Both the position numbers and the translations under genes were made by a program. A stretch of DNA of 64,000 nt from TPA_inf: Saccharomyces (taxonomy: Eukaryota): contig BK006939.2 of the NCBI GenBank assembly GCA_000146045.2, forward strand, positions 448,001-512,000, in the 5' to 3' direction. Under the pieces are notes generated by a model. That model searched no databases, had not been told where the DNA came from, and saw nothing but the letters and a program-made list of their open reading frames with translations. Within the stretch, counting starts at the first letter, position 1, and each line of letters opens with the position of its first letter. Below, one piece after another: positions 1-64,000 of this stretch.

Positions 1-1024
1 CTAAGAACAGTTCAGCGACTGTCATATTTAGATGTCGATGACGTGTGTAGCGTAAAAATTTATATTCGCCAGATAGACCTCTCATAATTAATTGGCATGC
101 GACCTTGTTATTGATATGAATGCCATTATTGTTCAGTCTGTCGATAATGTTTGTGACTTTTGTTTCAAATGCATCTGCAGGTGTACTGCCATTATATTGC
201 AAATTTGCCAGGGTCACAATGTCGTTTGCCTCTTGGGTATCAGATTGCATTTTTTCAATACTTTTGGAAAGAATTTTCATGATATCCGTATAATCAACGG
301 ATAGGATGTCTTTGACCCAGGTAGGTAGGAATTGAGAGGGAGCAAATATTTGAAAAGTGTTATACAAGAAGGTGAGTTCATCATCAGTGATCTGACGTAC
401 GGGTTTTCCGTTTACTGTCGGAATAATACCACCGAGATTCGAGTTTTGTAAAAATTTGATGTATGTTTTAACCCAATTTGGAAAGTCATTAGGTGAGGTT
501 AACATTGGTGGTGGTCTGACATATTTTTTAGTGGATGTCATATCAGAGTCCGCTGAGGATGAATCAGTAAATGTATTACCTGACTCAGGTGATGGAGTGC
601 TCAGAGGCGTTCCAACTGATGATGGATACTGCGGAAACTGTGATTGTGGCCCAGGTGGAAAGTACATAGGCGACATTTGATAAGGTGTATACGGAATCAT
701 AGATGGGTGTCCGTAAAATGACCAACCAGATGGATTGGCTTGGTTTTGGGTCATCATGCACTGCTGTGGGTACGGCCCATTCTGTGGAGGTGGTACTGAA
801 GCAGGTTGAGGAGAGGCATGATGGGGGTTCTCTGGAACAGCTGATGAAGCAGGTGTTGTTGTCTGTTGAGAGTTAGCCTTAGTGGAAGCCTTCTCACATT
901 CTTCTGTTTTGGAAGCTGAAACGTCTAACGGATCTTGATTTGTGTGGACTTCCTTAGAAGTAACCGAAGCACAGGCGCTACCATGAGAAATGGGTGAATG
1001 TTGAGATAATTGTTGGGATTCCAT
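1..1024 (-). CDS. TYA: Ty1 TYA (Gag), N-terminal portion. The ORF runs off the window start.
   Basis: ATG at 1024 on the minus strand, starting MESQQLS. The translation matches the 440-aa TYA ORF of copy 2 (48802..50124). The start lies 39 nt inside the LTR, as in Ty1. Confidence 0.85.
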
Positions 1025-1320
1025 TGTTGATAAAGGCTATAATATTAGGTATACAGAATATACTAGAAGTTCTCCTCGAGGATATAGGAATCCTCAAAAT
1101 GGAATCTATATTTCTACATACTAATATTACGATTATTCCTCATTCCGTTTTATATGTTTATATTCATTGATCCTATTACATTATCAATCCTTGCGTTTCA
1201 GCTTCCACTAATTTAGATGACTATTTCTCATCATTTGCGTCATCTTCTAACACCGTATATGATAATATACTAGTAATGTAAATACTAGTTAGTAGATGAT
1301 AGTTGATTTCTATTCCAACA
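985..1320 (-). repeat. Ty1 5' LTR (delta), 336 bp, belonging to copy 1.
   Basis: It has the TGAGAAATGGGTGAATGTTGAGATAATTGTTGGGATTCCATTG ... TATTCCAACA termini. It aligns with 50085..50421. Confidence 0.85.
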
Positions 1321-1630
1321 CATCTACTAACTAGTATTTACGTTACTAGTATATTATCATATACGGTGTTAGAAGATGACGCAAATGATGAGAAATAGTC
1401 ATCTAAATTAGTGGAAGCTGAAACGCAAGGATTGATAATGTAATAGGATCAATGAATATTAACATATAAAACGATGATAATAATATTTATAGAATTGTGT
1501 AGAATTGCAGATTCCCTTTTATGGATTCCTAAATCCTCGAGGAGAACTTCTAGTATATCTACATACCTAATATTATAACCTTAATCACAATGGAATCCCA
1601 ACAATTACATCAAAATCCACATTCTCTACA
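1321..1630 (+). repeat. Solo delta LTR of Ty1/Ty2 type, 5'-truncated by about 22 nt. It is inverted relative to the neighbouring Ty1 LTR and carries the first codons of a gag ORF.
   Basis: Its sequence, CATCTACTAACTAGTATTTACGTTACTAG ... ATGGAATCCCAACAATTACATCAAAATCCACATTCTCTACA, is almost identical to the solo delta at 39834..40165. Confidence 0.8.
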
Positions 1631-1744
1631 AATGAAGAAACTGCTTATAGTCAATTGAACGATTTACCGGTATTTTAACGCCATTATATATATTAGTAAA
1701 AAGATGGCGTATATTGATGGACTAACAGGGTCAAATAAAATCAT

Positions 1745-2005
1745 GAATTGACTAGTATATACTTATAAGTATATCGTTCTACACAAACTAGGAAGATGAC
1801 ATACATGATGAGAATTGGTTATCAAATTCCATGGATGCCGAAACGTAAAAGATTTACTAAATAGTAGGATAATTATTGATAACATACAAAACAAAAAAAA
1901 AAGAGACAATATTATTATCTAGAAGTGTCGACTTCCTTCTGTGGGTTTCCTATGTTCTCGAAGAGAGCTTCAAGTGTATTCTATAAACTAAGAATATTAG
2001 TTTAA
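1745..2005 (+). repeat. Degenerate delta-like LTR relic.
   Basis: About 70% similarity to the delta consensus, including GAAGATGAC..ATGATGAGAA..GGAAGC..GAAACG and TCCT..TCTCGAAGAGAGCTTCAAGTGTATTCTATAAACTAAGAATATTAG. Confidence 0.45.
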
Positions 2006-2562
2006 CGAAAGATCGAAGTCAGACACCTATCTAACTTTCATTAAATTATCACACAAAAATCCCACATACTCTCGTCTTGCTAAACAAATAATAAATTGAA
2101 GGTGAACGATTCTTCTTGCAGCGTCCTAGCTGTTGGGTCGTCTTAGATAAATATCTACTGTTCTGAATTGCCAAATTTTCCTTCTATTGTATCCATTCGA
2201 TGCTGGACGGCCAGTTCTACCGTTATTGCCCAAAAGGAAGGAACGTCGCGATACTTCAACACATTAAATACTTGTTGATTTTCGAACCAAAACTCTGAAG
2301 CAACACTTTCGTATATGGATGGCCCTTCAGAGAAACCAATAGGTATGTAAAGAATTGCTACGTGGTGACTCAAAGTGAATTATAGCAAAGTTATAAAAGC
2401 GCTACATTGTAGAAAATTGAGAACCACATTTTGACATACACGAATAACAGTATTTTTGTCCTGGCGCTGTAAAGTATTTTAAGTTATGATGATGAATTAA
2501 CTATTTTCAGCCAATGAAACGTCCATAATCTGTTCTGAATTTAGGTGCATTGATATAGCCGG

Positions 2563-3243
2563 TCAATCTTCCCTTGTGAAATCACCCAAAATGCTGGGAT
2601 TATCATTCTCAACAATTTTGATTTGTGCCAACCACTTCGATAAATCATCTTCCAGCTCAGTATCATCTTTTTCTGTAGTCCCACTGTCAGGATTTAATCC
2701 TAACTTTTTGAGACCGGATATCAATGATTTAATGTCTTCTTCGGATGCCTTTTCTCTTAGCAACTCTTCAAACAAAGTCACTTTGAAATCTATATCGTGT
2801 TTGTCCTGTTCAGGATCTTCAAATAGGTGAACCCCTGTTCTTGCAAATAAAGCTTCATCAGATAGTTGCACTTGATAAAATTGGGAACATCTAAAATGGA
2901 ACTTACTGCAATAGTGCGACAAATATGCATACGGATTGTTTTCTAATAAAAATTTCTTAGTAGTATCATTCATTGAAAATGGATCACGTATTCTTTCTGG
3001 CGATTTACCGCAAAGAGGATATCCGCATCTTTTGTTTAGATTCCTCTCATCTACTAGGTCTTGATACATATCCGGTGTGAGAAATCGGCCCAAATATTTC
3101 AATGTTTTCTCATCCTTGCATTCTGAATCACATAATAAGCCTATAATCTCTAAAGTTATAACTTCTGCTTCATGCATGGAAAGTTGCCTGTGCTTTTGGA
3201 AAGGGATTAACGCCGTTTCCTTAATATCTTCAATCGTCGCCAT
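2563..3243 (-). CDS. RTR1: RNA polymerase II CTD phosphatase Rtr1 (RPAP2 family, zinc finger), 226 aa.
   Basis: A 226-aa ORF starting MATIEDIKETALIPFQKHRQ with a CGYPLCGK...C zinc-finger motif. Its length and position next to EMP65 match YER139C. Confidence 0.85.
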   Translation of the reverse strand: MATIEDIKETALIPFQKHRQLSMHEAEVITLEIIGLLCDSECKDEKTLKYLGRFLTPDMYQDLVDERNLNKRCGYPLCGKSPERIRDPFSMNDTTKKFLLENNPYAYLSHYCSKFHFRCSQFYQVQLSDEALFARTGVHLFEDPEQDKHDIDFKVTLFEELLREKASEEDIKSLISGLKKLGLNPDSGTTEKDDTELEDDLSKWLAQIKIVENDNPSILGDFTRED

Positions 3244-3564
3244 TTCTTATTCTTGTTAACTTCGTCCTAATTTTTCAAACTAAGATGCCGATGTATAGAT
3301 ATTTTAGACTGGGAATGTTTATGAATTGTTCAATTCGCTCCTCAATGTGTCTCTTTCTTCACTTTTCCATTGCTTTTGACCACTTCTGGATGCCAGCTGA
3401 TTTTGTATTGTAGTATTCCTATTTCGGACAAAAATATCGGAAAGAGATGAAATAAGAAAATTAGTTACTTTTAATATCACGATGCTGTCTCTGAATCGAC
3501 CTGATCGATCTATAAGGTGTATATATTATTCTACCGAGTAATCCAAAAAAAAAGCAGCACTCCC

Positions 3565-5235
3565 ATGCAACACAAGGATACGGCAGTAGCGAAGGACACA
3601 GCTAAAAAACGTTTACTGAGAAGAAATAGTGCGCCGTCAGCTATACATATAATTTCACGATTAGACAAAAAGTGGTCCTTCCTATGGAATACTATAGATA
3701 GACACAATATTGTTGAAGAGCAAGATGAAAGTAGCGCTGCAAAAAGCGAAGAAGAACATGAGGATGATTATGAATTGGAACAATTACTCAACATGATAAG
3801 AATACCAATGTTCCTGGAAAAGTTCATGCTCTTTGCACTTTTAACAAGCTTGGACTGTTTTTTGTATTACTTTACTGTATTACCGATACGACTGATAAAG
3901 GGATATGTAAAGCAATTCAAGAGTTATCGTCAGCATTATCGCCTGCAACAACGGTCTGGGCATAAGAATAAAATACCCTTTCGATATAGAATAACTTCAA
4001 GAGAATATAAAGAGAGATGTATGATTTTTATCATCGTGATTTCATCCATTTTGTTGAGCAAACTAGACACCTCAAAACTATATCACAGGATAAAACGGCA
4101 AAGTACGATGAAATTGTACATGCTATTCAGTGTACTGGAAATGGCGGACAAAATGTTGGCAAGTTTGGGCCAGAGCTTATTAACGGTTATGCTTTCTAGG
4201 AAAAACTCGGAACGGATATTACTGCATAAATGTTTGTTAGTGTCAATGAGCTTGACATATGTGACTATACACGGCTATGTATTGGTTTACCAGGCCATTT
4301 CATTAAACATAGCCGTGAATTCGTATTCCAATGCCTTGCTAACTTTATTACTATCCATGCAATTTGCAGAAATCAAATCATCGGTTTTAAAGAAATTTGA
4401 TAAGGAGGGATTTTTCCAAATAACCATTGCAGACGTAGTGGAAAGATTTAAGTTGACCTTATTATTGTCAATAACTGGCCTTAGGAACCTCCAGTCGTGG
4501 TCATCTTCATTATCGAACACAAGCATCAATTTCTGGAGTCCACGTTCCACATTATCAATCGTCATTAACATACTTTGTGGGCCGATGGTAAGCGTGGTAG
4601 GGAGTGAAGTGTTAGTGGATTGGGCAAAGCATGCTTACATCACAAAATTCAATCGGATCCGCCCACAGATATATGATAAGTTCTATTATATAATATACAA
4701 GGATTATTCTACGAGAACGCACAAATTAGAAGATAGATTGGGATTGCCTTTACCTGCATTCGTTGTCCTTTTTATTGTAATGGTGAGGCCAACACTTTTT
4801 AAATCATCGGAACCTTCTTACCTTCCTTCGCTATTTAGGATCCTCTTCATGGGGGCATCCGTGTTTTTACTAGCATTGTTGGCAAAATTTACACTAGATC
4901 TTATTTTAATCAAATGGAGCAAACGGATAGAGCAACGGTTCAGAGACCAAGCTTTCAATACCGTTGTAACTGAAGAAGAATACGTCCCAGGTTTACTCTC
5001 GGGCGGTATGGGTAAAGTCGACGTGTCTACAAGAATTGCATTACATTCTGATTACAATAAAGAGAATCGTATAGAGACCGAAAGTGTATCGCCAATGCGG
5101 AAAAGAAAAACTACTTTAACTGCTGAATGTACTCCTCCTAGCCTAAATGATATTAGAAGACAGAAAGATTCCAAGAATCCACGATCGCTTGAAAATGTCG
5201 CTCGCTATAAAATGGTTTCTAAAAGAATATGGTAA
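3565..5235 (+). CDS. EMP65: ER membrane protein Emp65 (YER140W), 556 aa, multi-pass membrane protein.
   Basis: The ORF track gives 572 aa from 3517. The internal Met at 3565 (MQHKDTAVAK) gives 556 aa. It contains several hydrophobic segments. Confidence 0.8.
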   Translation: MQHKDTAVAKDTAKKRLLRRNSAPSAIHIISRLDKKWSFLWNTIDRHNIVEEQDESSAAKSEEEHEDDYELEQLLNMIRIPMFLEKFMLFALLTSLDCFLYYFTVLPIRLIKGYVKQFKSYRQHYRLQQRSGHKNKIPFRYRITSREYKERCMIFIIVISSILLSKLDTSKLYHRIKRQSTMKLYMLFSVLEMADKMLASLGQSLLTVMLSRKNSERILLHKCLLVSMSLTYVTIHGYVLVYQAISLNIAVNSYSNALLTLLLSMQFAEIKSSVLKKFDKEGFFQITIADVVERFKLTLLLSITGLRNLQSWSSSLSNTSINFWSPRSTLSIVINILCGPMVSVVGSEVLVDWAKHAYITKFNRIRPQIYDKFYYIIYKDYSTRTHKLEDRLGLPLPAFVVLFIVMVRPTLFKSSEPSYLPSLFRILFMGASVFLLALLAKFTLDLILIKWSKRIEQRFRDQAFNTVVTEEEYVPGLLSGGMGKVDVSTRIALHSDYNKENRIETESVSPMRKRKTTLTAECTPPSLNDIRRQKDSKNPRSLENVARYKMVSKRIW

Positions 5236-5458
5236 TCTAAGATCCGCATTTATCGCGGCTTACGGCTTTCGGATATTTCGTATATTGCAAGGAGCAAAAA
5301 AGAAACCCTGCTTACTAAAAAGCTATTGTTTTGCAGTTTATAAGTTCTTGCCTTTTGAATTATTGATCTTTCCTTTATCGTTTATTTAGTTTCCTATTGT
5401 AACTTGGAACTGTATTATATAATAGTGCACAGCACTGAAGTTGTAACTACTGTACGTC

Positions 5459-6919
5459 ATGCTTTTCAGAAACATAGAAGTGGGCAGGCAGGCAGCTAAG
5501 CTATTAACGAGAACCTCGAGTCGTTTGGCCTGGCAAAGTATTGGGGCCTCAAGGAATATTTCTACCATCAGACAACAAATCAGAAAGACTCAACTATATA
5601 ATTTTAAGAAAACTGTGAGCATCCGTCCATTTTCTCTCTCCTCCCCTGTTTTTAAACCACATGTTGCTTCAGAATCAAACCCTATAGAATCACGTTTGAA
5701 GACCTCGAAGAATGTTGCTTACTGGTTAATAGGTACATCCGGTTTGGTATTTGGTATTGTTGTTCTTGGTGGGTTGACTAGACTAACAGAATCGGGGCTG
5801 AGTATTACCGAATGGAAACCTGTCACAGGTACTTTGCCCCCTATGAACCAGAAGGAATGGGAAGAAGAATTTATCAAGTATAAGGAATCACCAGAATTTA
5901 AATTGTTGAATTCTCACATTGATTTAGACGAGTTCAAGTTTATATTTTTTATGGAGTGGATTCATAGATTGTGGGGTCGTGCTATCGGCGCTGTTTTTAT
6001 ATTACCTGCAGTTTATTTCGCTGTATCTAAAAAAACTTCAGGCCATGTCAATAAGAGGTTGTTTGGTCTCGCAGGTTTATTAGGATTACAAGGATTTGTT
6101 GGTTGGTGGATGGTGAAGTCTGGTCTTGATCAAGAGCAACTAGACGCAAGAAAATCAAAGCCTACCGTTTCTCAATATAGACTTACTACGCATTTGGGTA
6201 CCGCCTTCTTTTTATACATGGGTATGCTCTGGACTGGTTTGGAAATATTGAGAGAATGTAAATGGATTAAGAACCCTGTTCAAGCCATTAGTCTCTTCAA
6301 AAAATTAGATAATCCCGCAATTGGCCCAATGAGAAAGATTTCTTTAGCTTTGTTAGCGGTGTCTTTCCTTACCGCTATGAGTGGCGGTATGGTTGCCGGT
6401 TTGGATGCTGGTTGGGTCTATAACACCTGGCCAAAAATGGGTGAACGATGGTTCCCTAGTTCTCGTGAATTAATGGACGAAAACTTCTGTAGAAGAGAGG
6501 ACAAGAAAGATCTGTGGTGGAGGAATTTGCTAGAAAACCCGGTTACAGTTCAGTTGGTCCATAGGACATGTGCGTACGTTGCGTTTACATCAGTACTAGC
6601 TGCTCATATGTACGCTATCAAAAAGAAGGCCGTAATTCCAAGGAACGCGATGACCTCTTTGCATGTTATGATGGGCGTCGTTACTTTACAAGCAACACTT
6701 GGTATTTTAACTATATTGTACCTAGTCCCAATATCGTTAGCTTCTATCCATCAAGCTGGTGCTTTGGCGTTGCTAACAAGTTCTTTGGTGTTTGCCTCTC
6801 AATTAAGGAAGCCAAGAGCTCCGATGAGAAACGTAATCATTACCTTGCCACATTCAAGCAAAGTAACTAGCGGTAAAATTTTAAGTGAAGCGTCGAAGTT
6901 AGCCTCGAAACCATTATAA
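5459..6919 (+). CDS. COX15: Heme A synthase Cox15, a mitochondrial inner-membrane protein, 486 aa.
   Basis: A 486-aa ORF with an N-terminal mitochondrial presequence (MLFRNIEVGRQAAKLLTRTSSRLAW), multiple transmembrane helices and the conserved His-containing heme A synthase regions. Confidence 0.9.
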   Translation: MLFRNIEVGRQAAKLLTRTSSRLAWQSIGASRNISTIRQQIRKTQLYNFKKTVSIRPFSLSSPVFKPHVASESNPIESRLKTSKNVAYWLIGTSGLVFGIVVLGGLTRLTESGLSITEWKPVTGTLPPMNQKEWEEEFIKYKESPEFKLLNSHIDLDEFKFIFFMEWIHRLWGRAIGAVFILPAVYFAVSKKTSGHVNKRLFGLAGLLGLQGFVGWWMVKSGLDQEQLDARKSKPTVSQYRLTTHLGTAFFLYMGMLWTGLEILRECKWIKNPVQAISLFKKLDNPAIGPMRKISLALLAVSFLTAMSGGMVAGLDAGWVYNTWPKMGERWFPSSRELMDENFCRREDKKDLWWRNLLENPVTVQLVHRTCAYVAFTSVLAAHMYAIKKKAVIPRNAMTSLHVMMGVVTLQATLGILTILYLVPISLASIHQAGALALLTSSLVFASQLRKPRAPMRNVIITLPHSSKVTSGKILSEASKLASKPL

Positions 6920-7145
6920 TGGATAAAGGTATTCTTATGAGAATTGACAGTATACTCGCTTTTCCGCTTTGTCGCTCCAATGGTTGGATTGTATGTGTGA
7001 GGCTTTTTCTTATTATATGTTGGTATCCCTACGAGAAGCTGTAAATATGAATTTCTTTAGTAGGCATCACACACAACAATAGGGTGTATTTATTTTTATT
7101 TTTTTTTTTCTTATATAAATGTCAGTAATACATGATATCTTTAAG

Positions 7146-8036
7146 TTAGGATTTCACGAAATTTTCTTCTGCCTTCATCATGGCATCTGTATTTGTGCTC
7201 GCGAGCCTCCAAAGTATGAACATAAACACAGACCTATACGGAGAAAATGTTTCAGAGCATTTTTCCATTATGTCGTCGTCATATATTTTCCAGTTGTATT
7301 TCTTATGCTTAATCTTACTCTTTTTAACTACTTTTCTTTCACGCATTAATTCTTTTTCCAATTCTGGCTTATCTGAAAGGTATTTTGAAAAACCCCTAGC
7401 AATACCTAGATCTTCAGGAGCAAATACATCCATTCTTTTCAATCCGGAGATCAAGAACATTTTGGCACTCCATGGGCCTATACCTTTTACATTCGTAACT
7501 AAACTTTCAATCACTTCCTCATCATTATCTTTTTGACCGAAGAGCTTTTCGATATCCTTATATTTTTCAGTAAAATAGACAGCAAGAGACTCTAGATATA
7601 TCATTTTCCTTTTACTCAATCCACATTTTGCGATTTCTGCACATTTTGCTGGGTCTTTGAAGTCTTCGAAAAGGATTTTGTAATCAGGAAATGCACCGCC
7701 ATAAAGACTGACAACCCTTGCCTTGATGCTTTCAGCTGCTTGGCCACTGATCTGTTGAGACAAAATTGTGCTTGCAAGCCTAATAAAATAATCTTCGAGT
7801 GTATTAGGGACTTGAGTCTCCTTCAAGTACAACGTAAATTCATTATTCTTAAGTATGGGAAAAAGTGATGGATCTTTCTCTAAAATGTGTTCGCAAGCCA
7901 TATTGAACTTTTCTTCATGTCTAGCAATATATTTCTCAGGAAGAGCAACCTCTAGAGGTCGAGACCCTAATTCTTTTGCTATTTCCTTAACAGCGTCTGC
8001 TTTTATTAACTCATCATACTCCCTTTTTAGTTTCAT
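7146..8036 (-). CDS. MAG1: 3-methyladenine DNA glycosylase Mag1, 296 aa.
   Basis: The ORF reads MVSMKLKREYDEL... The Met at 8036 (MKLKREYDELIK) gives 296 aa. It has a helix-hairpin-helix glycosylase fold signature and is transcribed divergently from DDI1. Confidence 0.88.
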   Translation of the reverse strand: MKLKREYDELIKADAVKEIAKELGSRPLEVALPEKYIARHEEKFNMACEHILEKDPSLFPILKNNEFTLYLKETQVPNTLEDYFIRLASTILSQQISGQAAESIKARVVSLYGGAFPDYKILFEDFKDPAKCAEIAKCGLSKRKMIYLESLAVYFTEKYKDIEKLFGQKDNDEEVIESLVTNVKGIGPWSAKMFLISGLKRMDVFAPEDLGIARGFSKYLSDKPELEKELMRERKVVKKSKIKHKKYNWKIYDDDIMEKCSETFSPYRSVFMFILWRLASTNTDAMMKAEENFVKS

Positions 8037-8177
8037 TGAGACCAATCCCTCTCTAGCTTCTCTTGATTCTCAGTAAAAAATTAAAAAGGAAAAGTACCAC
8101 TTCCATCGTCATATCAGAGGGCAGTGGCCAATTCTCATTGATTCATAGATAACTTAAACTTTATGTAAGAATTCCCG

Positions 8178-8209
8178 TCGCCACCCCGCCCTGTAAATTC
8201 ATCGCCACC
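8178..8209 (-). promoter_or_regulatory. Two copies of the GGTGGCGA motif (URS_MAG / PACE-like Rpn4 site) in the MAG1-DDI1 bidirectional promoter.
   Basis: TCGCCACC occurs at 8178-8185 and 8202-8209 on the plus strand. That is GGTGGCGA on the MAG1 strand, within the 282-bp divergent intergenic region. Confidence 0.6.
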
Positions 8210-8318
8210 GAAAAGATAATAATACCAAAATGATATATAAAGTAGGTCGAATAAGAAAGTATACTTAACGTAGTTAACAAAGTACATACCAAACATAACA
8301 GCAAAAATATACGTAAAG

Positions 8319-9605
8319 ATGGATTTAACAATTTCAAACGAACTTACTGGCGAGATATACGGCCCAATTGAAGTCAGTGAAGATATGGCTTTAACTGATC
8401 TAATAGCATTACTGCAGGCCGATTGCGGGTTTGACAAAACAAAACACGACTTATATTACAATATGGACATTCTAGACTCAAACAGAACTCAGTCTTTAAA
8501 AGAACTAGGGCTCAAAACCGATGACTTATTATTGATTAGGGGTAAGATTTCCAATTCCATTCAAACAGATGCTGCTACTTTGTCCGACGAAGCGTTCATA
8601 GAGCAATTTAGACAAGAGCTACTTAATAATCAAATGCTTAGATCACAACTCATTTTGCAAATCCCTGGATTGAATGATTTAGTAAATGACCCACTGTTGT
8701 TTAGGGAAAGATTGGGCCCGCTCATATTACAAAGACGTTATGGTGGCTATAACACCGCCATGAATCCTTTTGGCATCCCCCAAGATGAATATACTAGACT
8801 AATGGCCAACCCCGATGATCCTGACAACAAGAAGAGGATTGCAGAGCTTTTAGACCAACAAGCTATCGATGAACAGTTGCGCAATGCTATCGAATATACA
8901 CCTGAAATGTTTACCCAGGTCCCTATGCTTTACATTAATATCGAAATAAATAACTACCCCGTAAAGGCATTTGTAGATACAGGGGCTCAAACAACGATTA
9001 TGTCCACCAGGTTAGCGAAGAAAACTGGCCTGTCGAGAATGATTGACAAGAGATTTATTGGAGAAGCTCGTGGCGTAGGAACCGGCAAAATTATTGGGAG
9101 AATTCACCAAGCCCAAGTCAAAATAGAAACACAATATATTCCATGCAGTTTTACCGTCTTAGATACTGACATCGATGTTTTGATAGGACTAGACATGCTG
9201 AAAAGGCATTTGGCTTGTGTGGACTTAAAGGAAAACGTTCTTAGGATAGCAGAAGTGGAGACAAGCTTTTTGAGTGAAGCGGAAATCCCAAAAAGTTTTC
9301 AAGAAGGACTTCCAGCACCAACGTCAGTTACAACTTCGTCTGATAAGCCCCTAACACCCACCAAGACTAGTTCAACTCTACCACCACAACCGGGGGCTGT
9401 TCCTGCGCTTGCTCCAAGGACTGGTATGGGGCCAACACCTACGGGAAGAAGTACAGCCGGTGCTACAACGGCAACCGGGAGAACGTTTCCCGAACAAACG
9501 ATTAAACAGCTTATGGATCTAGGTTTCCCTAGGGATGCTGTGGTAAAGGCTCTTAAACAGACTAACGGAAATGCAGAATTTGCTGCATCCCTCCTTTTCC
9601 AATGA
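8319..9605 (+). CDS. DDI1: DNA-damage-inducible ubiquitin receptor and aspartyl protease Ddi1, 428 aa, with UBL, retropepsin-like domain and C-terminal UBA.
   Basis: A 428-aa ORF with a retroviral-type protease active site FVDTGAQTTIMS and a C-terminal UBA (IKQLMDLGFPRDAVVKALKQTNGNAEFAASLLF). Confidence 0.92.
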   Translation: MDLTISNELTGEIYGPIEVSEDMALTDLIALLQADCGFDKTKHDLYYNMDILDSNRTQSLKELGLKTDDLLLIRGKISNSIQTDAATLSDEAFIEQFRQELLNNQMLRSQLILQIPGLNDLVNDPLLFRERLGPLILQRRYGGYNTAMNPFGIPQDEYTRLMANPDDPDNKKRIAELLDQQAIDEQLRNAIEYTPEMFTQVPMLYINIEINNYPVKAFVDTGAQTTIMSTRLAKKTGLSRMIDKRFIGEARGVGTGKIIGRIHQAQVKIETQYIPCSFTVLDTDIDVLIGLDMLKRHLACVDLKENVLRIAEVETSFLSEAEIPKSFQEGLPAPTSVTTSSDKPLTPTKTSSTLPPQPGAVPALAPRTGMGPTPTGRSTAGATTATGRTFPEQTIKQLMDLGFPRDAVVKALKQTNGNAEFAASLLFQ

Positions 9606-9805
9606 GCAACCACTGATATTGTGATCGGCCTCTACGTATGTAGCCCATAACACAAATAGATAAGTATAAGGATGTACATACTTTCATTGTTTCGTCAATT
9701 GTTGTTTGTATTGTATATGATTGTACTTCTGTTAAGTATATAATATGCAGATTGTATTTGTGCCTCAATGTGCGCCATTCATGTGTTGCAAACCGGTAAT
9801 TTGAT

Positions 9806-12223
9806 TCAAAAAATTCTTTCGTAAAATAAAACATATGCACTGGGTGTGATAAATTCAGTACTAAACGTTATAGGACGATAAAGCGAGTCATCGAAAAAAT
9901 ACCAACCTTTTTTTGGTCCCTTATAAACGTATGAAGTATAGTGTCCCCCATACAAACTCCCCGAATGACATGCAACCCCATACAGTCTGTATCTAAATGG
10001 TGGTACTTGGCCCCTGGTAGGAATGTCCTCATTAACAATAGCTTCATGATTAAAATCTCTCGCCCAATATGGTGTAAGATCTAAGGAGTAAGGATATTGG
10101 ACAAACACATTATTCTTATTCATTTGATTGTCAAATCGTTTCAAATTAATAATTAGTTTCTTAGGCAATCTAGTAATCTTCAGTTGTTTAGTGGAAGGCT
10201 GCTTTTTTAAGCATTTAGGACATGACCATTGTTCATCGACACCTAACCTTTCGCATTTGGTGAATTCCCGGAAACAGTCTAATATGTTACAAGTTTTAAC
10301 GCGTGGGACAGGAACAGAAAGAACAGAGAATGTTTGGTAAGTTGTGGAGGTATGTTCACAAACTTGACATTGTAGCCTAGATGCGTACTGTCCTTGGAAA
10401 AGGTCAATTATCGCACTGAAGTCGGTAAGCAAAAATCTTTCCCACTCGAGAGCACTAGCTTTGCGTATGGACATTTTTTCTCTCATTCGTTCTTCCTCAT
10501 CTGATAACTGTTTAAGATGCTTTTTGCTGCCGTTTTGGTTCAAATCCTCGTGCAAGCCATCAAGCAAAAATTGACAAAATTCTTGACAATCTTGCTGCAT
10601 TGAATCACTATACATGGGGTTGATATGGCCGCAAATTTTTTTAAACTGAATAGTCTGAACTGGTATCGTTCTTACGTTAGGAGGTGTGAATGCACCGTGT
10701 CTGTGCATATTATTGACCAAGATGGCGAAATTTTTAGCTAGCAACCCCTTAGAACCTCTTGAACTATCAAAATTAATAAAATTCAGATATGTGTTATCCA
10801 AAAACATTCGAACCAAATCGTGTGTTCCCACCAAACATTGAAGTATACAGTTCATATAACAACAGTTACCTATATTTTCCAATCCTACTATAAGATCTAG
10901 ATCAAGCACTTGTGAGTTGTTTAGGATGGTCTGCCTCGACGAAGACAAGTTCTGTTGTGGTAAAGGCGGAATACGTGGCGAGAATACATTCGATGCAGGG
11001 GGCAAATAGGCATGGGCTTGTGCAGCGCGGATATCTGGCGATATTCTTTCCACAGTGTTTGCTTTATTTTGAATGGTCGAGGGTGTATTGAGTTTTGAGA
11101 GAGTGGTTGGTGGATGTGGACTAAATTTTTGAACGGTGGGAGAATTTCTGTTGGGGCTTGGTTGCGGTATAATGGGCAAATCTGAATAGTATAAGGGTAA
11201 TTGAGGCCTTTGCACCGTTGTTAGCAAAGGCTGCGTATTCATGGATACCATCGGCATACTCTTATCTTTATTTGGAGATAGAGATTTCTGATTGAACAAG
11301 CCTGTTGGGACTTGCGGACTACCAAAAGCTGGCGTTGAAGACGAGGATGTAAGATGCGCTGTTTCACTGACAGATGATTGATACGCCCCACCTAATTTAA
11401 CCCAGTTTGAGAACCCATTTTCCAAAATGAGTATTTTCGTCCCACTCAGCGGTTTAATTACTGAATTTTGGGAAAGAATCTTCGCAAGGATGCGAGTTTG
11501 CCTTTGCTGGAAATTATTATGCAATTGAGTGTCAGTATATAAAATAATGAACTTGAACTTGTCTCGATTTGAAAAGAAAGTGATATCTGAGTGCGGCGAA
11601 GTGATCAAAGAGACACTTTCAATTTGTTGGTCTGTAAAAGAATCCTTAAATGAGGCAGGATCGATGCATATAATGTTTTTGCATTTGATATGGGCCCTAA
11701 CGAATTCAGACCTGGGCCGTACATCGATAAGCAAGAGAGCGTCACCATGAAAATGCAACATTGAACTTAATTTTCCAGGCTCTATAGTTTGCAACTGTAT
11801 AAATTTAGGGTAATTTTCAATGACATTTCGAATCCGCTCAATATTTGGGTCATTATGCAAAAGCTGGATTCTCTCCCCGTACAAATTTCTAACATTCTGG
11901 TCCTTGTTGCTCGAAAATTCCTTTAGTCTTGGTAGAGTATCCTCCAAGAGCGTATATACGATCATGTAATATAAAAAAGCTGTTTCATTCAATCGGAGAA
12001 ACCCCTTTGACAACCGGTTTGCATCTTCTTTAGGGGCCTGCATGGTTATATCCTGGCATGCGTCCACATAACTAGACCATATTTCTGCGCATTCTTGGAG
12101 CAAAGGCAGACACTCTTGTGGCACGTCGTCATCATCAAGAAACTTCTGAACTAAATGCCTAAGCCTGCCGAACCGCTCTTTAGCAGATTCGACAACCTCA
12201 CTTAAGGCTTGTTCTGAGCCCAT
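9806..12223 (-). CDS. UBP5: Ubiquitin-specific protease Ubp5, 805 aa, with a rhodanese domain and USP catalytic domain.
   Basis: The ORF track gives 900 aa from 12508. The Met at 12223 (MGSEQALSEVVES) gives 805 aa. The Cys box (GLENIGNCCYMNCILQCL) and His box (YRLYGVACHSGSLYGGHYTSYV) are present. Confidence 0.9.
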   Translation of the reverse strand: MGSEQALSEVVESAKERFGRLRHLVQKFLDDDDVPQECLPLLQECAEIWSSYVDACQDITMQAPKEDANRLSKGFLRLNETAFLYYMIVYTLLEDTLPRLKEFSSNKDQNVRNLYGERIQLLHNDPNIERIRNVIENYPKFIQLQTIEPGKLSSMLHFHGDALLLIDVRPRSEFVRAHIKCKNIICIDPASFKDSFTDQQIESVSLITSPHSDITFFSNRDKFKFIILYTDTQLHNNFQQRQTRILAKILSQNSVIKPLSGTKILILENGFSNWVKLGGAYQSSVSETAHLTSSSSTPAFGSPQVPTGLFNQKSLSPNKDKSMPMVSMNTQPLLTTVQRPQLPLYYSDLPIIPQPSPNRNSPTVQKFSPHPPTTLSKLNTPSTIQNKANTVERISPDIRAAQAHAYLPPASNVFSPRIPPLPQQNLSSSRQTILNNSQVLDLDLIVGLENIGNCCYMNCILQCLVGTHDLVRMFLDNTYLNFINFDSSRGSKGLLAKNFAILVNNMHRHGAFTPPNVRTIPVQTIQFKKICGHINPMYSDSMQQDCQEFCQFLLDGLHEDLNQNGSKKHLKQLSDEEERMREKMSIRKASALEWERFLLTDFSAIIDLFQGQYASRLQCQVCEHTSTTYQTFSVLSVPVPRVKTCNILDCFREFTKCERLGVDEQWSCPKCLKKQPSTKQLKITRLPKKLIINLKRFDNQMNKNNVFVQYPYSLDLTPYWARDFNHEAIVNEDIPTRGQVPPFRYRLYGVACHSGSLYGGHYTSYVYKGPKKGWYFFDDSLYRPITFSTEFITPSAYVLFYERIF

Positions 12224-12525
12224 TACGCTTGTGCCTATTTGTGTAGAGAGATAATAAAGAAAGGACTCCACATACGTTGGAGAATACCTAGCAACTAAAT
12301 ATAGCTGGTGTTTACTTGATGTGTTGAAGTGAGGCGCAAGGAAAAAAGAAAAAAAATCAATGCCCGGTAGATCAATTGGACCAGGGGTTCTTGTTTTGCG
12401 ACGCCGTACAGACAAGGCCAACTTTATAAAAACGATATTAGAAATTATTGTATATATGTATATAAATGTAGTATTTTTATCAACAGAAAATAGGTGGAAA
12501 ACTCCCACCCTGTGCTAGACTTCAT

Positions 12526-13740
12526 TCAAAGAGAGTCGGCTTTAACGTGGAGGACTTCCTTGTCTGTGGCGACGTTTTGAGACGAGGAATGACTGGTAGT
12601 TTGCTCGGGAAGTTCGTAGTTCTCTTGCACATTGATCTCACCATCTTCATTGAAGTTGATGTTCTCCATCTTGGCAAACAGTTGTCTCTTTTGCTCTTCC
12701 GTCAACTCCTGCTTTTTCTTGTTCTTGATCCAGTATCCTGGGTTCAAGTGTTTCAATTGTAAGTTTTTGGTGAAAGGCAAGTGACCACGCCTTTCTTCGA
12801 ATATCATTAAACTCAACACAATGATAAGAACCAACCAATAGATGTTGTAACAAAGCATGGATGACAAGTAGCCGGTGTTCTGCCATCCAAGCAAAGCATT
12901 GAAGATATCCCACCCATTGTCCAGTTCTGGGTTGCAACAATTGACATGGTAAACGGCCTTTCTGATGTTATAAGACCCATTACCATCACCGCCTTCGGAA
13001 GCATCACCACCACTGGCAAGGTTGAATCTGTAATTTTCAAAGTACCACGCACCACGAGAGAAAAGACCGGCGGAGATCAGGTACAAGATCGAAGTAGACA
13101 AAATCAAGAAAATCTGCAGCGAGGATTTCGAAGCACCATAGTACAACAAATACCCAACAAGACCACCACATATCAAACCAACCACAACGGGCAATGGGTA
13201 AGCAGAGGCGTGCGAGCCCTGTGTGGTAATACCTGCACCGGCAACGAACACAACAGCTTCCAAACCTTCTCTCAAGACAGTAATAAACGGCAAAAGGAAC
13301 ATAGCATATCTTCTACTCAAGAACCCAATCTTGAAATAGTCTCTCTTACGGTGAGGAATCTCCACCAACGACCGCGCAATCTTCACTCTCCACTTACTCT
13401 GCATCTTATTCATTCTCAACATAGGAATACCCATCATCGAGATCATTATCGTCGCAATCATACAAAAGATACCTTCCCACAAGTCTTCCGCGCTTCCGAA
13501 AATATCCTTCTGCAGCGAATAGTACGCACCGATGAAACCTGCACCGATGGCCAGACAAATGATGAACCCGAGTAACACACCGACCCAAACCTGAATCCTT
13601 AATTTACGGTACAGCGCCCGGTCATGTTCCCCGATTGCCTGTTTCAAAAACGATAGCAGCACGGAAATAACAATCACTGCTTCCAAGCACTCTCTGAACA
13701 CAACGAAGAAAACGGCCACGTTAAACACTTTGTTAGGCAT
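12526..13740 (-). CDS. FTR1: High-affinity iron permease Ftr1, 404 aa, with REGLE motifs.
   Basis: The Met at 13740 (MPNKVFNVAVFFVVFRECLEAVIV) gives 404 aa. Two RExxE motifs (RECLEAV and REGLEAV) and multiple transmembrane helices are present. Confidence 0.92.
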   Translation of the reverse strand: MPNKVFNVAVFFVVFRECLEAVIVISVLLSFLKQAIGEHDRALYRKLRIQVWVGVLLGFIICLAIGAGFIGAYYSLQKDIFGSAEDLWEGIFCMIATIMISMMGIPMLRMNKMQSKWRVKIARSLVEIPHRKRDYFKIGFLSRRYAMFLLPFITVLREGLEAVVFVAGAGITTQGSHASAYPLPVVVGLICGGLVGYLLYYGASKSSLQIFLILSTSILYLISAGLFSRGAWYFENYRFNLASGGDASEGGDGNGSYNIRKAVYHVNCCNPELDNGWDIFNALLGWQNTGYLSSMLCYNIYWLVLIIVLSLMIFEERRGHLPFTKNLQLKHLNPGYWIKNKKKQELTEEQKRQLFAKMENINFNEDGEINVQENYELPEQTTSHSSSQNVATDKEVLHVKADSL

Positions 13741-13908
13741 GGCGGGAAGTATATGTGTGATGACCTGCTGAGAGAAGATTTCGACAACGTACAATCCGTC
13801 GTGTTATGTATTTTTTTGCTCACATTGAGCATTTTATATAACTAAAAGCTCAAGGTCGAACTACAGCCCATCGCTTCCACCGGGCCTTGCAACACCAACT
13901 TAGAAATC

Positions 13909-13915
13909 GGGTGCA
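13909..13915 (-). promoter_or_regulatory. Aft1/Aft2 iron-responsive element (TGCACCC) in the FTR1 promoter, about 170 bp upstream of the ATG.
   Basis: GGGTGCA on the plus strand is TGCACCC on the FTR1 strand, matching the Aft1 consensus YRCACCCR. Confidence 0.65.
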
Positions 13916-14584
13916 TTCATCTACGCTGTGCAGAGAATGAAATGCGCACCTTCTTACTGCTGCGACGGTGCTCGGCACGGCTTACGCGGGCGGGGGAAGG
14001 AAATAGCGGCCTGGCGTGAGTCGGCAGTCAGCGGCGGGCTCACTGTACTCGCTCGTTTAATGCACCAGCAGTATTCGCGCACTTAATAATAGTATTTCTG
14101 CACCCTGGCCTGGAAAGAATGCTCGATGCGCCCTGGTTGATTGGCGCAGAGCGTGTGTCAGTGCCGGACCCGATTTCTTTTTTTCTACACGTTGGTCTGA
14201 TGTCTCAGGAGTTAGTAGTGACCGTGGTCAAGAAAAAAACAGGACGAAAAATTGTTGAGAACGTATACGTATATTGTATTCTTCTTTTTTTTCTTTGCTG
14301 CCCTTTTATTATCTATTTCATTTTTTAACCAGAGGCAATCGTAAGAGAGAGATAATATAGCCCTTTTTGGTCTTTTTTGGCACCTTCAGCCGGACCCTGC
14401 TCTTTTATTACCCGGATGCTCGGGTTTTGTCTTTGCATCCGGGTAGCAAAACAGAATACTTGCTTTCTTATTGAAGTAGAAAAAATACAGAGAAAGCGAA
14501 AAAGGCTTCCTTGGCGGATAGATGGTCTCACAACAAGCATAGCGTATACACGTGCACTCACAAGCATACACAGAAGCGCGCAAA

Positions 14585-14866
14585 ATGAGTCTACCGGAGA
14601 TTTTGCCTTTGGAAGTCATAGATAAAACAATTAACCAGAAAGTGTTGATTGTGCTGCAGTCGAACCGCGAGTTCGAGGGCACGTTAGTTGGTTTCGACGA
14701 CTTCGTCAACGTTATACTGGAAGACGCTGTCGAGTGGCTTATCGATCCTGAGGACGAGAGCAGAAATGAGAAAGTTATGCAGCACCATGGCAGAATGCTT
14801 TTAAGCGGCAACAATATTGCCATCCTTGTGCCAGGCGGCAAAAAGACCCCTACGGAGGCGTTGTAA
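14585..14866 (+). CDS. LSM5: Sm-like protein Lsm5, 93 aa.
   Basis: The Met at 14585 (MSLPEILPLEVIDKTINQKVLIVLQSNREFEGTLVGFDDFVNVIL) shows an Sm fold signature. It is 93 aa. Confidence 0.9.
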   Translation: MSLPEILPLEVIDKTINQKVLIVLQSNREFEGTLVGFDDFVNVILEDAVEWLIDPEDESRNEKVMQHHGRMLLSGNNIAILVPGGKKTPTEAL

Positions 14867-14940
14867 AAAGGCAAAAATTAACGCGAATTTGTATAGTGCA
14901 TCTAAAAAAAATAATTAAGTATAAAAATAGATAAAGGAAA

Positions 14941-14966
14941 TCAAGTGTTTCTTTTTTTTTTTTTGG
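14941..14966. terminator. T15 tract in the 101-bp convergent LSM5/SCC4 3' intergenic region. Probable shared 3'-end and terminator region.
   Basis: GTGTTTCTTTTTTTTTTTTTTGGTTT lies between the LSM5 stop (14866) and the SCC4 stop (14968). Confidence 0.4.
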
Positions 14967-14967
14967 T

Positions 14968-16842
14968 TTATTGTTTGACACTGGTGATTTGCTTAACCAG
15001 CGCCTCCAGCTTCGCGTTCGTGAGAGCGACGTCTTTTCCCCGCATCGCCACCGTACAATTCATTAAATGCCATATTCCGATCACGTATTGGACCTTGCGC
15101 ATGCCGCCCTGCTGGCGGCACATATCGAAACACTTTGCTGAAATCGCATAGATCTCGCCCAGATCGTGTTCGAGCATTCGACCGCCTAAGTAGTTTACCA
15201 GTATTTGCAGCAACAGAGCCTTCTTCAATTTGAAGCGGTTGTCCGCAACGGCTTCTCCGGCAACGAACTTGTTGCTAGAGTAGAACTCGCGGAGCTTCGA
15301 CACGTACTCGGCGCGCTGCTTGTCACTACATGGCAGCGGGTTCCAACTGAACGGCTCGAAATGGCTGAAAAGCCATAGGATCGTTACTGTGCACTCCCAT
15401 ATGGGGTTGAACTGCAGATCCGTTTCTTGTAGCAATTTCTCCACCTGAAGCCACACCTTGTTGCATTGCTCTACGAGTTCGCCCTGTTTGTCCCCCGAAC
15501 ATCGGCTCACTCTTGCCGCCTGCACTGTGTAGCAATTCAGAAGCGATATCATCTTCACCTCGCTGGATGTACCGCCAGATTGTGCAAGCCGCGTGTACTC
15601 TTCTACGGCCCCGCCGCCTTCAAACTGAACCTTCATGGCTTGCAGCAGCCTCACGTAGCCTGGAGAGGGCCCTAACTTAGGTGACTCGGTCGTCACTACG
15701 GCCCCCTTCAAGAGTGTTTGTTCCCACACTTTGTAAAACTCACAGAATTCAAGAATGCTCTTGTATGTCTGGATTCGTGAGTCCAGCTCATTCATCGAAA
15801 CACCGCCAGCGGCAATGTTCTTAATCAGTTTCTGCGTTGTAGAATAGACTTTGGGGAGGAACTTCCTGGAAAAATTGCCCTTTTCGTCATAACAGTTCAC
15901 GATGTAGCTGACACTTTGCAATAATAACAGTATGTTCTTTAATTCTTTGTAGTGGAAAATCATAGGCAACTCTACTTTCAGCGCTATCCTTGGCATGATT
16001 TTGATCACACATCCCTTACCTTCATTAGTGACTAGAGATTGCTTGTTTGTGTCAAAGAAATTTTTGAATTCGTTCAAGTGGTCCGTAATATTCCCGTCTT
16101 TACAAAGCTGGATTACCATCTCTAATGCCAACTTCCATGCATATAGCTCAGGCCCCACCGTGTGCAGCTCCGTGCTTCGCAGCTCCTGCAGAGCATCCTC
16201 GGGGATTGGGAACCTCTCATTTAGCAAGTAATTCACATAACACAGATTTAGAAACCATTTCCATTGTGACTTTTCCCGACATTGCGAGAGTAGCCCATGA
16301 AAACTCGTCTTCACCCTGCGGTGCTGTTTCAGCTTAATGCAAAGCATCACGCCGACATACTGGAATACGGATGCCCAATTTTGATACAACTCATCCTGCA
16401 AATTTACCATGTACTGGACTAATTCATTGCAATTTCTTAGTGCAATCTTATAGTGGAACTTACTGTCTCTCATAAGTGGCAAGTCATGTAACAGCAGAAA
16501 CTCGCAACGCATGATCTCTTCTACCAAATCTGTGTCGCTCTGGTGCGTTTGTAACCGTTCTTTCAAACTGGAAATGTAAAGCTCTGCTAGGTCAAAATTA
16601 TACGTCTCCTGTATCAATAACTCCACCATCTCAAACGTGACCTTACTATCCTCCAGAACTGAAAGCGTACATTTCGTTTTCAATAGCTGAAACATCTGGA
16701 TAGACATGTTCATGAGGCCATAATACTGCTTCAACCCTTCCTCAGAACCGATTTTATTCGCAATTGAATATGCATGGTCTCTGTATTCCTGTGCTAAGTG
16801 GTATACTTGTGAAATACTAAGTTTGTCGCCAAGATTTTCCAT
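14968..16842 (-). CDS. SCC4: Cohesin loader subunit Scc4, 624 aa.
   Basis: The Met at 16842 (MENLGDKLSISQVYHLAQEYRDHAY) gives 624 aa. The ORF track entry extends 13 codons further upstream. The protein looks TPR-like and helical. Confidence 0.85.
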   Translation of the reverse strand: MENLGDKLSISQVYHLAQEYRDHAYSIANKIGSEEGLKQYYGLMNMSIQMFQLLKTKCTLSVLEDSKVTFEMVELLIQETYNFDLAELYISSLKERLQTHQSDTDLVEEIMRCEFLLLHDLPLMRDSKFHYKIALRNCNELVQYMVNLQDELYQNWASVFQYVGVMLCIKLKQHRRVKTSFHGLLSQCREKSQWKWFLNLCYVNYLLNERFPIPEDALQELRSTELHTVGPELYAWKLALEMVIQLCKDGNITDHLNEFKNFFDTNKQSLVTNEGKGCVIKIMPRIALKVELPMIFHYKELKNILLLLQSVSYIVNCYDEKGNFSRKFLPKVYSTTQKLIKNIAAGGVSMNELDSRIQTYKSILEFCEFYKVWEQTLLKGAVVTTESPKLGPSPGYVRLLQAMKVQFEGGGAVEEYTRLAQSGGTSSEVKMISLLNCYTVQAARVSRCSGDKQGELVEQCNKVWLQVEKLLQETDLQFNPIWECTVTILWLFSHFEPFSWNPLPCSDKQRAEYVSKLREFYSSNKFVAGEAVADNRFKLKKALLLQILVNYLGGRMLEHDLGEIYAISAKCFDMCRQQGGMRKVQYVIGIWHLMNCTVAMRGKDVALTNAKLEALVKQITSVKQ

Positions 16843-17039
16843 GAATTTGTACTTCTTTCGAAATCGTTCAATTTCTACCAATACTGATTCCCCTCTGATA
16901 GCTGAGATGTCGGGATTCCCTTTGCTGATAGATCTAACTCATCTCTTTACGTATTTTAATTGTGAAGCCGTAAATAGTTATCTTCCAAGTTTCTCTTACG
17001 CGAGCTTTTTGGGAAAAGAAAAAAATTTGAAGATCTACA

Positions 17040-17046
17040 TATAAAA
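17040..17046 (+). promoter_or_regulatory. Candidate TATA element (TATAAAA) in the SCC4/SPT15 divergent promoter.
   Basis: TATAAAA lies about 260 bp upstream of the SPT15 ATG. No other support. Confidence 0.3.
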
Positions 17047-17302
17047 CATGGCTTCAAAGGATTACTAATGACTTTTTTTACCTTGATAGGTATTCTTGAT
17101 GGTAAGAGTAAACAAGGGACGTGAAAATTACAGTAGTTACTGTTTTTTTTGGACTATAAGATCGGGGGAAAGATAACACATAAGAAATAAAACGACTACT
17201 AGTTAGACTGCTCTGCGGAAGAAGCAAGGAAGTAAAGGCTGCATTTTATTTTTCTTTTCTAGTCCAACATAAACAGGTGTATCAAGAGAAACTTTTTTAA
17301 TT

Positions 17303-18025
17303 ATGGCCGATGAGGAACGTTTAAAGGAGTTTAAAGAGGCAAACAAGATAGTGTTTGATCCAAATACCAGACAAGTATGGGAAAACCAGAATCGAGATGG
17401 TACAAAACCAGCAACTACTTTCCAGAGTGAAGAGGACATAAAAAGAGCTGCCCCAGAATCTGAAAAAGACACCTCCGCCACATCAGGTATTGTTCCAACA
17501 CTACAAAACATTGTGGCAACTGTGACTTTGGGGTGCAGGTTAGATCTGAAAACAGTTGCGCTACATGCCCGTAATGCAGAATATAACCCCAAGCGTTTTG
17601 CTGCTGTCATCATGCGTATTAGAGAGCCAAAAACTACAGCTTTAATTTTTGCCTCAGGGAAAATGGTTGTTACCGGTGCAAAAAGTGAGGATGACTCAAA
17701 GCTGGCCAGTAGAAAATATGCAAGAATTATCCAAAAAATCGGGTTTGCTGCTAAATTCACAGACTTCAAAATACAAAATATTGTCGGTTCGTGTGACGTT
17801 AAATTCCCTATACGTCTAGAAGGGTTAGCATTCAGTCATGGTACTTTCTCCTCCTATGAGCCAGAATTGTTTCCTGGTTTGATCTATAGAATGGTGAAGC
17901 CGAAAATTGTGTTGTTAATTTTTGTTTCAGGAAAGATTGTTCTTACTGGTGCAAAGCAAAGGGAAGAAATTTACCAAGCTTTTGAAGCTATATACCCTGT
18001 GCTAAGTGAATTTAGAAAAATGTGA
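17303..18025 (+). CDS. SPT15: TATA-binding protein (TBP), 240 aa.
   Basis: The 240-aa ORF matches the yeast TBP sequence I recall along its whole length ([20 protein letters not shown]... two direct repeats, ...[10 protein letters not shown]). Confidence 0.97.
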
Positions 18026-18207
18026 TGGGGAAGGAGTAGACGAAAAGAAAAAAAGGTTTTCTATTTGTTCCATTTTCTCAATTATTAATGGTCCTCAAAG
18101 AAATAAAAGAAAAGGAAGAAGAAGTAATTGTAATATCAAACGGTTTTTTATAGTATATTCTTCTTATTCTATATTTATATATCAATGTTTTATAATAAGA
18201 TGTTTAT

Positions 18208-19470
18208 TCATAGCATATCTGGTGGATCGTCTCTATTAAGCGCCAGCGAGGTGTTTGCCTCTGCATTTTTCAGCAAAGCAAGCTCCCTTTCCAGCTTGAA
18301 TCTATGTTCACGCTCATCCGACAATTCTTTTTCATACTTTCTTTGTGTACTCGTAAGCACTTTTTTAAACTCACTTGTCATTATTGAAAGTGAACGTGAT
18401 CCAGAACCGCTTGTGGGGCTTCCTACAGAGGAAGGTGAACTTGGATCCCAAGTCACCGGCGAACTCGCTGGTGATGACATGCCGAAATTATGTCTGCTTG
18501 AATTCAGCTTGTTGTTGGCTTTTTCAAGTTCTTTATTTTCCTGCTCCAATTCGTGTAATTTCTTTTCAGTTTTACTCAAATTCGAGTGGTTGTTTAATAA
18601 CTTATCTTGTAATTCTCTGTTAGTCCGCGTTAGCTTCTCGATATCTTGTACATATTCGGCACGGTCATTCTCGAATTGCTTAGTCAAGAAATTGTGTGCC
18701 AGTTGCAAATCACTAAATGCCGTTTCTAGTTCTTCTAATTTTTTAGAGGAGTCTTCCTCTTGAATTGCAGCGGCGTTAGGCGAAATAGGTGGTGATGACG
18801 TATTTTTTTCTAGACTGACGCAGGTATCCAAGATAGAATTTATCCCATTTTTCAAGAACTTCACAGGGTCATCTAATGGTATTGGCTTGATATCAATGCC
18901 TTTCTGAATGGAGTTTGACATCAAGAAGGACGTTAATTCTTGAAGTATTTCATTTTTATCGTCATCAGCTTTGTCAGTATGGTAAGCACCCTTGTTAAAT
19001 TTATCTGTGCCACCCATATTAGTGGAAGACCTCGCTCTTTTAGAATTTGGGAAACTGTTGTTGTTTTCCTTCGTAAGCTGGTCTATCCCTGTAGTGTTAA
19101 TGGATTCAAGGATCCTCAGCATCATTTCATACCAATCCGCAGACTTCGGCTGCAGCTTCAGCAACTCATTGAGTGTGGGATTTAGATCATCAGAGTTCAA
19201 GTGCTCTTTTTGAACGTAGTATAGGGCGAACTCAGACACTAGCTTTTTGTCAAGGTCTATTTCTGACTCGTCATTTTTACTTCTATACAGAAGATAGTCA
19301 AAATAGTCAATGGAAGTGTATGGTCTACTATTGTGATGCGGATGTGACGGATTTTGGGAGAGAAGGTACTGTTTCAATTCATCGTATTTCAATGGATACT
19401 CTTCGTATCGTTCTGCACTAAAAAGCAAAGGGTTCGCTCTTCTCGAGAGCTCTAGATCAAATTTATGCAT
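18208..19470 (-). CDS. PEA2: Polarisome coiled-coil protein Pea2, 420 aa.
   Basis: The Met at 19470 gives 420 aa. It has an extensive heptad-repeat coiled coil (LQDKLLNNHSNLSKTEKKLHELEQENKELEKANNKL). Confidence 0.85.
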   Translation of the reverse strand: MHKFDLELSRRANPLLFSAERYEEYPLKYDELKQYLLSQNPSHPHHNSRPYTSIDYFDYLLYRSKNDESEIDLDKKLVSEFALYYVQKEHLNSDDLNPTLNELLKLQPKSADWYEMMLRILESINTTGIDQLTKENNNSFPNSKRARSSTNMGGTDKFNKGAYHTDKADDDKNEILQELTSFLMSNSIQKGIDIKPIPLDDPVKFLKNGINSILDTCVSLEKNTSSPPISPNAAAIQEEDSSKKLEELETAFSDLQLAHNFLTKQFENDRAEYVQDIEKLTRTNRELQDKLLNNHSNLSKTEKKLHELEQENKELEKANNKLNSSRHNFGMSSPASSPVTWDPSSPSSVGSPTSGSGSRSLSIMTSEFKKVLTSTQRKYEKELSDEREHRFKLERELALLKNAEANTSLALNRDDPPDML

Positions 19471-19989
19471 ATGAAACGTGATATCCACCGTTATTCTCCC
19501 TCTCGAACACAGGACTTCGATAGTATCTTTTGTAATCTGTTCAGCTCAACTATTTGTTACCATACCATCATCATCACTTTACACATACTCATCATGTGTT
19601 TATTGACGCGAGCGCGACTTGCAAGAAAAGGCATAATTGTGGCGAGGTAATGAAAAATTTTTGACGTTTCCCTCATTCATTCATACATAACATTTTGGGA
19701 TTTTGGAACAAGGCGAGAGGAGAACGTCTTTGGACCACTGTAATAGTACACAATGCAAGATATTTTAAGTTTATGCTAAAAATCCAGAAGTGACGCTTCA
19801 TCAACGGTGTCAATATGGACCGAATTTTAGTGTATCTTCAATTGTAACCGTGAGGAGTAGACTCTTTGAATACGGGGGAAGAAGAAATATCATATTCAAA
19901 GCTAATTCATTGAAATTAGTGCTTGTCTCATCTAGCCTTTAGTGCTTAATCTCTGGAGGAGCACATATGGGGTTAAAGCCATGCCGGGA

Positions 19990-20120
19990 CTGGGGGCCCC
20001 TATCGGGGCTCGAACCCGAATCCCGCGAGTATTTATTTGAAGGTCCGGGACGCAAGTTACCTAATCTGGTTAATTGATATCCCATTTAGGCGATGACGTT
20101 CCTTCCCCTCACCCCTCGGC
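19990..20120. promoter_or_regulatory. GC-rich island upstream of SPI1 with three STRE cores (CCCCT), a perfect GGGGCCCC palindrome and a B-box-like GGTTCGAGCCC.
   Basis: CCCCT occurs at 19997-20001, 20105-20109 and 20112-20116. GGCTCGAACCC at 20007-20017 (reverse complement GGGTTCGAGCC) is one mismatch from the Pol III B-box consensus GGTTCGANTCC. Confidence 0.5.
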
Positions 20121-20369
20121 TTGTTAGAAGATCTATTGTTATAGCCTCCTCTGGAAGAATTTATGCCAGATGAAGAAAAAAACTTCTCGAAGTTCCCAGA
20201 TGCCCAAATGAGGGCTTTCCATCCCTGTTAGCTGGAAAAGTGTAAGTATATCTATATAAAAAGTCGGCCTACTTTTGCCAGGTTCGTCTTTCACTTGCAC
20301 TCTCTTGATCTTACTTTCTACTCAAAAAGAATCCAATACACAAAAATAAAATCAGTACTATTACTAATA

Positions 20370-20816
20370 ATGTTGTCTAACGCTAAGCTCCTTCTATCAT
20401 TGGCCATGGCCTCTACGGCTCTCGGATTGGTATCTAATTCTAGTTCCTCTGTAATCGTGGTACCATCAAGCGATGCTACTATTGCCGGTAACGATACAGC
20501 CACGCCAGCACCAGAGCCATCATCCGCCGCTCCAATATTCTACAACTCGACTGCTACTGCAACACAGTACGAAGTTGTCAGTGAATTCACTACTTACTGC
20601 CCAGAACCAACGACTTTCGTAACGAATGGCGCTACATTCACTGTTACTGCCCCAACTACGTTAACAATTACCAACTGTCCTTGCACTATCGAGAAGCCTA
20701 CTTCAGAAACATCGGTTTCTTCTACACATGATGTGGAGACAAATTCTAATGCTGCTAACGCAAGAGCAATCCCAGGAGCCCTAGGTTTGGCTGGTGCAGT
20801 TATGATGCTTTTATGA
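20370..20816 (+). CDS. SPI1: GPI-anchored, Ser/Thr-rich cell-wall protein Spi1, 148 aa.
   Basis: The internal Met at 20370 ([19 protein letters not shown]) gives a signal peptide, an S/T-rich body and a C-terminal GPI signal ([13 protein letters not shown]). The ORF track starts 25 codons upstream. Confidence 0.85.
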
Positions 20817-21350
20817 TCGAATAGTCTTTAACTAGAGACTTATTTTAAACAGGACATGTGTTTTTTACTAATATTGTATTCTTCGATGTAGTCGTTATAG
20901 TTCTTTTTCTTCAAATCATTTAAATAAAGAAACTATTTTTTCTTTTTGTGTGTAGAATAATAAATGTAATTCTAGTTCTTCCTTTTTTTTTTTGGCTTTT
21001 TCACAGCTCATCTTTTTTACCCATTTGGTCATGATTATGTTGTTTGCCGTTGTGCAATAGGGAGTTTGTAAATCCTGAGATAAAGTATGGTGCTTCGAGG
21101 TTAGCACTTAATTGGCGTAAGCTGCTTAATGACAAAACCCTCCTTGGGCTTGGCGTATACGAAATATGCTCCTGCGAAGCGCAGTGGCAATATTGAGCAC
21201 TATGTTAACGATAACGTGTTGGACTCATCGTCTGTGCACATATGATTGAAATCGGGAATCCTCTGCTTTTTTTAGGTAAAATCAAACTTTGGCTAAATTT
21301 GGATGATTACTTAAAGTAAGAAATGAATCTTAAGAGATGTATGAGTTTTG

Positions 21351-21412
21351 TGATAATTGTTGTGATTCCATTGTTGCCAAAGGCCATAATATTTTGAAAT
21401 TCACATTCCTTC
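21351..21412 (-). repeat. Short delta (Ty1 LTR U5-end) remnant just upstream of tRNA-Val.
   Basis: TGAGTTTTGTGATAATTGTTGTGATTCCATTGTTGCCAAAGGCCATAATATT aligns to the LTR end TGAGAAATGGGTGAATGTTGAGATAATTGTTGGGATTCCATTGTTGATAAAGGCTATAATATT. Confidence 0.55.
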
Positions 21413-21426
21413 TACAAGGTATTTGT

Positions 21427-21500
21427 TTCTTAAATGTTCATCTCCAAGAAATAATTGGTTTCGTGGTCTAGTCGGTTATGGCATCTGCTTAACACGCAGA
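21427..21500 (+). tRNA. tV(AAC): tRNA-Val (anticodon AAC), 74 nt, no intron.
   Basis: GGTTTCGTGGTCTAGTCGGTTATGGCATCTGCTTAACACGCAGAACGTCCCCAGTTCGATCCTGGGCGAAATCA gives a cloverleaf with A box, B box GGTTCGATCC and anticodon loop CTTAACACG. A T6 terminator follows immediately. Confidence 0.95.
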
Positions 21501-21506
21501 ACGTCC
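21501..21506 (+). terminator. RNA polymerase III terminator (T6) of tRNA-Val.
   Basis: TTTTTT lies directly 3' of the tRNA. Confidence 0.8.
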
Positions 21507-21611
21507 CCAGTTCGATCCTGGGCGAAATCATTTTTTAAATATGCCAAGCATAAAGTGTAACTCTGTTTCTCTGTCTGTCTCTATTTCTTTTTTAAAATCG
21601 TGCTCACTATC

Positions 21612-21637
21612 GTATTGTATTGTATTGTATTGTATTA
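21612..21637. repeat. Pentanucleotide microsatellite (GTATT)5.
   Basis: GTATTGTATTGTATTGTATTGTATT lies between tRNA-Val and the UBP3 3' end. Confidence 0.9.
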
Positions 21638-21685
21638 TTGCTATATTATTTTTTATGTATTTTGTCTATAATACCACCCCCCGTC

Positions 21686-24424
21686 TTAATTTCTCTTTTG
21701 ATACATTAAAATATAGGCAGTCCTCGAATCAGAAGCTTCTTCGCCACCTTTCAAAACGTCATCGTCCTCTAGTTCGGTAATATTTACATCATCTATTCTA
21801 TACCATTTGTTGTGCTCGCTATGATAAACATCCGCTGTGTAATGACCGCCATCGGAACTTACCCCATGATGGTATATAACTCCGGTTAGCTTATATCTTC
21901 TATCATCAATCCCTGAGGTGTTGTTTTTCAATGTTATGGAAGACATTGATTCTTCAGGTATGATTAACTCGTGACCATATTTAATTTTTTTCCTGATCTT
22001 CTCAATACGTCCATTGTACGCGTTATAGTTCGTCATTGCGTTGTCTTTGTTCACATTATTTATGAATGAGAATCTTTTGAATTGGATTAAAAGAACTTGC
22101 GGCAATTTATCAATAAAAGTCTGCTTCTTGGCCTCGACATCATTCCCTGACGAGGACTTAAAGGGTAGCAATTCGTATTCACTAAATTTTTTGAATGCAG
22201 TTTCTAGATCATTCACACCAGCATCTGAAATGTCCAATTGAATTGTTTGGAACGGATCGAGTGTAATCGATTGAGATTCCTTATTGTTCGGTATATCTAA
22301 CACAGATCTGAACTGGCCACCGAAAAGTTTGGAGATTGGTGATGGAACAATCTCGACAGTCCTCTTGGCAGCGGTCTTAGTTTTCTTGCCTCTTTTGCTA
22401 GATCCGCTCACTTCATGCCAACCATTTTCTTCGGTAGAGTCATCATTGATCACGCCATATTTTTCTATCAACTCCTTCAGTCTAGGACTAGCATTTTTGA
22501 TAAACTCTGCTTTTCCATAACGTGACAAATTTCTAATAAAGAAAACTTTCAATTGTTCATCATTAATACTTTGCAGCATATTTTGAATTTCATTATCGGT
22601 TAAGCCATCAATTGCAGAAATTAATTCCTCGTGTAATTGGTCCAATAAGTGGGTCAAAAATTCTTCTGCGTCTTCCTGATGGCCCCATTGCAAGTCTTTG
22701 AACTTCGGTATAGTAGACAAAGTTTTGTAAAATTCGTCAGGTTTGACAGCATCGGCAGTGGCGCAGTGTTGGAAACTCTTGGATTTTGATGATTTTTTTG
22801 CATCACTTTCCGTGGTTTTTTCAGCATCATCAGCATTCTCTAGGAATTTTTTCTCATAGGTTTCCTTATCGAATTGCTTATACATAGTCAAACAAGCATC
22901 TAATAATTTACAGGATGATGTGCCGACTCTTGAATTGGTATTCCGTGTACTGAGAACGTTAATTACATCAATAAATGGCTTACAGTAGAGTAACACTTGT
23001 AACACAGAACTCATAAAACAAATGTTGGCTCTGTTAATTATGCCTCTTGGAATAATGGAATGGACTGGTATTTTGTTTTCAACATCTTTATTCCGTAAAA
23101 CGTAACTAATGAAATCGGGATCAAAACACATTCTTAACGCAATCGAACCCAGTGGCTCAATACCCTTTGTAGAAGGTGGAACGTATTTTTTATCCTTTTT
23201 CTGAGGCTGCTTGGACAACAGGGGAGAGCTGGATTTACCTATAGTCGCCGCAGCCATGTTTGTTGATGAAACGCCTGCGGTCGTACCAGAAATTGGTGTT
23301 TTAGTGACCATCGATCCGGAGACTGTTTTGTTACTAGCTTGTCTACTTTTAATCGCATCTGATGCTATGGCGGACCAGGATTTTGCTGCTGGAGGAGATG
23401 GTGAAGGTGAAGATGTCTTGGAAGTATTTTCTTCAACAGATTCCTCTGGTTCCTTCTTATCCACTACAGGTAAAACAGTAGCTTGAGGTTCCTGTATAAC
23501 TTTTTCGTTACGGTCTTGCTTAGCATCCTCTTTCTTTACTTCAGTTTTCTTTTTAAGCTCGTGCGCATCTTTGCTCGCATGTGGTTTTTTATCATGAGCA
23601 TCTTCTTCTTCCCCATGTGTTTCTGTCTTTACTTCCTCATTATGCTTTGGTATACTATGGCTTTTTGTGTGATGATGGGCAGAGCTCTTTTCTACAGATG
23701 AGTTCTCTAAGCTTTCAGAGTTTAGGTTCAAAGCCTTCATGTTTAATTCGTACCTTTGGACACTTGCCGCAGCAAATTCTGCTTCCGTAGTGTTTATGAA
23801 CAGTGGCAATTGAATCAAGTTTGATGAATTTTCCTTGAGATTCTTTAATTTAGTGACATCAAACTTGTATAAATCATACTGTGAAGAAGAGTTGTAGGAA
23901 GAGTACGATGGTGAAGTAGCCGAAGAACCGTTGCCGTTGGAAGAGTTGGTCTGTTTTTTCATGCCCGCATTGCTGCCACTGTTTGGAGAGGCCATCATGG
24001 GGATATGATTGTTAGAGTAATTGTGATGGTAGGTGTGGGATTTGTTGTAGCTCATGCCGCTACCGCTAGAGTTGGCGCCTTGATTACCGCTGCTTCCATT
24101 GTTATTGGTAATGCCATTAGAGTGCCACTTCTTCTTGTTAATGTTGTTGTTATTGGTAGTGCTTCCGCCGTTAATATTGTTTTGCGGAGGCAAGTGATGT
24201 GGGCTGCCACTTTGATGGTAGATTGGCTGGTTTTGGTTGACCATATTAAACGAATAGGCAGGTATTTGTGTGGGGTATAGATATGGGGCCTGAGTGTAGC
24301 CGTACATCTGCAAAGGCGCTTGATAAATAGGAATCTGCATATTGGTTGGCGTAGGTGGTGGTGGAGAAGAGGTTTTCGGGTACATCGAGTACGACTCTTC
24401 TTTGTTAGCGTCTTGCATGTTCAT
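21686..24424 (-). CDS. UBP3: Ubiquitin-specific protease Ubp3, 912 aa, with a low-complexity N/S/Q-rich N-terminus.
   Basis: The Met at 24424 (MNMQDANKEESYSMYPKTSSPPPP) gives 912 aa. The Cys box (GIINRANICFMSSVLQVL) and His box (YKLTGVIYHHGVSSDGGHYTADVY) are present. Confidence 0.9.
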   Translation of the reverse strand: MNMQDANKEESYSMYPKTSSPPPPTPTNMQIPIYQAPLQMYGYTQAPYLYPTQIPAYSFNMVNQNQPIYHQSGSPHHLPPQNNINGGSTTNNNNINKKKWHSNGITNNNGSSGNQGANSSGSGMSYNKSHTYHHNYSNNHIPMMASPNSGSNAGMKKQTNSSNGNGSSATSPSYSSYNSSSQYDLYKFDVTKLKNLKENSSNLIQLPLFINTTEAEFAAASVQRYELNMKALNLNSESLENSSVEKSSAHHHTKSHSIPKHNEEVKTETHGEEEDAHDKKPHASKDAHELKKKTEVKKEDAKQDRNEKVIQEPQATVLPVVDKKEPEESVEENTSKTSSPSPSPPAAKSWSAIASDAIKSRQASNKTVSGSMVTKTPISGTTAGVSSTNMAAATIGKSSSPLLSKQPQKKDKKYVPPSTKGIEPLGSIALRMCFDPDFISYVLRNKDVENKIPVHSIIPRGIINRANICFMSSVLQVLLYCKPFIDVINVLSTRNTNSRVGTSSCKLLDACLTMYKQFDKETYEKKFLENADDAEKTTESDAKKSSKSKSFQHCATADAVKPDEFYKTLSTIPKFKDLQWGHQEDAEEFLTHLLDQLHEELISAIDGLTDNEIQNMLQSINDEQLKVFFIRNLSRYGKAEFIKNASPRLKELIEKYGVINDDSTEENGWHEVSGSSKRGKKTKTAAKRTVEIVPSPISKLFGGQFRSVLDIPNNKESQSITLDPFQTIQLDISDAGVNDLETAFKKFSEYELLPFKSSSGNDVEAKKQTFIDKLPQVLLIQFKRFSFINNVNKDNAMTNYNAYNGRIEKIRKKIKYGHELIIPEESMSSITLKNNTSGIDDRRYKLTGVIYHHGVSSDGGHYTADVYHSEHNKWYRIDDVNITELEDDDVLKGGEEASDSRTAYILMYQKRN

Positions 24425-24656
24425 TTTTTTTAATGATGATGGAAAGGAAAGCGGTACCTGGATGATGGTAGCAGACGAGTCTGACTTACTATTAAAATGA
24501 CTTTCTTCTCTAGAAACACTTCTCTTCCCTTTCGCTTTTTCGCTGCTTGTTTGTTTTATCACATTATATTTTTTTCCTTCTTTTTCTTTTTCTTCCTTGC
24601 CTTTGCCCGTAGAAAAATTACCCTCTTATTACCGTTCACCTATATACGTATTCCTT

Positions 24657-25988
24657 CTACATAGTTATGTTATTGGTGATCGCATGAGATTTGCAAACAG
24701 CACCAAACAGCTCAATGCCCCTGTCGATATCATCAACTTCTAAGAAACTAATAGAAAGCCTAAAGCATGACTGACCCCAGTTTTTCTCATCGCCGATGAC
24801 CTCGAAATTGGAGCCGTCGGCAAGGATGACATTAAATTTCTTGGCAAGAATAGTGGATATCTCCATGGCATTGTACGCTGGTGGGAGAGTGATCCAAGTA
24901 AAATAGCCGCCCTTCAATGGCATAATCTCGGTTCCTAGGGGCATGTATTTCTTAAGCGCCGAGGTCAAGACAGTGGCCCTCTCGGAGTATACGGATCTCA
25001 GATGTGCAATGCATCTCTGGGCGGCACCACTACGCAGCATCTCACCCACGATCATGGAGTTCAGTTGTGAGGGAGTTCCGCCAGAGACGTTTGCACCACC
25101 TTTAGATAGCTGTCTGGCGAGATTCGCGTTGATTGACTCATGGTATCCAAATCTGAGCCCAGGGGCGATCAGCTTGGAGAAAGTTGCGTTGGACACTGTA
25201 TTCCCGAACGAGTCCTCACCGGAGGGCGCTGTACTTCTGTCTATGTGCACCATCCTTAGGGGCGGAGAGGGCAGCTCATCTGAGGGCGTCGTGTAATCTA
25301 GAATATCGTACACGTCATCAGTGATTATCAGCATGTCGTACTTCCGAGCGATGTCGATAAGTCTGCGTCTGGTCTCAAGCGAGTATGTGTTTCCCGATGG
25401 GTTTGCAAACGTCGGGATGCAGTACATAACGTACCTGTAGACCTTCTTGGTCAACTTTGGCCCCTGAATCATCTCTGTGGTACTATGGGGCTGCGGCTCC
25501 GCCTCGTGCTGCTCAAGGGCAGAAATCAACGACTCGAAATCAATCGAGTCGTGGCCCTGCTCGTTGATGGCGGTCATTTTCCCCTTGAATCCCGCATCTG
25601 TGAAGCAATTGTTGATCAAGAAATATGTTGGCGTGATGATGAACGCCTGCCTGGTATACCCGTTATGTGGCAAGGTTGTTTGCAGAAGGATGTTCAGCAT
25701 GCCATACGAAGCGCCGCTATTCAGATTCAAATAGTCTGCCCGTGTCCTGCTCCGAGCCCCATTTTCGAACTTAAACAGCTGATCATTCAGAAACGTACAA
25801 ATCTGCTCTCGCACCCACAGGGCACCTTCGTCCGAACCGTACGTCAGCGGATGCCTGTTATAGGGGTCGTTATCGTACTCCCTGGTCTCGGGCCCCAATA
25901 TAGCCGCAGTCGCTTGAATTACTGCTTCTCGAGGCAGCAACCTCGAGCTCGGATGGCCCTTGAAGAAATTGATTTCCTTGTATTTCAT
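24657..25988 (-). CDS. YER152C: PLP-dependent class I/II aminotransferase (2-aminoadipate transaminase-like), 443 aa.
   Basis: The 443-aa ORF has an aminotransferase fold signature (…FANPSGNTYS… and a Lys-containing region SKLIAPGLRFGY). Its position between UBP3 and PET122 fits. Confidence 0.8.
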   Translation of the reverse strand: MKYKEINFFKGHPSSRLLPREAVIQATAAILGPETREYDNDPYNRHPLTYGSDEGALWVREQICTFLNDQLFKFENGARSRTRADYLNLNSGASYGMLNILLQTTLPHNGYTRQAFIITPTYFLINNCFTDAGFKGKMTAINEQGHDSIDFESLISALEQHEAEPQPHSTTEMIQGPKLTKKVYRYVMYCIPTFANPSGNTYSLETRRRLIDIARKYDMLIITDDVYDILDYTTPSDELPSPPLRMVHIDRSTAPSGEDSFGNTVSNATFSKLIAPGLRFGYHESINANLARQLSKGGANVSGGTPSQLNSMIVGEMLRSGAAQRCIAHLRSVYSERATVLTSALKKYMPLGTEIMPLKGGYFTWITLPPAYNAMEISTILAKKFNVILADGSNFEVIGDEKNWGQSCFRLSISFLEVDDIDRGIELFGAVCKSHAITNNITM

Positions 25989-26040
25989 TACCGCTTGCTA
26001 GCACGCGTTGTTCCTTGTTACAGCGATGCTCCACCCAGAT

Positions 26041-26805
26041 TTATGTGTTGATTTCAAATCCTCTTCTCTTTATCACTAGTTCGGCATCCAGCAGCGGCAG
26101 CCCGCGATAACTTTGACGGAACTCCGCCAGCACACGTCGCGCCTGCGCTGGGCCGGGAACATGCCAAAGGACACCAGCCAGTAGTAGCGGTAGTGACCAT
26201 TCGTTCTTTATCACTAGGGGCTGTCGTCCAAACAACGCCAGGGCAGCTGCTTGCTCATCTTGCTGCATCAATGCTATGCCCATAGCCTTGGTCATTTGCG
26301 GGAAGTCGCGCAGCCTTAATGGCGGCTGCCCTGGTAGCGTATCCATCTCCTGCAAGAATACCTTCCACTTTTCCCTGAGCGCCGTGGAGTGCATTGTGCC
26401 ACGCGCAAACGCTTCGACTTTAATCCGTCTAAGCTCATACTCAATCAGTTCATCTTCTGGGCTGGTGCGACGATCGCGATTCATCGCCTGGTAGTGCTGG
26501 AGGAACTGCGCGGGTAAGAAGAGCCTGTCCTGGTACAATGCTACGCCAGCCATTTCACATAGCAGGCGGCCCTCTACTGGCAACCGGCGTGGCATCACAT
26601 GCTGATACCACATGTATGCTATAGTGTCGGCATGGGCAAGCGCAGCGGCTCGCGCTAGCATCGTGTGCAGCAGCTCCACATCCACGCTGGTCTGCTGCTG
26701 CTGACGCAGCAGCGCCAGTGCATCGGACATTTTCCCGTTTAAACTGCTTAACAGTATTCGCGACCGCACATCGGTGGTCACCAGTCTTTTCGTGATAGTC
26801 AACAT
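26041..26805 (-). CDS. PET122: Mitochondrial translational activator of COX3 mRNA, Pet122, 254 aa.
   Basis: A 254-aa ORF of the expected length, lying between YER152C and OXA1. I identified it by position and length with partial sequence recall. Confidence 0.75.
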   Translation of the reverse strand: MLTITKRLVTTDVRSRILLSSLNGKMSDALALLRQQQQTSVDVELLHTMLARAAALAHADTIAYMWYQHVMPRRLPVEGRLLCEMAGVALYQDRLFLPAQFLQHYQAMNRDRRTSPEDELIEYELRRIKVEAFARGTMHSTALREKWKVFLQEMDTLPGQPPLRLRDFPQMTKAMGIALMQQDEQAAALALFGRQPLVIKNEWSLPLLLAGVLWHVPGPAQARRVLAEFRQSYRGLPLLDAELVIKRRGFEINT

Positions 26806-27019
26806 GACGTGTTCCGTTCTTATGTTCGAGCTAATGCCTCGTCTGCTCTTCCACGTTCAGATGTTCCCTTGATTGCTCAAAACACTCTCAGCAGGCCGAG
26901 ATTTCGATTTTAGCCAGCAGTACGGAAGTAATCCGAGCCATGAAAAATTTAACCAGTGGCTCGCCCTCTATACGTATCTGTTCACGTACAAGCGGAGCCA
27001 CAGAATAACCTCCCCGACG

Positions 27020-28228
27020 ATGTTCAAACTCACCTCTCGACTCGTCACGTCAAGGTTTGCTGCCTCTTCCAGACTGGCCACCGCTCGAACCATAGTATTG
27101 CCCCGGCCCCATCCGTCATGGATCTCTTTTCAGGCCAAAAGATTTAATTCGACGGGCCCAAATGCCAACGATGTCTCGGAAATCCAAACCCAGTTGCCTT
27201 CCATCGATGAATTAACCTCTTCAGCTCCTTCTCTTTCCGCTTCTACTTCGGACCTTATCGCTAACACGACCCAAACAGTGGGCGAGTTGTCCTCCCATAT
27301 AGGGTACTTAAATAGCATTGGCCTGGCCCAAACCTGGTACTGGCCCTCGGACATTATCCAACACGTCTTGGAGGCCGTTCATGTTTACTCTGGGTTGCCT
27401 TGGTGGGGAACTATCGCGGCCACCACCATCCTCATTCGATGCCTGATGTTTCCCCTCTATGTCAAGTCCTCTGATACTGTTGCTAGAAATTCCCATATCA
27501 AGCCCGAGCTGGACGCCTTGAATAATAAGCTAATGTCCACTACAGATTTGCAACAAGGTCAGCTAGTCGCCATGCAAAGGAAAAAACTGCTCTCCTCGCA
27601 CGGCATTAAGAACAGATGGCTGGCCGCACCCATGCTACAAATTCCAATCGCCCTTGGGTTTTTCAACGCATTGAGACACATGGCTAACTACCCAGTAGAT
27701 GGGTTCGCTAATCAAGGTGTCGCTTGGTTTACAGACTTGACTCAAGCAGACCCTTACTTAGGTTTGCAAGTAATCACTGCCGCTGTGTTCATCTCATTTA
27801 CAAGGCTGGGGGGTGAGACTGGTGCTCAACAATTCAGTTCTCCCATGAAGCGTCTTTTCACTATTCTACCGATCATTTCTATACCGGCCACAATGAACTT
27901 ATCGTCCGCTGTGGTCCTCTACTTTGCCTTTAATGGTGCCTTCTCCGTCCTACAGACAATGATTTTGAGAAACAAATGGGTTCGTTCGAAACTGAAGATA
28001 ACAGAAGTAGCTAAACCAAGGACTCCTATCGCTGGCGCTTCCCCCACAGAGAACATGGGCATCTTCCAATCATTAAAACATAACATTCAAAAGGCAAGAG
28101 ATCAGGCGGAAAGAAGGCAATTGATGCAAGATAATGAGAAGAAGTTACAAGAAAGCTTCAAGGAGAAGAGGCAGAATTCCAAAATCAAAATTGTTCACAA
28201 ATCAAACTTCATTAATAACAAAAAATGA
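27020..28228 (+). CDS. OXA1: Mitochondrial inner-membrane insertase Oxa1 (YidC/Alb3 family), 402 aa.
   Basis: The Met at 27020 (MFKLTSRLVTSRFAASSRLATART, a presequence) gives 402 aa. It has a 5-TM YidC-like core and a basic C-terminal ribosome-binding tail. Confidence 0.9.
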   Translation: MFKLTSRLVTSRFAASSRLATARTIVLPRPHPSWISFQAKRFNSTGPNANDVSEIQTQLPSIDELTSSAPSLSASTSDLIANTTQTVGELSSHIGYLNSIGLAQTWYWPSDIIQHVLEAVHVYSGLPWWGTIAATTILIRCLMFPLYVKSSDTVARNSHIKPELDALNNKLMSTTDLQQGQLVAMQRKKLLSSHGIKNRWLAAPMLQIPIALGFFNALRHMANYPVDGFANQGVAWFTDLTQADPYLGLQVITAAVFISFTRLGGETGAQQFSSPMKRLFTILPIISIPATMNLSSAVVLYFAFNGAFSVLQTMILRNKWVRSKLKITEVAKPRTPIAGASPTENMGIFQSLKHNIQKARDQAERRQLMQDNEKKLQESFKEKRQNSKIKIVHKSNFINNKK

Positions 28229-28344
28229 ATAAAGGCTCTATATCTCTCTGTAAATATAAAAATATAAAACTCAAACCCTCGATAGGCGGGACCAAATTTT
28301 TTCTCTCTCAGCAGTGGATTGTATACATTTACCACGAAAATTGT

Positions 28345-31300
28345 TTATTGCTTGAAATAATCATTTGGATTCTTAATAAAATCTTGCAGGATTGTCTGAA
28401 CTGCACCTAATCTGGACCCCATGCTGTTGGCTAAGTCTTCTTGGTTTATAAAACTCATGGAAAATACAATAGCCAAGTTTGATGCGTCCATTTTATTATT
28501 TACAACATGCTGATGTACTTTATTCAAATGAAATACAATTCTTTTCAAAGTTTGGTAATAGCATGTAGGTAACTTTTGGAGTAACTCATTCATCATTCTC
28601 TTGTATTCTTCATTTACCATTGCATGTGCTTTATACTTAATCGCCAAATCGGTAAAGTCGTTCACCATAGCATGAGAAAATAAAGAATCTGGTAACTCTC
28701 TTAAATACATCTTAAAACAGCCTGCGATCGCATTCACTTCAAACCATCTATCGTCCTCTAATGTAAAGGAATTATCTGTTGCACCTTCTTCGTCAAATGC
28801 GTTCTTTAGTGCATTTATACTGCCGATGGAACCAGGAATTCTGTACAATCCCACTTCATCTAGCCCACGCAGCTCAATCTCTTCCAGCAATTTCACAACA
28901 ATTGTAGGTATCAAGGTATTCTCTCTTTCACAAACGTCTTCTAATGGTACCCCAAATATCTTATTATGAGTTTTACCTTTATATTTTTTCGAATGGAATG
29001 AAAATCTCTTGGAAGCCTTGATCATTTTTATCCATTCTGTGAGGTCACTAGAACTAGCCGTTTGAATCAGATATTCATGGCCATTTTGCATAACTATCTT
29101 GAACGCATAGTAGTAAGCCGGAATGTTTCTGTGATTGATTATTTCCATTATTGACTTGATTTCAAAGGTCTTCAAACTATAACTAGGTTTTAAGTCGTGT
29201 AGTTGCATGGAATCAACCTCTGGAAGTATACTTGGTAGAATGGATTTGTTACTTGAAACTTCTTGCGATAATATACTGTTGAGTGAATAATTAGAACTGG
29301 ATGTGTTGAATCCACCGATTGAAAATGGTCTTCTGAAAAATCCACCTATTTTTTTACTAACACCATTATGGCTGGAATTTGACACTACTGATGATCTATT
29401 TGTGGAAAAGGAGGCCCTTGAATCTCTTCTATTCCTTGCTGAATTATTGCTTTCCATAACACTACCTAGAGAAGGCGTTTGACCGGTGTTCTTATTGATA
29501 TTATAGCTATGATCGTTGTCACTATGAGTACCTGAGATAATAACAGACTTCCTATTCTTTTTCGGAACGGCCTGATGTAAAGCAGCAGAGTTCTTCAAGA
29601 TCTTTTCTTGATCGAGTAAAACCTCTAATTTTCTGGCTTCCCTCTTTATTTTTTCAATTTCATTGACTAGTATTTCATTAAATACTCCCTGCTCTTGAAA
29701 TCTCTCCGATATGGCTTCTGATTCTGATACTTTTTTAGTCTTCTTTCTGTATACTTTATTAACATCTTCAAAATTATTGAACAGAATGCGGCCAAATGTA
29801 GTTCTTTTCGAAGGATTTTCGTCACTCATTTCAATATCAAGTGGAAACTCCCTTTCGTTCGGAATTAAATCCAAGACATTAGATATTATGTTGTTAACAA
29901 ATCTCCTTTTGTCAAAATTAATAAGTTTCGAATTAGTGATACTCATGTTAGGGACAAACTGAGATATTTCTAGTAACCTTGAAATGAACCAACCAGGGCA
30001 GGGGCATAAATTCTTGCAGTTTTTGCTGAATACATCATCAATCTCAATGAATCTCTTTATATGTATGTCATCTATCTTCTCTAAAACGTTACTAATCGAT
30101 CTTAGATTTTGGGTTCCTTTAGTAGGGTCCGAAAGTTTTTCAGAAGCTTTGATCCACGAAAGTTCATAGTTTCTAGACTCTGGTGATATTATGGCATGCG
30201 CAATAGCAGTTTCAATAAAAGCTGGAATGTGTGGACAAATAGCATGAGGACTTTCATCCTCCTCTGAATCAAATAAATCCAAACTTCCGTTTTTCCAGCG
30301 GATGTAGTTCAAAATTTGTAATATAACTTTACAAGTAGTTAACCTTTCACTACTGCTTTTGTTGACGTTTGAAATTTCCATCACGAAAAACGTAGTTAGA
30401 CTCGTGTGTAACTTTATTAACAATTTTATAGATTGTGGTAGTTTTTCAAAAAAAAGACTCTCCGTACCATTATCATCCTTAAGAATCAATGTAGAAATCC
30501 AAGTAAAAAGATTGGAAATTTCAAACTCGTGCAATTGCAAATATCCGGGGTTTATCAATTTGCTTGACTTAAAATGTAGCGGATAATTGAAAAAAGAGAC
30601 CAGAGATTCCTTTGAAAGCAATTCCAACTCCTGGAAAAGAACTATCCAATCTTTCTTAGAAACTAAATTGAACTTCTTAGAAATAAAGTTATCTAACTGG
30701 TAGATCCATTCTAGTATATCTTCGTAATTGGTTGAGTGTAACTTTTGAAAAGATCTAATCATGTCATCGCTAAAGGAAGGATCATCAATGATGTTGTTAA
30801 GATCTGTAAAAGAGAATGTGTTAAAGGAATTCAAAATGTCAGTTATTCTCTTCTGAGTTCTATTGACACCAATAGGTCTGTATAGTTGCTTTTGGTATGC
30901 TGATTTAATACCATGAAATAGATCAGTTAACGTAGTCAACAAATTTTCTGTTTCAATCACAAAATTTTCTGGTAGGCTTTTTTGTAACTTTGAGTTTGCA
31001 ATTCGCGTAGGCCATTCAGTGGATACTTCTTGTTCCATTATTTTTATAATATCCAATAGAGTAGAGTTGTTACATAAATCGTCAGTAAAGTCAGAGTAAT
31101 GATTTTTCACTAAATGTAGTATAGCTTCCGCGGCGCCGATTTGGATTTTTGCCATATAAATAAGGTTTATGTTTTCATCGTCAGTTACTTTCATATCCCA
31201 AACAGGAAAATTTTGGTCGTATAATGAAGAGGACACTAAATTTGTATCCTCATTTATCTTCATTTTAGAATCATCACTGCGATCTAAAATCTTGGAAATT

Positions 31301-34300
31301 GACACGCTGCAACTCTTTGCACCAACATACCGTTTTGCCATATTTTCTAATACCGTAGTTGTAGTAGTAAAGCTTTTATAAGTGTTGAAGAATGTTTCTG
31401 TGAAAATATCATTGTCCATAGTTAGTTTAACGAATGCATAATCTAGTAGTCCTATGTTATCATCGGAAAGCCCTCTGGTAGAATGACCCCTTTGTCTTTG
31501 ATGATAGTAATAATTCTCAAGGTCTTTAGTGTCTACCAATTTTGAAAAGATATTTGAAGTTAATACCAGTAAATCAAAAATCTTTTCTAGCGACGACGAT
31601 TTCAATACGACACGAATAATCGATTCTTTTAGTGAATCTGATACTTGACCAATATTGTTGAAAAAGTCCATATTTTCTAATGTCTTACTTAGTCTTCCAG
31701 TGGTATCCAAGGAATCTCTCATCTTTTGGTTTGGAGTAGCTGGATTATTAATAAGCATGGAAGAGTGTTGTGAGAATCTCTTTGGTGTTTCTATGACCAT
31801 ACTAGCAGGACGGGATTTACCATCATTATCGTATACCGATTTAAATACTAACTCATCTGATATATGAAACACATCCATGTCAATATTAAAAACATCTCTC
31901 ACAGATTTTAATAGTCTCTGTTTATTTGATTGTTTTGACGACATCTCTTTGATCACAGGTCCGTCAATTTTTCCAACACCTGTAACTTTATTATTATCAT
32001 TTTTTGAGGACATAGCATCATCTGTTAATGAGCCCATAGTGTGACTGTTTGAAGCTATTGGAATTGGTTCACTGATTGAAAGTGATTTTGAGAGGCGCGC
32101 GGATGATCTTGGAGGCGGCAACTTCGCATCACTGGCAGCACCCACTAATGTATTCTTAGGAAATAGTGAATAATTTGGGAATAGTTCATTGAATAAAATG
32201 GGTAAATAACTTCCAGTTACTAAAGCACTCCTTTGAGAACCAATAGTAGAATACGCTTTCTGGTCGATTATTGGAGGTTCGTGTTGGACACTTAATTTCA
32301 TTATTCCTTCAATGTTCAACGGAGGTTGTGATAAATGAAATTTCCAGAGCTGATAAACAACGTTATTAGGAGAATCATTATCCCTGACGTTTTCTGTCGA
32401 ATTAGTTTTATGTCTCGTAGAGTCGATTGCTTGTAATCTTTGTTGCCATTTATGAAAAGCGTTTTTTGTTCTGTTAATTTTCTTTTCCAAGTACTTGAAT
32501 TTCGTATCAGATGGTAAATCATCAGCATGAATTAATAAATCGCCAAAATAAGAAATCACGTTAGCTCTCGTAAAGTCGTCATCCAGATTTGGAGGAGCGA
32601 GTATGAAAACACTACTTGTAGATTTAGATGTCCTTTGTCGCCTCTCTAACTGAATAATGGTAGGAACCCAATCTTTAAAAATAGTTTTCAATGACTGATC
32701 AGGAACATATTTCCATGAAGATGACCTTAGTACAGGAATTGAACAAATGATAGTGGCGACAGCTAGCCATGATACCATGTCTCCTAAATGTTCAAATCTA
32801 CAGCCAATTTGGACCCATTTATCTAATAACTCAGCTCTCACTTTTGGAGTCACTTTTTTACTAAACTCAGGATTTGTTGGAAATAAATGTGATATTAGTA
32901 GCCTTCCAAGAAAATGGATATTTTGGTCGTTGTTGAATACCAATGGATTTAACGAGACAATTCTTCGATTAATAAACTTCGAATCATACAGCAGAGAATA
33001 GTCAAATTTCGGTGCCCATACTTTATCAAACTTTAAATTGATATGATGAACTTCATCAGCCAATGTTGTAATGTCTAAAGACAGGAAATGACTTGGATCC
33101 AATATAATCTCTAATTCATGTGTAGATGATGTTGCCATTGGAAGAGATCGAGTGAATGCGGTAAGTTTCATTAATTCGTTATGTTTATTGGCGATTTTAA
33201 TTTTCAAATTGTTGGAAATTTCATCGTTATGCAAAGATATAGTATCTAATAAGGAAATTATAGTCTTCAGCATTGGTTCATCCAGCAAAAATCCCGGAAA
33301 TACATCAAGGATTGTTTTAGCAGTTAAAGCTAATCTTTGAGTCATGGAGTCATCGACAGCAGGGGATATGTTGTAGAATTGTGTGGAATTATTTGTCAAT
33401 CTTGATTTATTCTTGGTAAAAGAAAGACCGAATTGGTTGAATACCTTTAGAAACTTAATGAAATGATCTAGTAATGGAAACATCAATAACAGATTAATAA
33501 CAGCTCTATGTGTCTTAGATAATGATTTCTCATTAGGTACGTCCGATTGCTTTGGACCGGGGTAAAATAAGACTGTGTGACATAAACTTTCTATTGTGCC
33601 TGATATAATTTTACCATCACTGTCTTGTCTTAAATCTGGGTGCGGGTAAACTTCAGATAAATACTTCAGGTCCAGTGTAATAGGTTCACCCATTTGGCCA
33701 AATGATTGCTTTTGGTGCAGAGCTTCCGCTTGTGCTTGGTTGTTTGTTTGTTGTTTTTTCTGTTGATGGTTTTCATTTGCTATACTACTATTTGAAGCTG
33801 GTAAAGTTGGATCAAAAAACTTAATGTTACTATTCAAACCACTTTTGTAAAGGTTGAGAACGCAACCTTTCAATTGAGCCCTATAAAGACGGTAATCAGG
33901 TACTAGCATTTGAGGATCTATAGCCATGCTGCTTCTTGCTGAGGCCACATCATTGCCACTGTTAGTGGCCGTAGTACTACTGCTGTCATCATTTTTTAAA
34001 GACGAACCGTCGTTCCCATAAAACCTGCTTTCCCTGTTTCTAGAATACGCATCATTACGGAGATTCTGAGAGGAGGACGAAGAGGAAGAGGAAGGGGCTG
34101 TCATTGAGCTATTATAGTTTGTAGCAACAGTCTGGCCATGGGACTTATTAACCCATCCAGTCTTAAAAACAGTTGTATCATAGTTTTCAGAGTTTAAGTG
34201 GATAACATTTCTTTGCTTTTGCTCGTTATCGTTGTTATTATTGCTATTGTTATTATTAGTGCCGCTACTGTTACTGATACCTGAAGTGTTCAACGATTTC

Positions 34301-34848
34301 TCTAGCGTAGTTCCAGTGCTACATCGAGACTGAGGAGGTGATAAAGACGAGGAACGTGAAGGCAACAATGAGTCTTTCGAATGGGCACTCTTCTTGTACG
34401 CAATGGGAGTCTCATCCTGGGCATTGGACTTCTGGCTAGAAGAATTGCTTATTTCATCTTCGGAGCAGACAGACGGAGAATCGTCTTTTAGCGTAGAGGC
34501 TATGCTTCTAGAAGATCTGGTGTTAGTATCCGAATGATACATCCCCAAGTTCACCTGACTGGAACTAGTGGATGTGTACTGCTTGGAGGGTGGAAATACG
34601 GAGCTTTTTCTCTTATCTCTGTTGTTGTCTTCCCCTCTGTGGTGACTGTGTCCCTGGCCATGGTGATGGTGGGAATGCATGTATGGAGAAGCACCGCTTG
34701 TCGAGTTTCGAATAGTTTGAGAGGATGATGACGGCGACGACGACGATGCTGTAGACGCAGTAGTTGTCTTATGAGACGTGGAAGTTGAGCTTGAACTAGC
34801 ACTGGCCGTTGAAGATTTCCTGTTCTTAGACCAGAGAAGACCTTTCAT
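28345..34848 (-). CDS. BEM2: Rho GTPase-activating protein Bem2, 2167 aa, with a C-terminal PH-like domain and RhoGAP.
   Basis: The 2167-aa ORF has a C-terminal RhoGAP domain (GLYRIPGSIGSINALK...). Its N-terminus is S/N/T-rich and low-complexity. Confidence 0.92.
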   Translation of the reverse strand: MKGLLWSKNRKSSTASASSSSTSTSHKTTTASTASSSSPSSSSQTIRNSTSGASPYMHSHHHHGQGHSHHRGEDNNRDKRKSSVFPPSKQYTSTSSSQVNLGMYHSDTNTRSSRSIASTLKDDSPSVCSEDEISNSSSQKSNAQDETPIAYKKSAHSKDSLLPSRSSSLSPPQSRCSTGTTLEKSLNTSGISNSSGTNNNNSNNNNDNEQKQRNVIHLNSENYDTTVFKTGWVNKSHGQTVATNYNSSMTAPSSSSSSSSQNLRNDAYSRNRESRFYGNDGSSLKNDDSSSTTATNSGNDVASARSSMAIDPQMLVPDYRLYRAQLKGCVLNLYKSGLNSNIKFFDPTLPASNSSIANENHQQKKQQTNNQAQAEALHQKQSFGQMGEPITLDLKYLSEVYPHPDLRQDSDGKIISGTIESLCHTVLFYPGPKQSDVPNEKSLSKTHRAVINLLLMFPLLDHFIKFLKVFNQFGLSFTKNKSRLTNNSTQFYNISPAVDDSMTQRLALTAKTILDVFPGFLLDEPMLKTIISLLDTISLHNDEISNNLKIKIANKHNELMKLTAFTRSLPMATSSTHELEIILDPSHFLSLDITTLADEVHHINLKFDKVWAPKFDYSLLYDSKFINRRIVSLNPLVFNNDQNIHFLGRLLISHLFPTNPEFSKKVTPKVRAELLDKWVQIGCRFEHLGDMVSWLAVATIICSIPVLRSSSWKYVPDQSLKTIFKDWVPTIIQLERRQRTSKSTSSVFILAPPNLDDDFTRANVISYFGDLLIHADDLPSDTKFKYLEKKINRTKNAFHKWQQRLQAIDSTRHKTNSTENVRDNDSPNNVVYQLWKFHLSQPPLNIEGIMKLSVQHEPPIIDQKAYSTIGSQRSALVTGSYLPILFNELFPNYSLFPKNTLVGAASDAKLPPPRSSARLSKSLSISEPIPIASNSHTMGSLTDDAMSSKNDNNKVTGVGKIDGPVIKEMSSKQSNKQRLLKSVRDVFNIDMDVFHISDELVFKSVYDNDGKSRPASMVIETPKRFSQHSSMLINNPATPNQKMRDSLDTTGRLSKTLENMDFFNNIGQVSDSLKESIIRVVLKSSSLEKIFDLLVLTSNIFSKLVDTKDLENYYYHQRQRGHSTRGLSDDNIGLLDYAFVKLTMDNDIFTETFFNTYKSFTTTTTVLENMAKRYVGAKSCSVSISKILDRSDDSKMKINEDTNLVSSSLYDQNFPVWDMKVTDDENINLIYMAKIQIGAAEAILHLVKNHYSDFTDDLCNNSTLLDIIKIMEQEVSTEWPTRIANSKLQKSLPENFVIETENLLTTLTDLFHGIKSAYQKQLYRPIGVNRTQKRITDILNSFNTFSFTDLNNIIDDPSFSDDMIRSFQKLHSTNYEDILEWIYQLDNFISKKFNLVSKKDWIVLFQELELLSKESLVSFFNYPLHFKSSKLINPGYLQLHEFEISNLFTWISTLILKDDNGTESLFFEKLPQSIKLLIKLHTSLTTFFVMEISNVNKSSSERLTTCKVILQILNYIRWKNGSLDLFDSEEDESPHAICPHIPAFIETAIAHAIISPESRNYELSWIKASEKLSDPTKGTQNLRSISNVLEKIDDIHIKRFIEIDDVFSKNCKNLCPCPGWFISRLLEISQFVPNMSITNSKLINFDKRRFVNNIISNVLDLIPNEREFPLDIEMSDENPSKRTTFGRILFNNFEDVNKVYRKKTKKVSESEAISERFQEQGVFNEILVNEIEKIKREARKLEVLLDQEKILKNSAALHQAVPKKNRKSVIISGTHSDNDHSYNINKNTGQTPSLGSVMESNNSARNRRDSRASFSTNRSSVVSNSSHNGVSKKIGGFFRRPFSIGGFNTSSSNYSLNSILSQEVSSNKSILPSILPEVDSMQLHDLKPSYSLKTFEIKSIMEIINHRNIPAYYYAFKIVMQNGHEYLIQTASSSDLTEWIKMIKASKRFSFHSKKYKGKTHNKIFGVPLEDVCERENTLIPTIVVKLLEEIELRGLDEVGLYRIPGSIGSINALKNAFDEEGATDNSFTLEDDRWFEVNAIAGCFKMYLRELPDSLFSHAMVNDFTDLAIKYKAHAMVNEEYKRMMNELLQKLPTCYYQTLKRIVFHLNKVHQHVVNNKMDASNLAIVFSMSFINQEDLANSMGSRLGAVQTILQDFIKNPNDYFKQ

Positions 34849-35324
34849 TAGACTCCTGCTTCGTTATTTGTTTTTTTTGTGTCTATCCAGAAAAGGCACG
34901 ACGACCGTGTGTTCTTTTAAACTGAAACGTTTGCTTGTTTGTTCTGTTGGAAAAAATGGGACTGATCTGCAGTCTCCTAACCAAAGAGGGAAAAAAAAGA
35001 AAGAAAATTGCGTATAGCGGGAACGGGAGAATACGAAATCTGTATATTAAAAATGAAAAAGAATGTTTGAGTTAGCAGACAGTACCAGTGGCTGCAACGT
35101 AGCTTGCTTCTTTTGTTTTTGTTTTTTGTGCAACAAGAGCCGTCTGATATCTTGTGTTCTCAGGTCATTTTCAAGAGCGTGTTTCACCGAGGGGAATATG
35201 TTTCAGGATTCGCGGCGGGAAGATTTTTGCTTGCATTAAAGATTTACTTACTATACAGAATAAATAGTGGAATTGTTAAATATTATTAAATAGATAAGGG
35301 ACCTGACTGAGCGCTCGCTCCCGA

Positions 35325-36341
35325 CTAGGCCAAAGACATCTTAGCCAGCTCATATACAGCCTCTTTGGACTTGGCACCTCCAATGAAACCTGCTGCATGA
35401 ATGAAGATACATCCTGGCACACCGCTCTTGGTGCTCAGCTCTTCGTCTCTGAGGCCTCTTAATGGCTCCGGCAAACCTCTCCTAAACTGGAAGGAGGTGG
35501 AGTTGATTGGTACAGTAGATACCCTCCAGGCACCAGAAGAGTCTGTGAAGAGAACAAACTCGATTTGCTTTTCAATGTTCTTCTCTCTTTCCAGCTCGTA
35601 TAGATGCTCCTTCCATGGACAGAATTGGGGCAAGACAATGATTTTGCCACTCTTATCAACATCCATTCTTTCATCAATGGCTTGCGCCACAAGGGCCTTG
35701 GCTGGCAACCACGATTGACCGTAGCCTCTTACCAATGTGACAAAGACCCCACCGATAAACTCACTTGCGCGAGCAAAGCATCTGTCAAAAGACTCATCGG
35801 AAGTGTCTTCGTTCCAGTTAGGATTCATACCTGAAATAATCCCGGGAATGCTGATGGCGTTATCCCTGAAATTCGGTTCCAAGTTGGAATCCTTAGGAAT
35901 CGTGTACTTGCTAATACCGTTGTCGTTTGCATCCAGTGCCTCGACAAATTGTTTGTATACCTTGTCATAGAGCAGATCTAAATCAGAGCTGCTAACCTTG
36001 TTGTTCAAAATTGTTTTGATAATGTCACGACCGTAGTGTTTGAAGATCAGACCAGCACTTGAGAGCTTAGTCTTGTATTTCTCGTTGAAAGTTTCGAAAA
36101 ATCCACGCTGGTGGTGGTCAAAAAATTTCACGCCGTCATACTGAGCTCCTACATCCACTAGAATGTCACTAGCCTCCCAGTCCTTGGGATTTCTTGATCT
36201 AACCAACTTAGCATCTTTAAATTCGGGTAGTAGCCTTAACATGTATACCGCCAACGACTCGTCCGCGTGAAAAGATCCGGAATGCGTGCATATTTGTTTG
36301 GACATTTTTGAATTTAGCTTTACTCTTTTTACGCTATTCAT
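35325..36341 (-). CDS. YER156C: Myg1/UPF0160-family metal-dependent protein YER156C, 338 aa.
   Basis: The Met at 36341 gives 338 aa. It carries the conserved HSGSFHADE motif of the Myg1 family. Confidence 0.8.
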   Translation of the reverse strand: MNSVKRVKLNSKMSKQICTHSGSFHADESLAVYMLRLLPEFKDAKLVRSRNPKDWEASDILVDVGAQYDGVKFFDHHQRGFFETFNEKYKTKLSSAGLIFKHYGRDIIKTILNNKVSSSDLDLLYDKVYKQFVEALDANDNGISKYTIPKDSNLEPNFRDNAISIPGIISGMNPNWNEDTSDESFDRCFARASEFIGGVFVTLVRGYGQSWLPAKALVAQAIDERMDVDKSGKIIVLPQFCPWKEHLYELEREKNIEKQIEFVLFTDSSGAWRVSTVPINSTSFQFRRGLPEPLRGLRDEELSTKSGVPGCIFIHAAGFIGGAKSKEAVYELAKMSLA

Positions 36342-36787
36342 GCAGACTTTTTGGGCTGGGCTCTTCAATTCCACAGCTTTTCGATAGTATTAACACATCA
36401 TTACTTTCTACGTTGACAGAAAATTTTCGTGATTTGCCGTTCCCATCGCTCGAAAAGAAAGTGAAAAACTGAAAAAAATAATAGAGATTTATCAATGAAT
36501 ACAGTAATCCAAAGACGAGAGAAGAGCAGGAAAATTCGTACTTATATTGCAACTTAATGGTGGGCTCAGATTTTTCGATGCTCTGCCTCGTAACTCTAAG
36601 TATCAGCTGCGGATGGATCATAAGTAGTATTAATATAGAATATAGAGGCGCAAATTGAGGTTACCCTGTATAACGGCAGTCGTTGCGTCCATTGTTATGT
36701 AAAGTCTTGGCTTTATAGACACACAATAAATACTCCCAGCATGAATTGTTTTACCCAATATTGCACGAATTATCGACACATCCAAAG

Positions 36788-39193
36788 ATGGCGAGAAGTA
36801 GAAAGAATTCATTGGTTCGAGATATTGCGTCTCATCCGACTATACCAGAATCTCAGACCATAGTGGGTTTACTGGACGATTCGTACCTTTTTGATAAGCT
36901 AAAAAAGCTATCTTTGGCTGTGGAAAATTCTGACAGTCTGCAAAGAACTGATGTCTCAGAAGGTTGTTCAGAGGTTAATGGTTCTGAAGCTACGACTTCT
37001 GCGGATGTAAAAAAGACAAACAAGTATTTGTATTATACTACCTATTTGGACCAGTTAAACATTAAGATAGACGAGTATAAAGTTGTTCTGGATCAAACAC
37101 GCCAGGTTAACGATCAATTGGATAGTTCCATCAAGAAATTTCGGAAAATCTCTCAGGATACTGGAGCTTTCATTGAGGAAACGAAGACGATCTATGAAAA
37201 GCAGTCTAAATTAAGCAATCTAACTGAGTCAATCCCTAAAGCTCTCCATTATTTTGAAGTTTTAGACCCTATAATGCGTCGCTTGAACCATGCCACTTCT
37301 CCCGCTATTGTTAAGAAGAGCTCCTTTACGACAATGTTGGCGACTATCGACGAGTCTTTACGTTTTTTGGATGAGAATAGTGACCTCAAGGATGCGGCAG
37401 CGTACAGAATCAAGTTCAAGCAATGCTTGATCAGAGCCTGTGAATTGATATCTCACTTTTTAACGAATCTGTTGAAACAAACAAATCAAGAAATTTTGGA
37501 TAAAACCAAAAACAAAAATTCGTTAACTGGGTTGCCGTCGACTACAAGAGACGCCTTCTTGTACAGTAAATTCTATACCATAGCTGATACTTTCAAAATT
37601 CAGGTTTCGGAAATTGTTAAGAGAAGCAACGAAAAAGCCTACAACAAGTATCACGATGAACTGAATTCCATTCTTTACGAGTGTTTCAACCACTATTTCC
37701 AAACACGTTTAAGACTGCTAACTCCGGTCATTTGGTCACACATTGATGAAATTGTTGTTAAAGATAAGGACCAGGGCTTGGTCAAATTCATTCAAGACGG
37801 TAAGGTTTATTTTCAGCAGTTATGCGCGGACGAATACAAACTTTTCGTAGAATTTTTCCCTGAAAAGGAATGTCGTTTCAAGATTAATCAGTGGTTCTTA
37901 CAGTTATGTGAACCCCTTTATGACTCCATTAGAGTCAGGGTTTTGAAAGAGACAGATATTTGTACTTTGTGTGACTCAGTGACTTTGTTTGCTCCATATT
38001 ATGAATTTGAAGAAGGTTCAGAAGAATACGTGAAGCAGTTTACCGACATTCAGTATGATAAACTATTCGAACCGATTGTCCAAAAAGTGCAGGCTAGATT
38101 AATTTTAAGAGTGCAAATATATGTCCAACAAAATATTTTGAGCTATAGGCCCACTAGGGACGTTTTCATGATTTCAAATAGAAGGAGAAAATCGAAGACC
38201 AGCTTACAAGGGGGTAACGAAGATGCTACTACTAGTGATGACAATCCAGATCCCTTGTTAGAATCTTATTTATCTTCTTTCAAGAATAGAAGCATATTGC
38301 CCATATCCCCTAATGATGCAGACGATAAAAGTATTGATTCAGAAGAATCTACTGATAAAATTTCACAGTTGCAAACATATTATCCGCCCTTGTTAAAGAC
38401 TTTGGCTTTATTGTCCAAAATTTATGAAATGATCAATTCTGTGGTATTTGATGATTTAGCTCACCATGTAGTCCACGACTGTATTGTATCCTTGAGAAAT
38501 GCCTATGATATGGTTATCAAATCTTCAGCGGGAAAATCTGATTTTAACAACTTAGATATTTCATTAGCGTACCTAAAAAATTTGTTGATGTTACGTGATT
38601 CCATACAGAACTTTAATATTCAATATACAGTTAATGAAACTTATCTGGATTTTTCTGGTGTTGAGGGGTTTTTCAAATCACTTAAAGAAAATGGTAGAAA
38701 CGTTTTGAAAAAGACAAAGTCATCTTCAATATTGACCCTGGCAAGAGAGCTGGTTCCAAAAGTTGTAAACAATATGGTGGACGCCCGTACGGAACTCATA
38801 TCTGAATTGAGAAACGTCATTAAAGATTTTACTGAAAGCACTTCTTTGGAGCTTATTGATGACACTTTAGATATCAATAGTGATGAAGATCTGTTAAGCA
38901 AAAACGTAAAATTAAGAGAGAATATAAAGGCCAGATTACCAAGAATATATGAACAGATATTGAACTATATCGATGATCAAGAGATTGTTACTAATTTATT
39001 AGACGCTGTGCAAGAGTTAATTACACAATCATATTCCAAATATTATGAAACTATAACTGAATTGGCAGAAAATGGAAAGTTTGCTAAGGATCAAGTCGCA
39101 GACGTAATGTACTTGGACGTCTTCACAGATTTTTTTGCCAAAGAGGTGGCGGATCTTTTAAGAAATGGTGATATTGATACCATAACGAAATAA
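36788..39193 (+). CDS. COG3: Conserved oligomeric Golgi complex subunit Cog3 (Sec34), 801 aa.
   Basis: The Met at 36788 (MARSRKNSLVRDIASHPTIPES) gives 801 aa. The protein is predicted helical and coiled-coil. Confidence 0.85.
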   Translation: MARSRKNSLVRDIASHPTIPESQTIVGLLDDSYLFDKLKKLSLAVENSDSLQRTDVSEGCSEVNGSEATTSADVKKTNKYLYYTTYLDQLNIKIDEYKVVLDQTRQVNDQLDSSIKKFRKISQDTGAFIEETKTIYEKQSKLSNLTESIPKALHYFEVLDPIMRRLNHATSPAIVKKSSFTTMLATIDESLRFLDENSDLKDAAAYRIKFKQCLIRACELISHFLTNLLKQTNQEILDKTKNKNSLTGLPSTTRDAFLYSKFYTIADTFKIQVSEIVKRSNEKAYNKYHDELNSILYECFNHYFQTRLRLLTPVIWSHIDEIVVKDKDQGLVKFIQDGKVYFQQLCADEYKLFVEFFPEKECRFKINQWFLQLCEPLYDSIRVRVLKETDICTLCDSVTLFAPYYEFEEGSEEYVKQFTDIQYDKLFEPIVQKVQARLILRVQIYVQQNILSYRPTRDVFMISNRRRKSKTSLQGGNEDATTSDDNPDPLLESYLSSFKNRSILPISPNDADDKSIDSEESTDKISQLQTYYPPLLKTLALLSKIYEMINSVVFDDLAHHVVHDCIVSLRNAYDMVIKSSAGKSDFNNLDISLAYLKNLLMLRDSIQNFNIQYTVNETYLDFSGVEGFFKSLKENGRNVLKKTKSSSILTLARELVPKVVNNMVDARTELISELRNVIKDFTESTSLELIDDTLDINSDEDLLSKNVKLRENIKARLPRIYEQILNYIDDQEIVTNLLDAVQELITQSYSKYYETITELAENGKFAKDQVADVMYLDVFTDFFAKEVADLLRNGDIDTITK

Positions 39194-39330
39194 ACTTATG
39201 TGTAATTTCAACTTTTTCTATAATTTTCATGCATACATAAATCTGATATCGAAATAAAAATTACATTACACGGTAAAAAAAATGTTTTCAAAGCTTTTGA
39301 TCGTAAGCGATTGAAAAAATATAACGAATA

Positions 39331-39402
39331 CTCCGATACGGGGAGTCGAACCCCGGTCTCCACGGTGAAAGCGTGATGTGATAGCCGTTACACTATATCG
39401 GA
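39331..39402 (-). tRNA. tE(UUC): tRNA-Glu (anticodon UUC), 72 nt.
   Basis: The reverse complement is TCCGATATAGTGTAACGGCTATCACATCACGCTTTCACCGTGGAGACCGGGGTTCGACTCCCCGTATCGGAG, with anticodon loop CTTTCAC and B box GGTTCGACTCC. A T6 run lies downstream on the minus strand (39316-39321). Confidence 0.95.
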
Positions 39403-39833
39403 TTAAATTCATGAATTTTTTAGGGCTCCGAATATTGTAAATTCGTTAACAATTCAAGCAACTCATTTAAACAAGTAATCAATAAAGTCAAAATATATAA
39501 ACAAATTAAGATCGCTGCCAAAGTAGTGATCAACCAAGAGACATTAAGGTTGTTATCTCGTGGACCACAACGCACCTAGATGCATGCAAACATAACAACA
39601 GTGGAATTCATTTGTTAGATTTGAATTTGCCTTAACATTGCGGTTCGTAAGTTTTCTAGGTGACAGATACCGGAGAAAGGTGAATCGAACTGTATCGTAA
39701 TGTACTACTACTTACTCATATTTTTGGTTCAGTGGGATTTATTGACGTTAAGCTCACTTTTATCATCCTAGTTCAATGTAAAGATTTATGAGATTATTTA
39801 AAGAAGTTTTCAAAGTATTTGTATGATTAATAG

Positions 39834-40165
39834 TGTTGGAATAAAAATCAACTATCATCTACTAACTAGTATTTACGTTACTAGTATATTATCATATACG
39901 GTGTTAGAAGATGACGCAAATGATGAGAAATAGTCATCTAAATTAGTGGAAGCTGAAACGCAAGGATTGATAATGTAATAGGATCAATGAATATTAACAT
40001 ATAAAACGATGATAATAATATTTATAGAATTGTGTAGAATTGCAGATTCCCTTTTATGGATTCCTAAATCCTAGAGGAGAACTTCTAGTATATCTACATA
40101 CCTAATATTATAGCCTTAATCACAATGGAATCCCAACAATTACATCAAAATCCACATTCTCTACA
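39834..40165 (+). repeat. Solo delta LTR (Ty1/Ty2 type), complete, about 430 bp upstream of tRNA-Glu.
   Basis: It begins TGTTGGAATAAAAATCAACTATCATCTACTAACTAG and ends ATGGAATCCCAACAATTACATCAAAATCCACATTCTCTACA. It is about 99% identical to 1321..1630. Confidence 0.9.
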
Positions 40166-40856
40166 AATAGCCCTTCACCTTACATTGCACCACTGGTTGA
40201 ACAGTCCATTTTTAAATCTCTCCCATTTTGTTATTGGTATAATGGGGCATGTAAACCTGTACGAGATCCCCAGAAATTACGATGTAAATACCTACATTGG
40301 TATTACAGTTTTTTATGTGAATTAAAATTTATCATCTTAAGATTATTACCACAGCACTATATTCTGAACATTATTCGAAATGATATAATTCAAATATTCC
40401 CTATCAGTATGTCCATAGGCGATAAAAATGTGATTAAGTAATTTTCGAGCCCCCGCGTTAAGCAAGCATCCATCAATAAAAACTTCATTAACACTCTTAG
40501 ATAATCACTGTAAAAAATTCTAATTATCGGTTAAGGTTATAAAGTTAGGTAGCTGGTAAAAAAGCGATTGATCTCAGACATATCTTTTAAATGTTAAAAC
40601 TCATCGCTCTTCAGGGAAATCTTACGCGCTATTTTTACAGTCGCGCGGGTCTTAACCATAATTTTTTACCGCTGCAAATATTTGAATGCTATAAGAGCAG
40701 ATAAAAAATAGATTATAGAAATTAACCTGTTAAAACAATTATCCAAAATGTAGTAAGTATTTATCTTACGTAAAAAGTTCGATGCATATAAAATAAAATA
40801 GAATATATAAAGAGATACAACAGAGTCTCAAGAAGGAAAAAAGCTTGATGAACCCG

Positions 40857-42578
40857 TTATAAGTAGTAATGTGTATACTTAGCGCTATCCTGGTGAACGC
40901 GCATTTCCTTTCTTTTGAACTCATTCACCTCCATTTTGATTTCAATATTGGATATATTTTTTGTGGATGAGAGATTATTACCGACAAAAGTAGAAGGATT
41001 GGTAATGTCTTGGCTCTTTCCTTTAAAGAAATTATTCAAAAAGGTATTATCACACCTGCAATAGTCCGCGGCGGACCACGTATCGTTTACATAAATCTCA
41101 TCCGCAAAGCGTAAGGATTTGACGGCATTTTTAGATTTCGATGACCCTGAAGAAGGGGCAGGTGTTGGCGAAGAAGATATGGATTGCATTGGTCCACGGG
41201 AAACCAACGATGACGAGGACGAAGAAGAAGGAGCCGGCGATGATATTGAAGAGTTTATGAACGAAGAGTTCGCAGCATCAGTAGTGGTAGAGAGAGAAGA
41301 TGGCACAGAAGCAGTCAAAGGCAATTTGTTTAAATACACGGTAGACCATTCATCCTGCAAACGCTTTAAGAAAACGGTGCTCTTTTCCTCTGGAGCAATA
41401 TCTTCATTAGACGAATCTTGACTACAGTAGTATAACTTTGTAGTTCGTTTATCAGACAGTGTAGGTCTGTTTGGTGACCTAGGGGGTGGAAGAACTGGTA
41501 TCCTGTTATTATCTCCGAGTGCTGTCAATTCTTGTACTATGCCAGAGTCCTTAATTGAAGGTACAGCCGTTTCGTGATTGTTAACGGTTGAAAAACTCTG
41601 TTTTATAATTTCAACCGGTTGGTCAAGGGACGTTATCGGTTCTGGTACAACTCTCTCCGGATTTTTCCTTTTCTGCTTTGTTTTGCTATTCTCTTCTACG
41701 GAATCTGCAGAATTTGATGACTTGGACGACCAGATTTTCCTGAAGAAACGAGATATCTTTTTAGAATTTGATCTAATTGCCTTTGGAGACTCGGATTCAG
41801 ATTTCTGATTAGCATCAGCAGCTTTCGTTTGTTGAGGAGAACGATTGTTCGTGCCAGTGGCAATGGAATCGTTATCTGCGGAAGATGGGCCTCCAGTCTG
41901 GGTCAAAGGCAACGATGAACTAGAAGGAGAGTCGGGAAAAGTCGAAGATGGCGGAAGCCTTGCTATCTGGTTTCTTGGCGTGAAATTTTCACCGTTGGGG
42001 AATTGAAAAGCGCTTTTCATCTGCTTTCTTTGTAATTGGAAAGGAGTAAGTTCCTTCCTAACACGTGGATTAGAATAGGTAGGCGGGGATGATCGGAGAC
42101 TGTAGCGACTACCAGAGTACTTTTCGGGAATGGTCATTAAGGAGTGGCGTCTGGACGGGTTTGGTCTACAACGATATTGCGGGTGCGCATTGTGATCACT
42201 GGTAGTATGGTTGTTCATGTTCATGTTCATGTTCATGTTCATGTTCATATTCATATTCATATTCATATTCATGTTATCGTAGCGAGAGGGGCGATTTCTA
42301 GTTGAAGGCAGAGATGAAGTCGAGGAGGAAGCAAAGTTAGGTTTATTGTACTGGCGCATCGGTGCGCCATTACCATTATTGTCTGATCTATTAGCCACCA
42401 GAGTAGAGTGCCTCCTTGAGACGGTAGCATCCGGTATGTAGAACAGATCAATCGTAGACGCAGATCTAGCGTCCACAGCCCTAGGAATACTCAAAGAGTC
42501 TCTCCTTGAAGGAGAAGTGAGCGTGTGAAAATCATTACCATGCAAACTCCTCCTCGAGGAAGAACCCTGCTGTAACAT
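40857..42578 (-). CDS. YER158C: Ser/Pro/Asn-rich low-complexity protein YER158C, 573 aa, containing a (Met-Asn)n repeat.
   Basis: The 573-aa ORF contains NMNMNMNMNMNMNMNMNMNM, encoded by a hexanucleotide repeat at 42212-42276. Confidence 0.8.
   Translation of the reverse strand: MLQQGSSSRRSLHGNDFHTLTSPSRRDSLSIPRAVDARSASTIDLFYIPDATVSRRHSTLVANRSDNNGNGAPMRQYNKPNFASSSTSSLPSTRNRPSRYDNMNMNMNMNMNMNMNMNMNMNNHTTSDHNAHPQYRCRPNPSRRHSLMTIPEKYSGSRYSLRSSPPTYSNPRVRKELTPFQLQRKQMKSAFQFPNGENFTPRNQIARLPPSSTFPDSPSSSSLPLTQTGGPSSADNDSIATGTNNRSPQQTKAADANQKSESESPKAIRSNSKKISRFFRKIWSSKSSNSADSVEENSKTKQKRKNPERVVPEPITSLDQPVEIIKQSFSTVNNHETAVPSIKDSGIVQELTALGDNNRIPVLPPPRSPNRPTLSDKRTTKLYYCSQDSSNEDIAPEEKSTVFLKRLQDEWSTVYLNKLPLTASVPSSLSTTTDAANSSFINSSISSPAPSSSSSSSLVSRGPMQSISSSPTPAPSSGSSKSKNAVKSLRFADEIYVNDTWSAADYCRCDNTFLNNFFKGKSQDITNPSTFVGNNLSSTKNISNIEIKMEVNEFKRKEMRVHQDSAKYTHYYL
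42212..42276. repeat. Hexanucleotide microsatellite, (GTTCAT)6(ATTCAT)4, inside the YER158C coding sequence.
   Basis: About 11 tandem 6-bp units are visible in the sequence. On the coding (minus) strand they read (ATGAAC/ATGAAT)n, encoding Met-Asn repeats. Confidence 0.9.
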
Positions 42579-43529
42579 GCTGATTAAGAGTGAGTGGAAG
42601 TAGTAGCGAGCGGTGGTGGCTATGTGTTTAGCCTGGTAAAATGAATCCTATTGTGTCAGCACGGAAAAAACAACAATAGCAATAATATGACAATAAACAA
42701 GTATTTTGCCGTAGCTCTCCTTCAGTTATTTGATGATGAGTGTAAACAGATTACTGTATATAGAGCAGTAGTAAAGAAAGCTGAAGTCAAGTGCAGATGA
42801 AAGACAAATACAAAAGGAGTACGCCTGTATTATATTTCCAAGTGCGTAATTTTGAGGTATTAATATTAAGTAATTATCAGAAGCAAGAAGCCAACAACCA
42901 GACCGCTTGGGCTTAAACTAGCATATCAGCACAATCTGCAAGTATACATTTCTTTGGTGTCTCGAACGCAACGCGGTGCAAACCGCGAGAACCTTAACGA
43001 TTTTTCACACTCCTTCCTCCGTTGCTGCAAGAATCCTCGAGCTAGCCCTTCGTCCGCTTCCTTTGGCACTTGAAAGAAAAAATTAGCTTTTCTTTTTCCT
43101 CCTTTCTTTTTGTCTTTCTGGTGTAGGCACAGTTGGAAGGATGGGACACCTAAAAATCTTATTTAAGAAGTCACAGACGGTAACGCAGCGCCTCGTTTCT
43201 AAATCGTATAGCAGGCTGAGCGCCCGCACACCCACCTGCGGGAGTTACTCCGGGGATCGTATGGGGTGATGCATGCTCTTTCGTAAACCTTAAGAATAGC
43301 GTTAATTTTTTCCTAAATAGGAATACACATACTCATGCTATGTAACTGTAGAGAAAGGTACAGATTACATGAGGCGCCGGTTGTCGTTGATACATATGTG
43401 ATTACGTTTCGTCCTTGATAATAGAGTATAATATATATGTGCAGACATATATAGATATAAATACATTGGTATATGGATATATATAGATGTGGTATTCATT
43501 TTACACTAAGTTACATCGCCCCGTTCTGC

Positions 43530-43958
43530 TCAGGCACTCTCTTCCTCCGGTTGTGTTTGGCCTTCTTCTACGCATAGACCTTCCCTTAAGAAATCGAATT
43601 TTTCGTCGTTTAAAATTGTTTTTTTTAGTATTTCGGCGGTTATTCTCTTGGTTCCTTGTCCTCTTGCCATCTCCCCGCTTTTTTTCACCAATAACGCTAT
43701 AAAAAACTCTAGGGACCTGCCCGCTATTACGGGCGTGGCTTGTGAAACTTTTCCTATATCCTCGTCTGTCTGCATTATTTTCTTTACCTTGGCCGGAGGG
43801 AAGTGTGTCTTTATTCTGTCGAATACATCACCTAGCTCGTTGTTGTTATTCGAGTTGGTACCCATGTTACCTACTGGACTCCCTCCAGCATCAAGTGGTA
43901 CCTCATGTTCAGGTTTTATTGGTGGTAGTTGTGTTGTAACTGGTACTTGATCTGCCAT
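43530..43958 (-). CDS. BUR6: Negative cofactor 2 alpha subunit (histone-fold, binds TBP), Bur6, 142 aa.
   Basis: The 142-aa ORF (MADQVPVTTQLPPIKPEHEV...) has an H2A-like histone fold, AKVKKIMQTDEDIGKVSQATPVIAGRSLEFFIALLV. Confidence 0.9.
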   Translation of the reverse strand: MADQVPVTTQLPPIKPEHEVPLDAGGSPVGNMGTNSNNNNELGDVFDRIKTHFPPAKVKKIMQTDEDIGKVSQATPVIAGRSLEFFIALLVKKSGEMARGQGTKRITAEILKKTILNDEKFDFLREGLCVEEGQTQPEEESA

Positions 43959-44351
43959 TAAGAATGTAGTGATGAGTACTGTAACTGGTTTTATTTTTTT
44001 TTTTGAATTTTTATTTTCGTGACGTGCTTTTTTTTCCGTTTTTGGTTTTAATGCCCCAAAATAAAATAATCCCCTTTTGTATACGTTTTTCTTTGCCTGC
44101 CTTTTTATTTCTCAGTGCATTGCCCTTTCTTTCGCAAATTCATGTGTTTTAAGGGTAATAGGAAATATCACGCTACCTGACAAAAAAAAAAAAAATTAAT
44201 TTTGGCCTGGAAAATTCTTCTCCTTAAATACAAAAAGATTCTTTTTTATAGAATGTCATAATTCACGAACAGTTAAAAAAATATAAACACACAACGTAAC
44301 ACAGATGCCGGGTTACGATATCCGAAAAAGTTGATTAAAAGAAAAATAATC

Positions 44352-44424
44352 CTTCCCCGCCAGGACTTGAACCTGGAATCTTCTGGTTCGTAGCCAGACG
44401 CCGTGACCATTGGGCCACGAGGAA
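44352..44424 (-). tRNA. tR(ACG): tRNA-Arg (anticodon ACG), 73 nt.
   Basis: The reverse complement is TTCCTCGTGGCCCAATGGTCACGGCGTCTGGCTACGAACCAGAAGATTCCAGGTTCAAGTCCTGGCGGGGAAG, with anticodon loop CTACGAA and B box GGTTCAAGTCC. The sigma LTR ends about 14 nt upstream of its 5' end. Confidence 0.93.
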
Positions 44425-44438
44425 TAGGATGTTCAGTG

Positions 44439-44695
44439 TGTTGTATTACGGGCTCGAGTAATACCGGAGTGTCTTGACAATCCTAATATAAACAGTCTTA
44501 GGGAAGTAACCAGTTGTCAAAACAGTTTATCAGATTAATTCACGGAATGTTACTTATCTTATATATTATATAAAATATGAATCATACTAAGTGGTGGAAG
44601 CGCGGAATCTCGGATCTAAACTAATTGTTCAGGCATTTATACTTTTGGGTAGTTCAGCTAGGGAAGGACGGGTTTTGTCTCATGTTGTTCGTTTT
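44439..44695 (-). repeat. Ty3 sigma LTR, 3' portion (about 257 bp), next to tRNA-Arg. It is interrupted by the Ty1 insertion.
   Basis: The reverse complement matches the sigma consensus: AAAACGAACAACATGAGACAAAACCCGTCCTTCCCTAGCTGAACTACCC ... CGAGCCCGTAATACAACA. Confidence 0.85.
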
Positions 44696-44831
44696 TCAAT
44701 CCTTGCGTTTCAGCTTCCTCTAACATCGATGACAGCTTCTCATAACTTATGTCATCATCTTAACACCGTATATGATAATATATTGATAATATAACTATTA
44801 GTTGATAGACGATAGTGGATTTTTATTCCAA
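44696..44831 (-). repeat. Ty1 3' LTR, truncated. Only about 136 bp of the U3-proximal part remain.
   Basis: It aligns to 50286..50421 of the 5' LTR and ends TATTCCAACA. The R-U5 part (TGAGA...) is absent, and the sigma sequence abuts directly. Confidence 0.7.
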
Positions 44832-44855
44832 CATACCACCCATAATGTAATAGAT

Positions 44856-47800
44856 CTAATGAATCCATTTGTTTGTTAATAGTTTGAATGTTTTTATCGG
44901 AAGAGGTTTGGTCATTACGTCTGCAATATTCTTTTTGGTTTCGATATAGCATACGTGCAGATGATTTCCTGATACTTCATCTCTTAGTCTCATTGCTTTA
45001 GTACCAAAAAATCTGTTTCTAAATTTCTCTTCATTATTGGATATAATTATACTGATTGTAGATTTACTGTCGGTTAGTAATCCTTTAGTAATTGGTTTCT
45101 TGTTAAGTTCTTGCACAAGGTGACTGAGGTTATTTAATAATGGGACAGATTCACTTATCGCGTGTATTTCTGCTTCCGTAGTTGAAGTACATGTTAATGA
45201 AGCCTTGGTGGACTTTCCTCCAATTACTTTTCCATTAAGTAAATATATGTTGCCAATTTGTGATTTATAATACGGTTGGTTACCATACGATGCATCGCTT
45301 ATAACAACTAATTTATTTGTTGGCTTAACAGGTTTGCTTTTGTGCCATATTAATTGCTTATCTCTCGTATTCCATATGAACTGTATCAATTCATATGTCA
45401 TATCTAACACTTGCTTGGACGGAAATAGTATATGTTGTGCAAGTGTGTTGATGTAGTATAATAGGTCAAATCTAAATTTATATCCAACATATGATGCTAG
45501 ACCTATCAGCTTTTGCATTTCATGTACCTTCATTTTGTAATCATCTTCTTCTAGCTCTAGTTCTTGCTGGTCTATATATAGACCTGGTTGACCTGGAGCG
45601 CTAAGTTTCCTTCCTTTTGGGTTCAAAGGTACGTTTAGTTTGGGTATTTTTTCAGTTAATGAGTTTTCCATACCTAATTTCATGTATTTACCTCTTTGAT
45701 ATTTGATTTCTAAGCCAAGTATGTCGTACTGAATTTCGTTATCACTTTCACCCAGATTTATTATCTTTGTATCGTATTGTTTCTTGAGTGTTGTTATGAT
45801 TTTCTTATTTGCATTTAAGTCTTTGCTGAACAATATCATATCATCAACGAATAAGCAAATTGTTACTTGACTATTCTTAAATACGCATGACCATCCACGA
45901 ACTTCTTCCATACCACACTGTTTTATCAGGTATGATTTGATAGTTTCGTACCAGTTCGCTCCACTTTGTTTCAATCCATAAAGTGATTTCTTCAAACGTA
46001 TTAACTTATCATTCATTCCTAAATGTGGTGGAGGTCTTATGTATAGTTCTTCTTTGATGTCTGCATACAAATATGCCGAAGATATGTCTAATTGTGTAAT
46101 ATAGTAGTTATTGTCTAATGCAAGTGACAGGGATGTCATTAATGCATAGTGATGTACGGTATTGGATTGCATGCCTGGGTCGTAAGTGTCAGGATGTTGA
46201 ATATCACCTCTTGCAACAAATCTAGCTTTATGAGTACCGTCACGTTTCCTGTTAAAGATAAACATTGAATTTATTACTCTTTTGGGGTCTATTTCTTTTC
46301 TGTCATAATATCTGTCAGTGTCCCAAGTTTTCATCTTCAACAGTTGATTGACTTCTTTGTGGTATGCCTGGATATATTTTTCTTTTTCTTTAATATCTTT
46401 ATTATAGGTGATTGCCTCATCGTATCGTAAGGTTGTTCGTATTGGTTTGATTGATTTTACTGCTTTTACAGCTGCAATCAGGTGAATTCGTTTCTTCGAT
46501 CTCGGAGGTTCTAAACTACGCATATTCTTAGTATTCCATGTGTCTCGTGATACCTTAATTTCAGTTTCATTATCTTCTAATGATCTTTTCTTACTGTTGA
46601 TAGTAGTATAGGCATTAGAGTCACCAATACCACCCAAACTGGAATTAGTTTGATGAGAATTTATCGGTGGGAGTTCTTTAAAGGAGTCTGATAATTCGGT
46701 AGGAGGTTCTGGAGGCAGATCGGGGAGTGGAAGATCAGCGATAATAGATTCCTCTGTATTCTCCTTAGGACAGGTATCTGACGTTTTGATAGGAACGACG
46801 TGGTGTAGTGAATTACTTTCTGATGAGGAAGTATCGATCGAAGGTGAACGGTGTATGATCCTTTTCTCAGTCTCCTGTTCGCTTGTCTGCGGAACAGTTT
46901 TATTATTGGTACCACCCGTACTGGATATTGGTACGTTTGTATGATTAGTCTCATTGTCACTGTACGAGTCTGAGTGTCTGAAATCTTTAGATTTACTGGC
47001 GTGCGACGACTCATGTGTGTTAGATTGGGACATGGGAGCAAGTAAAGGAACATCTAATCTATGCATACCACCCGAACCGGTACTCTCGATATCGGAAATT
47101 TGGGGGGTGCTAGATCTCTTCTTAGATGGAAGAATATTAGATTCAGATATGTTGGGGTCAACTTCTCTGGGTGCGCGAATATTGGTTTTGGAAACACGTT
47201 TCGAATCTTCAGTATGAGTTGACGGAGGTGTGGAATCGGTTGGACTCACAGCTTTTGAAAGGACATTTCTCAGTTGCTCAGGATGTAGTTCAATGTCAGA
47301 TTGGAAGTCATGGTCAGATTCTATGTTAAGATCATTGGATTGTTGGATCTCATTTGACGCAATGAACGAATGATATGAAGCAGTTAAACGGTTTAAGTCT
47401 TCATCGAAAGTGAGTGCGTCGTAATTGAATTGATCTAATCTGGATTCCTTGCCCTGAAGAATAACATAGTTAGTTGTATCTACTGTCTTCTTTAAGGACG
47501 GAAGATAGATGATATATCCATAAGAGTTTCGAGACGGATGTAGAGCGTAGCCTGGGATGCCACGAGGATGTATTTTGGAGTTAGGGTTGTGATCATTGAC
47601 GATAACAGGTTGACCGAAAGGTAACAAAGTACTGATATCAAGTCCTGCCAAGCCAGCATGTTGTCTTGCAGATTTTTTGCTTTTAGGTGAAGCTAGTGAA
47701 TTTCTCACAATAGTAGAAAATTCGATTGCAGAGAACCATAAATGGTTCGGTAAACCACTACATTGCAGTTGAGTACGGCAGTCATCTAATAAGGTACGGT

Positions 47801-48822
47801 TGAGCCGTTCAGCGACTCCATGTGCTCGGGAATCCGCTGTGGTTGTATAGCATGGAGTTATACCATTTTTTTCAAGGAATTTATGGAGAGTTCTGTTAGT
47901 ATACTCAGAACCACGGTCCATTTGTATAACCAAGACACTGGCCTGAAACTGGTTTTTAATAAAAGCTAGTATCGTAGTAAAAACATCGAGGATAGAGTCC
48001 TCGCGACGGTCGTGTAATGGATAAACCCAACGGAATTTTGTTGTCTCATCAGTAAATGAGATGAAATAGGATGGTGCACTTTTTGGTAGGTTGTGAACTG
48101 GACCAAATATGTCAGTATGTAGGTATTGAAAGGGTTCGTATGAATTTTGGTATTTTAGTCGTGAACCTTTGATATGTCTGTGTTTGGTGCTTTTGCCGAT
48201 TAAACAATCAGGACATTGATAGTCAATAGCACTAGACCAGTCGACATCTGATTCGTTAAAATACGTGATGGTGTTATTTTTAAGTGAGTATCGAATTGTC
48301 TGTGCATTGGCATGTGCAAGCATTCGATGAATGAAAGGATAAGGATATTTGCGTGTACTTTCACTTGTATGGACATTATTGATGGTGGGTACGGAGATAT
48401 TTGATGGAAGCAAGTACTTTTTAGATACCCAGTAAAAGTCTCCATATTTTACGATAGGTGCAAGTACAGTGCCGTCAGACCGTTCTAAGACGTTTTTGGT
48501 AAAGCATGCTGTGATATCTACTGCAGCCAATTCATTCAAACTGAGTAAGTCATAGGCTATGTTAGGAGTGTGCAATACCTTTATTGATGTTTTGGTGTTG
48601 TCCTGGAAGTGAAATTGTAGGTCACCAATAGCGTTAATTGGTATATTTCTTTTTTGAGCATCAACTACGTTTATGTCAGGATTAGATGATGCTGAGTGTA
48701 TGTGATGAGCAGATCTTATAAGGGTTCGTGATGCTCCTGAATCGAGAAGGAGGTGTCCAGGGAGTTCATCATCAGAATGATTAGTATGATTTACTGTAGA
48801 TTCAGTAAGTTTCTGGCCTAAG
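44856..48822 (-). CDS. TYB: Ty1 TYB (Pol: protease, integrase, reverse transcriptase/RNase H), expressed as a TYA-TYB fusion by +1 ribosomal frameshift.
   Basis: The long ORF is in the +1 frame relative to TYA. It contains integrase zinc-finger and DDE motifs, an RT YXDD motif (FVDDM) and an RNase H region. The ORF-track Met-start fragment is 44856..48575. I set the upstream boundary at the frameshift site. Confidence 0.85.
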
Positions 48823-50124
48823 ATGAAGGTCGTGCTTATTGTTCAATTGAATCGGTTCAGTAGTTGATTTACTGATGGAATCGTTGTCCGTGCTGGGAGA
48901 GTTATTAGATGTGGATACATTGTGAGCCCTGGCTGTTTTCGATTTCGAATTATTTGTTTTTTGAGGATTCCGAGCTATAACTTTGGGTTTGGTTGTATTC
49001 GTATAGCTGCGAGAATCATTCTTCTCATCACTCGGATTTCTCCTGTAATTAGGTTTGCTGTTTCTCGATCCCTGTTGTTCTTCATAAATAGCATGGATAT
49101 CTAAGAACAGTTCAGCGACTGTCATATTTAGATGTCGATGACGTGTGTAGCGTAAAAATTTATATTCGCCAGATAGACCTCTCATAATTAATTGGCATGC
49201 GACCTTGTTATTGATATGAATGCCATTATTGTTCAGTCTGTCGATAATGTTTGTGACTTTTGTTTCAAATGCATCTGCAGGTGTACTGCCATTATATTGC
49301 AAATTTGCCAGGGTCACAATGTCGTTTGCCTCTTGGGTATCAGATTGCATTTTTTCAATACTTTTGGAAAGAATTTTCATGATATCCGTATAATCAACGG
49401 ATAGGATGTCTTTGACCCAGGTAGGTAGGAATTGAGAGGGAGCAAATATTTGAAAAGTGTTATACAAGAAGGTGAGTTCATCATCAGTGATCTGACGTAC
49501 GGGTTTTCCGTTTACTGTCGGAATAATACCACCGAGATTCGAGTTTTGTAAAAATTTGATGTATGTTTTAACCCAATTTGGAAAATCATTAGGTGAGGTT
49601 AACATTGGTGGTGGTCTGACATATTTTTTAGTGGATGTCATATCAGAGTCCGCTGAGGATGAATCAGTAAATGTATTACCTGACTCAGGTGATGGAGTGC
49701 TCAGAGGCGTTCCAACTGATGATGGATACTGCGGAAACTGTGATTGTGGCCCAGGTGGAAAGTACATAGGCGACATTTGATAAGGTGTATACGGAATCAT
49801 AGATGGGTGTCCGTAAAATGACCAACCAGATGGATTGGCTTGGTTTTGGGTCATCATGCACTGCTGTGGGTACGGCCCATTCTGTGGAGGTGGTACTGAA
49901 GCAGGTTGAGGAGAGGCATGATGGGGGTTCTCTGGAACAGCTGATGAAGCAGGTGTTGTTGTCTGTTGAGAGTTAGCCTTAGTGGAAGCCTTATCATATT
50001 CTTGAATTTTGGAAGCTGAAACGTCTAACGGATCTTGATTTGTGTGGACTTCCTTAGAAGTAACCGAAGCACAGGCGCTACCATGAGATATATGTGGGTA
50101 ATTAGATAATTGTTGGGATTCCAT
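48802..50124 (-). CDS. TYA: Ty1 TYA (Gag), 440 aa.
   Basis: A 440-aa ORF starting [26 protein letters not shown]. It ends just past the frameshift heptamer. Confidence 0.93.
48816..48822 (-). other. Ty1 +1 programmed frameshift heptamer CUU-AGG-C.
   Basis: GCCTAAG on the plus strand is CTTAGGC on the minus strand. It sits in the 38-nt TYA/TYB overlap, immediately upstream of the TYA stop. Confidence 0.85.
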
Positions 50125-50421
50125 TGTTGATAAAGGCTATAATATTAGGTATACAGAATATACTAGAAGTTCTCCTCGAGGATATAGGAATCCTCAAAAT
50201 GGGATCTATATTTCTACATACTAATATTACGATTATTCCTCATTCCGTTTTATATGTTTATATTCATTGATCCTATTACATTATCAATCCTTGCGTTTCA
50301 GCTTCCTCTAACATCGATGACAGCTTCTCATAACTTATGTCATCATCTTAACACCGTATATGATAATATATTGATAATATAACTATTAGTTGATAGACGA
50401 TAGTGGATTTTTATTCCAACA
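50085..50421 (-). repeat. Ty1 5' LTR of copy 2 (337 bp).
   Basis: It runs TGAGATATATGTGGGTAATTAGATAATTGTTGGGATTCCATTG ... TATTCCAACA. Confidence 0.9.
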
Positions 50422-50510
50422 GTTTTGTTATAAGGTTGTTTCATATGTGTTTTATGAACGTTTAGGATGACGTATTGTCATACTGACGTATCTCATTTTG
50501 AGATACAACA
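50422..50510 (-). repeat. Ty3 sigma LTR, 5' portion (about 89 bp), on the far side of the Ty1 insertion.
   Basis: The reverse complement reads TGTTGTATCTCAAAATGAGATACGTCAGTATGACAATACGTCATCCTAAACGTTCATAAAACACATATGAAACAACCTTATAACAAAAC. Both halves share the 5-bp GTTTT/AAAAC at the junction, which is the target-site duplication. Confidence 0.85.
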
Positions 50511-51346
50511 CAGTGGGCTAAGAATATACAACCGTTTTAGTCAATGTGTTGAAATATCATATTTTAATGCATTGCTCGAATCTCTTCCTTCGACTTACTT
50601 ATATTGATTAAGGGTATGTATTTGATCCTTCCACCTGGAAAAACTGAGGACCTTACAGTGTTATTAAGTGTATGATGTATCACTGTCGTTGTAGTATTTC
50701 TCGGGAAGTTTTTCACTGGCAATTGGAGGTTGCTAGAGTTTCTTTTAACGCATACCCTAAACGCTTGTTTCTATTTTAATGACTACTTGAATCCTATCTA
50801 ACTGGTGACACAATTTGTTTCATTTTTTAATATCTCACCTAATATATCCTAATAATATGAACATACCATAGCTCTTGTAAAGCTGGTCCATATTTATGTT
50901 TAGTTTCCGAATGCTTTTGTAAGGAAACGGGTTGTGGAAAAAAAAAAATACAACTACGTTGCCGCGAATCTTGTTGAAAAAGGTCTCAAATTAAGGCAAA
51001 AATGATACTGGAATTGTTAGTCTTGTATAATCGATCAACTGCAACAACCAAGTCTTTAAATTTTCAGTCCGTCTTGAAAGAATAGTGAAGGTTCATTTTT
51101 ATTTTTACATAGTAAAGTTTATAGAATTATGGGCGATACACAATATAAATGTTCTAACCCAACTGATGCATATCATCACTGTACGTTTGAAAATCGGACA
51201 GGCAAACTGGATAAATGGAAAACGCAATTACAAAGGGTATGAAAATGAATGTAAGAAGTGAAACAGTGCCTCGAAACAGTTCCCAAACTCTCTACGACTT
51301 CATTAGTCATTTCACGTCCATATATCAAAACATATATCAATATTCC

Positions 51347-52348
51347 TTAGCGTATGCCCTTCTTACGGCGTCTCTTCTCCTCTTCATGCTTTTTTAACCA
51401 AGCTTCCTCACGTTTATCCTCTAACCTTGCCATTTTTCTTGCCATTTCCTCCTCTTCCAAGATTTCCATCTCATTTGCTTCCATATCATCATCCTCAAGC
51501 TCATCGTAATCGTATTCTGACCGCTTCTTGCCTCTATTGAACATAGCCCAAATTTCGTCACGATCATATCCGGGACCATTGCTGTGTTTCGATTTGCTGT
51601 GGTAACCTTCATCTTCATCGTCTTCTATAAAATCATCCATATCGTTATCTTCTTCATCATAGTCATCCTGGTATCTTGATTTCTGTTTTCTAGATTCTAA
51701 CTTTTCTTTTAATCTCCTATTAGGTTGAGCAAATCCATTTGTGGGCAAGTTGAGCTTGACGGGCTTGGGTGAGTCTGATGATTTTATGCTATTGCCTCCA
51801 GAAGATACTCCACGCAATGTTGCGCCAGGGGATGCTTTCTTTTGTGGTCTTTTTGAACTTTTGAAACCTGGCTTGTTAAAATGTGGGCGTTCCTTAGTTA
51901 CGGGTTCCGATGACTTAACTTTTGGGGGCTGTTTCTCATTATTTTCCGCTTGTTTCATTAGCTCTTCAAATGACATCTTTTTGATAGGTTCAGGTTTCTT
52001 CCTTACAACTGGCTTGAGTGGCGCATGACTTGCTCCAATAGACCTCTTAAACCTAATTCCAAGGCCACCTTCATCATCGTCATTCCTTTCTATTTTCTTT
52101 TTCTCAGATCCAGATGAGGTGCCACGTTTCCGTTTTACACCACTTTTTTTAGCCAAAGCACCATTCTTTAACAGTTCCTGCCGCCTCAGCTCCTTCAATC
52201 TTTTTACTGCAGGATCTTCGTCTCTTATGTAATTTTTGGGTAACAAGGAATACTCTTCGTCATTCTTCTTGGGTAATGGATCTTGCACTTGGGCTTTTGA
52301 TGCAGTCGTTGATTTTCGTATTTGGGAAAGTTTGGAAAGAAAACTCAT
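51347..52348 (-). CDS. SPT2: Chromatin protein Spt2 (HMG-like, acidic/basic), 333 aa.
   Basis: A 333-aa ORF starting MSFLSKLSQIRKSTTASKAQ. It is highly charged with basic and acidic stretches and a C-terminal coiled region. Confidence 0.85.
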   Translation of the reverse strand: MSFLSKLSQIRKSTTASKAQVQDPLPKKNDEEYSLLPKNYIRDEDPAVKRLKELRRQELLKNGALAKKSGVKRKRGTSSGSEKKKIERNDDDEGGLGIRFKRSIGASHAPLKPVVRKKPEPIKKMSFEELMKQAENNEKQPPKVKSSEPVTKERPHFNKPGFKSSKRPQKKASPGATLRGVSSGGNSIKSSDSPKPVKLNLPTNGFAQPNRRLKEKLESRKQKSRYQDDYDEEDNDMDDFIEDDEDEGYHSKSKHSNGPGYDRDEIWAMFNRGKKRSEYDYDELEDDDMEANEMEILEEEEMARKMARLEDKREEAWLKKHEEEKRRRKKGIR

Positions 52349-52629
52349 AACTAAAATATTTCACTTTGAATAGGACTCAAGTCCCTGTCCCTCTCATCAA
52401 CTTTTATTTTCAAATTACACTAGTTATTTTATTGTATTCATATATTAATCTGTGGCACTTGTCCATGTGGGAATATCTTAGTCGAACAAGAAAAATAATC
52501 ATGTTAAACGAAAAAGTTTGAAGCCAACTAAGTTCTCATTCATTACAAAGTATATACAAAATTCCTGAACATAGAATTTCTTTATTAAAAACATACTTTC
52601 CTAATTATTCAAACCGTTTCAGCCTCATT

Positions 52630-54894
52630 TCAGTCTGATTCCTCTGACATCTCTAGTTCTTTCATAAAATCCGAATAATCCTCCCCGACATCGTCGTCTG
52701 TAGCACTTTCCTCCGCTTTGTCAACAGAAACATAATCTAAACTATCTTCTGGCTCTGAAGGTTCACTATACGGCCTTGCTTCGTGGTTTGCTATACCTGG
52801 TAGGAACCCACCTCCCATAAAAGTCTCCGTATTATCGTGATTGTCCGCAATATTCTGTTCCTTCGTAACGTTAGGTTCTTCCTCGGCAATTTTACCATAT
52901 GTGGAGTTCAGCTTGCTACGAATACGCAGTTTTAGCAGTAAAGTATTCCAACTCTCCAAAGCACCAAGCAAATGTTCCTTCCTATTATCATCCTCTTGAA
53001 TAAACTCTATTCCATCAATAGCGGTTTCAATAGCTTCTCTGAGCCACTTTGCAACAACAATGCCACTTAAAACTGGCTTAACTGTACTGCCGCGTTCAAA
53101 CTTAAAAGAAGTTACAGCAGGTGCAAATTCCACCCCCAAAAACCTAGCAGCTTTAATTGCCACAGGATTCTCAACCAAACAACAGTTACCAGGTATCATC
53201 GTTGGTGCAAAAACTTCGATGTTTCCAAATGTATTCTTGGTTATTTCACCGCTCGCACTGGCTAATGGAGGGATGTATAATTCTGTGTCTTCAAAGCTAT
53301 ATAATCTTTCATCTTCTTCTTCTGCTTCGCCCTTAGGCCTTCCAACTGTCCTCTTTATCACCTTTTTACACCTGCTACCAGTTTTTAAAATTCGGCCGTT
53401 CATGTACCATTGTCTAGCACTTTTCAAATCCGCAATATCTCTTTTTGCATAAACTTTCAAAACCTTCCCAACTTTTCCATGTACTTTTAAATATCCACAC
53501 TCTTTACATCCTGGCTTTACAATTTGAGTCTGTTTGATATCTTGTTCTAAAACATAATATGGGTGGTTTTTCAAATCCTGCACCGAATCTGGTATGCCTT
53601 CACTTTCATCTCTCTGAAAAAAATATTGATCTTCGTAATCATCAATTTTGGTTCTCTTTCTATGGTGAAGTGCTGTTATCACTTTTCTGAACCATTTCTC
53701 ACCAAAGTCATCTTTAGTAATTCTTCTTTTTCTTACTTTAGAGTTCATCCATTGGGCATATCTTCGAGTTACATCTCTACAGCCATACTTCCGATCGTAA
53801 GCAATCACGTACCTCAACATATTTCTTTCGCAGCACGCCACGCCTTTCGGTGCCAACTTGGAATGAAGTCTGACCTGTTCAATGGTTTTGAGATTTACTG
53901 GGTCAACAGTTATCCATTTCTTAGAGAATTTGTCCCACACTTCACACCAAAAAATCGGATACTTGACCATATCTTTGTACGCATTGTTTCCATTCAAAGA
54001 AGTGTCAATCTTCATATTGGTAAAATCTGGCGGTTGACATGACATGATAAGTCGTGCGTTAACATTACAAGCCCTGAGCATCGCAACGAAACCTTGCACT
54101 GAAATATCAGGATCTCCGTGACCTTTACTGACGGCCCTTAAAAAGTCAGATCTTTTCAACGTCTTGAATTTTCTTTTGTTATTGGCGCTCATTTCAATTT
54201 CTTTCCAGGTTCTCATATAAAGTCCCACATTATCATATTTTTTAGTGATCTTCCAGTGTTTTTGCCATAACTCCATGCATTTCTTCAACCCATCTAATAA
54301 TTTCCTAGTACTCCTAAGTGGGAGTTCCTCATCTTTCTGAGGATGCAGTAGCTCAAACACTTTCTCAGGAACTAAGTTGCTCAGTTTTCTAGACAAGCGC
54401 TTGCTGTTAATCCATTCATTTCGTATAAATCCATGAACCATCAAGCAAACTAGATACAACATGTGGAAATATTTTCTCCTTTTCCGTTCTTCATTAGAAC
54501 AAACGTTGCGGCTTGTCCTTCTAGCATCACTATTCCTTTTACTAGAGGGCTTAATTTCAACAGATATATCTTCTACACCGGCCACCTCATTTCCATCTGT
54601 CACGTCTTCAAATTCCTCCGAATCATAATCTTCTTCAGATGACTGGATTTCCTCTACACTATCATCCGTCGGTACCGTAACGACGCCATCATCTGAAGAA
54701 TCTAAGTTTACAGTAACAACGCTTTCTCGTGGCAATTCATTCAACCCTGTTTTAAACTTCTTCTTGGCATCTGGTAGGGGCTGGTTCTTCCTTCTGACTC
54801 TTCTTCTTCTACTCAGGGGCGCTTTTTCTGCCTCTTTCTCGTTAAGAGCCTTCCTTATTAGTTCAAAATATTCCTTGGGCAGGTCTTCATTCAT
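52630..54894 (-). CDS. RAD4: Nucleotide-excision-repair damage-recognition protein Rad4 (XPC homologue), 754 aa.
   Basis: The 754-aa ORF has a transglutaminase-like fold and BHD regions. Its length and position between SPT2 and GCG1 fit. Confidence 0.85.
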   Translation of the reverse strand: MNEDLPKEYFELIRKALNEKEAEKAPLSRRRRVRRKNQPLPDAKKKFKTGLNELPRESVVTVNLDSSDDGVVTVPTDDSVEEIQSSEEDYDSEEFEDVTDGNEVAGVEDISVEIKPSSKRNSDARRTSRNVCSNEERKRRKYFHMLYLVCLMVHGFIRNEWINSKRLSRKLSNLVPEKVFELLHPQKDEELPLRSTRKLLDGLKKCMELWQKHWKITKKYDNVGLYMRTWKEIEMSANNKRKFKTLKRSDFLRAVSKGHGDPDISVQGFVAMLRACNVNARLIMSCQPPDFTNMKIDTSLNGNNAYKDMVKYPIFWCEVWDKFSKKWITVDPVNLKTIEQVRLHSKLAPKGVACCERNMLRYVIAYDRKYGCRDVTRRYAQWMNSKVRKRRITKDDFGEKWFRKVITALHHRKRTKIDDYEDQYFFQRDESEGIPDSVQDLKNHPYYVLEQDIKQTQIVKPGCKECGYLKVHGKVGKVLKVYAKRDIADLKSARQWYMNGRILKTGSRCKKVIKRTVGRPKGEAEEEDERLYSFEDTELYIPPLASASGEITKNTFGNIEVFAPTMIPGNCCLVENPVAIKAARFLGVEFAPAVTSFKFERGSTVKPVLSGIVVAKWLREAIETAIDGIEFIQEDDNRKEHLLGALESWNTLLLKLRIRSKLNSTYGKIAEEEPNVTKEQNIADNHDNTETFMGGGFLPGIANHEARPYSEPSEPEDSLDYVSVDKAEESATDDDVGEDYSDFMKELEMSEESD

Positions 54895-55083
54895 TTTAGC
54901 GGAAAAATAGTGTCGTTATGTCTCTGCTTGTCGTCCTGTTTGAACTGCATAAAATTTGCATATATTGTGCATGCATTAAAGGTACTTAACCGCATTTTTC
55001 CATTTTCCGCCGCACTATATAGATGGTAGAAAAGCAAGAGGAGAACCTTACATAGTTAATCAAGATATGTATACATATTTCAT

Positions 55084-55782
55084 TCACCTGTATTTATTTA
55101 CAGTCTCCAATAGAGCAGTCAGATAATGATCGGTAATACGCCCTCGCTCTTTCATGATGGGCATTTGCGCTAGCGCTTGCTCCAGTTTTGCAAGGTATTC
55201 ATAGTTAGATCCACTAGGTCCATGCGACACGGCAATTACTTTCGCAGTTTCATCCACGGTCTCTGGTCCGACGAAGGCCTCATTATCTATTGTACCAATG
55301 TACACCGAAGTAAGTAGTACCCGTTTACCCGATTTGTTGTGCCGAGGCAACTGTTCTAATGCTTCACCCAATTCTGCCTCGTGCTCCCGATTAGTTTCTA
55401 GATGCACCTCAACCTCATGTAGAGTGTACCCGTTTTGTTCTCTTACGTTCAAATACTCTCTAACCTCTTGAGCATGTTCTGGTGGTATATAATACACTAC
55501 CCCTATGGTGACTAAGTCGTCGGGATCCTGGATAGGTGCACTTTCACTATACAAATTCACATTCTTCAAGAAGGCAGTTTGCCTTATAATATCCTCATAC
55601 GGGATTAGTGTGGCCACTCTTCCTGGGTTTGCAGGTGTACCCCTATGATCAGTGGAACTTTGCCAGAACCGACGAGCAAAACCGTGAATTATTGCCGGTA
55701 TTCTATGCGTGTAATGAGACGGAGGCTTGTAAATCAGAGATCCGTAGCCTAGGACCCAGATACCACTGTTGTCATTAGTCAT
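55084..55782 (-). CDS. GCG1: Glutathione-specific gamma-glutamylcyclotransferase Gcg1 (ChaC family), 232 aa.
   Basis: The Met at 55782 (MTNDNSGIWVLGYGSLIYKPP) has the ChaC signature YGSL. The protein is 232 aa. Confidence 0.85.
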   Translation of the reverse strand: MTNDNSGIWVLGYGSLIYKPPSHYTHRIPAIIHGFARRFWQSSTDHRGTPANPGRVATLIPYEDIIRQTAFLKNVNLYSESAPIQDPDDLVTIGVVYYIPPEHAQEVREYLNVREQNGYTLHEVEVHLETNREHEAELGEALEQLPRHNKSGKRVLLTSVYIGTIDNEAFVGPETVDETAKVIAVSHGPSGSNYEYLAKLEQALAQMPIMKERGRITDHYLTALLETVNKYR

Positions 55783-57379
55783 TTGGCCATACAACTTTTT
55801 ATAAGCCCAAACCAACGTCGTGATTGCTTCTTCCAAGGTTAAATCACCTCGAGACTAAACTCATAGCTAATATTGACCTTACCTTTTAGCGTTACCCAGA
55901 ATACCAATTATCCCGCTCCTTGGCGAATCCAAAAAAAAAAAAAAGGAAAAATTACTGGAGTGGCAAATTTTCTCATTCTCTTCATATAAACCACTAGGGA
56001 GGACGTCGAAGAAAAGTCTGCTAGGTGTTGGTGACAACTTCCAAGCTTCCCTTAACACAAGGGAACTATTGATAACCGCTGGTTGACATACGCCTTTAAA
56101 AGAGGTCATACGTTGCGACACTCTCTCCCTCCCCTCTCACTGATGTTTTCTGTCTTCAATTTCTGGCAATAATCTTAAGACGAAGCAGTCAAGTCCTAAG
56201 GAAGAAAACGATTTTTGATTGTTTTAAGTTGCCACTACGTAGTGGTCAATATGGAAGCCTCTGCGCAATGGAGAAACACGGGTGGCATAGGTCAGCGAAC
56301 CATACAAGCGAGAACACTCTCATTACTTTATGGATCATCTCAGTATTTCACCGTTCGAGGAAAATCTTCTTTCGCAGGCCGAAGTCACCGTGATATATTT
56401 GATACTTTTGAGATATCCTTGAAAGGTAAGCTTCTATGTTGTACGTTTATTTTTTTTAACTTTCTTTGTTTTAGCTTTTACTTCGATGATATGTTACTGC
56501 CCCATATACGGTAAAAGATCATACGTTGCCAAAATCAAAAGACATGATTGCCTGTATGTTTTCCTCAGCCCATCAATGCGTAATACGGTCAGCTAAACGC
56601 TGCTCACAAGCCAAGGGCTTGCGTGTTGCTCGCGCATCGGTTGGATATCACTGGTAGGCCACTTCTTCAATATTTTGAAAATGAAACACGCTAAAGTTGA
56701 AAACTTAATTATCAACCGTCCAGAAGGTGTAGGCAATTTCATCTAAGAGAATAAATTTAACATCCCACGATCCTTATCACATCCCATCCCTACACTAGGA
56801 CATATGTTCCCAAACATTACAAAGTTCTTTCCTGATATCATTACTGATATAAGATTATGTCAATTATTGATACCATTAAAGACATGTAATATGCAACACT
56901 TGTCGAACAGATCATAGTTCAGTAGTCGATTATCATACTGTTACCCTCTCGTTATATAATTTTACTTTTTTTCCTTTCCTTCTTTTCAATTTCGAAACTG
57001 TACCACGAGAAACATTGTGTAGAAGAATCTTGTCCTCATTATATCTGGTTAGTACTATCGTATTCTTGTCCGGACATCTAAGTCAAGTTGATAAAAGTTT
57101 GGGGTTATCAAGTCAAGATAAGCAAGCTTGCAGAAGTCACCTTCTCTTTTCCGTTACTTCTTTTGTGAATATACACATACTTGTTTCTTCCAAAGGAGAA
57201 AATTGAATAAGCCTAAACATCGACCATCATTTTCTTTAATTCGTACTTGAGTTCCACTAGCTTACCTATTCACTAACGACAAAGTTTCTCAAAGGTTTTT
57301 ATTTTTCATTTGCTTCAAGACTTTTCCGTTATTTCTTTAAACCTATACCCAATTCAAAGCAGAACCTTTTCTAATTTAA

Positions 57380-61798
<4,419 letters not shown>

Positions 61799-62325
61799 AA
61801 CAATTTTTCTTCACCACATTTTCCATTGTTCCTTCCCCCCATAACTATAAACGTATTTATGTATATATATTTGCGTGTAAGTGTGTGTACTATAGGGCAC
61901 CGTAAAGTAATAATGCTTAATTAGTTACTACTATGACCATATAAGAGGTCATACTGTATGAAGCCACAAAGCAGATAGATCAATCATGTTTAACGAAAAC
62001 TGTTAATCGAAGATTATTTCTTTTTTTTTTTCTCTTTCCTTTTTACAAAGAAAATTTTTTTTGCGCTTTTTGCCATCACCATCGCAAGTTCTGGGACAAT
62101 TGTTCTCTTTCGCTCCAGTTCCAAGGAAAGAGGTTTCTGTTTTACTTAATAGAAAGTGTCATCTTGTATTTTATATCTCTTCTTTCTTGTGTAAAATTCT
62201 TTAGTTTTGATTTTGTATTTTTAGGACAGTGAGCTACGAAGTAACATTTTTACTTAATAACCGTTTGAAGCATAGAGCAGGCCCTGGTACCACCACCTAA
62301 TATCTGGCTTTTTATTCAATAAAAA

Positions 62326-64000
<1,675 letters not shown>

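Follow-up and report, generated by a model that had tools for sequence, protein, structure and literature searches.

A head-to-head LTR quasi-palindrome upstream of tRNA-Ile(AAU) on the right arm of yeast chromosome V, most probably formed by a two-step nested Ty insertion

Near the left edge of a 64,000-nt stretch of Saccharomyces DNA (the window; contig BK006939.2, positions 448,001 to 512,000), the 5' long terminal repeat (LTR) of a Ty1 element lies directly against an inverted solo LTR (delta) whose beginning is missing, and this arrangement raises the question of how the two elements came to be joined and whether the inverted repeat that they form is active in chromosome breakage. A sequence-only reading had seen in the shortened delta a sign of a past recombination or insertion event and had pointed out that long inverted repeats of this kind can stimulate double-strand breaks and rearrangement in yeast.

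The window derives from the right arm of S. cerevisiae chromosome V. From left to right, an RTR1-family ORF (2563-3243, minus strand) is followed by ORFs for a DUF747 protein, COX15, MAG1-like and DDI1-like proteins, a UBP, FTR1 and a 240-aa TBP, and then by a 2167-aa ORF, the second Ty element of the window and a 1468-aa ORF. The TBP matches yeast TBP at 100% identity and the Pfam content of the neighbouring genes agrees in strain assemblies, so that ORF order, TBP identity and Pfam content together assign the chromosome arm. Published sacCer2 coordinates for chromosome V fit the window at a constant offset (449317 corresponds to 1321), and the Ty1 at the left edge is therefore YERCTy1-1.

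Positions 1-983 (minus strand) hold the internal part of YERCTy1-1, cut by the window edge and comprising the 5' leader and the N-terminal Gag (TYA) reading frame; this sequence is 98-99% identical to Ty1 internal sequence in other strains. The complete 5' LTR follows at 984-1320 (minus strand, 337 nt, TGTTGG...TCTCA) and constitutes the quasi-palindrome's left arm. Ty1 uses tRNAiMet as its primer, and the primer-binding site TGGTAGCGCC (minus strand, the reverse complement of 974-983, complementary to the tRNAiMet 3' end) lies directly inside this LTR. Its position sets the LTR start at 984, one nucleotide before the 985 first proposed; the proposed end at 1320 was correct. As the LTR has TG...CA ends, adjoins the tRNAiMet primer-binding site and contains the Gag ATG (1024-1022), all the hallmarks of a Ty1 5' end are present. 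About 1.3 kb of YERCTy1-1 falls within the window and its second LTR is known from the published annotation, where the element occupies sacCer2 chrV 443393-449316 on the minus strand (5924 bp with both LTRs) and the 5' LTR is the GFF piece 448980-449316(-), labelled '1-nested_LTR' (Carr et al., 2012; PMC3511429). At the U5 end of the 5' LTR, 996-1009 (GAATGTTGAGATAA) differs by 3 nt from the same element's 3' LTR (GAATAATTAGATAA, published S288C sequence), a mismatch that is unexpected for a very recent insertion, though gene conversion or a mixed RNA template could account for it.

Facing this LTR, the delta at 1321-1630 (plus strand) forms the right arm. It is the larger piece of a Ty2-type solo LTR, 310 nt long and corresponding to LTR nt 23-332; starting at nt 23 it is without TGTTGGAATAGAAATCAACTAT, and it abuts the Ty1 LTR with no unique DNA between them. 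It was named YERWdelta20B by Chan & Kolodner (2011) and is the element chrV_st71+_TY2 of Carr et al. (2012; PMC3511429), at sacCer2 449317-449626(+). A 34-aa ORF (1474-1578, plus strand) is contained wholly within it and is presumably the SGD dubious ORF YER138W-A; the sole place returned for an identical 34-aa ORF was in GCA_000149365.1, within a delta of a different chromosome.

A repeat finder returned an inverted repeat with arms at 1146-1298 (LTR nt 23-175) and 1321-1473, each of 153 nt and 99% complementary across a spacer of 22 nt, and extended it outwards to 994 and 1620 through three collinear segments of 80, 30 and 34 nt (83-88% complementary). By gapped alignment of the Ty1 5' LTR with the delta, the inner part is identical at 151 of 153 positions (98.7%, the mismatches being at LTR nt 44 and 162), the outer part is 81.5% identical, and overall identity is 89.3% across 317 aligned columns, with indels. 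The near-identical inner arms are thus shorter than the roughly 170 bp first estimated, and the outer arms (about 81%) are more alike than the estimated 70%. The spacer itself (1299-1320, minus strand) is LTR nt 1-22; its would-be pairing partner belongs to a delta stub that lies outside the window, beyond where the Ty1 ends. When 984-1630 is folded as single-stranded DNA, it adopts one long hairpin of -262.9 kcal/mol, compared with -49.4 ± 4.5 kcal/mol for shuffled sequences (z = -48); its stability is far above chance. Repeat finder, alignment and fold therefore agree on the inverted homology of a minus-strand LTR and a plus-strand delta, and the initial description also held for the orientation and identity of both LTRs, for the 22-nt offset of the delta and spacer, and for the contrast of Ty1-type and Ty2-type sequence, the delta being classed as TY2 by Carr et al.

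The missing end of the delta is found on the other side of the Ty1. In the S288C reference, the far side of YERCTy1-1 reads ...AATGA, TGTTGGAATAAAAATCAACTATCATCT, TGAGAAATGGG..., and the LTR joined across the element reads ...ACTATCATCTCATCTACTAAC... (Carr et al., 2012, File S7; PMC3511429). In full order the junction is ...TTTTTATTAATGA TGTTGGAATAAAAATCAACTAT CATCT TGAGAAATGGGTGAAT..., on which the S288C reference and the resequenced SGRP S288c row of the same file agree. The order AATGA, TGTTGGAATAAAAATCAACTAT, CATCT, TGAGAAATGGG had been predicted beforehand and was matched exactly by this published sequence, which is the basis for the far-side junction, the 19 strain assemblies described below including no S288C-like one. 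The 5-bp duplication CATCT accordingly flanks the inner Ty1 on both sides: the right-hand copy is 1321-1325 (plus strand), and the left-hand copy ends the 27-nt stub beside the 3' LTR, outside the window. The annotation of Carr et al. assigns one element ID to both the 310-bp piece and a piece of 27 bp (443366-443392), with YERCTy1-1 between them and flagged as nested (PMC3511429). The two pieces of the host LTR amount to 27 + 310 = 337 nt, that is, to the 332 nt of an intact LTR plus 5.

Other strains provided additional support for this interpretation. To recover alleles of the locus, assemblies were fetched through the exact RTR1-family and DUF747 proteins, and pieces of the window were mapped onto 19 distinct assemblies. 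One of the 19 (locus L016, GCA_947370665.1) carries an intact 332-nt delta at the same site (7735-8066) and lacks the Ty1. Its first 22 nt (TGTTGGAATAAAAATCAACTAT) are kept, its remaining part (7757-8066) is 100% identical to window 1321-1630 across the shared 310 nt, and AATGA is present on both flanks, 94 bp upstream of tRNA-Ile(AAU). Another locus, L018, has the empty site, TTATTAATGAAGAAACTG. Since the solo LTR has its own target duplication in L016 and an empty-site allele in L018, the delta is a genuine older insertion; in the window, the right-hand AATGA of this duplication is at 1631-1635 (plus strand). L016 represents the state that preceded the arrival of the Ty1. In most strains both the Ty1 and the delta are absent, and the 109-nt unique stretch 1631-1739 continues towards tRNA-Ile(AAU). 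The comparison across strains that the sequence-only reading had proposed thus yielded the intact-delta and empty-site alleles, whereas the nested arrangement of S288C was present in none of the 19 assemblies. When metagenome contigs were searched for TCAACTATCATCTTGAGA, the junction expected on the far side, 35 matches were obtained, all of them chance 18-mers in unrelated sequence, the pattern being too short. Both the solo LTR and YERCTy1-1 have been reported as polymorphic, in 2 of 13 strains (Carr et al., 2012; PMC3511429).

The surroundings are a landing zone for Ty elements. The delta starts 94 bp from tRNA-Ile(AAU), and the Ty1 inserted upstream of this gene at a distance of about 116 bp. 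Ty1 is targeted to regions upstream of Pol III genes, and in the 19 assemblies at least nine other independent Ty1, Ty2 or solo-LTR insertion sites are found 90-505 bp upstream of this tRNA gene, in a stretch of roughly 450 bp (loci L002, L005/L014, L008, L010, L013, L015, L017 and L019-L021; window region 1631-2060). Clean 5-bp duplications accompany several of these sites (within the unique stretch, at 27-31, 44-48 and 86-90, among others), and the target at 86-90 has been hit in both orientations in different strains. With so many insertions upstream of tRNA-Ile(AAU), insertion into earlier LTRs is to be expected. An old, degenerate delta at 1740-2060 (plus strand, about 69% identical to the Ty1 LTR) is present in all strains examined and corresponds to chrV_st72+_TY1, listed as 'Fixed' by Carr et al. 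(2012; PMC3511429). At L004 (18593-19207), a delta without its first ~51 nt stands head-to-head with a Ty1 5' LTR, and at L015 a distance of 64 nt separates a Ty1 LTR from a solo LTR in inverted orientation; this kind of arrangement thus recurs elsewhere, and the structure is an ordinary one.

Taken together, these results point to a two-step nested retrotransposon insertion in a Ty landing zone upstream of tRNA-Ile(AAU) on chromosome V, an origin to which we assign a probability of about 95%. In the first step, a Ty with a Ty2-type LTR would have integrated upstream of the tRNA gene, at a distance of about 90 bp, duplicating AATGA, and would then have shrunk to a solo LTR. Solo LTRs form by recombination between the two LTRs of an element, and we infer this route for the first element. 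In the second step, YERCTy1-1 would have integrated in inverted orientation into nt 23-27 of the solo LTR, duplicating CATCT and splitting the host into the 310-nt piece now seen at 1321-1630 and a 27-nt stub that lies beyond the window edge, 5.9 kb leftwards. The quasi-palindrome is head-to-head because both elements carry related LTRs in opposite orientation, and since the Ty1 inserted at nt 23-27, the 22-nt spacer is simply the offset of the insertion from the start of the old LTR. The same should apply to other nested insertions of this kind, in which the palindrome spacer equals the insertion offset. The drop from near-identity over 153 nt to about 81% reflects the mosaic Ty1/Ty2 make-up of the LTRs.

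Further repeats in the window bear on this mosaic make-up and on the homology available at the locus. The YERCTy1-1 LTR matches the Ty2-type delta at nt 23-175 and then diverges (984-1320 compared with 1321-1630), and the 5' LTR of the second Ty, YERCTy1-2 (50090-50421), differs from the YERCTy1-1 LTR in its first ~110 nt and then matches it; such mosaics are consistent with recombinant Ty1/Ty2 LTRs. YERCTy1-2 occupies 44693-50421 on the minus strand and makes with YERCTy1-1 (1-1320) a pair of minus-strand direct repeats about 49 kb apart. Its 3' LTR is only ~140 nt long and abuts a Ty3 sigma (region 44438-44833) that lies 13 nt from tRNA-Arg(ACG) (44352-44424); this LTR is short by ~195 nt although the sigma is whole. 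Published annotation has YERCTy1-2 nested in a sigma split into 257 and 89 bp, with an LTR piece of 138 bp (Carr et al., 2012; PMC3511429). The delta at 39834-40165, which is the YERWdelta22 described beside a cut site at 488 kb by Hoang et al., is identical to 1321-1630 at 308 of 310 positions, 38.5 kb away, in direct repeat and with unrelated flanks. The two appear to be recent insertions of one Ty2-type LTR lineage, and both are polymorphic (Carr et al., 2012; PMC3511429). Lastly, a 61-nt delta U5 fragment (21333-21393, minus strand, 84% identical) about 60 nt upstream of tRNA-Val(AAC) (21456-21531) is a fixed solo fragment in the same annotation.

With an origin for the structure in hand, the question of its activity can be addressed. 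The nesting is already annotated (Carr et al., 2012) and the locus has already been used experimentally, so that both are known. YERWdelta20B has served as a recombination target (Chan & Kolodner, 2011), of 27 duplications of the chromosome V right arm in a gross chromosomal rearrangement (GCR) assay, 18 were attributed to the linked YERWdelta17/YERWdelta21/YERCTy1-1 region (Chan & Kolodner, 2012), and the Crick-oriented Ty1 beside the Watson-oriented YERWdelta20b has been noted by Yadav et al. (2014). Deletions of ~43 kb between YERCTy1-1 and YERCTy1-2 have been reported after UV treatment and in histone-humanised yeast, as has one spontaneous translocation with its breakpoint at YERCTy1-1.

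These events, together with the very stable predicted fold-back, raise the possibility that the quasi-palindrome is an active structure-dependent fragile site, at which a hairpin or cruciform is extruded and cut and so initiates the rearrangements at the locus. The repeat at 984-1630 has self-pairing arms of ~100 bp or more, inverted repeats with arms of at least 100 bp and a short spacer belong to a class known to break in yeast, and hotspots of spontaneous recombination occur in nature at inverted Ty pairs spaced 25-100 bp apart. However, the initiating break in the GCR assays is on the left arm, the YERCTy1-1 locus being the homology target and not the broken site, and further events at this locus are deletions between direct Ty1 repeats; the literature naming YERCTy1-1 yielded no description of this site as fragile, but only its use as a homology target and deletions between direct repeats. 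The geometry is also unfavourable, as the repeat is near-perfect over only 153 nt, with indels and 89% identity along the arm as a whole; for Alu inverted repeats, the GCR rate falls ~15-fold at 94% and ~58-fold at 86% identity (Lobachev laboratory; PMC3855049, PMC8053094, PMC10164571). The 22-nt spacer, moreover, sits poorly with published limits on spacer length and is not of the very short kind that characterizes fragile inverted repeats: fork arrest and attack by MRX/Sae2 need a spacer of 8 bp or less, detectable fork arrest being abolished beyond 8-12 bp; fragility is strong at a 12-bp spacer and its stimulation is cut ~300-fold when the spacer goes from 12 to 100 bp; and cruciforms are inhibited by spacers of more than 20 nt. 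Even HS4, with 6-kb arms, reaches only ~5 times the average. These published rules of spacer length and arm divergence predict that structure-driven fragility here would be weak at most. We therefore regard an active fragile site that initiates the rearrangements as unlikely, and still somewhat less likely that structure-driven breakage would be measurable in wild-type cells; it is just as doubtful that the quasi-palindrome serves as a break site specific to the S288C lineage, for instance under replication stress or RPA limitation.

The reported rearrangements act via homology, and homology alone explains them. The best explanation of the repeat is that it is a passive by-product of the nested insertion with no selected function, which supplies LTR homology in both orientations for use in ectopic recombination. 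In S288C-derived strains, such homology beside a full Ty1 helps to explain the frequent role of the locus in Ty-mediated translocations and in the resolution of dicentrics on chromosome V. Were breakage at the palindrome nevertheless shown, the locus would be a convenient model, natural and polymorphic among strains, for imperfect inverted repeats with short arms.

A different account of the junction itself holds that the delta lost its first 22 nt by deletion, recombination or imprecise repair where it meets the Ty1. Within the window alone this reading has in its favour that the delta begins at nt 23 and meets the Ty1 LTR with no unique DNA in between, but the missing 22 nt and a perfect CATCT duplication are found beyond the Ty1, the two pieces together make one LTR and 5 bp more, and an intact, otherwise identical delta occupies the same site in L016. 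As a deletion would yield neither stub nor duplication, this origin is refuted by the stub and the target-site duplication, and we consider it highly improbable. Of the event first proposed for the junction, insertion thus stands, on the evidence of the duplication, the stub and L016, and truncation or fusion by loss or recombination does not: the stub and CATCT beyond the Ty1 and the intact copy in L016 mean that the delta is split, not truncated. The seemingly truncated LTR joined to the Ty1 has instead been split, and its other piece is hidden by the window edge. More improbable still is an assembly or sequencing artefact by mis-joining of repeated LTR copies, to which a junction wholly within repeated, mis-assembly-prone sequence might seem open, as the resequenced SGRP S288c row has the same far-side junction as the reference and the integrase arithmetic is exact (27 + 310 = 332 + 5), and we reject it.

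The nested insertion can finally be set beside known systems. The insertion of chrV_i5-_TY1 in chrV_st71+_TY2 described by Carr, Bensasson & Bergman (2012; PMC3511429) is the same object, 27 bp and 310 bp flanking a minus-strand Ty1 and labelled '1-nested'; the structure is identical, and the resulting inverted repeat and its spacer were left undiscussed there. Published work on YERWdelta20B (including that of 2014, PMC4256205) likewise concerns the same telomere-oriented 310-bp delta beside the centromere-oriented YERCTy1-1, as a target of homologous recombination and break-induced replication (BIR) in gross chromosomal rearrangements, and regards the locus as a mixed-orientation Ty cluster that offers a homology target, not as a palindrome.

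Akin to the present locus, FS2 on chromosome III and HS3 and HS4 on chromosome IV (YDRWTy2-2/YDRCTy1-2 and YDRWTy2-3/YDRCTy1-3) are natural recombination or fragile sites made up of closely spaced inverted Ty-family repeats that arose from insertions near tRNA genes, and the HS4 spacer of 25-66 bp is of the same order as the 22 nt found here (PMC3616911, PMC6267110). Their arms, however, are whole elements of 6 kb, and tests by deletion and spacer expansion established them as hotspots, whereas the arm described here is a single LTR, near-perfect over only 153 nt. The engineered Alu quasi-palindromes of the Lobachev laboratory (PMC3855049, PMC8053094, PMC10164571), with 320-bp arms, a 12-bp spacer and 100% or 94% identity, supply the quantitative rules by which the risk was judged above and resemble the present repeat in having a short spacer and arms close to the ~310 nt of the present repeat; they differ from it in that the spacer is here 22 nt and the identity 89% with indels, two changes that each sharply lower breakage in the Alu assays.

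What the first reader, a model, noticed from the sequence alone, without database searches (positions are those of the whole stretch)
19975..20120. GC-rich structured island between PEA2 and SPI1 with a B-box-like motif and an STRE cluster
Yeast intergenic DNA is AT-rich, but this roughly 130-bp stretch is more than 60% GC. It contains a perfect GGGGCCCC palindrome and three CCCCT stress-response cores. It also has a sequence one mismatch from the Pol III B box (GGTTCGAGCCC on the minus strand), set in a predicted 5-bp stem with a 7-nt loop that resembles a tRNA T-arm (TCGGG-TTCGAGC-CCCGA). I could not build a full tRNA cloverleaf, because there is no complementary acceptor stem. The candidates are therefore an SPI1 Msn2/4-type stress promoter, an extra-TFIIIC (ETC-like) site, or a tRNA gene relic. 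SPI1 is a stress-induced cell-wall gene, which favours the STRE reading. The B-box-like sequence is the unexplained part.
Basis: seen in the sequence. Interest (0 to 1): 0.5.

Follow-up and report, generated by a model that had tools for sequence, protein, structure and literature searches.

The report
Unlisted extra-TFIIIC site upstream of SPI1
The "B-box-like" sequence between yeast PEA2 and SPI1 is not a tRNA gene but matches the extended B-box that defines the few known "extra TFIIIC" (ETC) sites, is conserved across Saccharomyces species, and has a TFIIIC ChIP signal assigned to SPI1 in a public data table, so it is probably an uncatalogued ETC site at the edge of a stress-gene promoter.

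Summary
The GC figure is overstated: 55% over the stated span, and above 60% only in an 81-nt core. There is no excess RNA structure. The window is S. cerevisiae SPT15-PEA2-SPI1-tV(AAC)-UBP3.

The key result concerns the 23-mer CGGGTTCGAGCCCCGATAGGGGC (19996-20018, minus strand). It matches the 23-bp extended B-box shared by the eight published ETC sites: 18/23 to ETC7, and 11/12 over positions 12-23 to ETC2. It is the top hit in the window for a position weight matrix (PWM) built from those eight sites (18.2 bits, E about 0.04). Its 3' extension alone has P about 1e-4, whereas real tRNA genes in the window score 0 or below on the extension.

The 23-mer lies in a divergent intergene, at the PEA2-side edge of a roughly 195-bp block as conserved across six Saccharomyces species as the flanking coding sequence. 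A published Tfc3 ChIP-seq table lists SPI1 at log2 2.44, equal to ETC6, with values distinct from the neighbouring tDNA.

tRNA models fail, there is no nearby T-run terminator, and no tRNA gene sits here in three outgroups.

The STRE cluster is real, but its cores are less conserved than the B-box.

Verdict: a probable uncatalogued ETC-type TFIIIC site, a new member of a known kind. The likely role as a boundary or modulator between the SPI1 upstream activating region (UAS) and PEA2 is inferred, not shown.

The parts
19996..20018 (-). ETC-type extended B-box 23-mer, CGGGTTCGAGCCCCGATAGGGGC. It lies at -374 to -352 from the SPI1 ATG and 526-548 bp upstream of the PEA2 ATG.
   Evidence: Matches the eight published ETC 23-mers. 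PWM score is 18.24 bits, the top of 128,000 positions in the window, P=3.2e-7. The invariant skeleton TTCGANNCCN5GNNGC occurs once in the window against 0.03 expected. The orthologous 23-mers score 12.9-19.6 bits in four of the five other species.
20006..20016 (-). B-box core GGTTCGAGCCC. The invariant C (tRNA position 56) is window base 20012.
   Evidence: Across six species only the two N positions of GGTTCGANNCC vary (GC, GG, AA, GG, GA, GC), plus position 62 in S. kudriavzevii.
19996..20005 (-). 10-nt 3' extension of the B-box (CGATAGGGGC). It includes the distal CCCCT/AGGGG core and half of the GGGGCCCC palindrome.
   Evidence: The extension alone scores 9.84 bits, P=1.2e-4 at genome composition and 3.9e-3 at 70% GC. 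The three tDNAs in the window score -5.3 to +0.13.
20003..20019 (-). T-arm-like inverted repeat TCGGG-TTCGAGC-CCCGA.
   Evidence: Seen directly in the sequence. One C-to-T change in S. mikatae keeps a G-U pair. No covariation.
19976..20170 (.). Conserved non-coding block (SPI1 upstream region) with the ETC-like 23-mer at its PEA2-side edge.
   Evidence: Over six species, 50-68% of columns are invariant, the same as in the PEA2 and SPI1 coding sequence. The rest of the intergene shows mostly 0-15%, apart from the TATA and PEA2-proximal patches. 1-nt indels rule out coding.
20105..20116 (+). Proximal STRE pair, CCCCTCACCCCT (GAGGGG twice on the minus strand), at -265 to -254 from the SPI1 ATG.
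   Evidence: Both cores are intact in S. cerevisiae, S. mikatae and S. uvarum, one in S. kudriavzevii and S. arboricola, and none in L001.
20057..20074 (-). 18-mer ATTAACCAGATTAGGTAA, identical in all six species. It resembles a D-arm or A-box: CCAG-ATTAGGTAA-CTGG in three species, starting 55 nt upstream of the B-box start.
   Evidence: Whether it is an A-box is inconclusive: by my own count it matches 8 of 11 specified positions of the consensus as I remember it.
20370..20816 (+). SPI1 coding sequence. This is the gene whose promoter holds the element and the feature to which the Tfc3 peak is assigned.
18208..19470 (-). PEA2 coding sequence, the divergent neighbour.
21456..21531 (+). tV(AAC), a real tDNA 1.45 kb away. 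It is a separate TFIIIC target and a possible confounder of low-resolution ChIP.
   Evidence: Its Tfc3 values are 3.20/0.81, against 2.44/1.79 for SPI1.

Best explanation
Window 19996-20018 (minus strand) is an extra-TFIIIC (ETC) type site: a B-box plus the characteristic 10-nt 3' extension.

Proposed mechanism:
- TFIIIC binds here through its B-box-binding module.
- It does not assemble a productive Pol III unit. There is no recognisable tRNA body, no clear A-box, and no T-run terminator within 224 nt.
- The site sits at the PEA2-proximal edge of a conserved SPI1 upstream block of about 195 bp. That block carries the STRE pair and other conserved elements.
- Bound TFIIIC most likely acts as other ETC sites and tDNAs do. 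It would serve as a boundary or roadblock separating the strongly stress-inducible SPI1 UAS from the divergent PEA2 promoter, or it would modulate SPI1 itself.

Shown here: the sequence match to the ETC class, genus-wide conservation, the divergent-intergene position, failure of the tRNA-gene tests, and a Tfc3 ChIP-seq value assigned to SPI1.

Inferred: that the ChIP summit lies on this 23-mer, that TFIIIB and Pol III are absent, and the boundary or modulator function. The element probably descends from the 3' third of a tRNA gene. That concerns origin, not present function.
For: (1) Hiraga et al. 2012 list the eight ETC 23-mers. [quoted passage not shown]
(2) Our 23-mer is 18/23 identical to ETC7. 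Over positions 12-23 it is 11/12 identical to ETC2, and it keeps every ETC-invariant position (T5 T6 C7 A9 G19 G22 C23).
(3) On a PWM built from the eight sites it scores 18.24 bits. Leave-one-out scores of true ETC sites range from 7.1 to 22.5. It is the best of all positions in the window, with P=3.2e-7 and E=0.04 per window.
(4) The extension alone has P=1.2e-4, or 3.9e-3 even at 70% GC. The window's three tDNAs score 0.13 or below on the extension.
(5) The invariant skeleton occurs once in the window against 0.03 expected.
(6) The 23-mer lies inside a block as conserved as coding sequence over six species. Within the B-box, variation falls on the two N positions.
(7) PEA2 and SPI1 are divergently transcribed.
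(8) A Tfc3 ChIP-seq table from YPD-grown cells lists SPI1 at log2 2.44 (Sc-TFC7 strain) and 1.79 (Kl-TFC7 strain).
- This sits next to TFC6 (ETC6) at 2.43/1.97, and above RAD2 (ETC4) at 1.24 and PPM2 (ETC2) at 1.31.
- The SPI1 values match no tRNA row, whereas genes that share a peak with a tDNA carry the tDNA's Sc-TFC7 value, usually both values.
- The neighbouring tV(AAC)E2 is 3.20/0.81 and collapses in the Kl-TFC7 strain. SPI1 falls only 0.65, like ETC6.
- Highly expressed, hyper-ChIPable genes show Kl above Sc, the opposite of SPI1.
(9) No T run of 4 or more lies within 224 nt downstream on the B-box strand.
Against: - The site is not among ETC1-8, ETC9, ETC10, ZOD1 or iYGR033c. Searches of the full-text paper library found no paper naming it.
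- The ChIP table gives a gene name, not a summit position. Peak assignment is described only loosely.
- About 8 matches of this PWM strength are expected by chance across a 12-Mb genome.
- The whole block is conserved, including extension positions the ETC consensus leaves free. Conservation therefore cannot be credited to TFIIIC alone, and an STRE core overlaps the extension.
- S. kudriavzevii carries a degraded extension scoring 4.4 bits, and S. uvarum has lost the G at ETC position 22.
- No function was tested.
Confidence: 0.7

Rival explanations
1. This is purely a Pol II promoter element. The GC-rich core would be part of the Msn2/4 (STRE) and Haa1-type stress UAS of SPI1, bound by zinc-finger or zinc-cluster factors (AGGGG, CGG/CCG triplets). 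The resemblance to a B-box and to the ETC extension would be fortuitous.
For: - This is the only 3-core STRE cluster in the window.
- An AGGGG core lies inside the extension, at ETC 23-mer positions 18-22.
- SPI1 is a documented Haa1 target and stress gene.
- The whole block is conserved, not only the B-box.
Against: - The distal AGGGG core is lost in S. kudriavzevii (ACGGG) and S. uvarum (AGGGA), while GGGTTCGA stays invariant. Both proximal cores are lost in L001.
- Variation inside the B-box falls on its two N positions.
- P=1.2e-4 for the extension and E=0.04 for the 23-mer.
- The Tfc3 ChIP value equals that of ETC6, and its behaviour in the Kl-TFC7 strain is opposite to that of hyper-ChIPable stress genes.
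Confidence: 0.12
2. This is a tDNA relic that still recruits the full Pol III machinery, like ZOD1 or iYGR033c. It would be a poised, weakly transcribed Pol III unit using the A-box-like 18-mer (20057-20074) and the B-box.
For: - A D-arm-like hairpin, CCAG-ATTAGGTAA-CTGG, sits with its A-box-like start 55 nt upstream of the B-box start on the same strand. It is perfectly conserved.
- At relaxed thresholds ARAGORN draws a 70-71-nt pseudo-cloverleaf (GGTAACT...AGGGGCC) in three species.
- Known relics exist.
Against: - The Rfam tRNA model gives no hit even on a 121-nt search space.
- The ARAGORN cloverleaf needs thresholds that also produce spurious hits on both strands, and it uses a different 'D-arm' from the A-box-like 18-mer.
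- There is no T-run terminator within 224 nt.
- The A-box match is weak.
- Fpt1, which marks Pol III-bound relics, was reported only at ZOD1 and iYGR033c.
- No tRNA gene lies next to PEA2 in T. globosa, N. castellii or N. bracarensis.
Confidence: 0.1
3. This is a neutral remnant of a dead tRNA gene with no present function.
For: The T-arm shape, followed directly by an acceptor-like GC-rich strand, looks like the 3' third of a tDNA.
Against: - A neutral relic would have decayed. Most of the surrounding intergene has 0-15% invariant columns over six species, while this block has 50-68%.
- A ChIP signal is present.
Confidence: 0.03
4. This is a small structured non-coding RNA (tRNA-like or mascRNA-like minihelix) encoded on the minus strand.
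For: - A weak mascRNA-menRNA match of 13.8 bits.
- RNAalifold draws GGGGTCCC/GGGGCCCC plus the T-arm. The four one-sided substitutions in paired columns (at three pairs) all keep G-U or A-U pairing on the minus strand.
Against: - The score is far below the family's gathering threshold of 42.5, with E=1.7-9.6.
- Folding z-scores are about -0.7.
- No pair shows a change on both sides, and the shuffle controls equal the observed values.
- No promoter or terminator has been identified.
Confidence: 0.03

Closest known systems
ETC7 (YOR228C-WTM2) and ETC2 (PPM2-ARG8) extra-TFIIIC sites of S. cerevisiae
   Same: The 23-bp extended B-box. Ours is CGGGTTCGAGCCCCGATAGGGGC, ETC7 is GCAGTTCGAACCCCGAACGGGGC (18/23 identical) and ETC2 is ACCATTCGAATCCCGATAGGAGC (11/12 identical over positions 12-23). 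All are intergenic and conserved in sensu stricto species.
   Different: Ours is not in the published list. TFIIIC-only occupancy (no TFIIIB or Pol III) and perinuclear tethering have not been shown for it. It is embedded in a much larger conserved promoter block.
ETC6 in the TFC6 promoter
   Same: An extended B-box inside the promoter of a Pol II gene. The Tfc3 ChIP-seq values are nearly the same (2.43/1.97 for TFC6, 2.44/1.79 for SPI1). ETC6 is reported to let TFIIIC regulate a Pol II promoter (PMC3334521 abstract).
   Different: ETC6 autoregulates a TFIIIC subunit gene. SPI1 is a stress-induced cell-wall gene with no known link to Pol III. No regulatory effect has been tested here.
tDNA relics ZOD1 and iYGR033c/ETC9
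   Same: Degenerate tRNA-derived sequences that keep a functional B-box and influence neighbouring Pol II transcripts.
   Different: Those relics can be traced to tRNA-Ile and tRNA-Arg ancestors and recruit TFIIIB, with or without Pol III. Here no tRNA identity can be assigned, the tRNA covariance model fails, and no syntenic tRNA gene was found.
Canonical tRNA gene internal promoter (A-box plus B-box)
   Same: A B-box with the invariant C, set in a 5-bp stem with a 7-nt loop (T-arm).
   Different: No cloverleaf, no convincing A-box, no terminator. The 3' flank matches the ETC extension, which real tDNAs in the window do not.

Membership tests
ETC (extra-TFIIIC) site | B-box core with the invariant cytosine (GWTCRANNC / GGTTCGANNCC) | tested here: met
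   GGTTCGAGCCC at 20016->20006. Consensus as quoted.
ETC (extra-TFIIIC) site | Conserved 10-base extension 3' of the B-box, shared by all eight ETC sites | tested here: met
   The extension scores 9.84 bits (P=1.2e-4), higher than any leave-one-out ETC extension score. G19, G22 and C23 are present. tDNAs in the window score 0.13 or below.
ETC (extra-TFIIIC) site | Extended B-box conserved among sensu stricto Saccharomyces | tested here: met
   PWM scores: S. cerevisiae 18.2, S. paradoxus-like 14.8, S. mikatae 19.6, S. arboricola 16.9, S. uvarum 12.9. S. kudriavzevii is degraded at 4.4, though its B-box core is intact.
ETC (extra-TFIIIC) site | Location in an intergene, usually a divergent one (a tendency, not strictly defining) | tested here: met
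   PEA2 is on the minus strand and SPI1 on the plus strand, with the 899-bp intergene between their start codons.
ETC (extra-TFIIIC) site | TFIIIC occupancy in vivo | tested here: inconclusive
   A Tfc3 ChIP-seq table lists SPI1 at log2 2.44/1.79, equal to ETC6 and distinct from tV(AAC)E2. The summit position is not given.
ETC (extra-TFIIIC) site | [quoted passage not shown] | not testable with these tools
   Indirect evidence only: no terminator within 224 nt, no tRNA body, and Fpt1 reported at no such site.
tRNA gene or recognisable tRNA pseudogene | Cloverleaf detected by a covariance model or ARAGORN | tested here: not met
   No Rfam tRNA hit at E of 10 or below on 701 nt, on 121 nt, or in five orthologous loci. 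ARAGORN at default settings finds nothing.
tRNA gene or recognisable tRNA pseudogene | A-box at tRNA spacing, and a Pol III T-run terminator | tested here: not met
   First T run of 4 or more is 224 nt downstream. The A-box-like 18-mer is only a weak match and its start lies 55 nt before the B-box start.
tRNA gene or recognisable tRNA pseudogene | A real tRNA gene at the syntenic position in outgroups (the relic test used for ZOD1 and iYGR033c) | tested here: not met
   No tRNA gene lies next to PEA2 in T. globosa, N. castellii or N. bracarensis. An nhmmer profile of the block and the ETC PWM find nothing there.
STRE (Msn2/4) stress promoter | Clustered CCCCT/AGGGG cores upstream of a stress-induced gene | tested here: met
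   Three cores in 146 nt, the only such cluster in 64 kb, with 0.1 expected. SPI1 is a stress and Haa1 target.
STRE (Msn2/4) stress promoter | Cores conserved in related species; Msn2/4-dependent induction | tested here: inconclusive
   Cores are only partly conserved. Dependence on Msn2/4 cannot be tested here.
mascRNA-menRNA (tRNA-like small RNA, RF01684) | Score at or above the Rfam gathering threshold | tested here: not met
   13.8 bits against a threshold of 42.5, with E=1.7-9.6.

The most novel reading that the evidence does not exclude
The conserved block would be a tDNA-derived module (A-box-like 18-mer plus ETC-type extended B-box) on which TFIIIC, or a poised partial Pol III complex, acts as a condition-dependent gate on a stress promoter. 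Occupancy would change with nutrient or acid stress and would set how far the SPI1 UAS can act on SPI1 and on the divergent PEA2. That would be a natural case of TFIIIC directly wired into the environmental stress response of a Pol II gene.
Probability: 0.12. Interest if true: 0.7.

Novelty: new member of a known kind. Interest (0 to 1): 0.45.

Why it matters
Budding yeast has only about ten named TFIIIC-only or relic sites, and their natural function is still unclear. An additional conserved site would give a convenient endogenous test case. It sits at the boundary of a strongly inducible stress promoter that faces a divergently transcribed polarity gene. A single B-box point mutation could show whether TFIIIC insulates or tunes neighbouring Pol II promoters under physiological induction. 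The result also shows that the published ETC consensus, combined with conservation, can recover sites that early ChIP-chip did not list, possibly because a real tDNA lies 1.45 kb away.

Tried and rejected
- tRNA gene or pseudogene: ARAGORN at default settings, and Rfam cmscan at E of 10 or below on 701 nt, on 121 nt and on five orthologous loci, gave no tRNA hit.
- Relaxed ARAGORN: ps60-80 gave a 70-71-nt pseudo-cloverleaf in three species, but also spurious hits on both strands. Rejected as evidence.
- Structured RNA: folding z-scores are not significant. RNAalifold and pair counting showed no compensatory change.
- Outgroup synteny for an ancestral tRNA: none in T. globosa, N. castellii or N. 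bracarensis. In the first two, PPH3 lies next to PEA2.
- Search for the block or an ETC-like site in those outgroup loci: nothing found.
- Identity with ZOD1: rejected. ZOD1 is at YML089C/RPM2.
- Literature search for this locus as a TFIIIC site: no paper names it.
- Papers not held in the library: Moqtaderi & Struhl 2004, Nagarajavel 2013, Guffanti 2006 and Kirkland 2013. The table of TLT (tRNA-like transcript) loci from Turowski 2016 is also not held.
- RNA-seq table for tfc6 mutants: it has only a non-significant Crick-strand segment, YER149C--YER151C_C__005 (4.4-fold, adjusted p 0.80), of unknown position.
- Coding potential of the block: rejected because of 1-nt indels between species.
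Full report
**Context.** ORFs and tRNA calls identify the region as S. cerevisiae SPT15 (17303-18025, +), PEA2 (18208-19470, -), SPI1 (20370-20816, +), tV(AAC) (21456-21531, +) and UBP3. The finding lies in the 899-bp divergent PEA2-SPI1 intergene.

**Observation.**
- GGGGCCCC at 19993-20000;
- CCCCT at 19997, 20105 and 20112;
- GGTTCGAGCCC on the minus strand at 20016->20006;
- the 5-bp stem and 7-nt loop hairpin at 20019->20003.

The GC claim is overstated. GC is 55.5% over 19975-20120, above 60% only in 19980-20060, and 70.6% in 19980-20030. The core does contain the most GC-rich 50-mer of the window.

The STRE cluster is the only one with 3 or more cores per 146 nt in 64 kb, where 0.1 is expected.

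GGTTCGANNCC occurs three times against 0.33 expected. The other two copies are tE(UUC) and a site inside an ORF, so a bare B-box match is weak evidence on its own.

Folding energies do not differ from shuffles (z = -0.77 and -0.60), so 'structured' is not supported.

**Not a tRNA gene.**
- ARAGORN finds only the three annotated tDNAs of the window.
- Rfam gives no tRNA hit at E of 10 or below on 701 nt, on 121 nt, or in five orthologous loci. The only match is a chance-level mascRNA-menRNA hit at 13.8 bits, against a threshold of 42.5.
- Only at strongly relaxed thresholds does ARAGORN draw a 70-71-nt pseudo-cloverleaf, and at those thresholds it also calls spurious tRNAs on both strands.
- The first T run of 4 or more on the B-box strand is 224 nt downstream.

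**Comparative genomics.** I fetched the orthologous PEA2 loci through Pea2 and Spi1 homologues:
- an S. paradoxus-like contig (L001);
- S. mikatae (L002);
- S. kudriavzevii (L005, 99.9% identical to the ZP591 reference);
- S. arboricola (L003);
- S. uvarum (L004).

Window 19976-20170 has 50-68% of columns invariant across all six species. That equals the PEA2 and SPI1 coding sequences. Most of the rest of the intergene shows 0-15%; smaller conserved patches lie at the TATA box and near PEA2. One-base indels exclude a coding explanation.

Inside the B-box, the columns that vary are the two N positions of GGTTCGANNCC (GC, GG, AA, GG, GA, GC), plus position 62 in S. kudriavzevii.

The STRE cores are less constrained. 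Both proximal cores read AGGAG in L001, and one is lost in each of S. arboricola and S. kudriavzevii. The distal core is lost in S. kudriavzevii and S. uvarum.

No covariation supports an RNA helix.

In T. globosa and N. castellii, PPH3 lies next to PEA2. In N. bracarensis the order PEA2, SPI1-like gene, tV(AAC), UBP3 is kept. None of the three has a tRNA gene, a homologue of the block, or an ETC-like site next to PEA2. As far as sampled, the element is specific to the genus Saccharomyces.

**Match to the ETC class.** Hiraga et al. 2012 (PMC3395662) state four things:
- these sites are highly conserved in sensu stricto yeasts;
- the paper's table prints the eight 23-mers.

Put in B-box sense, our sequence CGGGTTCGAGCCCCGATAGGGGC (20018->19996) is 18/23 identical to ETC7. 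Over positions 12-23 it is 11/12 identical to ETC2, and it carries every invariant ETC position.

I built a log-odds matrix (PWM) from the eight published sites, without our site. The results were:
- Our site scores 18.24 bits. Leave-one-out scores of the real ETC sites range from 7.1 to 22.5.
- It is the best of about 128,000 positions in the window, ahead of 14.2 and 13.8 for two sites inside long ORFs.
- The exact P is 3.2e-7, giving E=0.04 per window and about 8 per genome.
It scores 9.84 bits, with P=1.2e-4, or 3.9e-3 under a 70% GC null.
- The three real tDNAs of the window score -5.3 to +0.13 on the extension, so it is not a general tRNA feature.
- The invariant skeleton TTCGANNCCN5GNNGC occurs once in the window against 0.03 expected.
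- The orthologous 23-mers score 12.9-19.6 bits in four of the five other species. S. kudriavzevii scores 4.4 bits.

**Occupancy.** A 2025 preprint (doi 10.1101/2025.01.30.635671) reports Tfc3 ChIP-seq in YPD. Its Supplementary Table S2 lists features with peaks.
- 'SPI1 YER150W' has log2(ChIP/Input) of 2.44 in the Sc-TFC7 strain and 1.79 in the Kl-TFC7 strain.
- It sits directly beside TFC6 (ETC6) at 2.43/1.97.
- It is above RAD2 (ETC4, 1.24) and PPM2 (ETC2, 1.31).
- TIM21 (ETC9) and YOR289W (ETC10) are also in the list.

Three features of the table indicate a separate TFIIIC site rather than an artefact:
- Genes that merely share a peak with a tDNA carry that tDNA's Sc-TFC7 value, usually both values (for example PCL5 = tF(GAA)H1). 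SPI1's values match no tRNA row.
- The neighbouring tV(AAC)E2 is 3.20/0.81 and loses 2.4 log2 units in the Kl-TFC7 strain. SPI1 loses 0.65, similar to ETC6 at 0.45.
- Hyper-ChIPable, highly expressed or stress genes (PMA1, PGK1, SSA2, SED1, HSP150) all rise in the Kl-TFC7 strain, whereas SPI1 falls.

The paper never mentions SPI1 in its text, and the table gives no summit coordinate. This supports occupancy but does not prove it at base resolution.

**Known or new.** The site is on none of the lists I could read:
- ETC1-8, which lie on chromosomes II, IV, VII, X, XIII and XV;
- ETC9 near TIM21, ETC10 at MPD1-YOR289W, ZOD1 at YML089C, and iYGR033c.

Searches of the full-text paper library for the locus together with TFIIIC terms found nothing. 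The original ETC paper and several others could not be read, so prior mention elsewhere cannot be excluded. I suggest, as inference only, that the real tDNA 1.45 kb away may have masked it in low-resolution ChIP-chip.

**Mechanism.**
- Shown: the sequence class, the conservation, the position, a Tfc3 signal, and the lack of tRNA body and terminator.
- Inferred: TFIIIC binds the 23-mer through its B-box-binding module without productive Pol III assembly.

The 23-mer sits at the PEA2-side edge of the conserved SPI1 upstream block. Conservation falls from 0.65 to 0.12 within about 40 bp beyond it.

Bound TFIIIC most plausibly acts as a boundary or roadblock between the stress-activated SPI1 UAS and the PEA2 promoter, or tunes SPI1 itself. 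The reported precedents are:
- ETC sites acting as insulators and barriers;
- ETC9 and tDNAs preventing 5'-extended neighbour transcripts;
- ETC6 acting on the TFC6 promoter.

The T-arm shape and the fact that the 23-mer spans tRNA positions 50-72 suggest descent from the 3' third of a tDNA. No tRNA identity or syntenic ancestor could be found.

**Verdict.** The B-box is best explained as an uncatalogued ETC-type TFIIIC site, a new member of a known kind. Interest is moderate.

Noticed in passing
window 20057-20074: TTACCTAATCTGGTTAAT (plus strand) is identical in all six Saccharomyces species, making it the best-conserved stretch of the intergene. From memory, it has CC-N6-GG spacing and a TTACCTAAT half that resembles Mcm1 (CArG/P-box) operators. 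On the minus strand it also resembles a tRNA D-arm or A-box. Neither reading was tested.
   Followed up: partly
window 20126-20148: AGAAGATCTATTGTTATAGCCTC is almost invariant across six species. It contains ATTGTT (HMG-box or Rox1-like, from memory) and, on the minus strand, a TATAA.
   Followed up: no
window 20093-20099 and 20183-20192: Two further conserved promoter elements: ATGACGT, a CRE-like half site invariant in six species, and CTTCTCGAAG, an HSE-like TTCnnGAA invariant in six species.
   Followed up: no
window 19603-19618: A separate conserved patch about 135-150 bp upstream of the PEA2 ATG: TTGACGCGAGCGCGAC, a CGCG-rich and MCB-like sequence. Its GCGAGCGCG core is invariant in five of the six species.
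   Followed up: no
L001:1480-1500 (orthologue of window 20105-20116): In the S. paradoxus-like contig both proximal STRE cores read AGGAG instead of AGGGG, while the flanking bases are unchanged. This may reflect lineage-specific loss or rewiring of Msn2/4 or Haa1 input to SPI1.
   Followed up: no
L010 (T. globosa) 4879-5802; L011 (N. castellii) 4854-5825: In these outgroups a Metallophos phosphatase gene lies directly upstream of PEA2, and SPI1 is not adjacent. The phosphatase is PPH3-like by synteny, which I recall from memory. The PEA2-SPI1 intergene of Saccharomyces therefore arose by post-duplication gene loss, and the ETC-like element has no detectable counterpart there.
   Followed up: partly
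window 21456-21531; L002:804-877; L003:377-452; L004:791-866; L012:2976-3051: tV(AAC) downstream of SPI1 is syntenic from S. cerevisiae to Nakaseomyces bracarensis. SPI1 is thus bracketed by two TFIIIC targets about 1.45 kb apart in Saccharomyces.
   Followed up: no
window 10535-10557 (+) and 41989-42011 (-): The runner-up matches to the ETC matrix (14.2 and 13.8 bits) both lie inside long ORFs (9806-12508 and 40857-42578). They are probably chance matches, and conservation was not examined.
   Followed up: partly
Supplementary Table S2 of doi 10.1101/2025.01.30.635671 (not in the window): Other non-tRNA features have Tfc3 values that match no tRNA row and fall in the Kl-TFC7 strain: YHR020W, HIP1, YOL106W, MFM1 and YCR015C. 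They may mark further uncatalogued TFIIIC sites.
   Followed up: no
L004:1714-2106: S. uvarum Spi1 is called at 130 aa, against 148 aa in the other species. The middle of the SPI1 CDS (window about 20497-20546) has 0% invariant columns, so it is a fast-evolving or indel-prone Ser/Thr-rich segment.
   Followed up: no

Follow-up and report, generated by a model that had tools for sequence, protein, structure and literature searches.

The truncated 3' LTR of the nested Ty1 element YERCTy1-2 in Saccharomyces cerevisiae and its possible origin from an incomplete cDNA end

Introduction

In integrants of RSV and HIV vectors, one normal end can be inserted together with one internal or mutant end, and a duplication of normal length is kept when integrase joins both. 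Those integrants were selected in engineered vectors, whereas the yeast element considered here, YERCTy1-2, would be a spontaneous case that became fixed in a laboratory yeast lineage, and its mechanism is one that we infer. Another parallel lies in the yeast genome itself. In the GFF of Carr et al. 2012, chrIV_i2-_TY1 is a full-length Ty1 that lies, in the same orientation, in the solo sigma chrIV_s64-_TY3, which it splits at nearly the same position (262 + 84 nt, versus 257 + 89 nt for the sigma around YERCTy1-2). Compared by annotation alone, it differs in having two full-length LTRs, each annotated at 326 bp. The "truncated" Ty class of Carr et al. (t41, t120, t194, t219, and t220) resembles YERCTy1-2 in having lost DNA without LTR-LTR recombination. 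However, a whole LTR and/or internal DNA is gone from those elements, while YERCTy1-2 has kept all internal sequence, both LTR starts, and the duplication.

YERCTy1-2 was described by Carr, Bensasson, and Bergman in 2012 as chrV_i6-_TY1 nested in chrV_s141-_TY3 and is also in SGD. File S3 of that study already lists a 138-bp LTR for it, next to a 5' LTR of 338 bp, and its table assigns the element to the class "Full, Active, Polymorphic"; the main text passes over the shortened LTR. Both the nesting and the LTR of 138 bp were therefore already known, and neither is new. Papers that mention YERCTy1-2 use it as a landmark, and in studies of chromosome V rearrangement it serves as a recombination substrate. 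Here, we examine how its 3' LTR came to be short.

Results

The window, which is the whole 64,000-nucleotide stretch of DNA that was analysed, is the S. cerevisiae S288C chromosome V reference, and the element in it is Ty1-ER2, also named YERCTy1-2 or YER159C-A/YER160C, flanked by BUR6 and SPT2. Its 1,755-aa Gag-Pol product exactly matches UniProt Q03619 / NP_011087.3, "Transposon Ty1-ER2 Gag-Pol polyprotein." Chance is ruled out, since the retrotransposon is full and its protein is exactly that of a named reference element. Window coordinates differ from those of the Carr et al. 2012 annotation by a constant offset only, and this holds for the split sigma and for the LTRs of 138 bp and 338 bp. 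An earlier note on this DNA had called for a comparison with the S288C YER160C locus, and the structure is the same, the window being that reference. The note's option of a difference from the reference strain was thus wrong, since the window is S288C itself and independent assemblies have the same structure. Every element that it had described was found in place or at most 2 nt away.

The Pol III target of both insertions is the tRNA-Arg(ACG) gene tR(ACG)E (44352..44424, minus strand, called by ARAGORN), and 14 nt separate it from a solo Ty3 LTR (sigma) on the same strand. The tRNA-proximal part of this sigma, nt 85-341, occupies 44439..44695 and is annotated chrV_s141-_TY3; its last 5 nt are the Ty1 target-site duplication. 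The tRNA-distal part, nt 1-89, lies at 50422..50510 and was recognized from the sequence and the Carr et al. 2012 annotation. Outside these parts, the sequence has CAGTG on the plus strand (CACTG in the tRNA orientation) at 44434..44438 and again at 50511..50515, and the single CACTG of sigma-less alleles confirms CAGTG as the sigma target-site duplication. With this 5-bp duplication and a spacer that places it within ~20 bp of the tRNA 5' end, the LTR has the features of a solo sigma. When one GTTTT is removed, the halves rejoin, as the earlier note had proposed, into 341 bp, in keeping with an LTR of ~340 bp, with the ends TGTTGTAT...ACAACA and the annotation TY3. The rejoined sequence is identical at 341/341 positions to the uninterrupted sigma of an EC1118-type strain locus (L002). 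Nesting of a Ty1 in a solo Ty3 sigma ~14 nt upstream of tRNA-Arg(ACG) is thus seen both in the sequence and in the empty alleles. Strain PE-2_H4 has an independent delta inside the same sigma.

The Ty1 that splits this sigma extends over 44696-50421 on the minus strand and measures 5,726 bp, in agreement with the ~5.73 kb first estimated. Next to its 5' LTR lies TGGTAGCGCC (50074..50083, minus strand, read from the sequence), which we take from established Ty1 knowledge to be the minus-strand primer-binding site for initiator tRNA-Met. Abutting the 3' LTR is a polypurine tract, GGGTGGTA in element orientation (44834..44841, minus strand), presumably PPT1 from established Ty1 knowledge together with PMC7969010. 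The 5' LTR (delta; 50084..50421, minus strand) is complete, as had been claimed, running from TGTTGG to TCTCA over 338 bp, the length also given by Carr et al. 2012. Both reading frames are intact, as the first reading had it: TYA (Gag; 48802..50124, minus strand) encodes 440 aa (its identical product in other contigs carries Pfam PF01021), and the TYA-TYB (Gag-Pol) fusion (44856..50124, minus strand) reaches 1,755 aa by a +1 frameshift at an in-frame CTTAGGC (48816-48822). On identical or near-identical products, PF00665 comes before PF07727, so that integrase precedes reverse transcriptase, as expected of Ty1 Gag/Pol.

The copies of GTTTT beside the truncated 3' LTR (44691..44695) and beside the 5' LTR (50422..50426) form a true 5-bp Ty1 duplication, because empty sites have one AAAAC. 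Contigs were located by way of the TYA protein and of BUR6 and SPT2, the genes on either side; the 1,239-aa TYB ORF, the 33-aa ORF that crosses the 5' junction, and the 67-aa ORF that crosses the truncated junction matched no recorded contig. In 8 of the first 10 contigs from other strains, the unoccupied site reads CTTATAAC-AAAAC-GAACAAC, in single copy. The insertion site is 267 to 271 nt upstream of the tRNA-Arg 5' end and so falls within the ~750 bp used as the Pol III limit. Three states were seen in the population: alleles that lack sigma carry one CACTG; those that have sigma alone carry one AAAAC, as in other-strain contigs that include L023 and L024; and sigma plus Ty1 is present in the window and, with the same truncated junction, in L004, L017, and L027. 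These states imply ordered nesting and an integrase-mediated insertion of Ty1, and the exact 5-bp duplication on both sides likewise shows that Ty1 integrase made it.

The same alleles bear on an origin in which integrase joined the U3 end alone, or in which a chromosomal break captured the cDNA. Host end joining would then have sealed the broken right end, and the 5-bp repeat would be incidental. Ty1 cDNA fragments are captured at double-strand breaks, which counts for such a route. Half-site products are, moreover, common in vitro (PMC8487063). However, an exact 5-bp duplication with no gain or loss of target would be unexpected; neither flank here deviates from the empty allele, and a staggered cut of 5 nt marks concerted action by integrase. 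We consider this origin improbable.

The 3' LTR (44696..44833, minus strand) consists of delta nt 1-138, a part of U3, and corresponds to the 138-bp LTR of Carr et al. 2012. It is identical to nt 1-138 of the 5' LTR at 138/138 positions and ends in ...TTGA; nt 139-338, the rest of U3, R, and U5, are absent, so that the element does not have two LTRs of ~334 to 338 bp with TG...CA ends. The earlier note was right that R-U5 is missing and that only a short part is kept, but the retained length is 138 bp and not ~136 bp. Comparison of the LTRs found no full ~334-bp LTR at the low-coordinate end, only these 138 bp. YERCTy1-2 is thus Ty1 by descent and structurally defective. In the Carr et al. 2012 annotation of S288C, no other full-length Ty has a grossly shortened LTR, the largest shortening among the rest being at most ~22 bp. 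A simple flanking deletion, already dismissed in the first reading, is rejected here too, since the sigma is complete on both sides relative to the empty alleles, with no base of target or duplication missing or added.

Given that Ty repeats are often collapsed in assemblies, the short LTR might be an assembly or sequencing artefact or a strain-specific difference, with the 3' LTR truly complete. However, the window is the reference itself, the same annotation existed in 2012, and CEN.PK113-7D, assembled de novo from nanopore reads, has the identical truncated junction, as do GCA_010356935.1 and GCA_947370305.1 (and four similar places). The junctions in these assemblies refute both an artefact and a non-reference variant, and we give this explanation a negligible probability. 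At this site, a complete 3' LTR would be marked by GTTCGTTTT followed directly by TGAGATATATG, and the truncated form by GTTCGTTTT followed by TCAATCC. No allele of the insertion with a complete 3' LTR was found among the compared assemblies, and the SGRP alignments do not contain the junction string expected of a complete LTR. Since the carriers found, all of them either laboratory strains or assemblies whose strain is unknown, may descend from one ancestor, the absence of a full-length allele is weak evidence. According to Carr et al. 2012, the insertion is polymorphic and present in 3/11 SGRP strains. The 144-bp-longer intergenic region of L028 was considered as a 138-bp solo delta and was rejected, because BLAST showed the haplotype to be sigma-less and the delta fragments in it to be unrelated.

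The 3' LTR is cut exactly where the strongest inverted repeat of the LTR begins, at the first base of that repeat. The upstream arm, ATTCATTAGATCTATTACATTAT (44842..44864, minus strand), spans the TYB stop codon, and its partner is LTR nt 138-160, present in the intact 5' LTR at 50262..50284 (minus strand) and deleted beyond nt 138 in the 3' copy. The stem that these arms would form encloses PPT1 and U3 nt 1-137. As a stem-entry position, LTR nt 138 ranks alone at the top, with a 12-nt perfect repeat versus at most 9 nt elsewhere, and the repeat extends to 22 bp at ~-16 kcal/mol. The stem is predicted in the minimum-free-energy and centroid structures of both DNA strands and in the RNA centroid, and each of the 9 other 3' ends of Ty1/Ty2 type that were sampled has both arms. 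A 12-nt perfect inverted repeat arises somewhere in such sequence in ~2% of dinucleotide shuffles; overall fold z-scores are not significant, and the coincidence was noticed post hoc. We found no discussion of it in the accessible literature on YERCTy1-2. A SHAPE study of Ty1 RNA (PMC7969010) describes the 3' region with PPT1 and CYC3 as well structured in vivo.

Discussion

Our best explanation for YERCTy1-2 in its sigma is truncation by the integration of an incomplete cDNA end, to which we assign a probability of roughly 0.5. The allele states show that the solo sigma is what remains of a Ty3 that had inserted 14 nt upstream of tR(ACG)E and that, later, a Ty1 cDNA integrated into this solo sigma. 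The right (U5-side) end of that cDNA would already have been incomplete at integration, with the plus strand that carries the reactive 3'-OH stopped at LTR nt 138 (...GGATTGA-3'), the position at which the PPT1-primed strand would enter the 22-bp stem in a single-stranded minus-strand template. Integrase may then have joined the incomplete end and the normal U3 end in a concerted reaction that would need little beyond an A:T terminal pair, and the unpaired remainder would have been removed by host repair. Consistent with these steps, the retained LTR end finishes in A, and PMC8487063 reports that the specificity of Ty1 integrase is limited to A:T ends and that it uses random DNA ending in CA or, in high Mn2+, in AA.

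Several points weigh against the proposal. The retained end is GA, not the canonical CA, and in PMC8487063, physiological conditions gave no activity on a fully random probe. A stem that closes a loop of ~145 nt is a weak kinetic block. Furthermore, Ty1 reverse transcriptase can displace strands, which counts against arrest at the stem. Because a complete 5' LTR requires full-length plus-strand strong-stop DNA, arrest at the stem would also call for a second PPT1-primed strand or for intermolecular transfer. A hairpin-mediated chromosomal deletion or a template jump across the stem was rejected, since either would remove both arms and the loop, the opposite of the retention seen here.

The main competitor is a deletion after integration, in which a complete Ty1 integrated and then lost 200 bp, LTR nt 139-338, at the boundary between the LTR and the duplication, through replication slippage or the end joining of a break. 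This route asks nothing unusual of integrase; deletions and truncated LTRs are frequent among older Ty remnants in the same genome annotation, and the junction microhomology, 1 nt perfect (T on the plus strand) or 3 of 4 nt (TT.T), fits Ku-type end joining. However, one breakpoint falls within 1 nt of the element boundary, at ~1 chance in 100 to 300, and the other on the first base of the inverted repeat, at ~1 to 3 chances in 338, and a deletion leaves both coincidences unexplained. The element is also young, with 138/138 identity between its LTRs and polymorphism in 3/11 SGRP strains; no comparable LTR loss occurs in the other annotated full-length Ty elements, and no full-length allele was found in the assemblies or SGRP alignments. 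Deletions that erode LTRs appear to be rare in young elements because no other full-length S288C Ty is shortened by more than ~22 bp. With a perfect overlap of only 1 nt, microhomology-mediated deletion was set aside as a sufficient cause and kept as a rival. We regard a later deletion as a possible but less likely origin. Taken together, the stem coincidence and the intact duplication mildly favor joining of an incomplete cDNA end over a later deletion.

Ty1 R begins near LTR nt 240. The 3' LTR of YERCTy1-2 lacks U5 as well as R and the Ty1 polyadenylation region, both of which an autonomous copy would need, R for minus-strand transfer. In their absence, the RNA should read into the sigma and should not support minus-strand transfer on itself. 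YERCTy1-2 would be a protein donor that is defective in cis, and the missing 3' R makes it a reasonable inference that the element is probably nonautonomous. For the same reason, it should not count as a mobile Ty1 copy, yet its published class is "full, active."

As a genome feature, this long-annotated reference element at a classic tRNA-proximal hotspot is of limited importance. Its residual value is as a natural case bearing on whether Ty1 integrase inserts incomplete cDNA ends in vivo, and the cut at the foot of the PPT1-enclosing stem offers a concrete, testable idea for how such ends arise. Tentatively, since the odds are somewhat short of even, YERCTy1-2 could be read as a natural fossil of concerted integration with an internal end, left when plus-strand synthesis stopped at the foot of a conserved hairpin. 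If this is true, the element would provide in vivo evidence that Ty1 integrase tolerates noncanonical ends and would suggest that the Ty1 3' end contains a structured element, so far unremarked, that is able to arrest plus-strand synthesis.

Identity and layout of the nested locus

The TYA-TYB fusion protein matches UniProt Q03619/NP_011087.3 ("Transposon Ty1-ER2 Gag-Pol polyprotein," S288C) exactly, and the neighboring ORFs exactly match BUR6 and SPT2. This identifies the window as S288C chromosome V and the element as YERCTy1-2, whose location has been given as ~498 kb (PMC9879454). An earlier note had allowed for a difference from the reference strain, which falls away because the window is the reference itself.

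The minus strand is the element orientation for every part of the locus. A 14-nt spacer, read from the sequence, separates tRNA-Arg(ACG) (44352-44424, minus strand; ARAGORN) from sigma, the Ty3 LTR, whose tRNA-proximal duplication is CAGTG (44434-44438). Sequence reading and repeat comparison placed beyond this CAGTG a sigma fragment with the terminal bases GTTTT (44439-44695), a truncated Ty1 LTR (delta) of 138 bp (44696-44833), a complete delta of 338 bp (50084-50421), a second sigma fragment (50422-50510), and a second CAGTG (50511-50515); sigma fragments and deltas are all on the minus strand. The second sigma fragment starts with another GTTTT (50422-50426), and without one GTTTT the halves give, by repeat comparison, a 341-bp sigma with ends TGTTGTAT...ACAACA. 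Also on the minus strand are the Ty1 polypurine tract PPT1, GGGTGGTA (44834-44841), and the primer-binding site, TGGTAGCGCC (50074-50083). The Ty1 totals 5726 bp and encodes a 440-amino-acid TYA and, via an in-frame CTTAGGC (48816-48822), a 1755-amino-acid fusion. This layout agrees with the earlier note, which had described a Ty1 of about 5.73 kb with a full-length 5' LTR and intact TYA and TYB, nested in a sigma that rejoins to about 341 bp roughly 14 nt upstream of tRNA-Arg(ACG). Its call of a truncated 3' LTR also stood: no LTR of about 334 bp lies at the low-coordinate end. Its length of about 136 bp did not: the 3' LTR measures 138 bp, and it agrees with the beginning of the 5' LTR at every base (138/138).

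Published annotation already includes this feature, which is ordinary in kind. In the GFF of Carr, Bensasson & Bergman (2012), sigma chrV_s141-_TY3 has two pieces (492434-492690 and 498417-498505), and chrV_i6-_TY1, labeled "1-nested," has an LTR at 492691-492828, an internal region at 492829-498078, and an LTR at 498079-498416 (PMC3511429). These coordinates equal window positions plus 447,995 and include both the 138-bp and 338-bp LTRs. In their table, chrV_i6-_TY1 is "Full, Active, Polymorphic" and present in 3/11 scorable SGRP strains, with the sigma in 13/16; the short LTR is not discussed in the main text (PMC3511429). By our reading of the column order in their File S2, the three strains scored as carriers are S288c and W303 plus, surprisingly, the sake strain K11, a call that may be an artifact of low-coverage, reference-guided alignment.

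Order of insertions and a recurrent target

Contigs from other strains and assemblies (labeled L001, L002, and so on), collected via BUR6, SPT2, and TYA, sample all insertion stages. Sigma-less alleles read ...TTCTTAGCC-CACTG-AACATCCTA-tRNA, with a single CACTG (L001, L021, L022, L025, L026, and L028-L030). In sigma-only alleles (L002, L005-L010, L023, and L024) the 341-bp sigma is unbroken, shares 99.7-100% identity with the rejoined halves, and has a single AAAAC where Ty1 inserted in the window. This makes both 5-bp repeats genuine target-site duplications, as had been claimed for that of Ty1. Sigma plus Ty1 is found in the window, L004, L017, and L027, and the three allele states thus establish the order Ty3, solo LTR, Ty1, bearing out the nesting first proposed.

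PE-2_H4 (L003:8844-9520, GCA_905220315.1) has an independent solo delta in the same sigma, in the opposite orientation; this delta sits at sigma nt 197-201, is flanked by a 5-bp duplication of its own, and shows 97% identity to the YERCTy1-2 LTR. The sigma at tRNA-Arg(ACG) is therefore a recurrent Ty1 target. On S288C chromosome IV (645238-651501, sacCer2; Carr et al. 2012 File S3), the full-length Ty1 chrIV_i2 is nested, in the same orientation, in a solo sigma at nearly the same position, 84 nt from the sigma start against 89 nt for YERCTy1-2. The likeness suggests that Ty1 favors a target at a fixed distance from sigma-bearing tRNA genes.

The SPT2-BUR6 region holds at least six structural alleles, among them sigma-less haplotypes with an old inverted delta (83-86% identity), some of which have extra delta fragments (L028 and L029), and haplotypes with neither sigma nor the old inverted delta (L025 and L030). 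Elsewhere, the window opens inside the neighboring YERCTy1-1 (1-1607), the first 983 nt being 99.4% identical to the start of the YERCTy1-2 internal region, followed by the 5' LTR of YERCTy1-1 (~1004-1320, 92% identical) and an adjacent older delta (1323-1607). A solo delta (39834-40142, 84% identity) adjoins tRNA-Glu(TTC) (39331-39402), and a 42-bp delta fragment (21352-21393) adjoins tRNA-Val(AAC) (21456-21531), the usual Ty/tRNA association.

The truncation is real and rare

The 3' LTR truncation is real. The 7390-bp SPT2-BUR6 interval is identical in GCA_010356935.1 (L004) and shows two single-base gaps in the CEN.PK113-7D de novo nanopore assembly (L017; accession in PMC12686821). GCA_947370305.1 (L027) has the same structure, alongside four further similar places. 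The same junction in L004, L017, and L027 excludes an assembly artifact. The SGRP alignment of the locus contains three occurrences of the truncated junction string, and the complete-3'-LTR string for this site is absent from 200 SGRP alignment files. No contig or SGRP alignment holds an allele with a complete 3' LTR; every carrier, however, is either a laboratory strain or an assembly of unknown strain, and all may descend from a single ancestor. Across the full-length classes (i or u) of the whole Carr et al. 2012 GFF, YERCTy1-2 is, in our reading, the sole exception to near-complete LTRs (Ty1/Ty2, 316-338 bp; Ty3, 340 bp; Ty4, 371 bp; Ty5, 250-251 bp).

Origin of the truncated end

In element orientation the junction reads ...GGATTGA|AAAAC with its flanks untouched, in keeping with the earlier dismissal of a simple flanking deletion. 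A complete element would read ...GGATTGA-TAATG...TCTCA|AAAAC, so that only a single base of perfect overlap (or plus-strand TT.T) would be available to a deletion. Later loss of LTR nt 139-338 by such a 200-bp deletion is possible, if tentative, but would need an endpoint exactly at the element boundary.

The best inverted repeat in the LTR begins exactly at nt 138. Nucleotides 138-160 (ATAATGTAATAGGATCAATGAAT) pair with ATTCATTAGATCTATTACATTAT, a segment that includes the TYB stop codon and runs up to PPT1; a 12-nt perfect match extends to 22 bp with one bulge (~-16 kcal/mol, DNA parameters), and no other LTR position has more than 9 nt of perfect upstream complement. The conserved 22- to 23-bp arms (44842-44864 and 50262-50284) bracket PPT1 together with U3 nt 1-137, a loop that is exactly the part kept by the truncated LTR, and both occur in 9/9 other Ty1/Ty2-type 3' ends of the fetched loci. 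When a complete 3' end was rebuilt and folded, the stem was present for either DNA strand in the minimum-energy structure as well as the centroid, and for RNA in the centroid, although no fold z-score reached significance. The coincidence at nt 138 is a post hoc observation, and ~2% of shuffled sequences hold a perfect repeat of ≥12 nt somewhere. We found no description of this repeat around PPT1 in the text, as distinct from the figures, of the literature searched.

We favor, at roughly even odds (about 0.5), integration of an incomplete cDNA end over the later deletion. On a single-stranded minus-strand template, a plus strand started from PPT1 would run into the stem at nt 138, and its 3'-OH would be the end joined to the target by integrase. 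The truncated LTR ends in A. Ty1 integrase has specificity limited to A:T ends, uses random DNA ending in CA, also yields products from random DNA ending in AA at millimolar Mn2+, and when overexpressed can integrate DNA with TG...CA ends in vivo (PMC8487063). Against an incomplete end, the 145-nt loop makes the stem a weak block, full plus-strand strong-stop DNA must also have been produced to account for the complete 5' LTR, and the end is GA, not the canonical CA. Non-concerted capture appears unlikely. A shortened LTR with a perfect duplication, cut at the foot of a stem that encloses PPT1, amounts to a modest lead rather than a discovery.

Expected function

Because the element lacks the 3' R, U5, and the Ty1 3'-end signals, transcription that starts in the intact 5' LTR should continue into the sigma, which has the same orientation, and such read-through transcripts could still be translated. 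Under the established Ty1 replication scheme, YERCTy1-2 is predicted to be cis-defective, because its RNA would lack the 3' R that serves as acceptor for minus-strand strong-stop DNA, yet it would still be expected to supply Gag and Gag-Pol.
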